Positions 1 to 64,000 of a stretch of DNA of 64,000 bases are shown here, piece after piece (positions within the stretch are counted from its first letter, which is position 1; each line of letters starts with the position of its first letter). Location: contig NZ_CANLBK010000006.1 of NCBI RefSeq assembly GCF_947488835.1, forward strand, positions 40,042 through 104,041. The letters are read 5' to 3'. The position numbers and the translations under genes are program-made. The notes beneath the pieces were generated by a model. It ran no database searches. It was not told the DNA's origin and saw nothing but the letters and a program-made list of their open reading frames with translations. The DNA is from an uncultured Marinobacter sp. (lineage in GTDB: Bacteria > Pseudomonadota > Gammaproteobacteria > Pseudomonadales > Oleiphilaceae).

Positions 1-1
1 A

Positions 2-202
2 ACACTGCAGGCGTGTTTTCGGGATGGGCTTGTGACACCTGATGACACCCATGAGTTTGCCAGGGTGGCAGTAAGGCTGCTAAACAGCGAAACATCAGAT
101 ATCGAAATTCCTTATCGGTTTCGGCTGCAAGCGCAGACGGAGGCTACACTGGAGGTTTACCAGAATCTCCTCGAAGCAAAAACCGGAATCAGCTCACACT
201 AA
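2..202 (+). CDS. 3' end of a probable GT4 glycosyltransferase (truncated by window edge)
   Basis: Open frame from position 2, TLQACFRDGLVTPDDTHEFARVAVRLL...TLEVYQNLLEAKTGISSH, ending TAA 200-202. Resembles a GT-B/GT4 C-terminus. Converges on the next gene. Confidence 0.65.
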   Translation, partial: TLQACFRDGLVTPDDTHEFARVAVRLLNSETSDIEIPYRFRLQAQTEATLEVYQNLLEAKTGISSH

Positions 203-203
203 A

Positions 204-1253
204 TTACCGCGCACTAGATGCCAAAGAGTGTCGAAGTAAGCTGGGGATCTGCTGTTCCAGTCTTGAGAGCAAAAGATCTCGAGCATGATTATCGATATTG
301 GCGTTGGCTGGCAAACTGGGCATGACCGCCCCTAACGTCCACAGCTTGCAATATCCTGCCAACTCAAACTGCTCAAGCGCTTTATGATGACGCTCAGGCG
401 GCTTTCCATCCGCTGGCTTCAGAACAGTTGTCGGCTTTCGGCTCGCGATGGCTTCACTGATCATTGTCATGCTATCCGCAGTAACAAACACCGCATCTGA
501 CGCGTCCAAATAGCTATTCATTACCTTTCTCGGCGATTCACTCCACCAAACCGAATCCGCCAACACTGAAACCGGCAGAGCCTTCTTTAGTAACTGCTCA
601 CCAGCGCAGCCAGTGCGCCGGGAAGTCGTCACAAGCCACCGGCAATTATCGCGCTTGGACAAACCTTCAACCAAGCCACCAATCTGGCTCCATGTGGTTT
701 CATCAAAAGAATAACCGGCACCATCACCACCGACAACAAGACTATAAAGTGGCTGCCTATTCTTCAGTTGCAGCCTATCTCTTAGCGCACCCCCATTCTC
801 TGCCGGCTCGCTCGGATTCGTTGCTGTTGGAACCAGATCCATAACGATGTTGTGCGACTGCCCCGTTGGCTCGAGCGTCAGATGCGCCGAAAACTCACTC
901 GAATGCAGCCTGCGGCCGGAGCCCAGAAAAATATTGGGCACAGACCACTTTCGAGCCAGTGCTACATTCAAAAACGACGTATTACCACCCGCGGACACAA
1001 TCAGATCCGGGCGCGTAGTCTCAGAGCCGAGCATGCCAGAGTCATAGAAAACTGTACCAATGTGCGGGCCGACACGGTTGATTCTGAGCATATAGGGCAA
1101 CAAAAGCCGAGACAGTGATCTGACACGCAATGCCACTGTTTGCTCGACGCAAACAAGCTCATAGCGCGTCGAAAGCCAATCCACCAGACCCCGCGCTTGG
1201 CTCACATGGCCAGGGACACCGTCCGATAGAATCAAAACCTTGAGCTTAGTCAC
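204..1253 (-). CDS. ELM1/GtrOC1-family putative glycosyltransferase
   Basis: N-terminal LSDGxPGHxSQARGL, SAGG, GG-rich loop, TTSRRT and VTADSMTMISEAIAS are typical of the family. GTG start overlaps the upstream TGA (GTGA). Confidence 0.85.
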   Translation of the reverse strand: MTKLKVLILSDGVPGHVSQARGLVDWLSTRYELVCVEQTVALRVRSLSRLLLPYMLRINRVGPHIGTVFYDSGMLGSETTRPDLIVSAGGNTSFLNVALARKWSVPNIFLGSGRRLHSSEFSAHLTLEPTGQSHNIVMDLVPTATNPSEPAENGGALRDRLQLKNRQPLYSLVVGGDGAGYSFDETTWSQIGGLVEGLSKRDNCRWLVTTSRRTGCAGEQLLKKALPVSVLADSVWWSESPRKVMNSYLDASDAVFVTADSMTMISEAIASRKPTTVLKPADGKPPERHHKALEQFELAGYCKLWTLGAVMPSLPANANIDNHARDLLLSRLEQQIPSLLRHSLASSAR

Positions 1254-2272
1254 GTTGTGCCCATCACTTCTCTGTAAATACCAATAGTTTCCGCAACCAT
1301 GCTATCAAACGTAAGCGCTTGCTGAGCCCATAGAAAAACCGGACGCTGGCTCTGTCTGGCAACGTCAGGGTTCTCTGCCAGCCAGGTTAATTTGCAACTA
1401 AGCGCATCGATATTATTGCATTCAACCAGATAGTCTTGGGGTAGCACTTCTTCTGCACCCGGCACCCTGGTAGACAGCACAGGCAGGCCACTTAATAAAG
1501 CTTCAGCCAGAACATAGCTGAAGCCCTCCCGGTGAGATGCGAACACAAGAAGGTCCGCCGCTTGCATCATTCCCCGAACATCTGCCCGAAAACCAGCCAG
1601 CTTCACACATTGCTCAAGCCCCTGCCGACGAATAGTTGCCTCAAGCCTGGTTCGCTCGGGACCCTCCCCTACAATAACCAGCTGCCCATGACTGGGCCGC
1701 CATGCCAGAATCAGGTTATCAAATGCCTTGACTGGCACCAGCCTGCCAACCGCCAGCGAAATTCGCATATCCGGGTCTAAACCGAAGGTTTGCGCGAGAG
1801 TTGTTCGGTCCATTGAGGGACTGAAATAAGGCGTCATCCCATTGTAAACAACCCGCAGATCAGGATGATCAACGTTCGAAACTACACCTTTGCTTACTCC
1901 AATGACCGTGTTCATATGGGAGAACATTCTGGTGGAACGCTTGCGGCTATGAATGGAACCAATCCGATACCCTGGCACCACTGCTCGGACACGTGCCAGC
2001 ATCTCAACCGCTTTGTTTGCTTGGGCATGGATAATGTCCGGTGCCTCCCGTCGCAAGATCAGAGCAAGCCGGGCCAACAAAACAGGATTGCGTCGCCCAC
2101 CGCTAAGGTTGAGGGAAATAAACCTTACTGATGGCTCAAAACGGCCGCTGTATTTTGCATGGGCAATGGCAACAACCTCACAACCCTGCATCGCCAAACC
2201 ATTGCAGAGTTCTGCAAAATGATTTTCCAGCCCGCCGTCGCCATCGCCGGCCATCACCTGACATATTTTCAT
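1250..2272 (-). CDS. Glycosyltransferase family 4 (GT-B), LPS core
   Basis: GDGGLENH N-terminal motif, VGRLVPVKAF, and GT4 E-X7-E motif SHREGFSYVLAEA. Confidence 0.9.
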   Translation of the reverse strand: MKICQVMAGDGDGGLENHFAELCNGLAMQGCEVVAIAHAKYSGRFEPSVRFISLNLSGGRRNPVLLARLALILRREAPDIIHAQANKAVEMLARVRAVVPGYRIGSIHSRKRSTRMFSHMNTVIGVSKGVVSNVDHPDLRVVYNGMTPYFSPSMDRTTLAQTFGLDPDMRISLAVGRLVPVKAFDNLILAWRPSHGQLVIVGEGPERTRLEATIRRQGLEQCVKLAGFRADVRGMMQAADLLVFASHREGFSYVLAEALLSGLPVLSTRVPGAEEVLPQDYLVECNNIDALSCKLTWLAENPDVARQSQRPVFLWAQQALTFDSMVAETIGIYREVMGTT

Positions 2273-2383
2273 CTGACAACCTCGTGTGTGTATTGACGCA
2301 CTTCAGTTATACAACGGCACGCGATACACTTGCCCGGGATTTCCTGGGGCATCTTATACGCATTTCGATGTGAGACAATTTAC

Positions 2384-3238
2384 ATGAAGCTATCTGTCAT
2401 CATAAGCACTTACAACTCCCCCCGTTGGCTGGAAAAAGTGCTTTGGGGCTACAGCGTACAATCTCACAAAGACTTCGAAATTATTATGGCAGACGATGGT
2501 TCGGGCGATGAAACCCGCGCACTGATTGACAAGATGCGCACAGAAACCGGCCTGACAATCAAGCATGTCTGGCAAACCGACGACGGTTTTCGCAAATGCC
2601 GAATTCTTAACAAAGCGGTTCTGGAAGCCAGCGCGGATTATCTGGTATTTACGGACGGTGACTGCATCCCCAGAAATGACTTTCTTGAAGTGCACGCCAG
2701 CGAAGCTGCACCCGGGAGATACCTGTCTGGTGGTTACCACAAGTTGCCAATGAGCACGAGCGAAGCCATTTCGAAAGACGACATTCTGACTGGCCGCTGT
2801 TTCGATCTGGGATGGCTTAAACAGCATGGGCTTAAAACAAGCTACAAGAACAGCAAGCTGGCTGCTAACCGCTGGCAGGCAAAAGTGTACAACACCCTGA
2901 CACCAACCCGGTGCCGGTTTAAAGGATCAAATGGTTCCGCATGGAAGAAGGATGTTCTTGCAGTAAATGGCTTTGATGAAACCATGGCCTATGGCGGTGA
3001 AGACAGGGAGTTTGGTGTGAGGCTGATAAACAATGGCATCAAACCGAAGCACGTTCGTTATAACGCGATCGTGATTCATCTGGATCATAAAAGGGGGTAT
3101 GTTGATCCCGTTTTAGTAAAAAAGAACAAAGATTTTCGACTTGGCGTTGAAGCAAATAAGATACTGACAACCCAAAATGGCATAGAACAGCTGCGCCCTT
3201 CTGCGAATATAGAAACCGATAAAGCATCCCAACTGTGA
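2384..3238 (+). CDS. Glycosyltransferase family 2 with galactosyltransferase-like C-terminal domain
   Basis: MKLSVIISTYN, ADDGS, FTDGDC DXD motif, NGFDETMAYGGED. Start moved to ATG 2384. Confidence 0.9.
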   Translation: MKLSVIISTYNSPRWLEKVLWGYSVQSHKDFEIIMADDGSGDETRALIDKMRTETGLTIKHVWQTDDGFRKCRILNKAVLEASADYLVFTDGDCIPRNDFLEVHASEAAPGRYLSGGYHKLPMSTSEAISKDDILTGRCFDLGWLKQHGLKTSYKNSKLAANRWQAKVYNTLTPTRCRFKGSNGSAWKKDVLAVNGFDETMAYGGEDREFGVRLINNGIKPKHVRYNAIVIHLDHKRGYVDPVLVKKNKDFRLGVEANKILTTQNGIEQLRPSANIETDKASQL

Positions 3239-4563
3239 CAGCCATCCAAGCATCCCCCAAAAAACGCATTCAAAAGCTTGAAGCCCCAAAGCCGTATCTT
3301 GAGCTCTTGATGCTCGCTTGCGTCGTATTGTTTATTCTTTTCAAGCGATCCTATCGCGATATCGGCGATGTTGCGCTGGGGCTCCTCGTTTTGGGTACTC
3401 TGTATCACGCGTTTAAAGCCGGTCAACACATGAAAACCGATGCTTATCCGCGCCTCTTTGTGATCTCGCTGATCGTACCAACCGCGTCGTGGCTGAACAG
3501 CACCCTGTTTATTCCTGAGCTCGCCCTGCCGACTCCCTCTCCTTTCAGCCTCTATACCTTTTTCATATTCTGGTTCCTGGCATACTGGATACAGGGCAAT
3601 GAGCAGCGCATAGCATTGGTTCTGCTCGCCTACTGCTGTGGCGCGCTACTTTTATTCATAACAGCTCCCGCAGAGCTCGCAGAAGAGCTCAACCGCGCAG
3701 CTTCAGGTGCGAGGGTAAGTTTTGGACTACGAAACGCCCAACACACCTCGCTGATCGCGGCGTTTGGTCTCCTCGCATCTATTTTCATGATGCTTTCACG
3801 TACTCGCTTAAGCCGAAGATTGGAAATTATCAAGGCGCTGGTGTCTCTGCTATTCGTAACGATATTCATAGCGATCACAATAGCTGCACAGTCTCGCCAG
3901 GCATGGCTACCTATAGCTTTATGCTTGGGGCTAACACCCGCACTATTGAAAGCGACCGGGACTCTTCAGATTCGGATTGTCCCGATGATCGTCCTGTATG
4001 CATTACTCGGTATCATCGGCGCACTTGCTGCGAACCTCGACGTAGTGCAAAACCGTGCCACTGCTGAGAGTTCAACTCTTAGCAAAATTTCGCACGGCGA
4101 CATCTCCGAAATACCCAATGACACAAGCATCGGGATACGAATTCATTCGTGGTTCGAAGCGAGTCACTGGATTGCAAAACGTCCAGTTTTTGGCAACGGA
4201 GAAGACATAAAGGAAGATGTAATCGTAGCGGCTGAAAGTCTTCCCGAGTGGGTCAGGGCAGAATTCAAACACCTCCACAGCTCCCACATTGAGACTCTTC
4301 TAAGCTATGGCATAGTGGGTGCGACGTTAATCTATTTTATTATTATCTTCCCTGTCGCCAGAATCATCAGAGAAAAGAAAGGGGCGGAAGGGGCTAAATG
4401 GGTAATATTTTCCATCTTCACCCTTATCATCTGGCTCACTATCAATACTTTCGAGTCATTTTTCTATATGTGGGATGGGATATACGTCTTTACAGTTTTT
4501 TACGGGGTCATCTACAGCTTTTCTTTCAGCGCTGAGAAACACGAGCACTTTTCATCCTCGTAG
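3235..4563 (+). CDS. waaL: O-antigen ligase family (Wzy_C) membrane protein
   Basis: Many hydrophobic segments, QSRQAW, periplasmic loop with TSIGIR and HLHSSHIETLLSYGIVG. GTGA coupling to the upstream GT2. Confidence 0.8.
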   Translation: MTAIQASPKKRIQKLEAPKPYLELLMLACVVLFILFKRSYRDIGDVALGLLVLGTLYHAFKAGQHMKTDAYPRLFVISLIVPTASWLNSTLFIPELALPTPSPFSLYTFFIFWFLAYWIQGNEQRIALVLLAYCCGALLLFITAPAELAEELNRAASGARVSFGLRNAQHTSLIAAFGLLASIFMMLSRTRLSRRLEIIKALVSLLFVTIFIAITIAAQSRQAWLPIALCLGLTPALLKATGTLQIRIVPMIVLYALLGIIGALAANLDVVQNRATAESSTLSKISHGDISEIPNDTSIGIRIHSWFEASHWIAKRPVFGNGEDIKEDVIVAAESLPEWVRAEFKHLHSSHIETLLSYGIVGATLIYFIIIFPVARIIREKKGAEGAKWVIFSIFTLIIWLTINTFESFFYMWDGIYVFTVFYGVIYSFSFSAEKHEHFSSS

Positions 4564-5274
4564 CCTCACCTGGAAAAAATACTTTTGCCATGTATAAAAT
4601 CTCCCCCAGAAACCAAGGTGCTTGGCCTTCAAGAAAACCATTTTTCGAGACCTTTTCCAGCTGTGCTGATACCAATGCACGAGATAAGCATCAGCGGTGC
4701 ACTCGAAAAAGATATCTTCACCTTGGTAAGGGTTAAAAAAGTGCCGAGGGAAGATCTTCGACGGTTCCAAATCACAAACGCTGTTGTCGATCAAAATCTC
4801 CGTGAAAATGTGGGGGCCGATATATAAAGGGGACGTCCATATTTCAGCCTCGTAGAAGGAGATTAACTCCGCCAGAATATTCGAATTTTTTTGTGCGAAA
4901 ATAGCACATGTACCAATCCTCGAGTCAGCCTCATACCCCACCGCGAACATCAAATCCTGGAAAAGGGGGAAAGGATCCCTGCGTATTGTCACGTCTAGAT
5001 CGAGATACAGCCCACCAAACTTTTGAAGTATTTTTAGTCGCAAATAGTCAGTAACAAACGCATACAGCCCTCGACGAAAACACTCGCGTGCAAACCGGCA
5101 CCCCTCAATCCATTGAAGAATTTCCGTGTCCGACTCGGTCCACAACCTGTACTTGAAACCCTGCTTTCTCCAATCATCCACGCAAGCATGGCCAAGCGGC
5201 GACATCTTCTTACCCAGCCAAATTCCATGAATTATCTCGCTGGTGTTTTTTGCCTCTTGCTGCATTGATATCAC
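4552..5274 (-). CDS. Glycosyltransferase with DXD sugar-binding region (GT32 / capsular-synthesis type)
   Basis: IIHGIWLG, AFVTDYLRLKILQKFGGLYLDLDV, YIGP. Alternative start ATG 5265. 3' end overlaps waaL by 12 nt. Confidence 0.85.
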   Translation of the reverse strand: MISMQQEAKNTSEIIHGIWLGKKMSPLGHACVDDWRKQGFKYRLWTESDTEILQWIEGCRFARECFRRGLYAFVTDYLRLKILQKFGGLYLDLDVTIRRDPFPLFQDLMFAVGYEADSRIGTCAIFAQKNSNILAELISFYEAEIWTSPLYIGPHIFTEILIDNSVCDLEPSKIFPRHFFNPYQGEDIFFECTADAYLVHWYQHSWKRSRKMVFLKAKHLGFWGRFYTWQKYFFQVRLRG

Positions 5275-6011
5275 CGCAACCGGAACTTCAGGTTATGAAC
5301 CGTGCGCGCAACGGCTTCATTCAGATGCTTGGCCTTTCTGTAGAGCGTTACACGGAGATCACGTTTCGATTTCTGCTTCGCGTAACCGATCATGGAGTCA
5401 AATTCTTGGTCATTAGTCAGGCATGGCGGGTGCACACCATAGTTCTCCACACCATGCTTCCAGAACTCATCCATCTCCAAATCCACTGGCTGAGTCCATT
5501 CCCTGGCGTGCCGGAGAAACTTTTCAGCCCCGGTTGGGGTTAGATAATAACCTGTGGTGCTTTTGTGTCCTTTGGAGTATTTGAACACTTCAATACTGCC
5601 GATCTCAAATACGCGCTTCAGAGGTGTACTCTTCTTTCGCAAAGGAGAAAATAGCCTGACACACTCAAGATTCTCGGGGAGCTTTTCTGTGACATTTACA
5701 AAGGTGTCAAAGCGCTCCGGGAATAACAGTGCATCATCTTCAAGAACAATCATCGGACGCCCTGACTCTACGCACTGCTCCCAAATCAGATAGTGACTGG
5801 CGTAGCACCCAAGCTGTCCCGGAGACATGTCATCAGGCTCTTCTCGCCGACGTTTCATTGAGTTGTAATGGCGAAACAGGTCATGCCCCTTGCTTCCATT
5901 AACCGCATCAAAAAAAGAAAACTCGAGATCGAGGGATTGCAATTGCTGAGAGATTTTCTCTCGGCGCTCGAGAGCCGACGCTAGGCTTATGACGACAATT
6001 TGGGGGGGCAT
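5271..6011 (-). CDS. Glycosyltransferase family 25 (LgtB/Lex2B-like)
   Basis: VISLASALERR, FFDAVNG, GQLGCYASHYLIW, IVLEDDA, GYYLTP. Confidence 0.9.
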   Translation of the reverse strand: MPPQIVVISLASALERREKISQQLQSLDLEFSFFDAVNGSKGHDLFRHYNSMKRRREEPDDMSPGQLGCYASHYLIWEQCVESGRPMIVLEDDALLFPERFDTFVNVTEKLPENLECVRLFSPLRKKSTPLKRVFEIGSIEVFKYSKGHKSTTGYYLTPTGAEKFLRHAREWTQPVDLEMDEFWKHGVENYGVHPPCLTNDQEFDSMIGYAKQKSKRDLRVTLYRKAKHLNEAVARTVHNLKFRLR

Positions 6012-6077
6012 ATTTAGTAAGAACCATTAGTTTGAATGTTTATCATCCCGTTTCTCGGGCGAACTCTGGTTGGCCGA

Positions 6078-7001
6078 TTATTTCCGAATAATCGGCAGCC
6101 ATCGCTTGAGAGCAACCTCAATATTATTGAGATGCTTGAGCATGCTCAAGCCCGTGAGCGGGTTATAGGTCCACGGCTTGGCAGGAGTCTCCCCCTTACA
6201 GTCCAGAAACTGCTCGGCGATGGGAGGCACATTCTCACTGGACGCCGCCAGAAAACGTGAAGCCTGCTCCTCCGTCCACATACGAAAGGGGTAAAAACCA
6301 CACCTCTTACGCTTCTCCGCAAGCTTCAAGCCCAACGTTTTACTTTTACCACGATAAGCAGGAACCTCGGGCAACCACATTGCAAATGGCGCCCAGAGAT
6401 ACAACATAGGGCCGAAAGACGCCTTGGCCTGACTATCGTTTGCAGGCTCAGACTGGTGAAATTCCCAACCTGCTGCGAGCAAACGCGCAGGCTTAAACAT
6501 AACCAGGTCGGAATAGTGAACCCCTGCACTTTGCCCCATATTCTTGCGCATGAAAACTGACGCATCAGGCCCCGACTCTGGAATCAGTGGTCGCTTTAAC
6601 TGATCGACACCCCGAATAAAGCATGGATGAATGAACGCAACGTCCGGGTTCGATTCAAACAGCTTATCAAGCTCTATCACCTCATGCCCCAGTATGGGCC
6701 TTACCAACTGCGTATCGTCTTGAAGATAACAAAGAAGGTTTCGGTCTTTCAGCTTAACCAAGGCATTCTGCATGTTGTGGTACAACCCGCCATGCTTGAT
6801 GCTGCCCTTTTTTTCCGGTAACACAACCTGGTGGCGGTCTTTAATGCCCGCAAGGAACTCAAGAGTTTGTGGGTCGTTGCTATCGTCGTCGAATATAACA
6901 ATTTCGGGCTGATCAATGGCAGCCTCAATGGAGTCAATGCAGTTTTTCAGAAAGGCGCCGCGATTGAACGAGAAGATACAGAATGTGATGCTAGCTGACA
7001 T
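6078..7001 (-). CDS. Glycosyltransferase family 2 / GT-A
   Basis: FCIFSFNRG, IFDDDSND, YLQDD. Start moved to ATG 7001. Confidence 0.85.
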   Translation of the reverse strand: MSASITFCIFSFNRGAFLKNCIDSIEAAIDQPEIVIFDDDSNDPQTLEFLAGIKDRHQVVLPEKKGSIKHGGLYHNMQNALVKLKDRNLLCYLQDDTQLVRPILGHEVIELDKLFESNPDVAFIHPCFIRGVDQLKRPLIPESGPDASVFMRKNMGQSAGVHYSDLVMFKPARLLAAGWEFHQSEPANDSQAKASFGPMLYLWAPFAMWLPEVPAYRGKSKTLGLKLAEKRKRCGFYPFRMWTEEQASRFLAASSENVPPIAEQFLDCKGETPAKPWTYNPLTGLSMLKHLNNIEVALKRWLPIIRK

Positions 7002-7075
7002 AGTTATCCCTGTGAAATTCCAGTACCCACCGCGAAGGCATAAACATTGTCTTACTGAGGCAAAGCTGCTCTCAG

Positions 7076-7897
7076 CTAACGACTGAAGTCTTGGCGCCGT
7101 GCCTTTCCAGGCCTTGCTTTTATGAGGTACCAAAAGTTATGAACGATCCTGCCAAACTTTTGCCTAAGCATGTATGACCGCCACCTTATGTAGCTTCGGA
7201 GAGTTCGCTTCGCCTTCTGCTCCTCACCCCAAGGCATAAAAGACCCCTGTACAGGGTCGTGGGTAAGGCAGGGCGGATCTATGCCATGGCACTCAACCCC
7301 GTTGACCCAGAAATGATCCATTAATCGATCAACTGGTTCTGCCCAACTCTGACAATAAGCAATAAACTTTCCAGCAGCTGGGGGCGTTAGATAATAGCCT
7401 GTTGCACTAATGTGCCCCCGCAGATACTTGCCTAACTGAAGTGATCCTAACTCCGTGACTGGATAGTAGAGAGTATTCCGAGCTTTATTCTCAAATAGCC
7501 GGACACATTCCACGCTGTCTGGCAGCAGAGGAATCGACTGCAAGAACTCAGTGAACTGCGCAGGGAAAATTTGCGCATCGTCCTCAAGCACTATAACTGC
7601 CTGCCCCGATTCAACACACCGCTGCCAAATGAGAAAGTGACTCGCGAAGCAGCCCAACTGCCCATATGTAAGAGGCTTACCGCCGATCAACCTGACCCTC
7701 TCAGGGTCGTAGTGATCAAACAGCGCGTGACCGTCCTTCCCATCAACCGCATCGAAGAACTCAAACTCCAAATCAAGTGAGGCGAATTGAGTTTCAATGG
7801 CTGCCCTTCTCTCAGCTGCGCGCACGAGACTAACCACAAGAATCAAAGGATGCTGCCCTGCCCATTCAGCATGCTGGGAACATTTAACGTCAGTCAT
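7076..7897 (-). CDS. Glycosyltransferase family 25, second paralog
   Basis: VVSLVRAAERR, FFDAVDG, GQLGCFASHFLIW, IVLEDDA, GYYLTP. Confidence 0.9.
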   Translation of the reverse strand: MTDVKCSQHAEWAGQHPLILVVSLVRAAERRAAIETQFASLDLEFEFFDAVDGKDGHALFDHYDPERVRLIGGKPLTYGQLGCFASHFLIWQRCVESGQAVIVLEDDAQIFPAQFTEFLQSIPLLPDSVECVRLFENKARNTLYYPVTELGSLQLGKYLRGHISATGYYLTPPAAGKFIAYCQSWAEPVDRLMDHFWVNGVECHGIDPPCLTHDPVQGSFMPWGEEQKAKRTLRSYIRWRSYMLRQKFGRIVHNFWYLIKARPGKARRQDFSR

Positions 7898-8867
7898 TCA
7901 GCCCGTCCTGTTTTGTAATCAGATTCATTAGCTGGCCAGACCAATTCTCAACCGACCATAACTTCCGCCCCGTACTTTGGGAATGAATAGTCACGAATTT
8001 TATAGCGGGGTCCTTGAAGCACAAAGCGACTTCGCGAGAAAGACGCTCTGCATCACTGGTATCGAAAATATATCGGATATGCTCTGTATCTGCCCAAACG
8101 ACATTCTGACCATAGTCCGTCTGCCTACGAGCCAAGAATGCTTTGTAGGTTGCAAACTCAGACCAGCGGCGCGGGGGCTGCTTCAGTAGAACACTCCACC
8201 AGGGTTCACCATGCTCTGATTCAAGCCACTCAAACAACGCTCTCAGGGTTGGCACATGTATTATAAAAGGAGTGTCAAAATAATCGTTGATGCGGCCATT
8301 ATCTTCAGGCTTTGCATGGACCAGATGACTCGCCTGATTCACCCAGTTCCGGACTTTTGAAATCAGCCTTTCTGGCGTGCCCCATGTGGCATAACAGGCG
8401 ATGGCACTCCCTGCAGGCAAGAGCTCCGCTGGCGTTGCATCCGGGCAGACAACCACATCAGAATCGATAACAACCGCATAGTCACATTCAGACTCCGCCG
8501 CTAGCTTGAGTTTACATATCTGCTGGGTGTGCCAGCCGGTGTAATGCGGCCAGGACGGCACGCCGATTTTTCTGGACAAGCTTCCGGCTATGCGGGTGAC
8601 ATGGCGCCCGAGCATTCGTTCATAAGCCCGCGCCTTCAGCCGCTTTTGCTCTAGTGCTGCAGGTAGGACGTCGGCTGTACTGAGCATAGTAAGAGAGCCG
8701 CCCCCGAAACCGCTGAAGGCATGCCTATCCTCTGCCTGAACAACGGTTGCATGCGGAATATCCCGCAACCCTGAGCGCTCTATGGAGGCTCGTAACAGCC
8801 TGTAGTGCTCAAGATCGCCAGACCAAGTGGGCGTTATAAGAATGAATGACGGCGCTGCATCCATCAT
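7890..8867 (-). CDS. DUF6492-like protein, probable GT-A fold sugar transferase
   Basis: GWHTQQICKL followed by VIDSDVV (DXD). Family assignment is from recalled motifs. Overlaps both neighbours. Confidence 0.6.
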   Translation of the reverse strand: MMDAAPSFILITPTWSGDLEHYRLLRASIERSGLRDIPHATVVQAEDRHAFSGFGGGSLTMLSTADVLPAALEQKRLKARAYERMLGRHVTRIAGSLSRKIGVPSWPHYTGWHTQQICKLKLAAESECDYAVVIDSDVVVCPDATPAELLPAGSAIACYATWGTPERLISKVRNWVNQASHLVHAKPEDNGRINDYFDTPFIIHVPTLRALFEWLESEHGEPWWSVLLKQPPRRWSEFATYKAFLARRQTDYGQNVVWADTEHIRYIFDTSDAERLSREVALCFKDPAIKFVTIHSQSTGRKLWSVENWSGQLMNLITKQDGLND

Positions 8868-9754
8868 TTCGCGCCCCTATCCCGCCGCCGCGACTGCCAA
8901 ACCCGCAACCAGGTTCTAAGCCGACTGCGGGTTTCACTGCCGCTGTAGCGTCCTTTCGCAACATGCCGGATCCGGAATACACCCGGAATCGAAATCGGCT
9001 CACCCTGGCTACGCAACAACCAGCGGAACGCCCGATCTTCATGGCATTTTGCAAAGCTCTCTACCGGCTGCTGATAGAGCCCAATGTTGCGGCAATAGCC
9101 GACAGCTCTGCAAACGTCACCATGGGCGATCTGTAGTGGCCCAGTCGCCTTGGATATATGCCGTGATGTAAACGATGAGGTATCGATATCGAGCACTTGT
9201 GGCTCAGAGGAACCCGCCTGGAGCATGGGGTTGTTCTCCGCCAGCAAGTCCGTTGTTCGTTCGATTTCCGGGAATAATAATGCGTTCTGGCGCCCCTGCA
9301 ACGCCTCTGCCAAGGCATCCAGACAGTTGTCACGAAACATCAGGTCGCAATCAGTAAACCAGACCCAGTCAGCCTTTGTTGCCAGGGCGGCGCGGTTGCG
9401 ACCAATACCGCGACGAAAAAGCTGCTGTTTTGGAATTGGTTGCCAGTTCCAGCTAACACCCGGAACCACCTGTTGACCAAAAAAATCCAACAGTGCTTTT
9501 GTTTTAGCATCTTCCGGGCTGTAAAAAACGGTCATCGTCACATCAAGCTTCTCAGGCGGAAAAAGCACCACAGAGCTAAGCTGATAAACAAGGAAATGTG
9601 AGTAGTTCCAGCAGTGGCTGACAACTTCAACACTCAGGTGCCCCGTGCGGGCAGCGCGATCCTTTTCTGGCGGTAGATTGGGTTCAAACCATGCGGCCGG
9701 TATCCAGCCACCTGCCGCAAACCGATAAAAAGCCAGTACGATCAAATTCCACAT
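8864..9754 (-). CDS. Putative GT-A glycosyltransferase
   Basis: RGIGRNRAALATKADWVWFTDCDLMF (GT2-like RN...DXD). First gene of the minus-strand GT operon. Confidence 0.75.
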   Translation of the reverse strand: MWNLIVLAFYRFAAGGWIPAAWFEPNLPPEKDRAARTGHLSVEVVSHCWNYSHFLVYQLSSVVLFPPEKLDVTMTVFYSPEDAKTKALLDFFGQQVVPGVSWNWQPIPKQQLFRRGIGRNRAALATKADWVWFTDCDLMFRDNCLDALAEALQGRQNALLFPEIERTTDLLAENNPMLQAGSSEPQVLDIDTSSFTSRHISKATGPLQIAHGDVCRAVGYCRNIGLYQQPVESFAKCHEDRAFRWLLRSQGEPISIPGVFRIRHVAKGRYSGSETRSRLRTWLRVWQSRRRDRGAK

Positions 9755-9958
9755 AGTTGCTGCCCGAGTCGCGCCTGATTCTTGCGCCCGACTGAAGGGG
9801 TGGATTTCCTCCGGGCGTCATTCCTTAAAGCGGCAAATTCTAACATGGCGCGGTCTCAAATACAGGAAACCATCTGTTAACCAAACAGCCCCCAACTTGT
9901 ACGTACCAGATGACAGTGGTACTTTTCCGATCTGCATCCCGCTGATTGGATTTTTCTT

Positions 9959-10837
9959 GTGTCCGGCAAACTCATCGCTCTGGCTTTCCGTTTACTATCC
10001 CTGCTCAGCCTCCGCTCGGCGCAACGCATTGGCCGTTTTCTCGGCGGCTTAGTTTGGAGATTGGGTGGTCGTTCTGTAGAAACCACCCGCAAAAATTTGC
10101 TCGCCTGTTATCCAGATCTTACAGATGCGGAACGGGAACACCTGGGTCGCCAGAGCCTTCGCGAAACCGGTGCCACAGCGATGGAGATTCCTTTAATGTG
10201 GGAGTGGCCGGTTGAACGCTGTTTGGGTCTGATAAAGGAAATTGAAGGCGAAGACCTGCTTGATGGCTACAAGGCAGACGGCAAAGGCTTACTCCTGCTT
10301 GCGCCACACTTGGGCAACTGGGAACTTGCAGGTTTGTTCTTTGCTTCCCGCTATAAAATGGCAGCCCTTTACAGCCCGCCTAACCGCCAAGAGTTTGAAA
10401 CCTACATCAAGAATGTCAGAAGTCGCAGCGGTTCTGAACTGGTCGCGACGGATCGGCGAGGCATCATCCGCCTTTTTACCATTTTGCGGGAGGGTGGAGT
10501 CGTAGGCATACTGCCAGATCAGACCCCAAGGCTGGAGGGCGGTGAGTTCGCACCATTTTATGGCATCCCCACAGCCACAATGACGCTCTCGTCAAAACTG
10601 ATTCATAAAACGGGCGCGCAGCCGCTGATCACCTTTGCCCAGAGACTACCCAACGGCGAAGGGTTCAAGATTGTCATCAAGAAAGCGGACGAAGGTATGA
10701 CGTCGAAAGATATACCTGAATCGCTTGCCGCGCTGAACCGTTCAGTGGAGCAATGTATTGAAATGGCGCCGGAACAGTATCAGTGGGAGTACAAACGCTT
10801 TCGCCGAACGGCACCAGGGGAAACACCGGTTTACTAA
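9959..10837 (+). CDS. lpxL: Lipid A late acyltransferase (LpxL/HtrB family)
   Basis: Catalytic HLGNWE, VGILPDQ, PEQYQWEYKRF. Exact start uncertain. Confidence 0.85.
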   Translation: MSGKLIALAFRLLSLLSLRSAQRIGRFLGGLVWRLGGRSVETTRKNLLACYPDLTDAEREHLGRQSLRETGATAMEIPLMWEWPVERCLGLIKEIEGEDLLDGYKADGKGLLLLAPHLGNWELAGLFFASRYKMAALYSPPNRQEFETYIKNVRSRSGSELVATDRRGIIRLFTILREGGVVGILPDQTPRLEGGEFAPFYGIPTATMTLSSKLIHKTGAQPLITFAQRLPNGEGFKIVIKKADEGMTSKDIPESLAALNRSVEQCIEMAPEQYQWEYKRFRRTAPGETPVY

Positions 10838-11551
10838 TCAGTCTTCCCGGTAACCCTTCATAAATCTCTGCCAGAATTGCTCTCGCAGTTTGTCATCCAG
10901 TTGCCCCAGGCACTTCTTTGTTGACCGCTCAAGGCGACTGATGTTGCTTTCTTTCCACCCGTCTCCAGCCTGTTCTGGCATGATGCGCCCCCGGTCAAAA
11001 TCAATCAGGTAGATTTGATCCGCAACCAGAATGTTCATGCAGTTCAAATCCGCATGGTTCACGCTGGCGTTGTGAAACCGGCGCACACAGGCACCTGCCG
11101 CCTGCCAGATTTCTCCGCTCGACGCGTCAACATACTCAGAGATCGGCTTTGCACCAGGAATCCGACGAATAATCAGTGATGCACTATAGAATAGAGGCCC
11201 ATGCAACCGGTAGCCTGCAGCAATAGGCTCAGGTACGGGCAAACCTTCATCGAGAAGCTGATTCAACAAGCGGAATTCGGCGAACGATCGAACGGCATCC
11301 ACGCTGGTGAATACATAACTTCGTCGAATAAAACGACCCGGCAAGCCTCCGCGACAAAAGTGTCGCAATACAGCCTCGCCAAACGACCCTTCAACAAACC
11401 AGGCAGCGCCTCGGCCACCCTGGGTGATCAAAACTGCCTGCCCACCCCAGAAATCCGGGTCGAACCACTCTTCCCGGAAACTCTCTTTAACGGCTGAAGA
11501 CACCAGATAACCTCCAGTGCCTCCAATATGCTTGACGCAGCTCGCCCCCAC
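10838..11551 (-). CDS. kdkA: 3-deoxy-D-manno-octulosonic acid (Kdo) kinase
   Basis: GGRGAAWFV, LRHFCRGG, RSFAEFRLL, HADLNCMNILV, LIDFDRG. Confidence 0.9.
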   Translation of the reverse strand: MGASCVKHIGGTGGYLVSSAVKESFREEWFDPDFWGGQAVLITQGGRGAAWFVEGSFGEAVLRHFCRGGLPGRFIRRSYVFTSVDAVRSFAEFRLLNQLLDEGLPVPEPIAAGYRLHGPLFYSASLIIRRIPGAKPISEYVDASSGEIWQAAGACVRRFHNASVNHADLNCMNILVADQIYLIDFDRGRIMPEQAGDGWKESNISRLERSTKKCLGQLDDKLREQFWQRFMKGYRED

Positions 11552-11558
11552 AGGGGAA

Positions 11559-12482
11559 TTACCCTGCGTGCGTCAGCCAGTCGCTATGCTGCGGCAGTTT
11601 TCCTTTCACCGCATCAAAATACATAGCCTGCAATTTCTCGGTTACCGGTCCGCGCTTGCCAGCGCCAATAGCACGACCGTCCAGCTCACGAATTGGCAGC
11701 ACTTCAGCTGCGGTACCAGTAAAGAAGGCTTCGTCGGCAACATACACTTCATCGCGAGTAATACGACGCTCTTTCACCGGAATGTTCAACTCGGCGGCAA
11801 AATCCAGAATGGTTTGGCGGGTAATGCCTTCCAGGCAAGAAGTCAGCTCTGGTGTGTGCAGAATCCCATTGCGCATGATAAAGATGTTTTCGCCCGAACC
11901 CTCAGCCACATAACCTTCGTTATCGAGCAACAGCGCTTCTTCACAGCCACTGGCAATCGCTTCGTTCAACGCCAGCATGGAGTTGATGTAGTTGCCGTTT
12001 GCCTTCGCCTTGCACATGGTGATGTTAACGTGGTGGCGAGTGTATGAAGAGGTGCGCACCTTGATGCCAACTTCCTTGGCTTCTGGCGACATGTACGAAG
12101 GCCAACTCCAGGCCGCAACCATTACATGAACCTTCAGGTTATCCGCACGCAGACCCATGCCTTCAGAGCCCAAAAACACCATCGGGCGCAGGTAGGCTTC
12201 ATCAAGGTTATTCTCACGAACCGCTGCAAGTTGAGCTGCGTTCAGCTCTTCTTTGCTGAACGGCATCTTCATGTTCAGAATATGGGCAGAGCGGAATAGA
12301 CGATCGGTATGGTCCTGCAGGCGAAAAATAGCCGGGCCATTCGCAGTGTTGTAAGCGCGCACCCCTTCAAAACAGCCCAAGCCGTAGTGCAGAGTGTGGG
12401 TCAGGACGTGGGTTTTGGCTTCACGCCAGGGGACCATTTCACCATCCAGCCAGATAACGCCATCGCGATCAGCCATCGACAT
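11559..12482 (-). CDS. ilvE: Branched-chain amino acid aminotransferase
   Basis: HTLHYGLGCFEGVRAY, KAKANGNYINS, EGSGENIF, LEGITR, GTAAEV. Confidence 0.98.
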   Translation of the reverse strand: MSMADRDGVIWLDGEMVPWREAKTHVLTHTLHYGLGCFEGVRAYNTANGPAIFRLQDHTDRLFRSAHILNMKMPFSKEELNAAQLAAVRENNLDEAYLRPMVFLGSEGMGLRADNLKVHVMVAAWSWPSYMSPEAKEVGIKVRTSSYTRHHVNITMCKAKANGNYINSMLALNEAIASGCEEALLLDNEGYVAEGSGENIFIMRNGILHTPELTSCLEGITRQTILDFAAELNIPVKERRITRDEVYVADEAFFTGTAAEVLPIRELDGRAIGAGKRGPVTEKLQAMYFDAVKGKLPQHSDWLTHAG

Positions 12483-12571
12483 GCTTCGTTGCTCCTAAAA
12501 AAGCGGTTTTTGGAAACCTAGTGTAGCTTGGCATTCTATCAGGAAATTTTGGCGAAACGACACCAGGCTTG

Positions 12572-15475
12572 CTACACCAACATGATTTTCTTCCAGACGG
12601 ACTGAATGTATCGCCGCTCGCCTGTGAACGCATCACTCGCCACCTGGCTATTAAGATTTTGCAGCGCTCGTCGGTGAATGCTGGATCGTAAGGCGATATA
12701 GGCCTCACGCAGCTTCTCCGCATCGCCCACCGGCAACACCCCAGCCCGACCCAGCTCCTCCATTTGCCGGATGTTGTCAGACCACTGAGTCAGCTCCGGG
12801 TGCGCCTCACTCCAGGCCAGCATCAGGTACTGCACCATGAATTCCATATCCACAATGCCGCCGGCATCGTGTTTTATGTGGAAGGTCTCTTCCCGCAGGC
12901 TTTCTGGGGTACCCAGATTGCTGCGCATTTTCTCGCGCATCTCCAGCACTTCCTGGCGCAGGGAATCCTTGTCACGTTTCTGGCAAAGTATGTTGTGTCG
13001 AACCGTCTCAAACGCTGCAATTGTTTGCTTGCTCCCTGCAACGCCGCGGGCCCGAGCCAAGGCTTGATGCTCCCACGTCCAGGCGTCGTTGCGCTGGTAC
13101 TTTTCAAATGCACTCAGGGTACTCACCAACAACCCCGAATTACCCGATGGTCGCAGCCGCATATCGACCTCATACAACTGGCCCGAAGGGGTTTGCGCAT
13201 TCAGGATATGAACAATGCGCTGGCCCAGGCGAGTATAGAACACCACGTTATCAATGGGTTTATCGCCATCCGTTGTTAGCTCTGGGTCTGCAGTGTGAAC
13301 AAACACCAGGTCAAGATCCGAGGTGTAGCCCAGCTCGATGCCACCGAGCTTTCCGTAGCCGATCACCGCAAAGTCCGTGCCGCCGCTTGCCCCTTCAGCT
13401 TGCCCGGGATACCCATGGCGGGCGACCAGATTGGCGAAAGCAACGTCGACCACGTGATCAAGCACCACTTCCGCAATCCAGGTGAGATAGTCACTTACCT
13501 TCATGAGAGGCAAGGTGCCCTTTAGCTCGGAGGCCGCAACGCGGAGGGTGTGGGCCTTTTTAAAGTGGCGCAGCGACTCCATCTGGTTTTCCAGATCATC
13601 ATAGGAAATCCGCAGCATTTGCTGGCGCAGGTCATCCTGCAACTCTTCTCGCGCCGGCGGGCTGTATAGGCTTTCAGCGTTAAGCAACTCATCCAACAGC
13701 AAAGGGGTTTCAGCCAACTGCCGTGCAATCCAGGGGCTGTCGCTACACAGGCTTACCAGTTGCGCGCGGGCTCCGGGGTTTTCCAGCAATAAAACCATGT
13801 AGGCCGTTCGGCGCAAAATCGCTTCAACCAAAAGCAAAACACGGGACAAGGTTTCTGAGGGTTTCTCCACTTCGGATAACGCTTCCAGAAGCACCGGCAT
13901 AAACTGGTTCAGTCGCTTACGCCCCTGCGTCTGCATAGTCTGAACAGTGCGACTGTCACGCAAACTGGCGAGTAGACCAAGACTGCCCGCTGGATCTTCG
14001 TAGCCGTGTTGTTCCAGCCACTCGATATCTGAAGCCTCATCAACTTCCGCCAGCCAAAGTTCACACCAGCCTTCATCCAGGGATGACTGGGCACTGTCTT
14101 CGCTTTCTTCTGTCGCAATAATGTTAGCAAAGTGGGTTGTTACATTTTCTCGGTGCAGTGCCAAAGCATGCTGGCAGCGTGGCCAATCGTCGAAGCCCAT
14201 GATCAGTGCAATGCGCGCTCTTGAAATATCATCCTCAGGCAATAGCTGGGTTTGTTTATCCTCCATGCCCTGCAGGGCATGCTCAAGGTTGCGAAGAAAA
14301 ACATAGGCTTCGCGAAGCTCATTGACCACCTGCGAAGGCAATAGCTCCAACTCCTCCAGCTCTTTCAGAATAACCAGCAATTCACGCTGCTGAAGCTCTC
14401 TGTCGCGGCCACCTCGAATGAGCTGGAACGCCTGAACCACAAACTCGATTTCCCGAATGCCACCACTACCAAGCTTGATGTTGTTCTCAAGCCCCTGCCT
14501 GCGCACCTCGCGGCCAATCATCGCTTTCATACTGCGCAGGGATTCAAACGCGCTGAAATCAATGTAACGGCGATACACAAAGGGCCGGAGGCTTTCCATC
14601 AGAACTTCCCCAGCCTTCCGATCACCCGCTACCACACGGGACTTGACCATGGCGTAACGCTCCCAGTCTCGCCCCTGATCCTGATAGTAGGTTTCCAGTG
14701 CGGCGAAACTCAGTGCAAGCGCACCACTTTGCCCATAAGGGCGTAGGCGCATGTCCACACGGAACACAAAGCCATCAGCGGTGATCTGATCCAGCGCCTG
14801 AATCAAACGCTGCCCAAGCCGGATGAAAAACTGCTGGTTGTCCAATGAGCGCCGACCACCCCGGGTTTCGCCTTTGCTGGGAAAGGCAAAAATCAGATCT
14901 ATATCTGAAGACACATTCAACTCACGACCGCCCAGCTTGCCCATGCCGATAACAATCAAGGATTGGGGCGCCTCCGCACCTGTCACCGGATCTACTCCCC
15001 AAGGGGTGCCATACTGCTCACAAGCGGCTTCGTTCAGCCAGTCCAGCGCACCCTGAATGCACACTTCGGCAAATGCACTGGTCGCTGCCATGGTTTCCGC
15101 CAGATCAGCCCAACGCAGCAAATCCCGCCAGATGATGCGGAACTGCGTCTCCCGGCGAAAACGACGCAACGCCACATGCAATTCTGGCTCATCCATTACG
15201 TCCAAAAGGTATTCGCGACAGCGCGCCTGAAGATACTCTGGCGTGGTTGGCTCACTCAGCAGCCTTGATTCCAACAGAGCGCGCACCTGCGCGGGGTGTC
15301 GCTCAAGGGTTTGCCGCAAAAACAGGCTCCGGGCGATAGCCTGAGCGATCACCTCTTTCGAGATGCCGGAATCCGCCAGCAGCCTGCCTGGCAAACCTTC
15401 CGAAAAAACCGATGCCCAACTGGCAGAAACATCATCCGCCAACGGCAAAGGAAGGCAATTCCATGGCTCGGACAT
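12572..15475 (-). CDS. glnE: Bifunctional glutamine synthetase adenylyltransferase / removing enzyme
   Basis: Two nucleotidyltransferase domains: GMGKLGGRELNVSSDIDL and GYGKLGGIELGYTSDLDL, each with DMRLRP. Confidence 0.98.
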   Translation of the reverse strand: MSEPWNCLPLPLADDVSASWASVFSEGLPGRLLADSGISKEVIAQAIARSLFLRQTLERHPAQVRALLESRLLSEPTTPEYLQARCREYLLDVMDEPELHVALRRFRRETQFRIIWRDLLRWADLAETMAATSAFAEVCIQGALDWLNEAACEQYGTPWGVDPVTGAEAPQSLIVIGMGKLGGRELNVSSDIDLIFAFPSKGETRGGRRSLDNQQFFIRLGQRLIQALDQITADGFVFRVDMRLRPYGQSGALALSFAALETYYQDQGRDWERYAMVKSRVVAGDRKAGEVLMESLRPFVYRRYIDFSAFESLRSMKAMIGREVRRQGLENNIKLGSGGIREIEFVVQAFQLIRGGRDRELQQRELLVILKELEELELLPSQVVNELREAYVFLRNLEHALQGMEDKQTQLLPEDDISRARIALIMGFDDWPRCQHALALHRENVTTHFANIIATEESEDSAQSSLDEGWCELWLAEVDEASDIEWLEQHGYEDPAGSLGLLASLRDSRTVQTMQTQGRKRLNQFMPVLLEALSEVEKPSETLSRVLLLVEAILRRTAYMVLLLENPGARAQLVSLCSDSPWIARQLAETPLLLDELLNAESLYSPPAREELQDDLRQQMLRISYDDLENQMESLRHFKKAHTLRVAASELKGTLPLMKVSDYLTWIAEVVLDHVVDVAFANLVARHGYPGQAEGASGGTDFAVIGYGKLGGIELGYTSDLDLVFVHTADPELTTDGDKPIDNVVFYTRLGQRIVHILNAQTPSGQLYEVDMRLRPSGNSGLLVSTLSAFEKYQRNDAWTWEHQALARARGVAGSKQTIAAFETVRHNILCQKRDKDSLRQEVLEMREKMRSNLGTPESLREETFHIKHDAGGIVDMEFMVQYLMLAWSEAHPELTQWSDNIRQMEELGRAGVLPVGDAEKLREAYIALRSSIHRRALQNLNSQVASDAFTGERRYIQSVWKKIMLV

Positions 15476-15553
15476 AATGCAAACCCCTGTCTCTCTGTTA
15501 TATTTCCGTTACTGTATAACGAACTAACCCGAGACTGAACAGGCCAACACCGG

Positions 15554-16723
15554 ATGCTAAGAAACCGCTTCCCCCTCAACGCGGAACATGAGAAAAGCAA
15601 AATCCCCATGGGCGGGCTTATCCGGAAGCGGGCAAAAAACCTGTTTATGGTTCTGATCGCACTGCTGACTACCCACATACTGATAATCTGGGCAGTAGAA
15701 GAGCTGACTTTGTTCGAGTCGCTTTGGATGACGATGACTACCATTGCGACCGTAGGCTATGGCGACTATGCACCCGTAACCTACATAGGCCGCATCAGCA
15801 CCATTTTGTTCATCTTCGTGGGCGCTATTACCTTAATGACGCTGATTGTCAGCGATTTTATCGAGTACCGGTTCTACCGCCGGGAACGCATTCTCACCGG
15901 ACGCTGGATCTATAAAATGAACAACCACATAGTCATTATCAATACCCCGAAACACGGCGGCACAACCTACTTCATGCGCTTTGCAACGCAAATTCGGGCC
16001 GTACAGGGCTATGAAAGCATTCCGATCATGCTACTTACCCGGGAATTCCCAAGCGGGCTACCCGCCGAGCTGTCCGATTTAGGCATCGTTCACTACCATG
16101 GCTCTGGGTTCGATCCGGAAGCACTGAAGGCTGTGCACGCAGGCAGTGCCCAGTACATTGTTGTCTTGGCTGCCGACGAATCTGACCCTCACTCAGACAG
16201 CCTCACTTTCGACATATCCCACCGCCTTGGCGAGCTCAATCTGGGCCAGAAAACAACCGTAGAGTGCGTTACAGACGCCAACCGCAGCCGCTACAAAGAG
16301 CTTGGCGTTCGCGCCGTTATTCGCCCGGTTCGCACCTACCCTGAGATCATGGTGCGCTCTGTAGTGGCTCCGGGATCAGAAAAAGTTCTGGAGGACATGT
16401 TCAACTACGAGCAAGACCACCCACACCGCTACGACCTGGAACTGGATGATCTTAACTGGGCCGATATTGTCAGCGCGCTGATACGCCACGGCATAGGCAC
16501 TGCGCTGGCTTATATCAACCACGATGACGAAGTTATATGCCATCCTGCCATATCGGAAGAGATTGAGGGCAAAGGCCTTATCGTGCTGGTCAAATCCAGC
16601 GACACGCCAGATCTGGAGGTGGTTAAAGAGGCTCTGGAGCGCTATCGCAAGTTTATGGAAAAATGGAGAAACATGCAGGAAGATGCGACCATAACCAATA
16701 CTTCAAACCCTACTACTCACTGA
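15554..16723 (+). CDS. 2-TM potassium channel with RCK domain (MthK/Kch-like)
   Basis: Selectivity filter TVGYGD between two hydrophobic helices, followed by a Rossmann-like RCK region. Start could be ATG at 15608. Confidence 0.9.
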   Translation: MLRNRFPLNAEHEKSKIPMGGLIRKRAKNLFMVLIALLTTHILIIWAVEELTLFESLWMTMTTIATVGYGDYAPVTYIGRISTILFIFVGAITLMTLIVSDFIEYRFYRRERILTGRWIYKMNNHIVIINTPKHGGTTYFMRFATQIRAVQGYESIPIMLLTREFPSGLPAELSDLGIVHYHGSGFDPEALKAVHAGSAQYIVVLAADESDPHSDSLTFDISHRLGELNLGQKTTVECVTDANRSRYKELGVRAVIRPVRTYPEIMVRSVVAPGSEKVLEDMFNYEQDHPHRYDLELDDLNWADIVSALIRHGIGTALAYINHDDEVICHPAISEEIEGKGLIVLVKSSDTPDLEVVKEALERYRKFMEKWRNMQEDATITNTSNPTTH

Positions 16724-16745
16724 GAAATTTTCCCAGGCATCGTCT

Positions 16746-18089
16746 ATGGAGTCCGTCCTTTTCCAGCCGCTGGTAGATGCGCTTGCATCCGGCCAGCCTA
16801 CGGCCGTTGTTGACGCCGCGAATCTATTCAACGCTGCCGACCTTGCCGAATTTATCGAGCAAAATATTGAGGGAGAAACAGGCCGCGCTCTGTTTCAGGG
16901 CCTCCCTATTGCTCTACGAGCGAAAGTTCTGGGCTATACCAACCCGGACACCCAGCTGCTACTAACCGAAACAACACCTCTGGCTGAACTGGCACTACTT
17001 ACTACGGAAATGCCATCGGACGACCGGGTTGATTTTTTCAACCTGCTTGAAGAGCCTCGTCAGAAACAGCTAATCAAAAAGCTTGACCAGGAAGATCAGG
17101 AAGACCTTACCGCGCTTCTGGCATACCCAGAGGGCACGGCTGGCGCGTTGATGAGCACGGATTACGCAGTGTTTGAATCCGGCATCACCGCGAGTAAAGC
17201 CATAGACATTCTGCGCAAAACAGCAGAGAACAAAGAAACCATCTACCAATCCTACGTGATTGATGAAGACCAGGTGCTGGTCGGCGTAGTGTCCTTGCGC
17301 CGGCTGATTATTGCCAAGCCCGACACCGTTATCGACTCCCTGCTCGCCACGGGCCTGGTGACCACGCACACGAACACGTCGCAGGACGATGTAGCCAGGC
17401 TGATTGCCAAGTACGACCTCTTGGCACTACCCGTTGTAGACGACCACAACCGCCTTGCGGGCATCATCACCTACGATGACGCCATGGACGTTATCGAGGC
17501 AGAGGCAACGGAAGACATTCACAAAGGCGGTACGGTCAGCAATCTCGATTCAGGCATTACTCTGGCCTCACCTTTTTCACTCTACCGATCCCGTATCCAA
17601 TGGTTGGTTATTCTGGTGTTTGCCAACATCTTCACTGGTGCCGGCATCGCGCATTTTGAAGAGATCATAGGCGCTCATCTGGCCTTGCTGTTCTTCATGC
17701 CACTCCTGGTTGCCAGTGCCGGTAACGCAGGGGCACAATCCGCCACACTGGTTGTCAGGGGCATCGCAACGGGAGATGTGGTAAACCGCGACTGGGTTCG
17801 CCTGTTTAATAAAGAGCTACTCGTGGCAACCGCCCTCGGCTTGAGCATGGCGCTGACAGTATGGATTGTAGGCATGTTTCGCACAGAGATGGTTATAGCC
17901 ACAATTGTAGCCATCACCATGATTGCGGTTGTGCTTGCCGGCGGGCTGATTGGCATCTTGCTGCCACTGCTGCTCAATCGAATGGGCATTGACCCAGCTG
18001 CAGCCAGCATTCCGCTTATCACAACTATTGCCGACGTAAGCGGGGTGCTGATCTATTTCAGTATCGCCACAATAATTTTAGGTGCCTAG
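16746..18089 (+). CDS. mgtE: Magnesium transporter MgtE
   Basis: YPEGTAGALM, tandem CBS domains, ASAGNAGAQSAT, IDPAAASIPLITTIADV. Confidence 0.95.
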   Translation: MESVLFQPLVDALASGQPTAVVDAANLFNAADLAEFIEQNIEGETGRALFQGLPIALRAKVLGYTNPDTQLLLTETTPLAELALLTTEMPSDDRVDFFNLLEEPRQKQLIKKLDQEDQEDLTALLAYPEGTAGALMSTDYAVFESGITASKAIDILRKTAENKETIYQSYVIDEDQVLVGVVSLRRLIIAKPDTVIDSLLATGLVTTHTNTSQDDVARLIAKYDLLALPVVDDHNRLAGIITYDDAMDVIEAEATEDIHKGGTVSNLDSGITLASPFSLYRSRIQWLVILVFANIFTGAGIAHFEEIIGAHLALLFFMPLLVASAGNAGAQSATLVVRGIATGDVVNRDWVRLFNKELLVATALGLSMALTVWIVGMFRTEMVIATIVAITMIAVVLAGGLIGILLPLLLNRMGIDPAAASIPLITTIADVSGVLIYFSIATIILGA

Positions 18090-18956
18090 CGTGCGCCGTG
18101 CTCGATTCGCCAGCAAGCCAAGCTGACATTGACCAAGTTCTGGCCTACCTAGCAGATCTTCTAGAGGCTGGCCCTTAGCCAGCGCGCCGGCAACTGTGGC
18201 AAAGGACTGCCCCAACCCGCATGCTTCGGCCTTAACCACAAGCGCCTGAAGATCAATCCCCTCGAGCGATACACCTCCCCGCACTAGCCAAGCATGACTT
18301 AGCTGATATAAAAGGCGGTCAAGATCATCGTGTTTGCCGCCGGCGTCTGCAGCCATGACAGCCATTCCTGCAAGGTAGTAACCCTGCTCTGCCTTGCTGA
18401 TCAGATTCAGAAACACCGGGCATTGCCGGGCGAGCTTTTCTGCCCAGACAAGCAGCCTGGATGGGTCGCCTGAGACAAGCTCAAATTCCACTTCGTGCAG
18501 CAGTTTTTCCTGTCTCCCAGCGGCGATGACGCCCTCATCTACAGCACATTCAATCACCGCCTTACCATCATCCAGCATAATCACCTGGCGGGTAAAATTG
18601 GTTTCAAACACCGGCGCTAGCCGTCCCAAATTCACACAATCAGCCAGAGAGGTCTCCGCCAGCAGCCCCAGAGAAAGAGAAGGCCCCGAAACTGGCCACT
18701 CCCATTCATCGCGGCGGTGCGCGCCGTTCACGAACTCACCGCGGGTTTTTAGAGTCTGTATGTACTGACTACCCGCTTGGCGCACACGAAGGGCGGCTTG
18801 CCGACGATTAAGCTCGGCATCAGGGGTGTCGTAATAGCAGTTTACAAGGGATTTTTTACTGCCTGCTTGAGCTTCCGGCTTCGCCAGTAGCCATCTGAGA
18901 GCTTTTACGCGATCACCAGGCTGAAGGCTCAATTTGATTTCTAGCTCTTCCGCCAT
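18078..18956 (-). CDS. CYTH-domain protein (inorganic triphosphatase, YgiF-like)
   Basis: ELEIKL (ExExK), YYDTPD, LRVR, QTLK, EVEFEL, SKAEQGY. Start moved to ATG 18956, which has a GGAGG SD. Confidence 0.9.
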   Translation of the reverse strand: MAEELEIKLSLQPGDRVKALRWLLAKPEAQAGSKKSLVNCYYDTPDAELNRRQAALRVRQAGSQYIQTLKTRGEFVNGAHRRDEWEWPVSGPSLSLGLLAETSLADCVNLGRLAPVFETNFTRQVIMLDDGKAVIECAVDEGVIAAGRQEKLLHEVEFELVSGDPSRLLVWAEKLARQCPVFLNLISKAEQGYYLAGMAVMAADAGGKHDDLDRLLYQLSHAWLVRGGVSLEGIDLQALVVKAEACGLGQSFATVAGALAKGQPLEDLLGRPELGQCQLGLLANRARRTLGT

Positions 18957-18993
18957 ACTTGCCTTACCTCCATTTTCTGCAAGCCAAAAACGT

Positions 18994-19026
18994 AAAAAAC
19001 CGGCGACCCTAAGGTCACCGGTTTTC
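18994..19026 (-). terminator. Intrinsic terminator of the porin gene
   Basis: Minus strand ACCGGTGACC-TTAG-GGTCGCCGGT followed by a U-run. Confidence 0.85.
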
Positions 19027-19059
19027 AATACTACACTAACTGATTAGCTGGTTAGCTGA

Positions 19060-20055
19060 TCAGAAGTAGTAAACTGCGCCAACTACAGCGACAGATTTTT
19101 CGCTTTCGTTAGTCACGCCGTAGACGCCGTCATCACCGCCGCCCAGGTAACCTTCGAAGTACACGTACATGTGGTCAGACAGGTTGTGCAGAGCCTGCAA
19201 AGTAACCGTGTTACGCTCAGTGTCATTCGCGTCGTCAGCCACTGCCATTTCATAAGAAAGTGCAAACTGGTTAGCGCCCATGCTGTAAACACCCATCAAG
19301 CCAAACACGTCTGCAACTTCTTTACGTGTCTGGTACTGACCTGTGATCGACAGATCGTCAAGCTTATAGGTAGCACGCAGGCCGTAGGTGTTTTCGTTGT
19401 TAGGATCAGTGTTTGTGGTGCCAGAGTATGGGGTAGAGCCATCGTTGGAGTCCATCGCGAACGCCAACTCCAAGTTATCTACTGCAAAAGCAGCAGCCAG
19501 CTGGTACGGATAAGATTTACCGCCCGCAGTGCCATCGCCGTTCACCTGAACTGCCGCACCCAGAGTGAAGCCACCGAAAGATGGAGACTCATACTGAATC
19601 AGGTCGCCTTCACCAGTGCTGTAAACTCCAGTATCGCCGTTACCAATGCTCAGGTTACCTGCTTCGTAGAAGTTTGCGATCTTGTCGATCGAACGCTCGT
19701 ACATAGAGTCATCAGAACCTACCCAAATCTGACCGAAGCTGTCACCTTTCACACCGATGTAGGCTTCGTCCAGACGGGCCTGGCCGCGGCCGTAGGACTT
19801 ATCGTCGGCATTGAACCCGTCGAGCTCAAGCTTGAAGAAACCGGTAACGCCAGGAGCGATTTCGTGATCATGGGTCACACCCAAGGTGCTTCCGTTGTCA
19901 TAGTGGTCAAGTGAAGAACCACCGCCTTCAGTGTTCGTATGAGACAAAGCATACTGGATATTACCGTAAACCGTCGGCAGGTTGCTTTCCTGAGCCATAG
20001 CGGTGCCGGAAAAAGCGACGGCAGCAATAGCTGATGCAATGAGAGTCTTCTTCAT
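19060..20055 (-). CDS. Gram-negative outer-membrane porin
   Basis: Signal peptide MKKTLIASAIAAVAFSGTAMA, TVYGNI, beta-strand pattern, C-terminal Phe (AVYYF), acidic composition. Start moved to ATG 20055. Confidence 0.92.
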   Translation of the reverse strand: MKKTLIASAIAAVAFSGTAMAQESNLPTVYGNIQYALSHTNTEGGGSSLDHYDNGSTLGVTHDHEIAPGVTGFFKLELDGFNADDKSYGRGQARLDEAYIGVKGDSFGQIWVGSDDSMYERSIDKIANFYEAGNLSIGNGDTGVYSTGEGDLIQYESPSFGGFTLGAAVQVNGDGTAGGKSYPYQLAAAFAVDNLELAFAMDSNDGSTPYSGTTNTDPNNENTYGLRATYKLDDLSITGQYQTRKEVADVFGLMGVYSMGANQFALSYEMAVADDANDTERNTVTLQALHNLSDHMYVYFEGYLGGGDDGVYGVTNESEKSVAVVGAVYYF

Positions 20056-20144
20056 GTTGTATGTCCTTTTGCGAGTTATTTCAGGTTTTAACAACGGGTT
20101 AATCCCGATTTCTATAAGCTGCCCCAGAAAACCGGATGGCTCTT

Positions 20145-20178
20145 ATTTTAGGTTTGCAACATGTCAAATCTATGACAA
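20145..20178 (-). promoter_or_regulatory. Pho-box-like direct repeat plus -10 of the porin promoter
   Basis: Minus strand TTGTCAT-AGAT-TTGACAT, a 10-nt spacer, then TAAAAT. Confidence 0.55.
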
Positions 20179-20438
20179 AGAAGCAACTTTTCTTATCATA
20201 AAGATCTACGACCAGTCAGCTCTTTATGCTTCAGTCACTTACGGCACACTCTTAATGCGCCGCATGATGACTCACTTTTAATACATGAACGCTCACTTTG
20301 CAAACATTTCATGTCATTTTTTTAACTCATTTAATGCCCAAAATGCAAATTCTTATTCCATTACAACTTTGTCCTGGGCTCTTCCGCTATTCGCGGGAGG
20401 GTAAATCAACGCTTGCCTGAATAAGTTTTCAACAACAC

Positions 20439-20885
20439 TCAGCGGGTTGAAAGCATAAAAGTTACCGGCCCGTCATTAACCAGGCTTACCTTCATATCCG
20501 CGCCGAACAAACCTTCTCTAACCCTTGCTGCGCCAAGCTCCGCCCGTGCCAGATCAAGGAAACTGGCATACTGAATTTCTGCCAAATCAGGGGCAGCAGC
20601 ACATGAAAATCCAGGACGTGTACCTGAGGAAGTATCAGCAGCGAGTGTAAACTGGGGTACGACAAGCAAGGCGCCACCTGCATCTAACAAACTAAGGTTC
20701 ATGCGCCCCGCTTCATCAGGAAAAATGCGGTAGGTAAGTATTTTCCGAAGCAACTGTTTTGTTTCATTCTGCCCATCTCCCCGCTCCACACCCAGCAACA
20801 CTAAAATACCGGTATCTACGCGCGAAATTTCACGACCGTCGACCTCGACGCTGGCGTTTAACACCCGCTGGACAAGTCCTTTCAT
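20439..20885 (-). CDS. dtd: D-aminoacyl-tRNA deacylase
   Basis: MKGLVQRV, PQFTL, NDGPVT (Gly-cisPro motif). Confidence 0.97.
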   Translation of the reverse strand: MKGLVQRVLNASVEVDGREISRVDTGILVLLGVERGDGQNETKQLLRKILTYRIFPDEAGRMNLSLLDAGGALLVVPQFTLAADTSSGTRPGFSCAAAPDLAEIQYASFLDLARAELGAARVREGLFGADMKVSLVNDGPVTFMLSTR

Positions 20886-20980
20886 CCTGTTTTTTTGTTA
20901 ACTCCGGTCAATGAGAATTACAAACAGGCAAGAGTGTAGCCATGCTCGCAGATTCTCGCAACCCCGACTAACGGCTAGCA

Positions 20981-21943
20981 TCAGCCAGCATTTTTATCCG
21001 CTCTCGCAATCACCTCATCAACACTTCGCAGCAGCGCATCCACAATGGCAGGCTCAGATGCTGAATGCCCGGCTTCGCGGATGATTCGCAGCTCCGCTTC
21101 GGGCCACGCATTGCTGAGGGCAAGCGCATTATCCAACGGACACACCATGTCATAGCGACCATGAACAATAATGGCGGGTATATCCCGAAGCTTGTGTGCA
21201 TTCCTTACAATCTGATTATCTTTGAGAAACGCAGCATTCATGAAATAGTGGCATTCGATTCGCGCCAGTGCGATGGCAACATGCGGATGGCCAAAATGCG
21301 CAACAACTCGCGGATTCGGGTGTAACGTAGCGCAGCGGCCTTCCCACAAAGACCAGGCCTTCGCAGCCTGCATCTGTTCCAATTCGTTACTGCTGGTCAG
21401 CCTACGGTAGTAAGCGCTGACCATATCGCTGCGCTCACCCTCAGGTATCGGGGCCTCAAATTCCTGCCAGTAGTCTGGAAATACACGGCTCGCACCATCC
21501 TGATAGAACCAGGAAATATCCCGCGGGCGGCACAGAAAAACACCCCGCAGCACAAGCCCTATAACCCGATCAGCATGGGCCTGGGCGTACACAAGGCTGA
21601 GAGTCGACCCCCAACTCCCTCCAAACAACAACCAGCGCTCAATTCCCAGGAATTCGCGAATGGTTTCCATATCCTGAACCAGCTTGTCGGTGCTGTTCCC
21701 CTCAAGTTCCGCCAGGGGTGTGGAGCGACCAGCTCCGCGCTGATCCACAAGAATGACCCGAAAACGCTCTGCATCAAAGAATCTGCGGTGGTAATCCTCG
21801 CACCCTCCTCCAGGGCCGCCATGAACAAAGAGAACGGGAATTCCCTCCGGATTACCACTTTCCTCTACATACAGCTCATGGGGCTCTTCCACCGCCAGCC
21901 GATGCTTCGCGTATGGTTTGATGTCCGGGTACAGGGTAAGCAT
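20981..21943 (-). CDS. pip: Proline iminopeptidase
   Basis: HGGPGGG, DQRGAGRS, GGSWG nucleophile, GRYDMVCP, AGH. Confidence 0.97.
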   Translation of the reverse strand: MLTLYPDIKPYAKHRLAVEEPHELYVEESGNPEGIPVLFVHGGPGGGCEDYHRRFFDAERFRVILVDQRGAGRSTPLAELEGNSTDKLVQDMETIREFLGIERWLLFGGSWGSTLSLVYAQAHADRVIGLVLRGVFLCRPRDISWFYQDGASRVFPDYWQEFEAPIPEGERSDMVSAYYRRLTSSNELEQMQAAKAWSLWEGRCATLHPNPRVVAHFGHPHVAIALARIECHYFMNAAFLKDNQIVRNAHKLRDIPAIIVHGRYDMVCPLDNALALSNAWPEAELRIIREAGHSASEPAIVDALLRSVDEVIARADKNAG

Positions 21944-22028
21944 GGGGAGCTCCGCTGATCAGTTTAGGGTCGAAGATAGTGTAGCCGAGATAAGCGGGCA
22001 CCGGTTGACTTTGCATATACCGGAGGCC

Positions 22029-22064
22029 AAAAAAAGGCCGGGGCTGTGTTACCAGCGCCGGCCT
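22029..22064 (-). terminator. Intrinsic terminator of typA
   Basis: AGGCCGG...CCGGCCT stem with a minus-strand U7 run. Confidence 0.8.
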
Positions 22065-22081
22065 GATTCAGAACGTAAACC

Positions 22082-23893
22082 TTACTTCTTATTCGCGCGC
22101 TTGCGCTCGTTTTCGGTAAGGTGCTTCTTACGCAGACGAATAGATTTTGGCGTTACTTCAACCAATTCATCGTCATCAATAAATTCCAGCGCCTGCTCAA
22201 GGGTAAACTTGATCGGCGGCACCAAGCCAATGACTTCGTCCTTGCCGGAGGCACGCATGTTGTCCAGCTTCTTACCCTTGGTGGGGTTAATCACCAAGTC
22301 GTTTTCGCGGCTATGTATCCCGCAAAGCTGTCCTTCATAGATATCCTGACCCGGGTCGAGGAAAAGCTTGCCACGGCTCTGGAGAGTCTCCAACGAGTAA
22401 GTCAGCGCTGTACCTGTAGCCATAGACACCAACACACCGTTCTGGCGACTTGTAACGTCACCGCTCTTGATCGGCCCGTAATGGCTGAAGGTTGAGGTAA
22501 GAATACCCGTACCGGAGGTCATGGTCAGGAAGCTGTTACGGAAGCCGATAAGCCCACGGGCAGGAATGGTGTACTCAAGGCGCATGCGGCCCTTGCCATC
22601 CGGCACCATATTGGTGAGATCGCCCTTACGCAAACCCATTTGCTCCATCAAAGAACCCTGGTGCTGCTCTTCAATATCAACAATAACGTTCTCGTACGGC
22701 TCTTGCTTCTCGCCATCCACTTCCTTGATGACCACTTCAGGGCGACCTACCGCCAGCTCAAAGTTTTCGCGGCGCATGTTTTCAATCAGTACCGACAGGT
22801 GCAGTTCACCGCGCCCGGATACCTTGAATTTATCTGCCGAGTCGCCTTCTTCTACACGCAGGGCAACGTTGTGCAGCAATTCCTTCTCAAGGCGATCTTT
22901 GATGTTCCGACTGGTAACAAACTTGCCTTCCTTACCGCAGAAGGGCGAGTCGTTAACCTGGAATGTCATGGATACAGTAGGCTCATCTACGGTCAACGGA
23001 GGCAGCGCCTCAACGTTGTTCATGTCACACAAGGTGTCTGAGATGTAAAGCTGATCCAGGCCACTTACGCACACAATGTCGCCAGCCTGGGCTTCTTGTA
23101 CTTCCACTCGCTGCAAACCGGAATGCCCCATAATCTTGAGGATGCGGCCCTGGCGCTTTTTGCCGTCAGCACCAATCGCAACGACTGGCGAGTTGGTTGT
23201 AACCTTTCCACGTGCAATACGACCAATACCGATCACACCAAGAAAGCTGCTGTAATCGAGCTGGGATATCTGCATCTGGAAGGGACCTTCCGGATCAACA
23301 GACGGCGCGGGCACGTGATCAACAATTGCCTGGAATACGGCATCCATGTTGTCTGCCAGATCCTCATGGTCCAGGCCGGCTACACCGTTCAGGGCGCTGG
23401 CATAAACAATCGGGAAATCCAGCTGCTCATCGGTTGCACCGAGGCTGTCAAACAGATCGAAAACCTGGTCTACAACCCAATCCGGGCGCGCGCCCGGGCG
23501 GTCAACCTTGTTCACAACCACAATCGGGCGAAGCCCGGCTGCAAAAGCCTTTTGGGTTACAAAGCGGGTCTGGGGCATGGGGCCGTCGATGGAATCTACC
23601 ACCAGCAGCACGCAATCAACCATGCTCATCACTCGTTCCACTTCGCCGCCAAAATCCGCGTGCCCAGGGGTGTCTACAATATTGATGTCGTAGCCATTCC
23701 ACTTAAGGGCGGTGTTTTTGGCAAGAATAGTAATGCCCCGCTCTTTTTCCTGGTCGTTGGAATCCATGACGCGCTCGTTCTCGAGCTCTTTGCGATCCAG
23801 GGTGCCGGACAGACGCAGCAGCTTATCTACAAGCGTGGTCTTACCATGGTCAACGTGGGCGATAATGGCGATATTACGAAGTTTTTCAATCAC
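22082..23893 (-). CDS. typA: Ribosome-associated GTPase TypA/BipA
   Basis: [29 protein letters not shown]. Start moved to GTG 23893. Confidence 0.98.
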
Positions 23894-24087
23894 AAATTTA
23901 TTCCTGAGAAATGCACTCAATGATCCAAGAAAGCCATTCAGGGACAACCCCGCACACGCCATCTCAAATCTGTAAAATGGATTCATCCACTGGAACCTGG
24001 CGGCCCAGCGCCCTGCATGTCGCGCCCAGGCTAATAGCCTGAGCCCATGCAGAGAAAATGAAGCGGCGCGCAGTATATCGAAAACAC

Positions 24088-24104
24088 TGCACCGTTTATA
24101 TGCA
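24088..24104. promoter_or_regulatory. Weak NtrC-type site
   Basis: TGCACCGTTTATATGCA compared with the consensus TGCACC-N5-GGTGCA. Confidence 0.45.
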
Positions 24105-24147
24105 GAAGAACGCCTATTTCTTAATCAATTTCACGAAGCGATCTCAT

Positions 24148-24164
24148 CGCACCAACTTGGTGCA
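24148..24164. promoter_or_regulatory. NtrC binding site 1 (glnA enhancer)
   Basis: CGCACCAACTTGGTGCA, near consensus. Confidence 0.85.
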
Positions 24165-24188
24165 GAATGTCGAGCCAGCCTCGCCTCT

Positions 24189-24205
24189 CGCACCATTATG
24201 GCGCA
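24189..24205. promoter_or_regulatory. NtrC binding site 2 (glnA enhancer)
   Basis: CGCACCATTATGGCGCA, 41 bp from site 1 and about 100 bp upstream of the sigma54 promoter. Confidence 0.8.
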
Positions 24206-24302
24206 CATCGTGCCCGTTAAGCCAATCACTCCCGTCGCCCCCATCTCCGAGCAACCCCCAAAGACGCCATAAATGTTCAGATCCTGGGTAACCGCTCAAA
24301 AC

Positions 24303-24317
24303 TGGCAAGCGCCTTGC
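24303..24317 (+). promoter_or_regulatory. Sigma54 promoter of glnA
   Basis: TGGCAAGCGCCTTGC with exact GG-N10-GC (-24/-12) spacing. Confidence 0.85.
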
Positions 24318-24497
24318 TTTAATCCACCTATCAAGTTTTTTAAACCTTCTGCTCAGCGCAAATGTGAAGGTAAGAACCAACAGCTTTTGTTAAGCTGCGC
24401 AGACCTGTATACCAGACCGGAGTTAAGCCCCACAGAGCGATCCGGAACAAAGATCACGAATACGCCCGCGGTGCGGGAATACATACGGAGCATGCAG

Positions 24498-25901
24498 ATG
24501 TCCAAGACAGTTGATTTGATCAAAGAGCACGAAGTGAAGTGGGTTGATATGCGCTTCACCGACAGCCGCGGTAAAGAGCAGCACGTCACCATACCTGCAA
24601 CTGAAGTCAACGAAGACTTCTTCGCCGAAGGCAAGATGTTTGACGGCTCCTCCATTGCCGGCTGGAAAGGCATCAACGAATCCGACATGATTCTGATGCC
24701 GGATGACAGCAGCTCCGTACTCGACCCCTTCACCGAAGAAAGCACCGTCAACATCACCTGCGACATTGTTGAACCTTCTACCATGCAAGGCTATGAGCGG
24801 GACCCCCGCTCTGTTGCCCGCCGGGCAGAGGAATACCTGAAATCCACAGGCATCGCAGACGGCGCGCTGTTCGGCCCGGAGCCAGAGTTTTTCGTTTTCG
24901 ATTCGGCCAAGTGGAAAACAGACATGCAGGGCTCCATGTACTCGCTTCACTCTGAAGAAGCGGCCTGGGTTTCCGGTGACGACTTTAATGGCAACAACAT
25001 CGGCCACCGCCCTGGTGTGAAAGGCGGTTATTTCCCCGTGCCACCAGTCGACAGTCTGCACGATCTGCGGGGCGCAATGTGCGCGGCCATGGAATCCATG
25101 GGCTTGGTTATTGAAGTGCATCACCACGAAGTGGGCACCGCCGGCCAGTGTGAAATTGGCGTTGGCCCCAACACGCTGACCAAAAAAGCGGACGAAGTTC
25201 AGATTCTTAAATACTGTGTACACAACGTGGCCCACGCCTACGGCAAAACTGCTACCTTTATGCCCAAACCGGTCGTCGGTGACAACGGTTCAGGCATGCA
25301 CGTGCACATGAGTTTGAACAAAGACGGCAAAAACCTGTTTGCAGGCGACAGCTATGCAGGCCTGAGTGAAATGGCGCTGTTCTACGTTGGCGGGATCATC
25401 AAACACGCCAAAGCCTTGAACGCATTCACCAACCCGGCCACAAACAGCTATAAGCGTCTGGTTCCCCATTACGAGGCGCCAGTTATGCTTGCTTACTCTG
25501 CGCGCAACCGTTCCGCATCCATCCGTATCCCGTATGTCACCAGCCCGAAAGCACGCCGTGTGGAAGTTCGCTTCCCCGACCCGGCAGCCAACCCATACCT
25601 GGCGTTTTCTGCTCTGATGATGGCTGGCCTTGATGGCATCCAGAACAAGATCCACCCTGGCGACGCAATGGACAAGGATCTGTACGATCTGCCAAAAGAA
25701 GAAGCGCTAAGCATCCCCAAGGTGGCAGAGACTCTGCAGGAAGCCTTGGACGCCTTGAAAGCAGACCATGAGTTCCTGACCCGTGGCGGCGTATTTACAG
25801 AAGATATGATTCAGGGCTACATTGACCTGAAGCGCGGCGAAGTTGAGCGTATCAACATGACTACTCACCCGGTTGAGTTCGAACTCTACTATTCGTGCTA
25901 A
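24498..25901 (+). CDS. glnA: Glutamine synthetase type I
   Basis: [40 protein letters not shown], and adenylylation motif DKDLYDLP. Start moved to ATG 24498 (GGAG SD). Confidence 0.99.
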
Positions 25902-25952
25902 AAGTCTTGCCGCAGCCCACTAAAAGCTGCACTGGCACTGAATAGTCCTAGC

Positions 25953-25986
25953 AAAAGCCCCGCTCTCACAAGCGGGGCTTTTTTTT
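25953..25986 (+). terminator. Intrinsic terminator of glnA
   Basis: AAAAGCCCCGCT-CTCACA-AGCGGGGCTTTTTTTT. Confidence 0.92.
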
Positions 25987-26120
25987 GTAGCGAGATTTTG
26001 TGATCCTCGACACAACACCGCAGCTCTTAACGATATGTAATCATCATCTCCCCACCGCCGCATTGAAAAGGCCCGCCCGGCCATTGATAATCAGACTACA
26101 TATTACTGTAGGCTGCACTT

Positions 26121-26645
26121 ATGAAATCAACGCTTGGAATCACCGCGGGGCTGATGCTCCTGATCTCAGGGCAGGTCACCGCAGAGGTGTACCGCAACGT
26201 GGATGCGCAAGGCAATGTCACTTTCTCCGATGAGCCCTCGAAAGGTGCTGAAAAGGTCAAGGTGAAGCCAGTGACAACCATCACTCTCCCGAAACCGCAG
26301 AATGTTCAGGAAACCGACAAGCTGCGAGAAGAAGTGAAGCGGGAAGGCTCAATATACGAGAGCGTTTCTTTCACATACCCTGAAAACGAGCAGGCATTCC
26401 ACTCAGGCAACGGCGATGTGCAGTTCAAAATGAGCAGTTCACCCGGGCTTGCATCTGGCCACAAATATGAAGTAACTCTGGATGGCCAGCCCGTTGGCCA
26501 GAGCGCGTCTGGCTCTGTCACCGTTCGCAACGTGTTTCGCGGCACACATGAGGCCGGGATTCATATTGTGGACAGAAACGGCGTTCAGATTAAAACCGGC
26601 AGCCCTATACGCTTTACCATTCACCGCCCCTCCCTTCAGAACTGA
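26121..26645 (+). CDS. DUF4124-domain exported protein
   Basis: Signal peptide, then EVYRNVDAQGNVTFSDEP, and a C-terminal Ig-like segment. Located between glnA and ntrB as in pseudomonads. Confidence 0.8.
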   Translation: MKSTLGITAGLMLLISGQVTAEVYRNVDAQGNVTFSDEPSKGAEKVKVKPVTTITLPKPQNVQETDKLREEVKREGSIYESVSFTYPENEQAFHSGNGDVQFKMSSSPGLASGHKYEVTLDGQPVGQSASGSVTVRNVFRGTHEAGIHIVDRNGVQIKTGSPIRFTIHRPSLQN

Positions 26646-26651
26646 CGCGAA

Positions 26652-26687
26652 CGCACCATCTTGGTGCGACCGCGCAGCAATAGTGCA
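26652..26687. promoter_or_regulatory. NtrC site pair upstream of glnL
   Basis: CGCACCATCTTGGTGCG (26652-26668, strong) and CGCGCAGCAATAGTGCA (26671-26687, weak). Confidence 0.75.
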
Positions 26688-26821
26688 ACAATAACGCGGA
26701 TAGCAGAGACGTAATACGTCGACCTGTCCGCTCCTCTGTTGCTTTGGCCGCCCCCCACCCACTGGCCGCCACAGCGTCCAGGGCGGCAGGTTTAAACACC
26801 CAGTCATCAACTTATCGAAAT

Positions 26822-26836
26822 TGGTTCGATTTTTGC
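26822..26836 (+). promoter_or_regulatory. Putative sigma54 promoter of glnL-glnG
   Basis: TGGTTCGATTTTTGC with GG-N10-GC spacing, about 150 bp downstream of the NtrC sites. Confidence 0.7.
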
Positions 26837-26927
26837 TGCACTCTGTTATTGCGGCCAGAAAGGGCCCAGGGAGTTACTGGCCAAGCGCCACCCCAACCTA
26901 TCTTGCCTTAGCCAACAGGACGCACCC

Positions 26928-28025
26928 ATGGAACACCTCCCAGCATCTGCAAACCAATTCAAAAACATGCTGGACAACCTCTCCACAGCAGTCATTGTGC
27001 TGGAGCGCAATCTGACAATACGCTACCTGAACCCTGCCGCCGAAAATCTGTTTGAAACCAGCTTGACTCGTAGCGCGGGCCTTGCACTCAGTGACATCCT
27101 GCTGGGTTCGGATGAGGCCTTCAGAACCCTGCGCAAAGCGGCGACGACCAACCAATCTTACACTCGCCGGGAAACCGAATTCCTTATGGCCAGCGGCTCA
27201 CTGCGAATGGTGGACTACTCTGTGTCGCCCCTGGAGCAAACACCCGCAGTGTTACTTGTAGAAATCCAGCCCAGGGATCGCCTGCTGCGTATAAGTCGAG
27301 AAGAAGATCTAATCGCCCAACAGGAAACCACTCGCATCCTGGTACGGGGCATGGCCCATGAGATAAAGAACCCTCTTGGAGGGATTCGCGGCGCTGCACA
27401 ACTTCTTGACCGGGAACTGGGCAGCGAAGACCTCCGGGAATATACCCGGGTAATCATTGATGAGGCCGACCGCTTACGCAGCTTGGTTGATCGCATGCTG
27501 GGCCCCAACAAAGCCCTGAAACTGGCACCAATCAACATCCACGAAATCCTTGAGCGCGTGCGCACTCTGCTGGAAGCTGAAAGCAAAGGAAAAGTGGTAT
27601 TCCAGCGAGATTACGACCCCAGCCTGCCCGAGCTTTCCGGGGACAAAGAGCTGTTGATTCAGGCGCTTCTCAACATTGCCCGCAATGCGATGGAAGCGGT
27701 ATTTGAAAGTCCTGCCAATCACTTTGGCGATGACAAAACTCCCACCATTACGTTTCGCACGCGCGCCCTTAGACAGGTATCCATCGGCCCCAACCGCCAC
27801 CGCCTTGCGTGCCGGGTAGACATCATCGACAACGGGCCGGGGATTGCGCCCGAGCTGCGCCAGAATATTTTCTATCCGATGATCAGCGGTCGCGCCAACG
27901 GCACCGGGCTCGGGCTATCCATCACACAAAGCATTATCGGCCAACACCATGGGCTGGTTGAGTGCGAGAGTGAGCCAGGCCAGACTGACTTCATTATCTT
28001 CCTGCCACTGGAGGGCACCACATGA
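26928..28025 (+). CDS. glnL: Nitrogen regulation sensor kinase NtrB
   Basis: PAS domain, H-box MAHEIKNPLGGIRGAAQLL, DNGPGI, GTGLGL. Confidence 0.97.
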   Translation: MEHLPASANQFKNMLDNLSTAVIVLERNLTIRYLNPAAENLFETSLTRSAGLALSDILLGSDEAFRTLRKAATTNQSYTRRETEFLMASGSLRMVDYSVSPLEQTPAVLLVEIQPRDRLLRISREEDLIAQQETTRILVRGMAHEIKNPLGGIRGAAQLLDRELGSEDLREYTRVIIDEADRLRSLVDRMLGPNKALKLAPINIHEILERVRTLLEAESKGKVVFQRDYDPSLPELSGDKELLIQALLNIARNAMEAVFESPANHFGDDKTPTITFRTRALRQVSIGPNRHRLACRVDIIDNGPGIAPELRQNIFYPMISGRANGTGLGLSITQSIIGQHHGLVECESEPGQTDFIIFLPLEGTT

Positions 28026-29461
28026 ACCAGAAATCCGCCAAGGTCTGGATCGTCGACGACGATCGCAGCATCCGCTGGGTGCTGGAACGCGCCCTCGTCC
28101 AGGCTGGATTGCAGCCCACCGTATTCGAGAGCGGCGAAACTATCATGAAGCGGCTGGAGCAGCAGCAGCCCGACGCCATTATCAGCGACATCCGCATGCC
28201 CGGCATAGACGGCATCACGCTGCTGTCGCGAATTACGGAAGCTTATCCAGATATACCCGTTATCATCATGACGGCTCACTCTGACCTGGAAAGCGCGGTC
28301 ACCAGCTATCAGTCCGGTGCATTTGAGTACCTTCCAAAGCCCTTTGACGTGGACGATGCCGTTGCGCTGGCAATGCGAGCCGTGGCTCACAGCCATGAAA
28401 GGCGAGCGGGCTCAGAACCAAAAGCAGAAGCCCTTCAACACAGCACAGAAATCATCGGTGAAGCCCCTGCCATGCAGGAAGTTTTTCGTGCTATAGGCCG
28501 GCTCTCACACTCCAACATCACTGTTCTTATCAACGGTGAAAGCGGAACAGGCAAAGAACTGGTCGCTCAAGCCCTGCACAACCACAGCCCAAGGGCCCAA
28601 CTCCCCTTCATTGCCCTGAATATGGCGGCGATTCCCAGAGACCTTATAGAATCTGAACTCTTCGGCCATGAGAAAGGCGCCTTCACCGGCGCTTCGGCTA
28701 TACGACAAGGGCGATTCGAGCAGGCTAACGGCGGCACACTGTTTCTTGATGAAATTGGCGACATGCCGGGCGACACTCAAACCCGCCTGCTACGAGTTCT
28801 GGCTGACGGCGAATTTTATCGAGTTGGGGGCACCACGCCCGTCAAGGTAGATGTGCGCATCATCGCCGCCACCCACCAGAATCTGGAGAAGCTCGTTGAG
28901 TCCGGGGAATTCCGGGAAGACCTCTTCCATCGCCTGAACGTTATTCGCGTGCACCTACCGAAACTGGCCGAGCGCCGCGAAGATATCCACCGGCTTATGC
29001 AGCATTTTTTGCAGCGGGCCGCTAATGAACTGAAGGTTGAACCAAAAATTCTGCGGCCAGAAACACAAAGTTACCTCTCCACCTTGCCTTGGCCCGGTAA
29101 CGTACGACAGCTTGAGAATGTTTGCCGGTGGCTAACGGTAATGGCAAGTGGGCGCGAGGTGCATATCAATGACCTGCCTCCCGAACTGCGCCACCAGGGC
29201 GAGCAGCCCATGACTGGCGCTACTTGGCAGGAAGGACTTAAGAACTGGGCTCATCAGGAACTGAGACGAGGAGAAACAGCCATTCTCGAATCCGCCATGC
29301 CGGAATTTGAAAAAATCATGATCGAGACAGCGCTGGAATACACAGGCGGCAAGCGTCGGGACGCTTCGGTTCTCCTTGGCTGGGGACGAAATACCCTGAC
29401 TCGTAAAATCAATGAGCTGGGCATGGATCGCACCGAGGAAGACCAGGCTTACAAAAACTAA
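28022..29461 (+). CDS. glnG: Nitrogen regulation response regulator NtrC
   Basis: Receiver [30 protein letters not shown]-terminal [13 protein letters not shown]. Confidence 0.98.
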
Positions 29462-29490
29462 AAACGGCTACCTGAGTAGCCGTTTTTCTT
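29461..29490. terminator. Bidirectional terminator between glnG and ssb
   Basis: AAAACGGCTAC-CTGA-GTAGCCGTTTTT. Confidence 0.85.
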
Positions 29491-29511
29491 TACCAATTCA
29501 ATTTACCCAAG

Positions 29512-30063
29512 TCAGAACGGGATATCGTCATCAAAATCATCCACCGGCTCAGGCATGCTGCTTCCCTGTGCTGGCTGGCCTTGATTTTGGCCCTGATTAT
29601 AACCCTGGCTATAACCGCCCGACTGCGGCGGATTGTTCTGCGGCTGCGCAGCAGGTGCTGGTTGCTGCTGAGGACGCCCGGCAGGTGCCCCCTGGCTCAT
29701 ACCACCTTCGCCACCACTACGGCTGTCCAGCATCTGCATCTGACCATTAATGTCGACGACCACCTCAGTGGTGTAAACATCCTGGCCTTCCTTGTTCTGC
29801 CATTTGCGCGTCTGCAGCTTGCCTTCAATATAGACTTTGGAGCCTTTTCGCAGGTACTGCCCGGCAATCTCCGCAATCTTTCCAAACATAACAATGCGGT
29901 GCCATTCGGTTTTTGGGACCATCTGACCTGTCTGGCGATCCTTGTAGCTCTCATCCGTCGCAAGAGTCAGGTTCACCACGGCGTTGCCGTTCGGGGTGTA
30001 ACGAGTATCCGGATCCTGCCCGAGATTCCCGATAAGAATAACTTTGTTTACGCCTCTTGCCAT
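29512..30063 (-). CDS. ssb: Single-stranded DNA-binding protein
   Basis: [23 protein letters not shown], Gln/Pro/Gly linker, C-terminal DFDDDIPF. Confidence 0.99.
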
Positions 30064-30120
30064 GTTCTGCTCCTGATTCTGTTTTCAGCGACACTCGCAC
30101 TCCTTGCGAGCCTCCGGATT

Positions 30121-31491
30121 TCAAGAATTATTACCCTGCCGGACGAATGGAAAATCCGCAAGTAATGTCTCATCAAAGTGCTGTCGGTCCACCTTAAGAT
30201 AGGCCGTGGCAGCATTCTCAATAATGACCACATCCTGCACACCGGGTAGGCGGCGCAGACTGCCATCAACAACGTCGTACTGGTCGCCGACCATATCCCG
30301 CAACTGTACCACGAAACCTGAGGTGTGACCCGGCGCTGGCATGGTCAAAGCGACCAGTAACCATAGCCCCAAAACGGCCACCATAAACCAGACAACCCCT
30401 TCAACTCCAACCTGCTGCAGCAGGTAGCCACCAAAGGCTCCGCCCATGAAGGCGCCCATAAACTGAGAGGTAGAATACACGCCCATAGCCGTTCCCTTGC
30501 TGGCCGCCGGCGCTTCTTTGCTGATCAGCGACGGCAGGCTGGCCTCCAGCAAATTAAAGGCCATAAAAAAGAAAAACATCACAACCCAAGCGAAAACAAG
30601 ACCTGCGGACACCTTGGAAAGCCCCGCAGTCGCTATGGCAAGAAGCCCAATCGCACCACAAAGCACTGGCTTCATCAGGCGTTTTTTCTCGCCAACAATG
30701 ATAAAGGGCACCATGGCAAAAAATGAGGTGATCATCACACTCAAGTAAAACCACCAATGTGAGCCGCTGGCAAGCCCAAGCTGATTCTGCAATACCGAAG
30801 GAAACACCAAAAACAACGAAGTAAGCACCAGATGTAGAGCGAAAATACCGAAATCGAGTCGTAGCAGGCGCTTATCAGACAAAACCCGTCCCAGCATGGC
30901 TTTCGCGGGATGAGTATCAGCACTGATCTTGTGTTGATGGGGTGTCGGCACCACGCGATTCACAATGAGCAGAGCTACCATGGCCAACACAGCGGTGGCA
31001 TAGAAGATTCCCGACAGCCCCCAAACGGAACCCAGCAAGGGGCCGACTACTAGAGAAACAGAAAATGACAGGCCAATTGAGATGCCAACCGTGGCCATGG
31101 CTTTGGTTCGTTGCTCTTCTCGGGTAAGGTCACTGAGCAGTGCCATGAGAACACTGGCAATAGCCCCGGCGCCCTGAAGGATCCGCCCAGCAATAACAAC
31201 GTATATTGAATCTGCGGAACCTGCCAGTATGCTGCCAGCCGCGAACAGAAGCAGTCCGATATAGATCATGCGCTTGCGGCCCACACGATCTGAAAGCAGG
31301 CCAAATGGAATCTGCAGCAGGGCCTGGCTCAGCCCATAAGCGCCGATGGCAAAGCCCAACAGTGCAGGAGTGGCGCCCTCCAGGCCGTCACCCAGCAACA
31401 TAAACACGGGCATGATCATGAACAACCCGAGCATGCGCACGGCATACACTGACGCCAGCGCAAATACGGAGCGTTTTTCCAGCGAATTCAT
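30121..31491 (-). CDS. MFS transporter (YajR-like)
   Basis: [11 protein letters not shown], motif [13 protein letters not shown]-terminal YLKVD domain. Start moved to ATG 31491. Confidence 0.9.
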
Positions 31492-31668
31492 GGCAGTAGG
31501 CTCCTCTTTCGGGGTTTCTGGCGTGATCATGCAAAAGAACATATTTTTCGCAGGCGGCGCATTGTAGCAGAAGGTTCCCCAGCGAGGCACAGCTACCACT
31601 TTACCGACACTTTCGCCGCAGCCGGCGGAACACGGTATAATTCCCGTTTTTTCTCCACGCGAGGTGTT

Positions 31669-34512
31669 ATGGATCATATCCAGATCAAAGGGGCACGTAC
31701 CCACAACCTGAAGAACATCGACCTGGATATCCCGAGGGACAAACTGATCGTCATCACCGGGCTATCAGGCTCAGGCAAGTCGTCCCTGGCATTCGACACG
31801 CTGTATGCCGAAGGGCAGCGACGCTATGTGGAATCCTTGTCCACCTACGCTCGCCAATTTTTGTCGATGATGGAGAAGCCCGATGTAGACCACATCGAAG
31901 GACTTTCTCCAGCCATCTCTATCGAGCAAAAGTCTACATCCCACAACCCTCGCTCGACAGTCGGCACAATTACTGAAATCTACGACTACCTGCGGCTGAT
32001 GTTTGCCCGCGCGGGCGAACCCCGATGCCCGGAACACGGGCAAGCCCTCGAAGCCCAGACAGTAAGCCAGATGGTGGACCAAGTACTGGCGATGCCCGAG
32101 GACAGCAAGCTCATGATCCTTGCGCCGGTGATCCGCGATCGTAAAGGTGAACACCTGCAGGTTGTTGAGACCATGCGCAGCCAGGGGTTTATCCGATTGC
32201 GCGTGGATGGAATCGTTTACGACATTGATGATGTACCGGCACTCGACAAAAAACGTAAACACCAGATTGACGTGGTGGTCGACCGCTTCAAGGTTAAGCC
32301 CGGCCAGGAACAACGACTGGCTGAGAGTTTTGAAACGGCGTTGGGGCTTGCCGATGGCATCGCCTTGGTTGCACCAATGGATGCCGACACAGACAGCGAA
32401 GGAGAAGAACAGACCTTCTCAGCGAAATACGCCTGCACACAGTGCGGTTACGCGCTAAGCGAACTCGAACCCAAGTTGTTTTCCTTCAACAACCCGGCGG
32501 GGGCTTGCCCTACCTGCGACGGACTGGGCGTCAAACAGTTTTTTGACGCCGAAAAAATTGTACAGCACCCGGAATCCACACTTGCAGCCGGTGCCATCAA
32601 AGGCTGGGATCGACGAGCGGTCTATTACTTCCAGATGCTGGGCAACATAGCTGAGCATTACAACATAGACCTCGAAACACCCTGGGAGGAACTCCCGGAA
32701 GACTTCAGGACAATGCTCCTTTTTGGCTCAGGCACCGACGAAATTCCGTTTCGCTACGTGAACTCCCGTGGCCAGATCATGGAGCGTGCCCATTCCTTCG
32801 AGGGCATTATTCCAAATCTCGAACGCCGTTACCGGGAAACGGATTCCCAGAGTGTGCGCGAAGAACTCGCAAGGCACCTCAGCACCCAGCCTTGCAAGGA
32901 GTGTGGCGGCTCCCGGCTTCGGCGCAGCGCTCGCCACGTTTTTATTGAAGATAACAACATTTCCGATCTCACACGCCTTCCGATCGGCGAAGCATTTTCC
33001 TATTTTGACGAACTCGACCTGCCCGGTCGCAAAGGGGAAATCGCCGAAAAAATCACCAAGGAAGTCCGGCAGCGGCTACAATTTTTGGTGAACGTAGGGC
33101 TTGAGTATCTGACACTGGAACGCAGCGCAGACACTCTTTCTGGCGGCGAGGCTCAACGAATCAGGCTCGCCAGCCAAATCGGCGCCGGCCTCGTGGGGGT
33201 CATGTACATACTGGATGAGCCCTCCATCGGGCTTCATCAGCGAGACAATGATCGCCTGTTGAGCACCCTCACCCATCTTCGCGACCTGGGCAACACCGTT
33301 ATCGTTGTCGAGCACGATGAAGACGCCATACGGGCCGCCGACCATGTTATCGATATCGGGCCTGGCGCTGGCGTGCATGGCGGCCAGATAATCGCCCAAG
33401 GCACCCCTGCCGACATTCTTGCGAACCCTGACTCCCTGACCGGCCAATACCTGAGTGGAGTCAAAGAAATAGCCATACCGGCAACTCGTAATAAAGGAAA
33501 CGGCCAAACCCTGACTCTCACTGGCGCCACTGGCAACAACCTGCAAGACGTCACACTAACATTGCCACTAGGTATCATGACCTGCGTAACGGGTGTATCA
33601 GGCTCTGGTAAATCCACACTGATAAACAGCACCCTTTACCCGGTCGCCGCCGCCAAGCTGAACAAAGCAACCAGCCTGACCGCTGCACCGTACAAAGGGC
33701 TAACCGGCCTCGACCAACTGGACAAAGTGATCGACATCGATCAAAGCCCCATCGGCCGAACGCCTCGCTCCAACCCGGCCACCTACACCGGCCTGTTCAC
33801 CCCCATCCGCGAACTGTTCGCCGGAACCCAGGAAGCTCGCTCACGGGGCTACAAACCAGGGCGCTTTTCGTTCAACGTCAAAGGCGGCCGCTGCGAGGCC
33901 TGCCAGGGCGACGGTATGATCAAGGTAGAAATGCACTTCCTGCCAGACGTGTACGTGCCTTGCGACGTGTGCAAAGCCAAACGCTATAACCGGGAAACTC
34001 TCGAAGTTCGCTACAAAGGTAAAAACATCAACGAAGTGCTGAGCATGACCGTTGAAGAAGGCCGGGAGTTTTTCGATGCTGTCCCCTTCCTCGCCAGAAA
34101 GCTGCAAACACTCATCGACGTAGGCCTCTCCTACATCCGCCTTGGGCAAAGCGCAGTCACACTCTCTGGCGGTGAGGCGCAACGCGTAAAGCTCGCCAAA
34201 GAGCTCTCAAAGCGTGACACAGGCAAAACCCTGTACATACTCGACGAACCAACCACAGGCTTGCACTTCTACGACATTCAGCAACTGCTGAATGTGTTGC
34301 AGAGACTGCGAGACCACGGCAACACGATTGTGGTTATCGAGCACAACCTGGATGTGATCAAAACAGCAGACTGGGTGATCGACCTGGGCCCGGAAGGCGG
34401 CTCAGGGGGCGGTCAAATTATTGCAGAAGGTACGCCTGAGGAGGTTGCAGAAAACCCTGCGTCCCATACCGGTCGCTACCTGAAACCAATGCTGGGACAA
34501 AAAGGAAGCTAG
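31669..34512 (+). CDS. uvrA: Excinuclease ABC subunit A
   Basis: GLSGSGKS and GVSGSGKS Walker A motifs, two LSGGEAQR signatures, zinc-finger Cys clusters. Confidence 0.99.
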
Positions 34513-34531
34513 CACCAAGTATGTTCGGCTT

Positions 34532-34614
34532 GGGGTGGTGGGTTCATTTTCTGCCGGAAAAAGATGTCTGAGCGCAGCGAGTTATTTTTCCAAAGAAAAT
34601 GAACCCACCACCCC
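34532..34614. repeat. REP/MITE-like palindromic element
   Basis: Perfect 21-bp arms GGGGTGGTGGGTTCATTTTCT (34532-34552) and AGAAAATGAACCCACCACCCC (34594-34614), with an inner GGAAAAA/TTTTTCC stem. Confidence 0.7.
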
Positions 34615-34664
34615 GGGCCAGCCCCCTAAGCAGGCACCGCCGAATCAACCACCAAATTTTAGAC

Positions 34665-34702
34665 ACAAAAAAACCGGGAACCTTACGGACCCGGTTTTTT
34701 GT
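34665..34702. terminator. Bidirectional terminator for rplQ (alpha operon) and uvrA
   Basis: ACAAAAAAACCGGG...CCCGGTTTTTTGT. Confidence 0.85.
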
Positions 34703-34718
34703 GGACTAACGAACGATA

Positions 34719-35117
34719 TTACTCGTCGCCTTCGTCCACTTCTTCTGCTTCGATGTCCAACGGACGACCTACCAGCTCAACGAATGCCATAGGGGCATTG
34801 TCGCCAGCACGGAAGCCACACTTCAAAATACGAAGGTAACCACCCGGACGCTCGTTGTAACGGGGACCAAGCTCGTTAAACAGCTTGGCTACCGCCGCGT
34901 CGTCGCGCAGGCGAGAAAACGCCAGACGACGATTCGCTACCGAATCTACTTTGGCGAGCGTGATCAAAGGCTCGGCTACACGACGAAGCTCTTTGGCTTT
35001 CGGCAGCGTTGTTTTAATCAGCTCATGACCAACCAGTGACGCAGTCATGTTACGAAACATGGCCTTGCGATGCGCACTGGTCCTGCTGAACTTACGACCA
35101 CTCTTACGATGACGCAT
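34719..35117 (-). CDS. rplQ: 50S ribosomal protein L17
   Basis: [20 protein letters not shown]. Confidence 0.99.
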
Positions 35118-35150
35118 TGCTCTGATTCCTTACCTTAAACTAATCGGCAA

Positions 35151-36155
35151 TCAACCGCCCAGAACCCGGTCGTCGCCACGAAGGCTAGCCGGTGGCCAGT
35201 TATCAAGACGCATTCCCAGAGACAAACCACGGGACGCCAAAACGTCCTTGATCTCGGTGAGCGACTTCTTACCAAGGTTAGGCGTCTTCAACAGCTCAAC
35301 TTCTGTGCGCTGGATCAGATCACCGATGTAGTAAATATTTTCAGCCTTCAAGCAGTTAGCCGAACGTACCGTCAACTCAAGATCATCAACCGGACGCAGC
35401 AGAATCGGATCAATTTCTTCCTCTTCCTCTACACGCTCAGGCTCTTTTTCATGATCAAAATCGACAAATACTGCCAGTTGCTGCTGGAGAATGGTCGCTG
35501 CCCGGCGAATTGCTTCTTCCGGATCGATGGTTCCATTGGTCTCCAAATCAATAACCAGCTTGTCCAGATCGGTACGCTGCTCTACCCGTGCACTTTCCAC
35601 TGAGTAGGCTACACGGCGAACCGGACTGAAGGTTGCATCCAGCTGCAGACGGCCGATGGCGCGGGTTTCATCTTCATCGAGACCACGCTGGTCAGCCGGC
35701 TCATAGCCGCGACCGCGAGCAACACGCAGACGCATGTTCACTTCACCTTTTTCACTCAGGTGACAGATCACATGATCCGGGTTGGAAATCTCAACGTCGT
35801 GATCCAGCTTGATATCACCAGCTGTAACGACGCCCGGGCCTTTCTTGCTGAGGGTTAGCTCAGTGTCGTCCCGACCGTTCATTTTGACCGCAACGCCCTT
35901 GAGATTCAGAAGAATCTCAATGACGTCTTCCTGGACACCTTCAATCGCGCTGTACTCGTGCAAGACACCGTCGATCTGCGCTTCAGTAACAGCGCAGCCC
36001 GGCATCGAAGACAAGAGAATGCGGCGCAGTGCACTTCCCAAAGTGTGTCCAAAACCTCTTTCCAGAGGCTCCAGAGTAACTTTGGCGCGCATCGCACTGG
36101 TTTCCTTCACGTCAATGGTACGAGGTGTCAATAACTCTTGTACTGAACGCTGCAT
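35151..36155 (-). CDS. rpoA: RNA polymerase alpha subunit
   Basis: [33 protein letters not shown]. Confidence 0.99.
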
Positions 36156-36190
36156 AGACGCCCCTATCTACTATCGTTGCTTATCAGGCT

Positions 36191-36811
36191 TTACTTGGAG
36201 TAAAGCTCGACGATGAGGTTCTCGTTGATGTCGGCCGGCAATTCAGTACGCTCAGGCACTGACTTGTAAACGCCGGACATCTTAGTGGCGTCGACCTCTA
36301 CCCAGCTCACCGGTGCACGGCTTGCAGACAGTTCCAGAGCGCCTTTAACACGCAGCTGGTTTCTGGCTTTTTCACGCACGCTCACAACATCGCCTGGCTT
36401 GACTTTGTAGGAAGGAATATTCACCACCTTGTCGTTAACCAGAATCGCCTTGTGAGAGACGAGCTGTCGGGATTCAGCACGGGTAGAACCAAAACCCATG
36501 CGGTATGCAACGTTGTCAAGACGCGTCTCAAGAAGTTGCAGCAGGTTCTCACCCGTTGCGCCCTTCAAACGAGCCGCCTCTTTATAATAGTTGCGGAATT
36601 GCTTTTCCAGTACACCGTAAATACGACGAACCTTCTGCTTTTCACGAAGCTGAACGCCATATTCAGACAGACGGCTGCGACGTGCGCCGTGCATACCTGG
36701 TGGAGTCTCGATGTTGCACTTGGAATCCAGCGCGCGAACACCGCTCTTCAGAAAAAGATCTGTCCCTTCACGACGAGACAGTTTGCACTTCGGGCCTATA
36801 TAACGAGCCAT
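36191..36811 (-). CDS. rpsD: 30S ribosomal protein S4
   Basis: [23 protein letters not shown]. Confidence 0.99.
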
Positions 36812-36829
36812 AATTCACTGTCTCCTGTG

Positions 36830-37219
36830 TTAGACGCGGCGCTTTTTAGGCGGACGACAGCCGTTATGGGGAATCGGCGTCACATCTGTGATGTTAGTGA
36901 TCTTGTAGCCGCACGAATTCAATGCACGAACTGCAGACTCACGTCCGGGCCCGGGACCCTTAACCTCTACGTCCAGGTTTTTAAGGCCGTATTCAGCAGC
37001 CGCGTTACCGGCTCTTTCAGCTGCTACCTGCGCAGCAAAAGGTGTGCTCTTACGTGACCCACGAAAACCAGAACCACCAGAGGTGGCCCAGGACAGGACG
37101 TTGCCCTGACGGTCAGAAATGGTCACGATCGTGTTGTTGAAGGACGCGTGTATGTGCGCGACGCCATCAACAACGGTCTTTTTCACCTTTTTACGGGTAC
37201 GTGTACCTGGCTTTGCCAT
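36830..37219 (-). CDS. rpsK: 30S ribosomal protein S11
   Basis: [31 protein letters not shown]. Confidence 0.99.
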
Positions 37220-37232
37220 GTTTGCCTACCTG

Positions 37233-37589
37233 TTACTTACGAATAGGTTTGCGAGGACCTTTACGGGTGCGTGCGTTGGTCTTGGTGCGCTGACCACGGA
37301 CTGGAAGTCCATGACGATGGCGCAGACCACGGTGACATCCGAGATCCTTCAAACGCTTAATGTTCATCTGTACTTCACGACGCAGATCGCCTTCAACGAT
37401 TACCTTACCCACTTCAGTACGAAGTGTCTCAAGTTGCTCGTCGGACAGGTCCTTGACCTTGACGTCCGGCTTAACACCGGTTGCATCGCAAAGCTTCTGG
37501 GCTGTTGTCTTGCCAACACCAAAGATGTAGGTCAGCGAGATAACAGCATGTTTGTGATCGGGTATATTGACACCGGCTATACGTGCCAT
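37233..37589 (-). CDS. rpsM: 30S ribosomal protein S13
   Basis: [10 protein letters not shown]...[13 protein letters not shown]. Start moved to 37589. Confidence 0.99.
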
Positions 37590-37652
37590 CCAAATTACTC
37601 CGCGTTCAAAGCTTTGCTGTGTGAATTTTCCGCCACAAAAATGGGGCGCGAA

Positions 37653-37682
37653 ATAATAGCGCCTGACTCGGCATCGAGTCAA
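37653..37682 (-). promoter_or_regulatory. Sigma70 promoter of the alpha operon
   Basis: TTGACT-N18-TATTAT followed by the GC-rich discriminator TCGCGCC. Confidence 0.7.
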
Positions 37683-37731
37683 GCGCCATCATTACGAACC
37701 TCTTTTGCAACCAGGTTAGTTCCCGAAGGAA

Positions 37732-37845
37732 TTAGCCCTGACGCTGCTTGTGGCGAGGCTCCGAGCAAATGACTCTTACTGAGCCATTGCGACGAATTAC
37801 TTTGCAGTTACGGCAAATTTTCTTTACCGAAGCGCGTACTTTCAT
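37732..37845 (-). CDS. rpmJ: 50S ribosomal protein L36 (Zn-binding form), absent from the ORF track
   Basis: Hand translation [37 protein letters not shown] (37 aa). Confidence 0.98.
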
Positions 37846-37876
37846 TGTCGACTCCAGTTTTCAAGGGGAACGGGTG

Positions 37877-39199
37877 TTACCCGTTCCGTCCATAGCCCTT
37901 GAGATTGGACTTCTTCATCAGCGATTCATACTGATGCGACATCAGGTGCGACTGAACCTGCGCCATGAAATCCATCACCACGACTACAACAATCAGCAGT
38001 GAGGTGCCGCCCAAATAGAACGGAACATTCCCGGCCACCATCAGAAACTGAGGGAACAGAGAAACTGCTGCAATGTACATTGCACCGAACAGGGTCAGAC
38101 GAGTCAGAACGCCATCAATGTATTTGGCTGTCTGATCGCCCGGACGAATGCCCGGTATAAATGCGCCAGAGCGCTTGAGATTATCCGCAACTTCTTTCGG
38201 GTTATACATCAAGGCTGTGTAGAAGAAGCAGAAGAATACCACCGCTGCTGCAAACAGAATAATGTATAACGGTTGGCTTGGCGCCAATGCCTGGGAAATA
38301 TCACTGAGCCACTCCATGCCTTCACCCTGACCAAACCACTGCCCGAGGGATGCCGGGAACAGCAGAATGGACGAAGCAAAGATGGGCGGGATAACCCCGG
38401 CCATATTCACTTTCAAAGGCAAATGACTGGATTGCTGGGCAAATACCCGGCGGCCTTGCTGCCGTTTTGCATAGTTGATGGTCAAACGCCGCTGACCACG
38501 CTCCATGAAGACCACGAAGCCCACTACCGCAATAGCAAGAATGCCGATACCCAGAACCACCAACAGGCTCATTTCACCATTACGAGCCTGCTCCAGAGTC
38601 TGGCCTATTGCGCCGGGAAGCCCAGCGACAATACCTGCAAAAATCAGCAGGGAGATGCCGTTACCGACACCACGCTCAGTAATCTGCTCACCTAGCCACA
38701 TCATGAAGACCGCACCACTGACAAAAGACACAACTGCCACAAAGTGGAAGCTGAAACTATCGTTAAAGGTGACGCCTTGAGAGGCAAGACCTACAGAAAT
38801 ACCAAAACCCTGAACCAGAGCCAGGAGAACCGTACCGTACCGCGTATACTGGCTTATCTTGCGACGTCCAGCCTCACCCTCTTTTTTCAGCTGCTCAAGC
38901 TGCGGACTTACCGCAGTCATGAGCTGCATGATAATCGAGGCGGAGATATACGGCATGATACCGAGAGCGAAGATACTCATGCGCTCGAGCGCACCACCTG
39001 AGAACATGTTGAACATACTCAGGATCGTGCCCTGATTCTGTTCGAACAGTGCCGCCAAACGGTCGGGGTTTATTCCTGGCACCGGGATGTGGGCACCGAT
39101 CCGGTACACCAGCAATGCCAGGAAGACAAACCAGAGCCTGGATTTCAGCTCAGCAAGTCCTTTTCCCGCGCCCGCAGGCAATGATGCGTTCTTCGCCAT
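37877..39199 (-). CDS. secY: Preprotein translocase SecY
   Basis: [45 protein letters not shown]. Confidence 0.99.
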
Positions 39200-39216
39200 T
39201 TAGTCCTCGACTCGCC

Positions 39217-39651
39217 TTAGTCTTCGACTTTGCCACCCGCGGCAGAAATTGCCTCGCGCGCGCCTTTGGTTACACGAAGTCCCTTTACAGTTACTGCGCG
39301 GTCAAGTTCGCCGGACAGAATAACCTTAGCTTCGCGAATTTCTTCGCGGATGATGTCAGCCTTCTTGAGCGCTGCAAGATCCACAACATCGCCTTCAACC
39401 TTGGCCAACTCGTTCAATCGAATCTCGGCAACATAGCGCTGTTGGCGCGATGTAAAGCCAAACTTCGGCAGACGACGAGCCAAAGGCTGCTGACCACCCT
39501 CGAAACCAGGGGCAACGCTGCCACCGGAACGGGATTTAAGACCCTTGTGACCGCGGCCGCCGGTCTTACCGAGGCCGCTACCGATACCACGACCAACACG
39601 CTTGGCGGCGGGACGTGAACCGGGTTCTGGACTAAGCTCGTTCAGACGCAT
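39217..39651 (-). CDS. rplO: 50S ribosomal protein L15
   Basis: [24 protein letters not shown]. Start moved to 39651. Confidence 0.99.
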
Positions 39652-39652
39652 C

Positions 39653-39841
39653 TTAGTTCTCCTCAACCCGAACCAGGTAATCTACCCGGTTGATCATGCC
39701 GCGAATAGAAGGAGTGTCCTCTACTTCAACGGTGTGACCGATTTTACGAAGACCCAGGCCCTTCACACAAAGTTTGTGCTTGGGCTGGCAGCCGATTGGG
39801 CTGCGGGTCAGAGTTACTTTGATCGTATTTGCGTTCGCCAT
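39653..39841 (-). CDS. rpmD: 50S ribosomal protein L30
   Basis: [11 protein letters not shown]...[11 protein letters not shown]. Start moved to 39841. Confidence 0.97.
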
Positions 39842-39845
39842 GACT

Positions 39846-40346
39846 TCAACCCAGAATTTCTTCGACGGATTTACCGCGCTTGGCTGCAATATCCTCAGGC
39901 GCCTGTGTAGCCTGAAGACCCTTGATGGTGGAACGTACCACGTTCACCGGGTTGGTAGACCCGTAACACTTGGACAGTACGTTCTGAACCCCTGCAACTT
40001 CCAACACAGCACGCATTGCACCACCGGCAATGATTCCTGTACCTTCAGACGCTGGCTGCATGTACACCTTAGAGCCACCGTGCTGGGCCCGAACTGCGTA
40101 CTGCAGGGTAGTACCGTCAAGCGGAATATCTACCATGTTCTTACGTGCAGCTTCCATCGCCTTCTGAATCGCAACAGGCACTTCACGTGCCTTACCGCGA
40201 CCAAAGCCAACGCGTCCTTTTCCGTCACCAACAACGCTCAGCGCGGTGAACGCAAAAACGCGACCGCCCTTGACCACTTTAGCAACGCGATTCACCTGAA
40301 CCAGCTTTTCCTGGAGCTCAGGCGCCTTCTGATCGTTAACGCTCAT
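39846..40346 (-). CDS. rpsE: 30S ribosomal protein S5
   Basis: [20 protein letters not shown]. Start moved to 40346. Confidence 0.99.
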
Positions 40347-40358
40347 CTTCTCCACCTC

Positions 40359-40706
40359 TTAGAATTGCAAGCCAGCTTCACGGGCTGCATCGGCCAAAGC
40401 CTGTACACGTCCGTGATAACGGTAACCGGAGCGGTCGAATGCTACCTGCTCCACACCTGCCGCCTTGGCACGCTCAGCAATCAGCTGACCAACCTTCTTG
40501 GCGGCATCCACGTTACCGGTTGCACCCTGGCGCAATTCCTTATCCAACGTGGAGGCAGTGGCTAAAACCTGACTGCCATCTGCTGTCGTAACCTGGGCGT
40601 ACATGTGACGCGGAGTGCGGTGAACGCACAAACGTGTCGTACCCAGTTCACGGATCTTCATGCGCACTTTGCGTGCGCGACGCAATCTTTCGTTATTCGC
40701 GCTCAT
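40359..40706 (-). CDS. rplR: 50S ribosomal protein L18
   Basis: [19 protein letters not shown]. Confidence 0.99.
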
Positions 40707-40715
40707 AGTCCCGCC

Positions 40716-41249
40716 TTATTTCTTCTTGGCTTCTTTGCGTCTTACCTGCTCATCCGCATACCGAACACCTTTGCCCTTATAAGGCTCGGGCGGACGGAAC
40801 GCGCGGATTTCCGCAGCGACGTGGCCAACCTGTTGCTTGTCGATACCGCGAATAACTACTTCCGTATTGGACGGAGTTTCAACGGTAATCCCCTCGGGCA
40901 GCTCATAGGAAACCGGGTGAGAAAAACCCAGAGTCAAATTGAGCTTCGTACCTTGCGCCTGGGCCCGATAACCAACACCGACCAGCTGGAGCTTACGCTC
41001 AAAGCCTGCGGATACACCGGTTACCATATTGTTGACCAGCGCGCGGGTTGTACCAGCAAGAGCGCGGGACTTTTGGGCACCATCGCGAGCAGCAAAACGC
41101 AGAAGATTCTCTTCCTGTTTTACTTCAACCGCTTGGTGAATCGAAAATTCAAGAGCTCCTTTGGAGCCCTTAACACTAATTTCCTGGCCGTTCAGCTTAA
41201 CCTCAACACCGGAAGGCAGCACGACAGGATTATTGGCAACCCTGGACAT
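40716..41249 (-). CDS. rplF: 50S ribosomal protein L6
   Basis: [17 protein letters not shown]. Confidence 0.99.
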
Positions 41250-41258
41250 GTGATTCTC

Positions 41259-41651
41259 CTAGAATACGGTGCAGATGACTTCGCCACCCACGCCAGCAGC
41301 TCGTGCGGCGCGGTCAGTCATAACGCCCTTGGACGTAGAGACTATCGCGACTCCTAAACCACCGGATACCTTCGGCAGTTCCCCAGCGCCTTTGTACTGA
41401 CGCAGACTTGGGCGGCTTACCCGCTTAATCTGTTCAATAACCGGCTTACCACCGAAATACTTGAGCGTGATGGTCAACTCAGGCTTTACATCGGCAGTAA
41501 CGGAAAAATCTGCAACATAGCCTTCGTCTTTGAGAACCTGGGCTACTGAGATCTTCATTTTTGAAGACGGCATCGTAACGTCTGCTTTCGATGCCATCTG
41601 TGCGTTACGAATACGGGTTACCATATCCGCAAGCGTGTCTTGCATGCTCAT
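41259..41651 (-). CDS. rpsH: 30S ribosomal protein S8
   Basis: [24 protein letters not shown]. Start moved to 41651. Confidence 0.99.
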
Positions 41652-41740
41652 TGGTATGAGGCTCCTGATCTTTTTAGTTGTGCAGCGGCGCGCCGCACCG
41701 CTTACCAACAGGCATCCTGACCTAAGCCAGGATACCTATC

Positions 41741-42046
41741 TTACCAGCTTGCCTTGGTCAGGCCCGGAACGTCGCCACGCATGCCGTACTCACGGAGTTT
41801 AATCCGTGAAAGTTCGAACTTGCGCAGAACGCCATGGGGACGACCAGTCACCTGGCAACGATTACGAAGACGCGATGGAGAAGCATCACGAGGAAGCTGC
41901 TGGAGCTTCATCTGCGCATCCCAACGGTCATCATCGCTGGTATTTGGGTTCTTGATAATCGCCTTGAGTTCAGCGCGCTTCGCTGCAAACTTCGCAACGG
42001 TTTGTTCGCGCTTCAGCTCACGGTTTTTCATTGAAACCTTAGCCAT
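41741..42046 (-). CDS. rpsN: 30S ribosomal protein S14 (101 aa, non-Zn form)
   Basis: [10 protein letters not shown]...[12 protein letters not shown]...GLTKASW. Start moved to 42046. Confidence 0.99.
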
Positions 42047-42059
42047 TACTCTCGTTCCT

Positions 42060-42599
42060 TTATTTCTTGAACGGAAAGCCGAAAGCTTTGAGCAGCTCGC
42101 GACCTTCGTCGTCGGTACGGGCACTGGTGGTAATGGTGATATCCAGCCCGCGGATCTTGTCGACTTTGTCGTACTCGATCTCTGGGAAGATGATCTGCTC
42201 ACGCACACCCATGCTGTAGTTACCGCGCCCGTCAAAGGACTTGGGATTAAGACCACGGAAGTCACGAATACGGGGAACCGCAATGTGAACCAGGCGATCA
42301 AAGAAATCCCACATACGCTCACCGCGCAGGGTAACTTTACAACCGATCGGCCATCCTTCACGGATTTTGAAACCCGCAACGGACTTACGCGCTGTAGTAA
42401 CAACAACTTTTTGACCTGCCAGGCGCTCTAGATCTGCCACAGCATTCTCAATCAGCTTTTTGTCGCCAACCGCTTCGCCGACACCCATGTTCAGGGTAAT
42501 TTTCTCGATACGCGGCACCTGCATGACGTTCTTGAAACCGAACTCTTTCTGCAGGGCAGGTACCACTTCCTTGCTGTACTGCTCTTTCATGTTAAGCAT
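42060..42599 (-). CDS. rplE: 50S ribosomal protein L5
   Basis: [23 protein letters not shown]. Start probably ATG 42599. Confidence 0.99.
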
Positions 42600-42614
42600 C
42601 GTAACCACCACCGC

Positions 42615-42935
42615 TTACTGGTTATCGACAGCTTCTTTCGTAGCTTTGAAGATCCGCGTCTTCGTCCCGTCTTCCTTAATCTGGAAGCCAACACGATCGG
42701 CTTTGCCGGTCTGCGGATTAAAAACAGCTACGTTGGAAGCCTGGATAGGCGCTTCTTTTTCGACGATGCCACCGGGGGTGCCCAACATCGGGTTTGGTTT
42801 AGTGTGTTTCTTCATCATATTGATGCCGGAAACAATCACCTTGCCATCGTCCTGAACTTTCAGAACTTTACCACGTTTGCCTTTGTCTTTCCCCGTAGTG
42901 ACGATTACTTCGTCATCTCGTTTAATCTTTTTCAT
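42615..42935 (-). CDS. rplX: 50S ribosomal protein L24
   Basis: KOW motif GKDKGKRG. Confidence 0.99.
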
Positions 42936-42952
42936 AACCGGCCTCTGGTCCT

Positions 42953-43321
42953 TTAAAGTACTTCGGGTGCCAGTGAGATAATTTTCATGAACTTTTCGTT
43001 TCGCAGCTCACGGGTAACCGGTCCGAAGATACGGGTACCAATGGGTGCGTCCTGATTGTTCAGAAGTACAGCCGCGTTGCCGTCGAAACGGATAAGCGAC
43101 CCATCGGGACGGCGAACACCCTTACGGGTGCGCACTACTACAGCCTTCAAGACCTGGCCTTTCTTCACTTTTCCGCGGGGGATGGCTTCCTTAACGGTCA
43201 CCTTAATGATATCCCCAATGGCGGCATAACGCCGGTGTGAACCGCCCAGGACCTTGATGCACATCACCTGACGCGCACCACTGTTATCCGCGACTTCAAG
43301 CATTGTCTGAGTCTGAATCAT
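42953..43321 (-). CDS. rplN: 50S ribosomal protein L14
   Basis: [15 protein letters not shown]. Confidence 0.99.
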
Positions 43322-43339
43322 GGTTGTTCTCCGGGCGAA

Positions 43340-43606
43340 TTACACCTTGGATGCATGTTCAGTGACTTCCACCAGGGCCCAGCTTTTGGTCTTGGAGACC
43401 GGGCGGGTTTCCTGAATGGTCACAGTGTCACCGATATTGCACTGGTTGCTCTCATCGTGAGCATGGATCTTGGTTGAACGCTTCATGTACTTACCGTACA
43501 GAGGGTGTTTCACCTGACGCTCGACCAACACCACGATGGACTTCTCCATCTTGTTGCTTACGACCTTGCCGCTAAGAGTTCTGGCAGTTTGGGTAGCTTC
43601 GGTCAT
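43340..43606 (-). CDS. rpsQ: 30S ribosomal protein S17
   Basis: [19 protein letters not shown]. Confidence 0.99.
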
Positions 43607-43607
43607 G

Positions 43608-43799
43608 TCACTGTCCTGCCTTTTCGTTCAATACTGTTTTCACACGAGCAATGTCGCGCTTCACCCCGGCGAGAAGGTGAGACTGATTGAGCTGACCAGT
43701 AGCCTTGCGCATGCGCAGGTTGAACTGCTCCTTCAGGAGATCGATCAGCTCCTTATTCAGCTCCGCGGCTGATTTTTCACGCAGCTCTGTTGCTTTCAT
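43608..43799 (-). CDS. rpmC: 50S ribosomal protein L29
   Basis: MKATELRE...[14 protein letters not shown] overlap with rplP. Confidence 0.98.
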
Positions 43800-44212
43800 C
43801 ACATCACCGTCCTCGTTACGAAGGTGGTCTGTACCGGCAACTTTGCCGCTGCGAGTGTGAAGGCTTCGCGTGCGATATCTTCAGAAACACCTTCCATCTC
43901 GTAGAGCATACGGCCTGGCTGAATTTCAGCCACCCAGTACTCGACAGAACCCTTACCTTTACCCATACGTACTTCAAGCGGCTTACCGGTGATCGGCTTA
44001 TCCGGGAACACCCGAATCCAGATCTTTCCGCCACGCTTGATCTTACGCGTCATGGTACGACGTGCCGCTTCAATCTGGCGCGCAGTTATACGCCCGCGAG
44101 TCGTCGCTTTCAATCCGTATTCACCGAAGCTCACCTTGTTGGCGCGGTGAGCAAGACCGGTATTACGGCCCTTCATTACCTTGCGAAATTTGGTGCGTTT
44201 TGGTTGCAGCAT
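43799..44212 (-). CDS. rplP: 50S ribosomal protein L16
   Basis: [18 protein letters not shown]. Confidence 0.99.
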
Positions 44213-44224
44213 AAGATTGCCCCT

Positions 44225-44908
44225 TTACTTAGAACCTTTCTTCCCAGAGGCTTTCTTGTCAGCACGGACCTGTTCCATACCACCAAGAATCTCACCTTTG
44301 AAGATCCATACCTTGACGCCGATTATGCCGTAAGTGGTATGCGCTTCGTAGGTTGCGTAATCAATATCTGCACGCAATGTGTGCAGCGGAACACGACCTT
44401 CACGATACCACTCGGAACGCGCAATTTCGGCACCCCCGAGACGACCACCAACCTGAATCTTGATGCCTTTGGCTCCCTGACGCATTGCGTTTTGTACCGC
44501 ACGCTTCATAGCGCGACGGAACATCACACGACGCTCCAGCTGTCCGGCAACATTTTGCGCTACCAGGCGAGCATCCAGATCCGGCTTGCGGACTTCTTCG
44601 ATGTTGATGTGCACAGGCACACCCATCATCTCGCCAACTTCACGACGCAGACGATCAACATCTTCACCCTTCTTACCGATAACAATACCGGGGCGGGCAG
44701 TATGGATCGTGATACGGGCGTTCTGAGCAGGGCGCTCGATCACAATCTTGCTAACAGACGCCTTAACCAGACGCTTGTCGAGGAATTCGCGAACCTGAAT
44801 ATCGTTCAACAGGTTCTTTGCGTATTCCTTTTTATCGGCATACCAAACTGAGTTGTGCTCTTTAATCACACCCAGGCGGAAGCCGATTGGATTTACTTTA
44901 TGACCCAT
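44225..44908 (-). CDS. rpsC: 30S ribosomal protein S3
   Basis: [15 protein letters not shown] domain, GRVPLHTLR. Confidence 0.99.
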
Positions 44909-44919
44909 CTGAGCATCTC

Positions 44920-45252
44920 CTACTTGTCGGCGACCTTGACGGTGATATGACAGGTGCGCTTCATGATTCTGTCAGCGCGCCCCTTGGCTCTAGCCTTGAT
45001 CCGCTTGAGCGTCGGGCCTTCATCCACCATAACGGTGGAAACCCGCAATTCGTCAACGTCCAGACCTTCGTTGTGCTCAGCGTTAGCGATGGCGGATTCA
45101 AGAGCTTTCTTGATAATCACCGCCGCCTTCTTAGGGCTGAAAGTCAGAATGTTCAGGGCGTCCTCAACCGGCTTGCCGCGGACCTGGTCGGCGACAAGAC
45201 GTGCTTTCTGAGCTGAGAGGCGAGCGCCCTTGTACTTGGCTGCTACTTCCAT
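44920..45252 (-). CDS. rplV: 50S ribosomal protein L22
   Basis: [16 protein letters not shown]. Start moved to 45252. Confidence 0.99.
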
Positions 45253-45269
45253 TTCTATTCCCCTCACAA

Positions 45270-45545
45270 TCAGCGTTTAGCTTTCTTGTCGGCCGAGTGG
45301 CCACGATAAGTACGCGTTGCCGCGAACTCTCCCAGTTTATGCCCGACCATATCTTCGGTGACAAAAACCGGCACGTGTTGCCTGCCGTTGTGGACTGCAA
45401 TGGTCAAGCCAACGAACTCTGGGAAAATCGTGGAACGACGCGACCAGGTCTTAATTGGTCGTTTGTCGTTCGCTTCCAGAGCTGCCTCGACCTTCTTCAA
45501 CAGATGCAGGTCTATGAATGGACCTTTCTTTAAAGAACGTGGCAC
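45270..45545 (-). CDS. rpsS: 30S ribosomal protein S19
   Basis: [18 protein letters not shown]. Confidence 0.99.
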
Positions 45546-45568
45546 AGCATTTACCTCTATGTGGTCGT

Positions 45569-46396
45569 TTACTTGGCTGAACGACGACGTACTATCATCT
45601 TGTCAGTACGCTTGTTCTTACGAGTCTTATGCCCTTTGGTCGGAACACCCCAAGGAGTAACTGGGTGACGTCCGCCAGAGGTACGCCCTTCACCACCACC
45701 ATGTGGGTGGTCAACTGGGTTCATAGCCACACCACGAACCGTTGGACGCTTTCCGCGCCAACGTGATGCACCCGCTTTACCAAGTCGCTTGAGACTGTGC
45801 TCACTGTTGGATACTTCACCCAACGTGGCACGGCAATCTACAAGCACCTTTCGCATTTCACCTGAGCGCAGACGGATGGTCGCGTAAGCGCCTTCCCGAG
45901 CTACAAGTTGCACGGATGCGCCCGCAGAGCGAGCCAGCTGTGCACCTTTACCAGGCTTGAGCTCAACGCAATGGATCACAGAACCAACCGGCATATTCCG
46001 CAGCGGCAATGTGCTTCCAACCTTGATAGGCGCGTCGATTCCTGAGCGCACGGGCTCTCCGATCTGCATACCTTTGGGAGCGATAATGTAACGACGCTCA
46101 CCGTCGGCATACTTGATCAGCGCGATGTGCGCAGAGCGGTTAGGATCGTATTCAATGCGTTCAATTGTCGCAGGAATACCATCTTTGGTCCGCTTGAAAT
46201 CTATTATACGGTAGTGCTGTTTATGGCCACCACCAATATGACGGGTAGTGATACGGCCGTTGTTATTACGACCACCCGACTTGCTTTGAGATTCGACCAA
46301 CGGTTCGTAAGGACGCCCTTTGTGTAAATCCGGGTTGTACAGTTTTACAACGTGACGGCGTCCGGCTGATGTTGGCTTGGTTTTGACGATCGGCAT
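45569..46396 (-). CDS. rplB: 50S ribosomal protein L2
   Basis: [21 protein letters not shown]. Confidence 0.99.
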
Positions 46397-46413
46397 ATTA
46401 CGACCCCTTTACC

Positions 46414-46707
46414 TTATTCCACATCCAGAAAATCGATGTCCTGACCTTCAGCCAGCTTTACATAAGCCTTACGAATGTCATTACGCTTGCCGAACCCGCG
46501 GGCTGTGCGCTTGAGCTTGCCCTTACGATTCAGAACTTGAACACCTTCTACGGTGACGTTGAACAGTTGCTCAACAGCCTTCCTGATCTCCGGCTTGGTG
46601 GCGTCCGGGGCAACCCGGAAAACAACCTGACCATGCTCGGCAACCATTGAGGCTTTCTCCGATACGTGAGGCCCTAAAAGGACCTTATAAATACGTTCCT
46701 GATTCAT
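46414..46707 (-). CDS. rplW: 50S ribosomal protein L23
   Basis: PHVSEKA, RKAYV. Confidence 0.99.
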
Positions 46708-47309
46708 CCCAGCATCTCCTCGATCTTCTTCAGAGCGGGAACAGTTACCACGACTTTCTCGTAAGCAACCAGGCTAACCGGATCCAGACCCGCAACATCA
46801 CGCACATCGACGTGAGGCACGTTGCGAGAAGCCAGGTGCAGATTATGCTCAAGGCTTTCTGTCAGGATCAGGGCATTGGAAAGGCCCAGATCTGCCAGCT
46901 TGGACGTGAAGTCTTTGGTCTTTGGCGCATCGACTGCAAAGTCGTCAACCAGAACCAGACGCTCCTGACGAACCAACTCGGAGAAAATAGAGCACATCGC
47001 GGCACGATACATCTTACGGTTAACTTTTTGCTCAAAGCCGCGAGGCTTGGCAGCAAAAGTCACACCACCGGAGCGCCAGATAGGGCTACGGATTGTACCG
47101 GCACGAGCGCGACCAGTACCCTTCTGACGCCAGGGCTTCTTACCACCACCACTGACTTCTGAGCGGGTTTTTTGAGCCTTGGTTCCCTGACGGCCAGCTG
47201 CCATATAAGCAGTAACCACCTGGTGAACCAGAGCCTCATTAAAATCTTTGGCAAATGCAGCATCGGAAACAGAAATTCCCTTGCCACTACCTGTAATAGT
47301 CAATTCCAT
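46704..47309 (-). CDS. rplD: 50S ribosomal protein L4
   Basis: [14 protein letters not shown]. Confidence 0.99.
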
Positions 47310-47320
47310 CGAACCGCTCC

Positions 47321-47959
47321 TCAGGCTTTAAGTGCAGGCTTGATGACAACATCACTGCCAGTTGCGCCGGGGACGGCACCACTAATCAGCAGGAGGTTGC
47401 GCTCGGCGTCGACACGGACAACTTTAAGGTTCTGCACAGTTACTTGCGCATTACCCATTTGGCCCGCCATCTTTTTGCCCTTGAATACCTTGCCCGGAGT
47501 CTGGTTCTGACCAATAGAACCCGGAGCACGATGCGATAGGGAGTTACCATGCGTTGCATCCTGCATGGAGAAGTTCCAGCGCTTAACGCCACCCTGGAAA
47601 CCTTTACCCTTGGACTGACCGGTAGCATCTACAAGCTGACCATCTTCAAAGACAGTTGCAGCAATTTCGCCGCCTGCAGCCAGGTCTTCACCTTCGCCGT
47701 CAGCCAGCCGAAATTCCCAAACTCCCCGACCAGCTTCTACGCCGGCTTTAGCAAAATGACCTGCCTCGCCCTTGGTAACACGTGACGCACGACGAGTGCC
47801 CACAGTTACCTGAACAGCGCGATAGCCGTCATTCTCAAGAGTTTTGAGTTGAGTAATGCGGTTAGGATCAACCTCAATTACCGTAACAGGCAGAGCCTGC
47901 CCGTCTTCCGTAAATATACGGGTCATACCAGCCTTACGGCCGACAACACCAATTGCCAT
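47321..47959 (-). CDS. rplC: 50S ribosomal protein L3
   Basis: [23 protein letters not shown]. Confidence 0.99.
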
Positions 47960-47972
47960 GTTTCACCTCTAA

Positions 47973-48015
47973 GTGTACGGGGCTCTCACCCTCTATGGCC
48001 TTAGGACAGTTACAC
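47973..48015 (-). promoter_or_regulatory. Candidate cis-regulatory RNA resembling the 23S rRNA L4/L24-binding junction
   Basis: mRNA GUGUA-AC-UGUCCUAAGGCC-AUAGA-GGG-UGAGAG-CCC-CG-UACAC, ending 3 nt before the rplC SD GAGGUG. Confidence 0.7.
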
Positions 48016-48034
48016 AGATCAATACCAGGTGGTA

Positions 48035-48346
48035 TTAACCGAGGCTAATCTGAACGTCTACACCTGCTGCCAGGTCCAACTTCATCAAAGCATCTACTGT
48101 CTTTTCCGTTGGCTCAACAATGTCGAGCAAACGCTTATGAGTACGAATTTCATACTGGTCGCGCGCGTCTTTGTTAACGTGCGGGGAAACCAGAATAGTG
48201 TACTTTTCCTTCCGCGTCGGCAGAGGGATAGGCCCACGCACTTGAGCGCCGGTCCGCTTAGCGGTATCGACAATCTCCTGCGTCGACTGGTCGATAAGGC
48301 GATAATCAAACGCCTTCAACCGGATTCGAATCTTTTGGCTTTGCAT
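48035..48346 (-). CDS. rpsJ: 30S ribosomal protein S10
   Basis: [27 protein letters not shown]. Confidence 0.99.
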
Positions 48347-48412
48347 GTTGCACCAAACTCCACTCGTAGCAGCTACTAGACTAGTTAGCCGACCTTCAAA
48401 AAAAGGAGCCGC

Positions 48413-48441
48413 ATTGTATGCATAATACCCAACCCTGTCAA
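48413..48441 (-). promoter_or_regulatory. Sigma70 promoter of the S10 operon
   Basis: TTGACA-N17-TACAAT followed by the GC-rich discriminator GCGGCTCC. Confidence 0.9.
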
Positions 48442-48490
48442 CAGAGATGACTACTGACCAGATCGGGACAAGCGGTTGCGACAGAAATCG

Positions 48491-48517
48491 AAAAAGGGGC
48501 TGACCAAGTCAGCCCCT
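48491..48517 (-). terminator. Intrinsic terminator of tuf
   Basis: AGGGGCTGAC-N3-GTCAGCCCCT stem followed by a minus-strand U-run. Confidence 0.9.
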
Positions 48518-48538
48518 CTTCCTGATGCAACGAGCGTC

Positions 48539-49735
48539 TTACTCGATGATCTTGGCGACTACGCCAGCACCAACGGTACGACCGCCTTCGCGAATCGCGA
48601 AGCGCAGGCCATCTTCCATGGCGATCGGAGCAATCAACGTCACTTCCATCTGTACGTTATCACCCGGCATAACCATTTCCACGCCTTCCGGCAATTCACA
48701 GGAACCAGTTACGTCGGTAGTACGGAAGTAGAACTGAGGACGGTAGCCCTTGAAGAATGGAGTGTGACGACCACCCTCATCCTTGCTCAGTACGTATACT
48801 TCACACTCAAACTTGGTGTGCGGCTTGATGCTGCCCGGCTTACACAATACCTGACCACGCTCAACGTCGTCACGCTTGGTACCACGAAGCAGTACACCTA
48901 CGTTCTCGCCAGCACGACCTTCGTCCAGCAGCTTACGGAACATCTCAACACCGGTGCAGACAGTCTTGACGGTATCCTTGATACCAACAATCTCAACCTC
49001 CTCACCAACCTTGACGATACCGCGCTCAACACGACCGGTCACAACCGTACCACGACCGGAGATAGAGAACACATCCTCAATCGGCAGCAGGAACGGCTGA
49101 TCAATCGCACGCTCCGGCTCAGGGATGTAATCGTCCAGAGCCTCAACCAGCTTCTTCACAGCGGTTGTGCCCATTTCGTTGTCGTCTTTGCCCTGCAACG
49201 CCATCAGCGCTGAACCAGTGATGATTGGCGTATCGTCACCCGGGAAGTCGTACGCACTCAACAGCTCGCGCACTTCCATCTCTACCAGCTCAAGCAGCTC
49301 TTCATCATCTACCATGTCCGCTTTGTTCAGGAACACAACGATGTAAGGAACGCCAACCTGACGAGACAGCAGGATGTGCTCACGCGTCTGAGGCATCGGG
49401 CCGTCAGCTGCGGAACAAACCAGAATCGCGCCATCCATCTGAGCCGCACCGGTGATCATGTTCTTCACATAATCCGCGTGGCCCGGGCAGTCTACGTGTG
49501 CGTAGTGACGGCTAGGAGAATCGTACTCAACGTGAGAGGTCGCAATGGTAATACCACGCGCACGCTCTTCCGGTGCGTTATCGATCTGATCGAATGCACT
49601 CGCAGAACCAGTACCCCAAACTTCGTGACACACACGAGTCAGAGCAGCGGTCAGAGTCGTCTTACCATGGTCAACGTGACCAATAGTGCCCACGTTAAGG
49701 TGTGGCTTAATTCTTTCAAACTTGGATTTAGACAC
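48539..49735 (-). CDS. tuf: Elongation factor Tu
   Basis: [28 protein letters not shown] start. Confidence 0.99.
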
Positions 49736-49770
49736 AGTTACACCTCTTCCTGTTACTTAATTCCTGGGTA

Positions 49771-51873
49771 TCAACCCTTTTTAATGATTGCTTCGGCGAT
49801 GTTGTTCGGGGCTTCCGCATACCGCGAAAACTCCATTGCGTAGGATGCGCGACCCTGAGTTGCAGAGCGCAGATCCGTGGCATAACCAAACATTTCCGAC
49901 AACGGAACCTCGGCACGAACAATCTTGCCAGCGACGCCGTCATCCATACCCTGAATCAGGCCACGGCGGCGGTTCAAATCACCCACCACGTCACCCATAT
50001 AATCTTCAGGGGTTACAACCTCGACTTTCATCATCGGCTCAAGCAGAGCCGGACTCGCTTCCAGGGCGCCTTTCTTCATCGCCATGGAACCCGCGATCTT
50101 GAACGCCATTTCGTTGGAGTCCACGTCGTGGTACGAACCATCGTACAAGGTTGCCTTGATACCCAGCAGCGGATAGCCGGCCAGACAGCCGTTCTGCATC
50201 TGCTCCGAGATACCCTGCTGAACCGCCGCTACATATTCCTTGGGAACTGCACCACCGACGACCTCGTTCACGAAGATAAAGTTCTCTGCACCTTCTTCCA
50301 GTGGCAGTGGGTCAATCTTGACCTTAACGTGACCATACTGACCACGGCCACCCGACTGGCGAACGAACTTACCCTCTACATCTACCGACTTGCGAATACA
50401 CTCACGGTATGCGACCTGCGGCTTACCGATGTTCGCCTCTACCTTGAACTCTCGACGCATACGGTCGACAAGGATATCGAGGTGAAGCTCACCCATACCA
50501 GAAATAATAGTCTGGCCAGATTCTTCATCAGTGCGCACACGGAACGATGGATCTTCCTGAGCCAACTTACCCAGAGCCACACCCATCTTTTCCTGATCCG
50601 CCTTGGACTTTGGCTCCACTGCAACCGAAATAACCGGCTCAGGGAACTCCATCCGCTCAAGGATGATCTTGTGATTTTCATCACACAAGGTGTCACCAGT
50701 GGTAACGTTCTTCAGTCCAATCGCAGCTGCGATATCGCCCGCCAGAACTTCCTTGATTTCTTCCCGGTCGTTAGCGTGCATCTGAACCATACGGCCCACA
50801 CGCTCTCTTTTACCCTTAACCGAGTTGAATACGGAGTTACCGGACTCAAGCCTGCCGGAATAAACCCGGAAGAAGGTCAACGAACCAACAAATGGATCCG
50901 TCGCGATCTTGAACGCCAAGGCTGCAAACGGAGCGTTGTCGTCAACCGGACGAGTATCTTCGGTGCCATCTTCATCGATTTCACCACGGATGGCTTTAAC
51001 TTCATCCGGAGCTGGCAAATACTCGATAACAGCATCAAGAACTGCGGGCACGCCCTTGTTCTTGAACGCGGAGCCGCAACAAGCCAGCACGATCTCGTTA
51101 GAAAGAGTACGCGCACGCAAGCCCGCCTTGATCTCTTCTACGGACAACTCGCCGCCTTCCAGGTACCGCTCCATAAACTCTTCATTGGCTTCGGCTGCCG
51201 CCTCGACCAGAGCTTCGCGGTACTTAGCCACCTCGTCGACCATATCAGCAGGAACTTCTTCCTCACGATAGGTCATACCAAGATCGGCGTCGTCCCAGTA
51301 AATTGCCTTGTCGCGAAGAAGATCGACGATACCGGCAAATTGATCTTCAGAGCCAATTGGCAGCTGAAGCGCTACTGGAGTCGCACCCAAACGGGTTTTG
51401 ATCTGCTCAACCACACGCAGGAAGTCAGCACCAGCACGGTCCATCTTGTTGACGAACACCATGCGAGGGACTTCGTACTTGTTAGCCTGGCGCCATACGG
51501 TCTCAGACTGCGGCTCAACACCGGAGGATCCGCAGAACACAACTACAGCGCCATCGAGAACCCGCAGGGAACGCTCAACTTCGATAGTGAAGTCTACGTG
51601 TCCCGGGGTATCAATAACGTTGATACGGTGCTCATCGAACTGCTTGTCCATACCCTGCCAAAATGTAGTAACAGCGGCAGAGGTGATGGTTATACCACGC
51701 TCCTGCTCTTGCTCCATCCAGTCAGTGGTGGACGCGCCATCATGGGTCTCGCCCATTTTGTGGCTACGACCCGTATAGTAAAGAATACGCTCGGTCGTTG
51801 TGGTTTTGCCCGCATCAACGTGCGCACAGATACCAATGTTTCTGTAACGTTTAATCGGAGTTTTGCGTGCCAC
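49771..51873 (-). CDS. fusA: Elongation factor G
   Basis: [33 protein letters not shown] start. Confidence 0.99.
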
Positions 51874-51891
51874 TGTATAAACCTCGGCTGT

Positions 51892-52362
51892 TTAGAAACG
51901 GAAGTGAGAGAACGCTTTGTTAGCATCTGCCATGCGGTGTACATCTTCACGCTTCTTAACAGCAGCACCTTTGCTGTCAGCCGCATCAAGAATTTCACCA
52001 GCCAGACGCTGCGCCATGGACTTCTCGCCGCGCTTCCGTGAAAACTCTACGAGCCAGCGCATTGCCAGCGCGTTCTGACGGGAAGGCCGTACTTCTACGG
52101 GCACCTGGTAAGTAGCACCACCGACACGACGGGACTTAACCTCAACCATCGGCTGGATGTTTTCCAGGGCCTTCTCGAACATGTCGATCGGCTCTTCCTT
52201 GGACTTCTCGGCAACAATTGTCAGAGCGCCATAAACAATACGCTCTGCAACCGCTTTCTTACCGCTTTCCATCACGTGGTTGATGAATTTGGCAAGACGC
52301 GCACTACCGAATTTGGGATCCGGGATAATTTCCCGCTTAGCTGCAACTCTTCTTCTAGGCAT
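51892..52362 (-). CDS. rpsG: 30S ribosomal protein S7
   Basis: [16 protein letters not shown]. Confidence 0.99.
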
Positions 52363-52477
52363 CGATAAGCCCTTATCTAATTAAAAGGTCTTCAGGAACC
52401 CCTGAGATAGCCGGCGGCTACTCAGCCTTACTCTTACCGTTCTGACAAGCAACGATAAAAGACACTCTTTCGGAGCA
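52363..52477 (-). promoter_or_regulatory. rpsL-rpsG intercistronic region, likely S7 autoregulatory site
   Basis: 115 nt containing GAGUAAGGC...CCUGAA, which resembles the enterobacterial str intercistronic element as I recall it. Confidence 0.55.
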
Positions 52478-52852
52478 TTACGACTTGGGTCGTTTTGCAC
52501 CGTACTTGGAGCGACCCTGCTTACGGTTCTGTACACCCTGGGTGTCCAGCGTTCCGCGAACAGTGTGATAGCGCACACCCGGAAGGTCTTTTACGCGACC
52601 GCCACGGATCAGCACAACACTGTGCTCCTGAAGGTTGTGACCTTCACCACCAATGTATGAGGAAACCTCGAAGCCGTTGGTCAGACGAACACGGCACACT
52701 TTACGCAGTGCTGAGTTCGGCTTCTTCGGCGTTGTGGTGTAAACACGAGTGCATACACCACGGCGCTGAGGACAAGCCTGAAGAGCAGGAACGTCGCTCT
52801 TGGCTACCTTGCGCTTACGAGGCTTACGCACCAACTGATTAATCGTTGCCAT
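52478..52852 (-). CDS. rpsL: 30S ribosomal protein S12
   Basis: [28 protein letters not shown]. Start moved to 52852. Confidence 0.99.
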
Positions 52853-52922
52853 GTAAGCAAACTCCAAAAAACCATATCAATGAAACTTACCCCCAGTGAA
52901 GGGGGTAAAATTAAGGGTCGCA

Positions 52923-52951
52923 AGTTTAAGCCTGCGCCCCCGGACAGTCAA
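52923..52951 (-). promoter_or_regulatory. Sigma70 promoter of the str operon
   Basis: TTGACT-N17-TAAACT then TGCGACCC. Confidence 0.8.
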
Positions 52952-53013
52952 GACGACTGTACTCTTTTTAACCACCCCCGCGTAAGTATCTACACGGAGG
53001 TGGCGCACCAAAC

Positions 53014-56000
53014 TCAACCTCCGCGGTTGAGCTCTGCACTCAGAGCTTCTTCAACGTCTGCAGCTGTAACGCCCTGCTGTTCCAGTTCGCGCTTGCGGCG
53101 ACGCTCTGCGTGATATGCCAAACCAGTTCCCGCAGGAATCAGTCGACCGACCACGACGTTTTCTTTCAGACCGCGCAAGAAGTCACGCTTGCCAGTGACT
53201 GCACCTTCGGTGAGCACCCGGGTTGTTTCCTGGAACGAGGCTGCAGAGATGAACGATTCAGTCGCCAATGACGCCTTGGTAATACCCAACAGCAACCGCT
53301 CAAATCTTGCCGGCTCTTTATCAGCCGCAACTGCTTTCTCGTTTTCTTCCAGGAGCCTCGTGATCTCTAGCTGATCACCGGACATCAGGGTGGTATCACC
53401 CGGATCGGTAATCTCAATCTTACGCAGCATCTGGCGAACGATAACCTCAATGTGTTTATCGTTTATGACAACACCCTGAAGGCGATAAACGTCCTGGATC
53501 TCGTTGGTGATGTACCTGGCCAACTCAACCACACCCAGCAGACGCAAAATGTCATGCGGGTTAGACGGCCCATCTGAAATCACCTCGCCTTTCTCAACGG
53601 TTTCGCCTTCGAAAACGTTCATTTGACGATGCTTCGGGATCAGCACCTCGTACGGATCTGCATCTTTCGGGGTCAGCACCAGGCGTTTTTTGCCCTTGGT
53701 TTCCTTACCGAATGACACTACACCACTGATCTCGGCAAGAATGGACGATTCCTTCGGACGACGCGCCTCAAACAAATCAGCAACACGCGGCAGACCACCG
53801 GTAATGTCACGAGTTTTCGAGCTTGCCTGAGGTATACGGGCTACCACGTCACCAAGCTCGATACGGGCACCGTTCGCCATGGTTACCAGGGCATTCGCTG
53901 GCATAAAGAAGATGGCCGCTCCACCAGTTGGCAGATCCACATCGTTACCCGCCTCATCAACCATCTGGATGGCCGGACGGATATCCTTACCCGCAGCTGG
54001 ACGCTCCTTCGGATCGATGACTTCCATCGTCGACAAGCCTGTGAGCTCATCGGTCTGCGTGCGCACGGTAATGCCCTGATCCATGTTGACGAACTTGGCA
54101 ATACCTTCAGCTTCCGCGATGATGGGGTGAGTGTGTGGATCCCACTTGGCAACCACAACGCCCGCTTCAACTTCATCGCCACTTTTCACAGACAATACGG
54201 CGCCGTATGGAAGTTTGTACCACTCCCGCTCACGCCCTTGATCATCAGCAATTGCCAAAGCAGAAGAGCGAGAAATAACAACCAGTGAGCCATCCGTTCT
54301 CTGAAGAGACTTCAGGTTATGCAGGCGAACAGTACCACCGTGCTTGACTTGGACGTTGTCTACCGCTGAAGCCCTACTGGCCGCACCACCGATGTGGAAG
54401 GTACGCATCGTAAGCTGGGTTCCCGGCTCACCGATGGACTGAGCAGCAATAACACCCACTGCCTCACCCACGTTAACGCGGTGACCACGCGCCAAATCGC
54501 GACCATAGCACTTCGAGCAGATGCCGTGGCGAGTTTCACAGGTAATCGCGGAGCGAACCCAAACCTCATCCACACCGGCGCCTTCAAGCTCTTCGATCGT
54601 TTTCTCGTCAAGCAGAGTGCCGGCAGCGACAACGGCATTGTCTTTATCCGTAGGAGTAAATGTATCCCGGGCAGTAACACGACCCAAAACACGATCCCCC
54701 AGAGGCACAACTACGTCACCGCCTTCAATATGCGGCGTCATCAACAGACCTTCTTCAGTACCGCAATCTTCTTCGGTAACGACCAGATCCTGTGAGACGT
54801 CGACCAGACGACGGGTCAGGTAACCGGAGTTGGCAGTTTTCAGTGCCGTATCCGCCAGACCCTTACGGGCACCGTGTGTCGAGATAAAGTACTGAAGTAC
54901 GTTCAGGCCTTCACGGAAGTTCGCGGTGATTGGCGTTTCAATGATCGAGCCATCTGGCTTGGCCATCAAACCACGCATACCGGCGAGCTGACGAATCTGC
55001 GCAGCAGAACCCCGCGCACCAGAGTCCGCCATCATGTAGACGGAGTTGAACGACTCCTGCATCAGATCTTCGCCATCTTCACCTTTAACGGGCTTTCCGT
55101 CAGGACCAATGACTTTTTCCTTTGCCAGGCGCTGCATCATCGCCTTGGAGACCTTATCGTTCGCGCGCGACCAGATATCGATAACCTTGTTGTACTTTTC
55201 ACCCTGGGTAAGCAGGCCTGAGGCGTACTGGGACTCAATATCTTTTACTTCATCAGAAGCGGCATCTACCAGCTCATATTTCTCTGGCGGGATCTCGAAG
55301 TCATTGAAGCCAATCGAAATACCTGAAACCGTCGCATAGTGATAGCCCATGTACATGAGCTGATCCGCAAAGATAACCGTTTCTTTCAGGCCAGCATCAC
55401 GATAGCAGGTGTTGATCAGATTCGAGATCGCCTTCTTGACCATCGGCTTGTTAACCAGATCATAAGACAGCCCGTCTGGAACAATATCAAACAACAAAGC
55501 ACGACCAACCGTGGTTTCCACGATCTTGTACTCTTCTGTGTTATCGCCCTCAGCCTGTATGGAGACCTCTTTGACACGCACCTTAACCACAGCCTGAAGG
55601 TCGACCTTACCGGCACCGTAAGCGCGGTGCGCTTCTTTGATGTCAGCAAACACCATACCTTCACCAAGCGCACTCTTACGCTCGCGGGTCATGTAATAAA
55701 GGCCAAGTACAACGTCCTGGGACGGCACGATGATGGGCTCACCGTTCGCAGGCGACAGAATGTTGTTGGTAGACATCATCAGCGCACGGGCTTCCAACTG
55801 AGCTTCCAGCGTCAGCGGTACGTGTACCGCCATCTGGTCACCGTCGAAGTCGGCGTTATAGGCCGCACAAACCAAGGGGTGCAACTGAATTGCCTTACCT
55901 TCGATCAGCACTGGCTCAAATGCCTGGATACCCAAGCGGTGAAGCGTTGGCGCACGGTTAAGCATGATCGGGTGCTGACGAATAACTTCGTCCAGGATAT

Positions 56001-57228
56001 CCCAAACAACGCCTTCTTCGCGCTCAACCATCTTCTTGGCGGCTTTGATAGTCGTAGCAAGGCCACGGTGCTCAAGCTTTGAGAAAATAAACGGCTTGAA
56101 CAGCTCCAGCGCCATTTTCTTGGGCAGACCGCACTGATGCAGACGCAAAGATGGCCCCACAACGATTACCGAACGACCGGAATAGTCAACCCGCTTACCC
56201 AACAGGTTCTGACGAAAACGACCTTGCTTACCCTTGATCATGTCGGCAAGAGATTTCAGCGGGCGCTTATTCGTGCCAGTGATAGCACGTCCGCGACGGC
56301 CGTTATCCAGCAGCGCGTCGACCGCTTCCTGCAGCATGCGCTTTTCGTTGCGCACGATGATGTCAGGAGCGTTCAGCTCGAGCAGACGTTTGAGACGGTT
56401 GTTCCTGTTGATCACCCGACGATACAGATCGTTCAGATCTGATGTCGCAAAACGGCCACCATCAAGTGGTACCAACGGACGCAGATCAGGCGGCAGAACC
56501 GGCAACACAGTCATAACCATGTCGCCCGGCTTGTTGCCAGAGTACAAGAAGGCCTCAAGAATTTTCAGGCGCTTATTGAACTTTTTGATCTTGGTTTCAG
56601 AGTTGGTCTGGGGAATTTCCTCCCGCAGCGAATCAACTTGCTCCTGAAGGTCAATCCCCTCAAGCAGCTCTTTGACGGCTTCAGCACCCATGCGGGCGTC
56701 AAACTCGTCACCAAACTCTTCGAGCGCTTCGTAGTACTGCTCGTCGTTCAGCAGCTGCCCGCGCTCAAGCGTGGTCATGCCCGGGTCGATCACGATGAAC
56801 GACTCGAAATAGAGCACGCGCTCGATGTCACGCAGCGTCATATCCAGCATCAAACCGATACGGGACGGCAGTGATTTCAGGAACCATATGTGAGCGACCG
56901 GGCTGGCCAGTTCAATATGGGCCATGCGCTCACGACGAACGCTTGCCAGTGCTACTTCAACACCACATTTCTCGCAGATAACACCGCGATGTTTGAGGCG
57001 CTTGTACTTGCCGCAGAGGCACTCATAATCCTTGATCGGGCCGAAGATCTTGGCACAAAAAAGACCGTCACGCTCAGGCTTGAACGTACGGTAGTTAATG
57101 GTCTCAGGCTTCTTAACTTCACCAAAGGACCAGGACCGGATCATCTCCGGTGATGCCAATCCAATACGGATCGCATCAAATTCCTTGCTTTGGTTTTGGC
57201 TCTTGAGAAGATTCAGCAAATCTTTCAT
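53014..57228 (-). CDS. rpoC: RNA polymerase beta' subunit
   Basis: NADFDGD catalytic motif, N-terminal Zn finger, QLTMRTFH. Confidence 0.99.
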
Positions 57229-57304
57229 CAGTAAAAGCTCCGGATGGCGTTAATCTCGGGCGGGCACACCAAGTGCCCGCTCACGCTGCCAAAAACAATT
57301 CGGC

Positions 57305-60300
57305 TCACTCAGATTCCAGCTCGATGTCGATACCCAGCGAACGGATCTCCTTGACAAGAACGTTGAAGGATTCCGGCATGCCGGGCTCCATGCGATGATC
57401 ACCATCGACAATGTTCTTGTACATCTTGGTCCGACCGTTCACGTCGTCAGACTTAACGGTGAGCATTTCCTGCAGCGTATACGCTGCACCGTAAGCCTCT
57501 AGGGCCCACACTTCCATCTCACCGAAACGCTGACCACCGAACTGCGCCTTACCACCCAGCGGCTGCTGAGTAACCAGGCTATAGGATCCAGTGGAACGGG
57601 CGTGCATCTTGTCATCGATCAAGTGGTTAAGCTTGAGGATATACATATACCCTACTGTTACCGGGCGATCGAAGGCATCACCTGTACGACCATCATACAG
57701 CTTGGTCTGTCCAGTTGTGCTAAGGCCTGCCAACTCAAGCATGTGCTTGACCTCGGATTCCTCGGCGCCATCAAACACAGGCGTGGCCATAGGAACACCA
57801 CCGCGCAGGTTATGAGACATCTCGAGGATTTCCTTGTCACTCAAGGAATCCAAATCCACTTTGAAGACTTCATCAGAGTGGTTGTAGATCTCATCAAGCA
57901 GTTTGCGCAGGTCGGCTACTTTGCGCTGCTCATCCAGCATCTTGCTGATGCGCTCGCCGAGGCCCTTTGCTGCAGCCCCCAAGTGAGTCTCGAGAACCTG
58001 CCCAACGTTCATTCGCGAAGGAACACCCAGTGGGTTCAGAACGATATCAACAGTGTTACCGAACTCATCGTACGGCATATCTTCGATCGGCTTTACTGCC
58101 GAAATAACACCCTTGTTACCGTGACGACCCGCCATCTTGTCACCTGGCTGGATACGACGCTTGATCGCAAGGTAAACCTTGACGATTTTCAGTACGCCCG
58201 GAGCCAGATCATCGCCCTGCTGAAGCTTGCCTTTTTTGTCATCAAAGCGCGCTTCGTGCTCCTTAGTACGCTCTTCAAGGCCCTGCTCGGACTTCTCCAG
58301 AAGTTCATTCAGGCTCTCGTCCTGCATGCGCAGCTTGAACCAGTCTGAACGAGGCAGCTCGGTCAGGTAACCTTCGTCGAGGCTTGCGCCCTTCTTCAGG
58401 CCAGGCCCACTGATGACTTGCTGTCCTTTGAGTGCGTTCAGCAAACGCTCAAAGGTAGCGCCCTCAACGATGCGGTACTCGTCCTTCAGGTCTTTGCGGT
58501 ACTGATTCAGCTGCTCTTTCTCAATTGACTGAGCGCGCTGATCCTTCTCGATGCCGTCACGGGTAAATACCTGAACATCGATTACGGTACCGCGAGTGCC
58601 CGTTGGCACACGTGATGAGGTGTCTTTTACATCAGACGCCTTCTCACCGAAGATAGCCCTCAACAGCTTCTCTTCCGGGGTCAACTGGGTCTCACCTTTC
58701 GGTGTTACCTTGCCCACCAGAATATCGCCAGCACCTACTTCAGCACCTATGTAAACAATACCGGACTCATCCAGCTTGGACAGTGCGCTCTCACCAACGT
58801 TTGGAATATCCGCGGTGATTTCTTCACTACCCAGCTTTGTATCACGCGCCACACAGGTCAATTCCTGAATGTGGATCGTGGTCAGGCGATCTTCCTGAAC
58901 CACTTTCTCGGAAATAAGGATGGAGTCCTCAAAGTTGTAACCATTCCAAGGCATAAATGCGATACGCATGTTCTGCCCCAGAGCCAGCTCACCCAAATCG
59001 ACGGAAGGCCCATCTGCCAGTACGTCACCGCGGGCAATTTCATCACCCTGGCGAACGATTGAACGCTGGTTAATACAGGTATTCTGGTTCGAGCGGGTGT
59101 ACTTGGTGAGGTTATAAATATCCACACCTGCATCACCAGCTTCGGTCTCTTCGTTGTTCACACGCACCACAATACGGGCCGCATCAACACTCTCGATAAC
59201 ACCGCCACGACGAGCCGTCACACAAACACCAGAGTCCTGAGCAACCGTACGCTCAACACCGGTACCAACCAGAGGCACCTGAGAACGCAGTGTCGGAACA
59301 GCCTGGCGCTGCATGTTCGCACCCATCAAGGCACGGTTAGCATCATCGTGCTCAAGGAACGGAATCAGCGAGGCAGCAACAGATACAACCTGGCGTGGAG
59401 ACACGTCCATGAAGTTAACACTTTCTGGAGGCATAACCGTGGTTTCGTTCTGGTGACGCACAGTTACCAGCTCGTCCTGCAGGCGTTTACCTTCGTCCAT
59501 AGCCGCACTGGCCTGGGCGATAACATAATTGCTTTCTTCAATTGCCGACAGGTAAACCAACTCATCGGTAACTACGCCGTCAATTACCTTCCTGTATGGG
59601 CTCTCAAGGAAACCATAGGAGTTGGCACGGGCATAAGTTGCCAGAGAGTTGATCAGGCCGATGTTTGGACCTTCCGGCGTCTCGATCGGACACACTCGGC
59701 CATAATGGGTCGGGTGTACGTCACGAACCTCAAAGCCAGCACGCTCACGAGTCAGGCCGCCAGGCCCAAGAGCCGAGATACGGCGCTTGTGAGTGACTTC
59801 AGACAGCGGGTTGTTCTGATCCATGAACTGGGACAGCTGGCTTGAGCCAAAGAATTCTTTAACCGCGGCAGCTACCGGCTTCGCGTTTATCAGATCCTGA
59901 GGCATCAGGCCTTCACTTTCTGCCAGGCTCAGTCGCTCACGGACCGCACGCTCAACACGAACGAGACCAACTCGGAACTGGTTTTCAGCCATCTCACCAA
60001 CGCAACGTACGCGGCGGTTACCCAGGTTATCAATATCGTCTACCGTGCCCTGACCGTTACGGATATCGATCAGAGTCTTGAGGACATCAATGATATCTTC
60101 GTGAGTCAGCGTACCTTCGCCAGTGCTCTCTTCCCGACGCAGACGACGATTGAGCTTCATCCGACCAACAGCAGACAAATCATACCGCTCTTCAGAGAAG
60201 AACAGGTTGTTGAACAGATTCTCTGCAGAGTCCTTTGTGGGCGGCTCCCCGGGACGCATCATCCGGTAAATTTCTACCAAAGCTTCCAGTGGGCTGCGGG

Positions 60301-61381
60301 TCGGGTCGATACGCAGGGTATCGGACATAAACGGACCGCAATCCAGGTCGTTGGTATAAAGAGTCTCGATCTCTGTAACGCCAGCATCGAGAATCTTGGT
60401 AACCACTTCTTCGCTGAGCTCGGTATTACACTCAACCAGCACTTCGCCACTGGCCTTGTCGATCATATCCTTGGCCAGAACACGGCCATACAGATACTCA
60501 GTGGGAACCTCAAGCTCATTAATGCCTGCTTTTTCCAGCTGCTTGATGTGGCGTGCCGTAATCCGGCGCCCCTCTTCTACAATCAGCTTGCCATCGTTAT
60601 CTTTGATATCGAAGGTCGCGATATCGCCACGAAGGCGACTTGGCACCAACTCCAGCTTGCACGTCTCAGCACCCAGAGAGAACTTACTGGTTTCAAAAAA
60701 CATCTCCAGCATTTGCTCCGAGGTATAACCGAGTGAGCGCAGGAGAATGGACGCCGGCAACTTGCGTCGACGGTCAATCCGAACGAAAACAGCGTCCTTT
60801 GGATCGAATTCGAAATCGAGCCAGGAACCACGGTAAGGAATCACCCGAGCTGAATACAGCAGCTTGCCGGATGAGTGGGTTTTACCTTTATCATGGTCAA
60901 AGAACACACCGGGAGAGCGGTGGAGCTGGGAAACGATAACACGCTCGGTACCGTTGATAACGAAGGTACCATTCTCAGTCATCAGGGGCATTTCGCCCAT
61001 GTAGACTTCCTGTTCTTTGATGTCCTTGATCGCCTTGTTGGACGATTCCTTATCATAAATGATAAGACGAACTTTCACTCTCAGCGGCGCCGCGTATGTT
61101 ACGCCCCTAAGCTGGCATTCCTTAACATCGAATACAGGCTCACCAATTCGGTAGCTCACATATTCGAGTGCAGCATTGCCAGAGTAGCTGGCAATCGGGA
61201 ATACGGATTTGAATGCTGCATGAAGACCGGTTTCCCGACGATCTCCAGGTGCGGCTTCCATTTGCAGGAAGTCCCGAAATGAATCCAGCTGAATAGACAG
61301 CAAATAGGGGACATCCATCACGGAAGGCAATTTACTAAAATCTTTGCGAATCCGCTTTTTTTCAGTGTAGGAGTAAGTCAT
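57305..61381 (-). CDS. rpoB: RNA polymerase beta subunit
   Basis: [46 protein letters not shown]. Start moved to ATG 61381. Confidence 0.99.
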
Positions 61382-61552
61382 CTGCATTCCCCAGCTTTAG
61401 ACCTGATACCTGGTATCAAGAAGCAACCAATGTTCTGCTTCGGGGCCGAATTGCTCGGCTTATCGCGCCGTCTTGAACGAAGACCCTGACAAACATTTGC
61501 AGAACTCAACAACCCTGCATCCGAATGCCAGACTCTATAGCATATACAACAG

Positions 61553-61583
61553 AAAAAGGCCGGTGGCACAAAGCCACCAGCCT
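61553..61583 (-). terminator. rplL-rpoB attenuator/terminator (P26-like)
   Basis: Minus strand AGGCUGGUGGC-UUUGU-GCCACCGGCCUUUUU. Position and sequence resemble the Pseudomonas P26 element as I recall it. Confidence 0.8.
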
Positions 61584-61622
61584 GTCTGCGCTTACAGCGC
61601 AGCTTCGATCAACAGCCGACTC

Positions 61623-62000
61623 TTACTTAAGCTCAACAGAAGCGCCTGCTTCCTCAAGCTTCTTCTTGGCTTCTTCTGAGTCAGCCTTGCTCGCTGCTTC
61701 CTTGATAGTGGAAGGCGCGCCGTCAACCAGCTCTTTAGCTTCTTTCAGACCCAGGCCGGTCAGTTCACGAACAGCCTTGATAACGTTAACTTTCTTCTCG
61801 CCAACGCCAGTCAGAATAACATCAAACTCGGTCTGCTCTTCAGCAGCGGCAGCATCGCCACCAGCAGCTGCAGGTGCGGCTGCAACAGCAGCAGCGGCAG
61901 ATACGCCGAACTTCTCTTCCATTGCTTCAACCAGCGCCACAACATCCATTACGCTCATTTCAGCAATTGCATTCAAAATATCGTCTTTAGACAGAGCCAT
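61623..62000 (-). CDS. rplL: 50S ribosomal protein L7/L12
   Basis: [21 protein letters not shown]. Confidence 0.99.
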
Positions 62001-62039
62001 GACTTTCTCCCAAAAAAATAAATATGGTGTTCAACAGAA

Positions 62040-62570
62040 TCAAGCAGCTTCTTGCTTCTGGTCTCGAACTGCCGCAACGGCGCGGGTCACTTTCGAAGGA
62101 ACTTCGTTCAGTGTCCGTGCCAGCTTGGTGATTGGTGCCTGTGTTACCGCGGCCAGCATCGTCAACGCTTCGTGACGTGTTGGCAGCTTGGCAAGACGAT
62201 CGATTTGGTCTGCGCCCATCAGCTCACCGCCGACTGCCAGTCCTTTAATCTCGAACGCGTCCTTCTCTTTCGCAAAATCCTTCAGCAGGCGCGCAGCCGC
62301 TCCCGGATCTTCCATTGAGAATGCCAGAATGGTAGGGCCGACCAGCGCCTCATCGATGCACTCAAACTCTGTACCACGAATAGCAATCTTAGCCAGGTTG
62401 TTACGAACAACCTTGAGACGCACATTTTCGGCACGAGCTTTGGCACGCAGAGCCGTCATATCACCAGAGGTGACACCACGGTAGTCAGCCAGAACCACAG
62501 ACAGAGCACCACCGGCAGTCTCGTTGACTTCAGCGACGATCGCTTTCTTGTCTTCGAGTCTAATTGCCAC
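62040..62570 (-). CDS. rplJ: 50S ribosomal protein L10
   Basis: [21 protein letters not shown]. Start moved to GTG 62570. Confidence 0.98.
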
Positions 62571-62691
62571 TGGATTTCTCCTCGATTTCGCCAGGGGTAT
62601 TCCCGGCAAACCCATCATTGCCCTGGAAGCCTGATACTCAAGGCTTCCTACAGGCGCCTTAACGGTGTTTGGGTTCAGAGAGAACGTCTTC

Positions 62692-62757
62692 ACACCGTCT
62701 GCGCAGGCGTTGCTTTAACCCTTCCAGTCGGAAGACTTCAGGGGCCTGCGGTCTTTG
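62692..62757 (-). promoter_or_regulatory. L10 leader (L10(L12)4 autoregulatory RNA)
   Basis: Core AAGACCGCAGG...UUAA...CCUGCGCAGACGGUG upstream of rplJ. Confidence 0.88.
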
Positions 62758-62805
62758 ACAGCCTTGGCTTCCGCCCAGACTACAAAGTAACTACCGACCA
62801 GAGGG

Positions 62806-63504
62806 TCAGATATCAAGACCACCTTGATCGATAGTCAGGCCAGGACCCATCGTTGACGAAAGGGTGATCTTCTTGAGATACACACCTTTCGCCGAGGACG
62901 GCTTGGCCTTTTTCAGATCTGCAACCAGCGACTCAAGGTTTTCCTTGATATTCTGAGCAGAGAATTCCACATTACCTAACGGCGAATGGATAATACCATT
63001 CTTATCCGTACGGTAGCGCACCTGACCCGCCTTGGCGTTTTTGACCGCAGTCTCAACGTCAGGGGTTACGGTACCTACTTTGGGGTTAGGCATCAGGCCA
63101 CGGGGGCCCAGAATCTGACCCAGCTGACCGACAACACGCATGGCATCCGGGGTGGCAATTACCACGTCGAAATCCATGTTGCCTTTTTTAACTTCTTCAG
63201 CAAGATCGTCCATACCAACAATGTCGGCGCCTGCAGCAGTCGCTTTCTCAGCGTTTGCACCCTGAGTAAATACCGCGACACGGACGGTTTTACCTGTGCC
63301 GTGCGGCAATACAGTGCTGCTACGCACAACCTGGTCAGATTTACGCGCATCAACACCAAGATTGATTGCAACGTCTACTGACTCTTTAAACTTTACGCTT
63401 TGACCCAGCTCGACCAGCAGCGACACCGCTTCATCGACAGAGTAAGAACGCGTTGACTCAACCTTTGAGCGAATCAGCTTCTGGCGCTTGCTCATTTTAG
63501 ACAT
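62806..63504 (-). CDS. rplA: 50S ribosomal protein L1
   Basis: [22 protein letters not shown]. Start moved to ATG 63504. Confidence 0.99.
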
Positions 63505-63505
63505 G

Positions 63506-63937
63506 TTACACACCCTCCACGGTCAGGCCCATGCTGCGGGCAGTACCAGCAATGGTGCGAACCGCTGCGTCCATATCGGCAGCAGTCAGATCCGGCTCTT
63601 TAGTCTTGGCAATTTCTTCAAGCTGTTCACGAGTCACCTTGCCAACCTTATCGGTATTCGGGCGACCAGATCCACTCTTTACACCGGCAGCCTTTTTGAG
63701 AAGCACAGGTGCAGGCGGAGTCTTGGTAATGAATGTGAAGCTACGGTCACTGTATACAGTAATGACAGTAGGAATCGGTAGACCGGCTTCCATATCCTGA
63801 GTCTTTGCGTTGAACGCCTTACAAAACTCCATGATATTGACGCCGCGCTGACCCAGCGCAGGGCCTACGGGGGGGCTCGGGTTGGCCTTACCGGCAGCAA
63901 CCTGAAGCTTGATATATGCTTCTATCTTTTTAGCCAT
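63506..63937 (-). CDS. rplK: 50S ribosomal protein L11
   Basis: [22 protein letters not shown]. Confidence 0.99.
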
Positions 63938-63951
63938 GATAGTACTCCTAT

Positions 63952-63976
63952 GGGTTCAAACGCCTTCCGGCTCCCC
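63952..63976 (-). promoter_or_regulatory. L1 binding site in the rplK leader
   Basis: GGGGAGCC-GGAA-GGCG-UUUGAACCC just upstream of the AGGAG SD, the known L1 operator architecture. Confidence 0.8.
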
Positions 63977-64000
63977 GTTGCAGACACAAAAAGCCCGCGA

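What the first reader, a model, noticed from the sequence alone, without database searches (positions are those of the whole stretch)
47973..48015. 23S rRNA mimic between rpsJ and rplC: candidate alternative L4 (or L24) autoregulatory switch
Seen: the 75-nt rpsJ-rplC gap reads GUGUAACUGUCCUAAGGCCAUAGAGGGUGAGAGCCCCGUACAC-UUA-GAGGUG-AAAC-AUG on the mRNA. It can fold into a three-way junction: closing helix GUGUA/UACAC, a short hairpin, and GGG-UGAGAG-CCC. Established, sequence recalled from memory: the E. coli 23S domain I junction (about nt 295-343, H18-H20), bound by L4 and L24, ends ...GAUACAGGGUGACAGCCCCGUACAC, nearly identical to the 3' half of this element. E. coli L4 regulates the S10 operon through a leader of about 170 nt; here the promoter leaves only about 60 nt before rpsJ. 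Inference: autoregulation acts at an internal site that controls rplC-rplD translation and spares S10, which also serves as NusE. I recall a similar spacer in Pseudomonas but cannot confirm whether it has been described.
Basis: partly seen in the sequence, partly recalled or inferred. Interest (0 to 1): 0.85.

Follow-up and report, generated by a model that had tools for sequence, protein, structure and literature searches.

The report
mRNA copy of 23S uL4/uL24 site
The gap between the ribosomal-protein genes rpsJ and rplC of this Marinobacter carries a conserved near-copy of the 23S rRNA junction that proteins uL4 and uL24 bind, placed 3 nt before the rplC ribosome-binding site; it is most likely an apparently undescribed feedback operator for the ribosomal-protein operon of Pseudomonas and its relatives.

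Summary
Window 47973-48015 (- strand) is the 43-nt Marinobacter form of a three-way-junction RNA. The element lies in the rpsJ-rplC spacer of 47 of 80 sampled Gammaproteobacteria: Pseudomonas, Halomonadaceae, Cellvibrionaceae and former Oceanospirillales. It is absent from all sampled Enterobacterales in the GTDB sense.

Its usual 49-nt form aligns base for base with E. coli 23S nt 295-343 (H18/H19/H20), the minimal uL4/uL24 binding fragment. A covariance model built only from mRNA copies finds that rRNA site at E = 1e-10, and finds it in about 70 metagenomic 23S genes.

The H19-like arm covaries at 5 of 5 pairs. The junction and the H20-like hairpin are invariant. The element ends 1-4 nt before the rplC Shine-Dalgarno sequence in most lineages (9-12 nt in four).

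No element-bearing locus has an E. coli-type S10 leader. RNA-seq from a Pseudomonas shows read-through with no ends in the spacer.

Best explanation: free uL4, possibly together with uL24, binds the mimic and blocks rplC initiation. Coupled downstream genes follow, and S10 is spared. Binding and repression are untested.

No Rfam family or searchable paper describes the element.

The parts
47973..48015 (-). The 43-nt three-way-junction RNA that mimics 23S rRNA nt 295-343 (H18/H19/H20). This is the Marinobacter form, with a truncated H19-like arm.
   Evidence: Sequence read. Covariance model R1 hit at exactly these coordinates, 52.2 bits, E = 2.7e-11. The same model hits E. coli 23S nt 295-343 and 23S genes in metagenomes.
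48011..48015 (-). P1 5' strand, GUGUA. It is the equivalent of the end of H18 and pairs with 47973-47977.
   Evidence: pair 4 changes from U-A to C-G in 2 sequences, and pair 1 changes from G-C to A-U in 1 sequence. 95.9% of cells are paired.
48000..48009 (-). Vestigial P2 (H19-like arm), C-UGUCCUAA-G. In most other genera this is a 5-bp stem with a UGnAAn loop.
   Evidence: Alignment A2. All 5 P2 pairs show compensatory changes across genera. The truncated form UGUCnnAAG is conserved in 10 further Marinobacter loci.
47993..47999 (-). Junction strand GCCAUAG, the equivalent of 23S nt 317-323.
   Evidence: 81-100% conserved at each position in the mRNA copies. A metagenome scan for GCCATAG-N-GGGT-NNNN-GCCC returned mostly 23S genes, so this junction sequence is widespread in bacterial 23S; E. 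coli's GCGAUAC differs from it.
47979..47991 (-). P3 hairpin GGGUGAGAGCCCC, the equivalent of H20 (23S nt 325-337).
   Evidence: GGG/CCC is invariant in all 29 distinct sequences, so there is no covariation to test. The hairpin is identical to the H20 of the E. coli strain in L081.
47973..47977 (-). P1 3' strand, UACAC.
48017..48040 (-). P0 hairpin. It encloses the last Gly codon and the UAA stop of rpsJ and ends 1 nt before P1.
   Evidence: MFE fold. Covariation in 22 Marinobacter and Pseudomonas-group sequences: 98.5% of cells paired, and one pair has four pair types.
47964..47969 (-). rplC Shine-Dalgarno GAGGUG, 3 nt after the element. The ATG is at 47957-47959.
   Evidence: The offset from element to SD is 1-4 nt in most lineages and 9-12 nt in four.
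48035..48346 (-). rpsJ (S10), upstream of the element and proposed to escape its control.
   Evidence: Pfam Ribosomal_S10 on orthologous loci.
47321..47959 (-). rplC (uL3), the first gene downstream and the proposed direct target.
   Evidence: 100% identical to uL3 of Marinobacter sp. KMM 10035.
46704..47309 (-). rplD (uL4), the favoured ligand. It starts 11 nt after rplC.
   Evidence: Pfam Ribosomal_L4 on orthologous loci.
42615..42935 (-). rplX (uL24), the alternative or cooperating ligand. It lies in the same gene train; the rpsQ-rplN gap is only 18 nt.
48413..48441 (-). Sigma-70-type promoter of the S10 cluster. It leaves a leader of about 60 nt.
   Evidence: 11 of 12 consensus matches.
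48490..48522 (-). Intrinsic terminator of tuf.
   Evidence: The weak Rfam STnc320 hit is this hairpin.

Best explanation
The element is a cis-acting translational operator inside the S10-spc ribosomal-protein mRNA. [quoted passage not shown]

When 23S rRNA is limiting, free uL4 binds the mRNA copy, alone or cooperatively with uL24. The junction ends 3 nt before the rplC Shine-Dalgarno sequence and lies inside the 30S footprint. The bound protein therefore hinders or traps initiation at rplC.

The tightly packed downstream genes (gaps of -4 to 23 nt) are then repressed through translational coupling. rpsJ (S10/NusE), which lies upstream, is not repressed.

The adjacent P0 hairpin encloses the rpsJ stop codon. 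It probably stacks under P1 like the continuation of H18 and insulates the junction from the coding region.

Shown: the sequence and structure mimicry, conservation, covariation, position next to the SD, co-transcription, and the mutually exclusive distribution with the E. coli-type leader. Inferred: protein binding, which protein binds, repression, and coupling.
For: 1. Mimicry. Model R1 was built only from mRNA spacers. It hits E. coli 23S nt 295-343 over its full length at 49.8 bits, E = 1.2e-10. It also hits the same site in about 70 metagenomic 23S genes at up to 65 bits, more than the window's own copy scores (four of these loci confirmed as LSU rRNA). The 49-nt Pseudomonas and Salinicola elements are 41 and 43 of 49 identical to 23S sequences.

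2. The rRNA fragment is the minimal site that binds only uL4 and uL24, and it folds on its own (PMC6426284).

3. Selection. Among unique 49-nt copies the mean pairwise identity is 0.858 for the element and 0.962 for its junction core, against 0.449 for rpsJ third codon positions.

4. Covariation. All 5 P2 pairs and 2 of 5 P1 pairs show compensatory changes, with 0 of 500 shuffles reaching the score.

5. Position. The SD starts 1-4 nt after the element in most lineages.

6. The 75-nt spacer is the only long gap in the S10 gene train.

7. Distribution. The element is in 47 of 80 loci. The E. coli-type leader profile gives full-length matches in 17 loci without the element and in none with it. 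Reviews state that the E. coli uL4 site is not conserved in Pseudomonas (PMC3616713; PMC10931766).

8. Stranded RNA-seq of a Pseudomonas shows even coverage from rpsJ through the spacer into rplC, with no read ends. The element is therefore transcribed within the mRNA and does not terminate it.

9. uL4 binds the isolated rRNA fragment about 25 times more tightly than uL24 (Kd 0.67 vs 16.6 uM) and binds cooperatively with it (PMC13351717).

10. The element is retained in the 1.8-Mb genome of the endosymbiont Candidatus Pseudomonas adelgestsugas (L047).
Against: - No binding or reporter data exist for any copy.
- The window's genus has lost most of the H19-like arm. If a ligand needs H19, its affinity would drop there.
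- P3 and the junction never vary, so their pairing rests on homology with the rRNA and not on covariation.
- The predicted stability of the isolated element is no better than that of shuffled sequences.
- RNAalifold picks a different partner for the first three bases.
- uL4 cannot be separated from uL24 by sequence analysis: all three junction strands are conserved.
- Equal RNA coverage of rpsJ and rplC is neutral for a translational model.
Confidence: 0.6

Rival explanations
1. Same operator mechanism, but uL24 is the effective regulator and uL4 is not. uL24 (rplX) lies further down the same fused S10-spc gene train.
For: uL24 contacts both H18 strands and makes more close contacts with the fragment than uL4 does (PMC6426284). 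Both P1 strands and the conserved AA and GUA next to them are kept in the mRNA copies. rplX follows without an operon break; the rpsQ-rplN gap is 18 nt. A P0 hairpin stacked under P1 would extend the H18-like helix.
Against: uL24 binds the isolated fragment about 25 times more weakly than uL4. No bacterial uL24 autoregulation is on record in the 2024 review. uL4 is the established regulator of these genes in E. coli. rplX is 12 genes away, whereas rplD is the second gene after the site.
Confidence: 0.15
2. A structural mRNA element with no protein feedback. For example, an intercistronic stabiliser or folding insulator that sets the S10:uL3 translation ratio, or an RNase processing signal. Its rRNA likeness would reflect reuse of a stable junction fold.
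For: The junction folds stably on its own (PMC6426284). P0 plus the junction form a compact structured block between two cistrons.
Against: Stability alone would not hold the junction strands and the H20 loop flanks at rRNA-identical bases across families while the stems covary. There are no read ends or depth steps in the spacer. Predicted stability is ordinary.
Confidence: 0.12
3. A transcription attenuator, like the E. coli S10 leader, in which protein binding causes premature termination before rplC.
For: Precedent: uL4 with NusA terminates transcription in the E. coli leader.
Against: No U-run or terminator-like site follows the element; the scan found only the tuf terminator. RNA-seq depth is continuous across the spacer, about 450 in rpsJ, 370-400 in the spacer and 365-420 in early rplC.
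Confidence: 0.04
4. A functionless relic: a fragment of rDNA inserted by chance, or a chance resemblance.
For: High identity to 23S (41-43 of 49) would suit a captured rDNA fragment as the origin of the element.
Against: The element has a fixed position and orientation next to the rplC SD in 47 loci from many families. It is conserved far above synonymous sites, shows compensatory changes, and is retained in a reduced endosymbiont genome. No flanking rRNA sequence is present.
Confidence: 0.02

Closest known systems
[quoted passage not shown]
   Same: Same length (49 nt in most lineages), same three helices, and the same conserved bases: AA after P1, the UGnAA loop, GCCAUAG, GGGU..AGCCCC and GUA. 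One covariance model scores both.
   Different: The copy sits in an mRNA spacer rather than in rRNA. The H18 continuation is replaced by a separate hairpin (P0) on the 5' side and by the rplC SD on the 3' side. Three bases that are 98-100% conserved in the rRNA set (G308, A311, G329) are free to vary in the mRNA. The H19 arm is truncated in Marinobacter and some other lineages.
E. coli S10 leader, the L4-interacting RNA (Yates and Nomura 1980; Zengel and Lindahl; Fu et al. 2013, PMC3616713)
   Same: Same operon. Probably the same regulator. The same purpose of matching r-protein synthesis to rRNA. From my recollection of Stelzl et al. 2003, which I could not retrieve: the 23S 295-343 fragment competes with that leader for uL4.
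   Different: The E. coli leader is about 170 nt with five hairpins, lies upstream of rpsJ, and acts on both transcription (NusA-dependent terminator) and translation. As I recall from Stelzl et al. 2003 (not retrieved), it resembles the rRNA site only in three dimensions. The present element is 43-49 nt, lies inside the operon after rpsJ, has no terminator, and copies the rRNA site in sequence. The two are never found together in the 80 loci.
spc operon S8 operator of E. coli
   Same: [quoted passage not shown] From my own knowledge: it closely mimics the protein's rRNA site (16S H21), and repression spreads to downstream genes by translational coupling.
   Different: Different protein, rRNA site, operon position and fold.
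L4 r-leader candidate of Archaeoglobi (Eckert and Weinberg 2020, PMC7247131)
   Same: A candidate uL4-binding RNA placed directly upstream of rplC-rplD.
   Different: It is archaeal and was rated uncertain by its authors. I could not compare structures. No Rfam model of any kind matches the present element.

Membership tests
Autogenous ribosomal-protein operator/leader that mimics the protein's rRNA site | A conserved structured RNA within an r-protein operon transcript, next to a ribosome-binding site | tested here: met
   47 of 80 loci carry it. Covariation in P1 and P2. The SD starts 1-4 nt after the element in most lineages. It is transcribed within the mRNA.
Autogenous ribosomal-protein operator/leader that mimics the protein's rRNA site | Resemblance to the rRNA binding site of a protein encoded downstream | tested here: met
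   The mRNA-only model hits 23S nt 295-343 at E = 1e-10. Identity to 23S sequences is 41-43 of 49. Both uL4 and uL24 are encoded downstream.
Autogenous ribosomal-protein operator/leader that mimics the protein's rRNA site | Specific binding of the r-protein to the mRNA element | not testable with these tools
   Needs EMSA, filter binding or footprinting. Only affinities for the rRNA fragment are published.
Autogenous ribosomal-protein operator/leader that mimics the protein's rRNA site | Protein-dependent repression of the downstream genes in vivo | not testable with these tools
   Needs reporter fusions or ribosome profiling.
E. coli-type S10 leader (L4-interacting RNA) | Located in the 5' UTR upstream of rpsJ, about 170 nt long, with hairpins HA-HG | tested here: not met
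   The element lies downstream of rpsJ. The rpsJ leader is about 60 nt. An nhmmer profile of E. coli-type leaders gives no hit in the window and no full-length hit in any element-bearing locus.
E. coli-type S10 leader (L4-interacting RNA) | An intrinsic attenuator (hairpin followed by a U-run) controlled by uL4 and NusA | tested here: not met
   No terminator-like site in the spacer. RNA-seq coverage is continuous.
23S rRNA gene or rDNA fragment | Flanked by further rRNA sequence, or matching the LSU model beyond the junction | tested here: not met
   No Rfam LSU hit in the window. The flanks are the rpsJ stop codon and the rplC SD.
Any curated Rfam 15 family | Score at or near a family's gathering threshold | tested here: not met
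   No hits at gathering thresholds in the window. No hit within the spacer at E <= 10. No hits in 20 related loci. Rfam also has no model that detects the E. coli S10 leader, so this absence is weak evidence of novelty.

The most novel reading that the evidence does not exclude
The element is an rDNA-derived module: a captured copy of the 5'-most r-protein binding site of 23S rRNA. It works as a two-protein sensor. uL4 and uL24 bind it cooperatively, as they do the rRNA fragment, so repression of the fused S10-spc gene train responds steeply to a simultaneous excess of the two earliest 50S assembly proteins. In effect the mRNA competes directly with nascent 23S domain I. S10/NusE, which is needed for rRNA antitermination, is deliberately left outside the loop.
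Probability: 0.2. Interest if true: 0.85.

Novelty: new variant of a known kind. Interest (0 to 1): 0.72.

Why it matters
Feedback control of the S10 operon by uL4 is a textbook case, but its RNA target is confined to Enterobacterales and a few neighbouring groups. How Pseudomonas and its relatives control these genes has been left open in the literature (PMC3616713; PMC10931766).

This element is a concrete, directly testable candidate for that missing operator in a large lineage that includes Pseudomonas, Halomonas, Marinobacter and Cellvibrio.

It would also be an unusually literal case of rRNA mimicry: 41-43 of 49 bases are shared with 23S. It shows that regulator RNAs can be replaced while the regulatory logic stays the same. 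It moves the control point inside the operon so that S10/NusE escapes. And it provides a natural minimal RNA of 43 nt, lacking H19, for dissecting what uL4 and uL24 recognise at the first step of 50S assembly.

Tried and rejected
- **Rfam.** Searches at gathering and at E <= 10 gave nothing in the spacer. Rfam also fails to detect the E. coli S10 leader, so this says little about novelty.
- **Thermodynamic stability.** Z-scores were unremarkable, so I did not use stability as evidence.
- **RNAalifold on the MAFFT alignment.** It recovered P2 and P3 but paired bases 1-3 with the CAU of the junction instead of the 3' end. I kept P1 because of the U-A to C-G double changes and the known rRNA structure.
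- **Anti-SD-like CACCU in the window's P0 loop, and a CUAAG/CUUAG pairing that would cover the SD in the window's MFE fold.** Neither is conserved in ten other Marinobacter loci, so I dropped both.
- **RNA-seq for the window's own organism.** No run holds more than 39% of its sampled words, and all were stored as contigs only. I used a Pseudomonas locus instead.
- **Recovering a Pseudomonas 23S sequence from RNA-seq reads.** Laying them on the element at 80% likeness showed no rRNA-derived differences or loose ends. I obtained 23S sites from the metagenome scan instead.
- **Papers I could not read.** Allen et al. 1999, Stelzl and Nierhaus 2001, Stelzl et al. 2000 and 2003, and Meyer 2018 are not held.
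- **Literature.** Seven full-text searches, plus term searches inside individual papers, found no description of the element.
- **uL4 versus uL24 from conservation.** Not possible: all three junction strands are conserved.

Full report
**What is in the window.** The r-protein cluster lies on the - strand. The order is tuf (48539-49735), rpsJ/S10 (48035-48346), a 75-nt spacer (47960-48034), rplC/uL3 (47321-47959), rplD/uL4 (46704-47309) and so on. uL3 is 100% identical to that of Marinobacter sp. KMM 10035, so the guess of Marinobacter is right. Upstream of rpsJ there is the tuf terminator (48522-48490) and a near-consensus promoter (TTGACA-17-TACAAT, 48441-48413). This leaves a leader of about 60 nt.

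**Is it more than chance?** On its own the sequence is unimpressive. The folding z-scores are -1.07 for the 91-nt spacer with flanks and +0.86 for the 43-nt element. Rfam 15 gives nothing in the spacer, at gathering thresholds or at E <= 10. The evidence comes from comparison with other genomes.

I fetched 80 loci from one-genome-per-species contigs using the S10 protein as the query, so the sampling did not depend on the motif. I then extracted every rpsJ-rplC spacer. The results split into two groups:
- Spacers are 12-57 nt, with no element, in Enterobacteriaceae, Pasteurellaceae, Vibrionaceae, Shewanella, Colwellia, Pseudoalteromonas, Aeromonadaceae and Succinivibrionaceae.
- Spacers are 75-175 nt and contain a recognisable copy of the element in Pseudomonas, Stutzerimonas, Thiopseudomonas, Oleiphilaceae, Cellvibrionaceae, Halieaceae, Spongiibacteraceae, Halomonadaceae, Marinomonas, Marinobacterium, Amphritea, Saccharospirillum, Thalassolituus, Bacterioplanoides and one Endozoicomonas.

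The usual form is 49 nt: GUGUAAC-GCUCUGAAAUGGGCG-GCCAUAG-CGGGUGAAAGCCCC-GUACAC. It is identical in 19 Pseudomonas-group loci.

**Structure.** On a MAFFT alignment of 23 distinct sequences (A1) I tested the three-way junction: P1 is GUGUA/UACAC, P2 is the middle hairpin, and P3 is GGG/CCC. 96.9% of cells are paired, and 5 pairs show changes on both sides. None of 500 shuffles reached the covariation score, and all slid controls were far lower.

I built covariance model R1 from A1. It found exactly one hit per element-bearing locus, including five loci with long P2 insertions that were not in the seed. It found one hit in the window, at 47973-48015(-). On the model-fitted alignment A2 all 5 P2 pairs and 2 of 5 P1 pairs show compensatory changes, while P3 never varies. 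Because A2 is fitted to the model it leans towards the structure, but the unfitted A1 gives the same picture.

P2 ranges from about 2 pairs to more than 12 pairs. In ten further Marinobacter loci (uL3 85-99% identical) the truncated form UGUCnnAAG is conserved, and the rest of the 43 nt is nearly invariant. The window's copy is therefore the normal form for the genus and not a decayed one.

**It is a copy of the rRNA site.**
- blastn of the spacer against 5,426 complete E. coli genomes hits nothing but 23S rRNA.
- The matching rRNA stretch is nt 295-343: the gene starts at L081:85 and the site is at 379-427.
- Model R1, which contains no rRNA sequence, scores this site over its full length at 49.8 bits, E = 1.2e-10. 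That is about the same as the window's own element.
- A metagenome scan for GCCATAG-N-GGGT-NNNN-GCCC returned 80 loci. By flanking sequence, 3 are rpsJ-rplC spacers and most of the rest are 23S genes. Four of five loci checked with Rfam contain most or all of an LSU rRNA gene; the fifth, L089, contains only a 211-nt LSU fragment that covers the site.
- R1 hits the site in about 70 of them, at up to 65 bits.
- GCCAUAG is thus common in bacterial 23S, and E. coli's GCGAUAC differs from it.
- The Pseudomonas and Salinicola mRNA elements are 41 and 43 of 49 identical to such 23S sequences.
- Outside the positions fixed by my search pattern, bases that are 98-100% conserved in the rRNA set are also conserved in the mRNA: A299, A300, U306, A310, A330, A332, G333, U339 and A340. 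G308, A311 and G329 are free to vary in the mRNA.

**Context that bears on mechanism.**
1. The element ends 1-4 nt before the rplC SD in most lineages, and 9-12 nt before it in four lineages: three carry an extra AACUGGCAA, and the fourth is L005.
2. A hairpin, P0, lies 0-3 nt upstream in nearly every lineage. In Marinobacter and Pseudomonas it encloses the last Gly codon and the stop codon of rpsJ. It covaries strongly: 98.5% of cells are paired, one pair has four pair types, and there is a CG-to-UA change involving the synonymous third base of the last codon.
3. The 75-nt spacer is the only long gap in the S10 part of the cluster. The other gaps are -4 to 23 nt. rpsQ-rplN is only 18 nt, so S10 and spc form one gene train that also contains rplX/uL24.
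4. Stranded RNA-seq raw reads from a Pseudomonas cover rpsJ, the spacer and rplC evenly, at a depth of about 450, 370-400 and 365-420. There are no accumulated ends or joints. A contig from another run begins 38 nt before the rpsJ ATG. The element is therefore part of the polycistronic mRNA and is not an attenuator under those conditions.
5. An nhmmer profile built from 14 Enterobacteriaceae, Vibrionaceae and Pasteurellaceae S10 leaders matches full-length in 17 loci, all of which lack the element. It matches full-length in none of the 47 element-bearing loci, where only weak hits at the RBS and start were seen. Eight loci have neither. This agrees with Fu et al. 2013 and with the 2024 review, which says the E. 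coli uL4 site is not conserved in Pseudomonas.
6. Among unique 49-nt copies, mean pairwise identity is 0.858 for the element and 0.962 for the junction core, against 0.449 for rpsJ third codon positions.

**Most likely mechanism.** The element is an internal translational operator. Free uL4, possibly with uL24, binds the rRNA-like junction and occludes or traps the 30S subunit at the adjacent rplC start. Repression passes to the closely packed downstream genes by translational coupling. S10 lies upstream and is exempt.

I favour uL4 for three reasons. It is the known regulator of these genes in E. coli. rplD is the second gene after the site. And it binds the isolated rRNA fragment with Kd 0.67 uM against 16.6 uM for uL24, with roughly six- to seven-fold mutual cooperativity (PMC13351717). 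Binding, the identity of the ligand and repression are all inferences; none could be tested here.

**Rivals.**
- uL24 as the regulator. It contacts both H18 strands, which are conserved in the mRNA copies.
- A protein-independent structural or stabilising element. It is hard to square this with rRNA-identical junction bases being maintained while the stems covary.
- An attenuator. There is no terminator and no drop in coverage.
- A functionless rDNA relic. This is excluded as a present function by the conservation, but capture of an rDNA fragment remains a plausible origin.

**Comparison with known systems and novelty.** The kind of system is well known: autogenous r-protein control through rRNA mimicry. 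The closest functional analogue is the E. coli S10 leader. This element fails that family's defining features of position, size, hairpin set and attenuator, and it is never found together with that leader. Like the S8 operator of the spc operon, it is an internal operator.

I found no Rfam family for it. Seven full-text searches and several targeted readings, including the two systematic r-leader surveys and a 2024 review, gave no description of it. The searchable library omits most subscription journals, and the key 1999-2003 papers could not be read. Prior description therefore cannot be excluded. I rate it a new variant of a known kind.

**Limits.**
- The taxonomic sample is 80 loci ranked by S10 similarity. 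Moraxellaceae, Xanthomonadales, Legionellales and Betaproteobacteria were not sampled.
- Three loci from the element-bearing side lack it: L069 (Endozoicomonas sp. G2_1), L076 and L079.
- The rRNA comparison set was selected with a pattern that fixes 15 positions.

Noticed in passing
window 48017-48040 (-): Hairpin P0 encloses the last Gly codon and the UAA stop of rpsJ and ends 1 nt before the junction. It covaries across Marinobacter and Pseudomonas, including a CG-to-UA change that uses the synonymous third base of the last codon. A ribosome terminating on rpsJ must melt this hairpin.
   Followed up: yes
L202-L211 (Marinobacter spp.), spacer at about 621-700: All ten Marinobacter loci carry the 43-nt form, in which the H19-like arm is replaced by UGUCnnAAG. 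Whatever binds the element therefore does not need the H19 loop.
   Followed up: yes
L076 829-1006: A 'Pseudomonadales bacterium' MAG has a 178-nt rpsJ-rplC spacer with neither the element nor an E. coli-type leader. The spacer contains GGCUCCGAUAGGGAGCUGGCGACAGGCGCGAGCC. Its nature is unexplained.
   Followed up: partly
L002, L013, L061 (Marinomonas, Marinobacterium, Amphritea), between the element and the SD: A conserved extra AACUGGCAA separates the junction from the rplC SD, which puts the SD 9-12 nt away instead of 1-4 nt.
   Followed up: no
L068 1425-1473: A contig labelled as an uncultured Verrucomicrobiaceae MAG carries a gammaproteobacterial S10 (89% identical to the window's) and a typical element resembling those of Spongiibacteraceae. 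This is probably a binning contaminant.
   Followed up: no
window 42953-43606 (-): The rpsQ-rplN gap is only 18 nt. In this organism the S10 and spc clusters have no room between them for a terminator plus promoter.
   Followed up: partly
L093 2297-2831: A metagenomic 23S rRNA gene holds two matches to the Rfam group I intron family.
   Followed up: no
L047 1830-1878: The reduced-genome endosymbiont Candidatus Pseudomonas adelgestsugas (1.8 Mb) keeps the element, with A/U-shifted but still pairing P2 bases.
   Followed up: partly
window 48485-48540 (-): The weak Rfam hit to Salmonella sRNA STnc320 (24 bits, gathering threshold 50) is simply the tuf intrinsic terminator hairpin.
   Followed up: yes
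L081 410-419 (E. coli SF-173 23S): Seven E. coli genomes matched the spacer at E <= 10. The one I read (L081) has GAGAG in the H20 loop, identical to the window's mRNA copy. From memory, the usual E. coli sequence is GACAG, which would explain why so few E. coli genomes passed the blastn threshold.
   Followed up: partly
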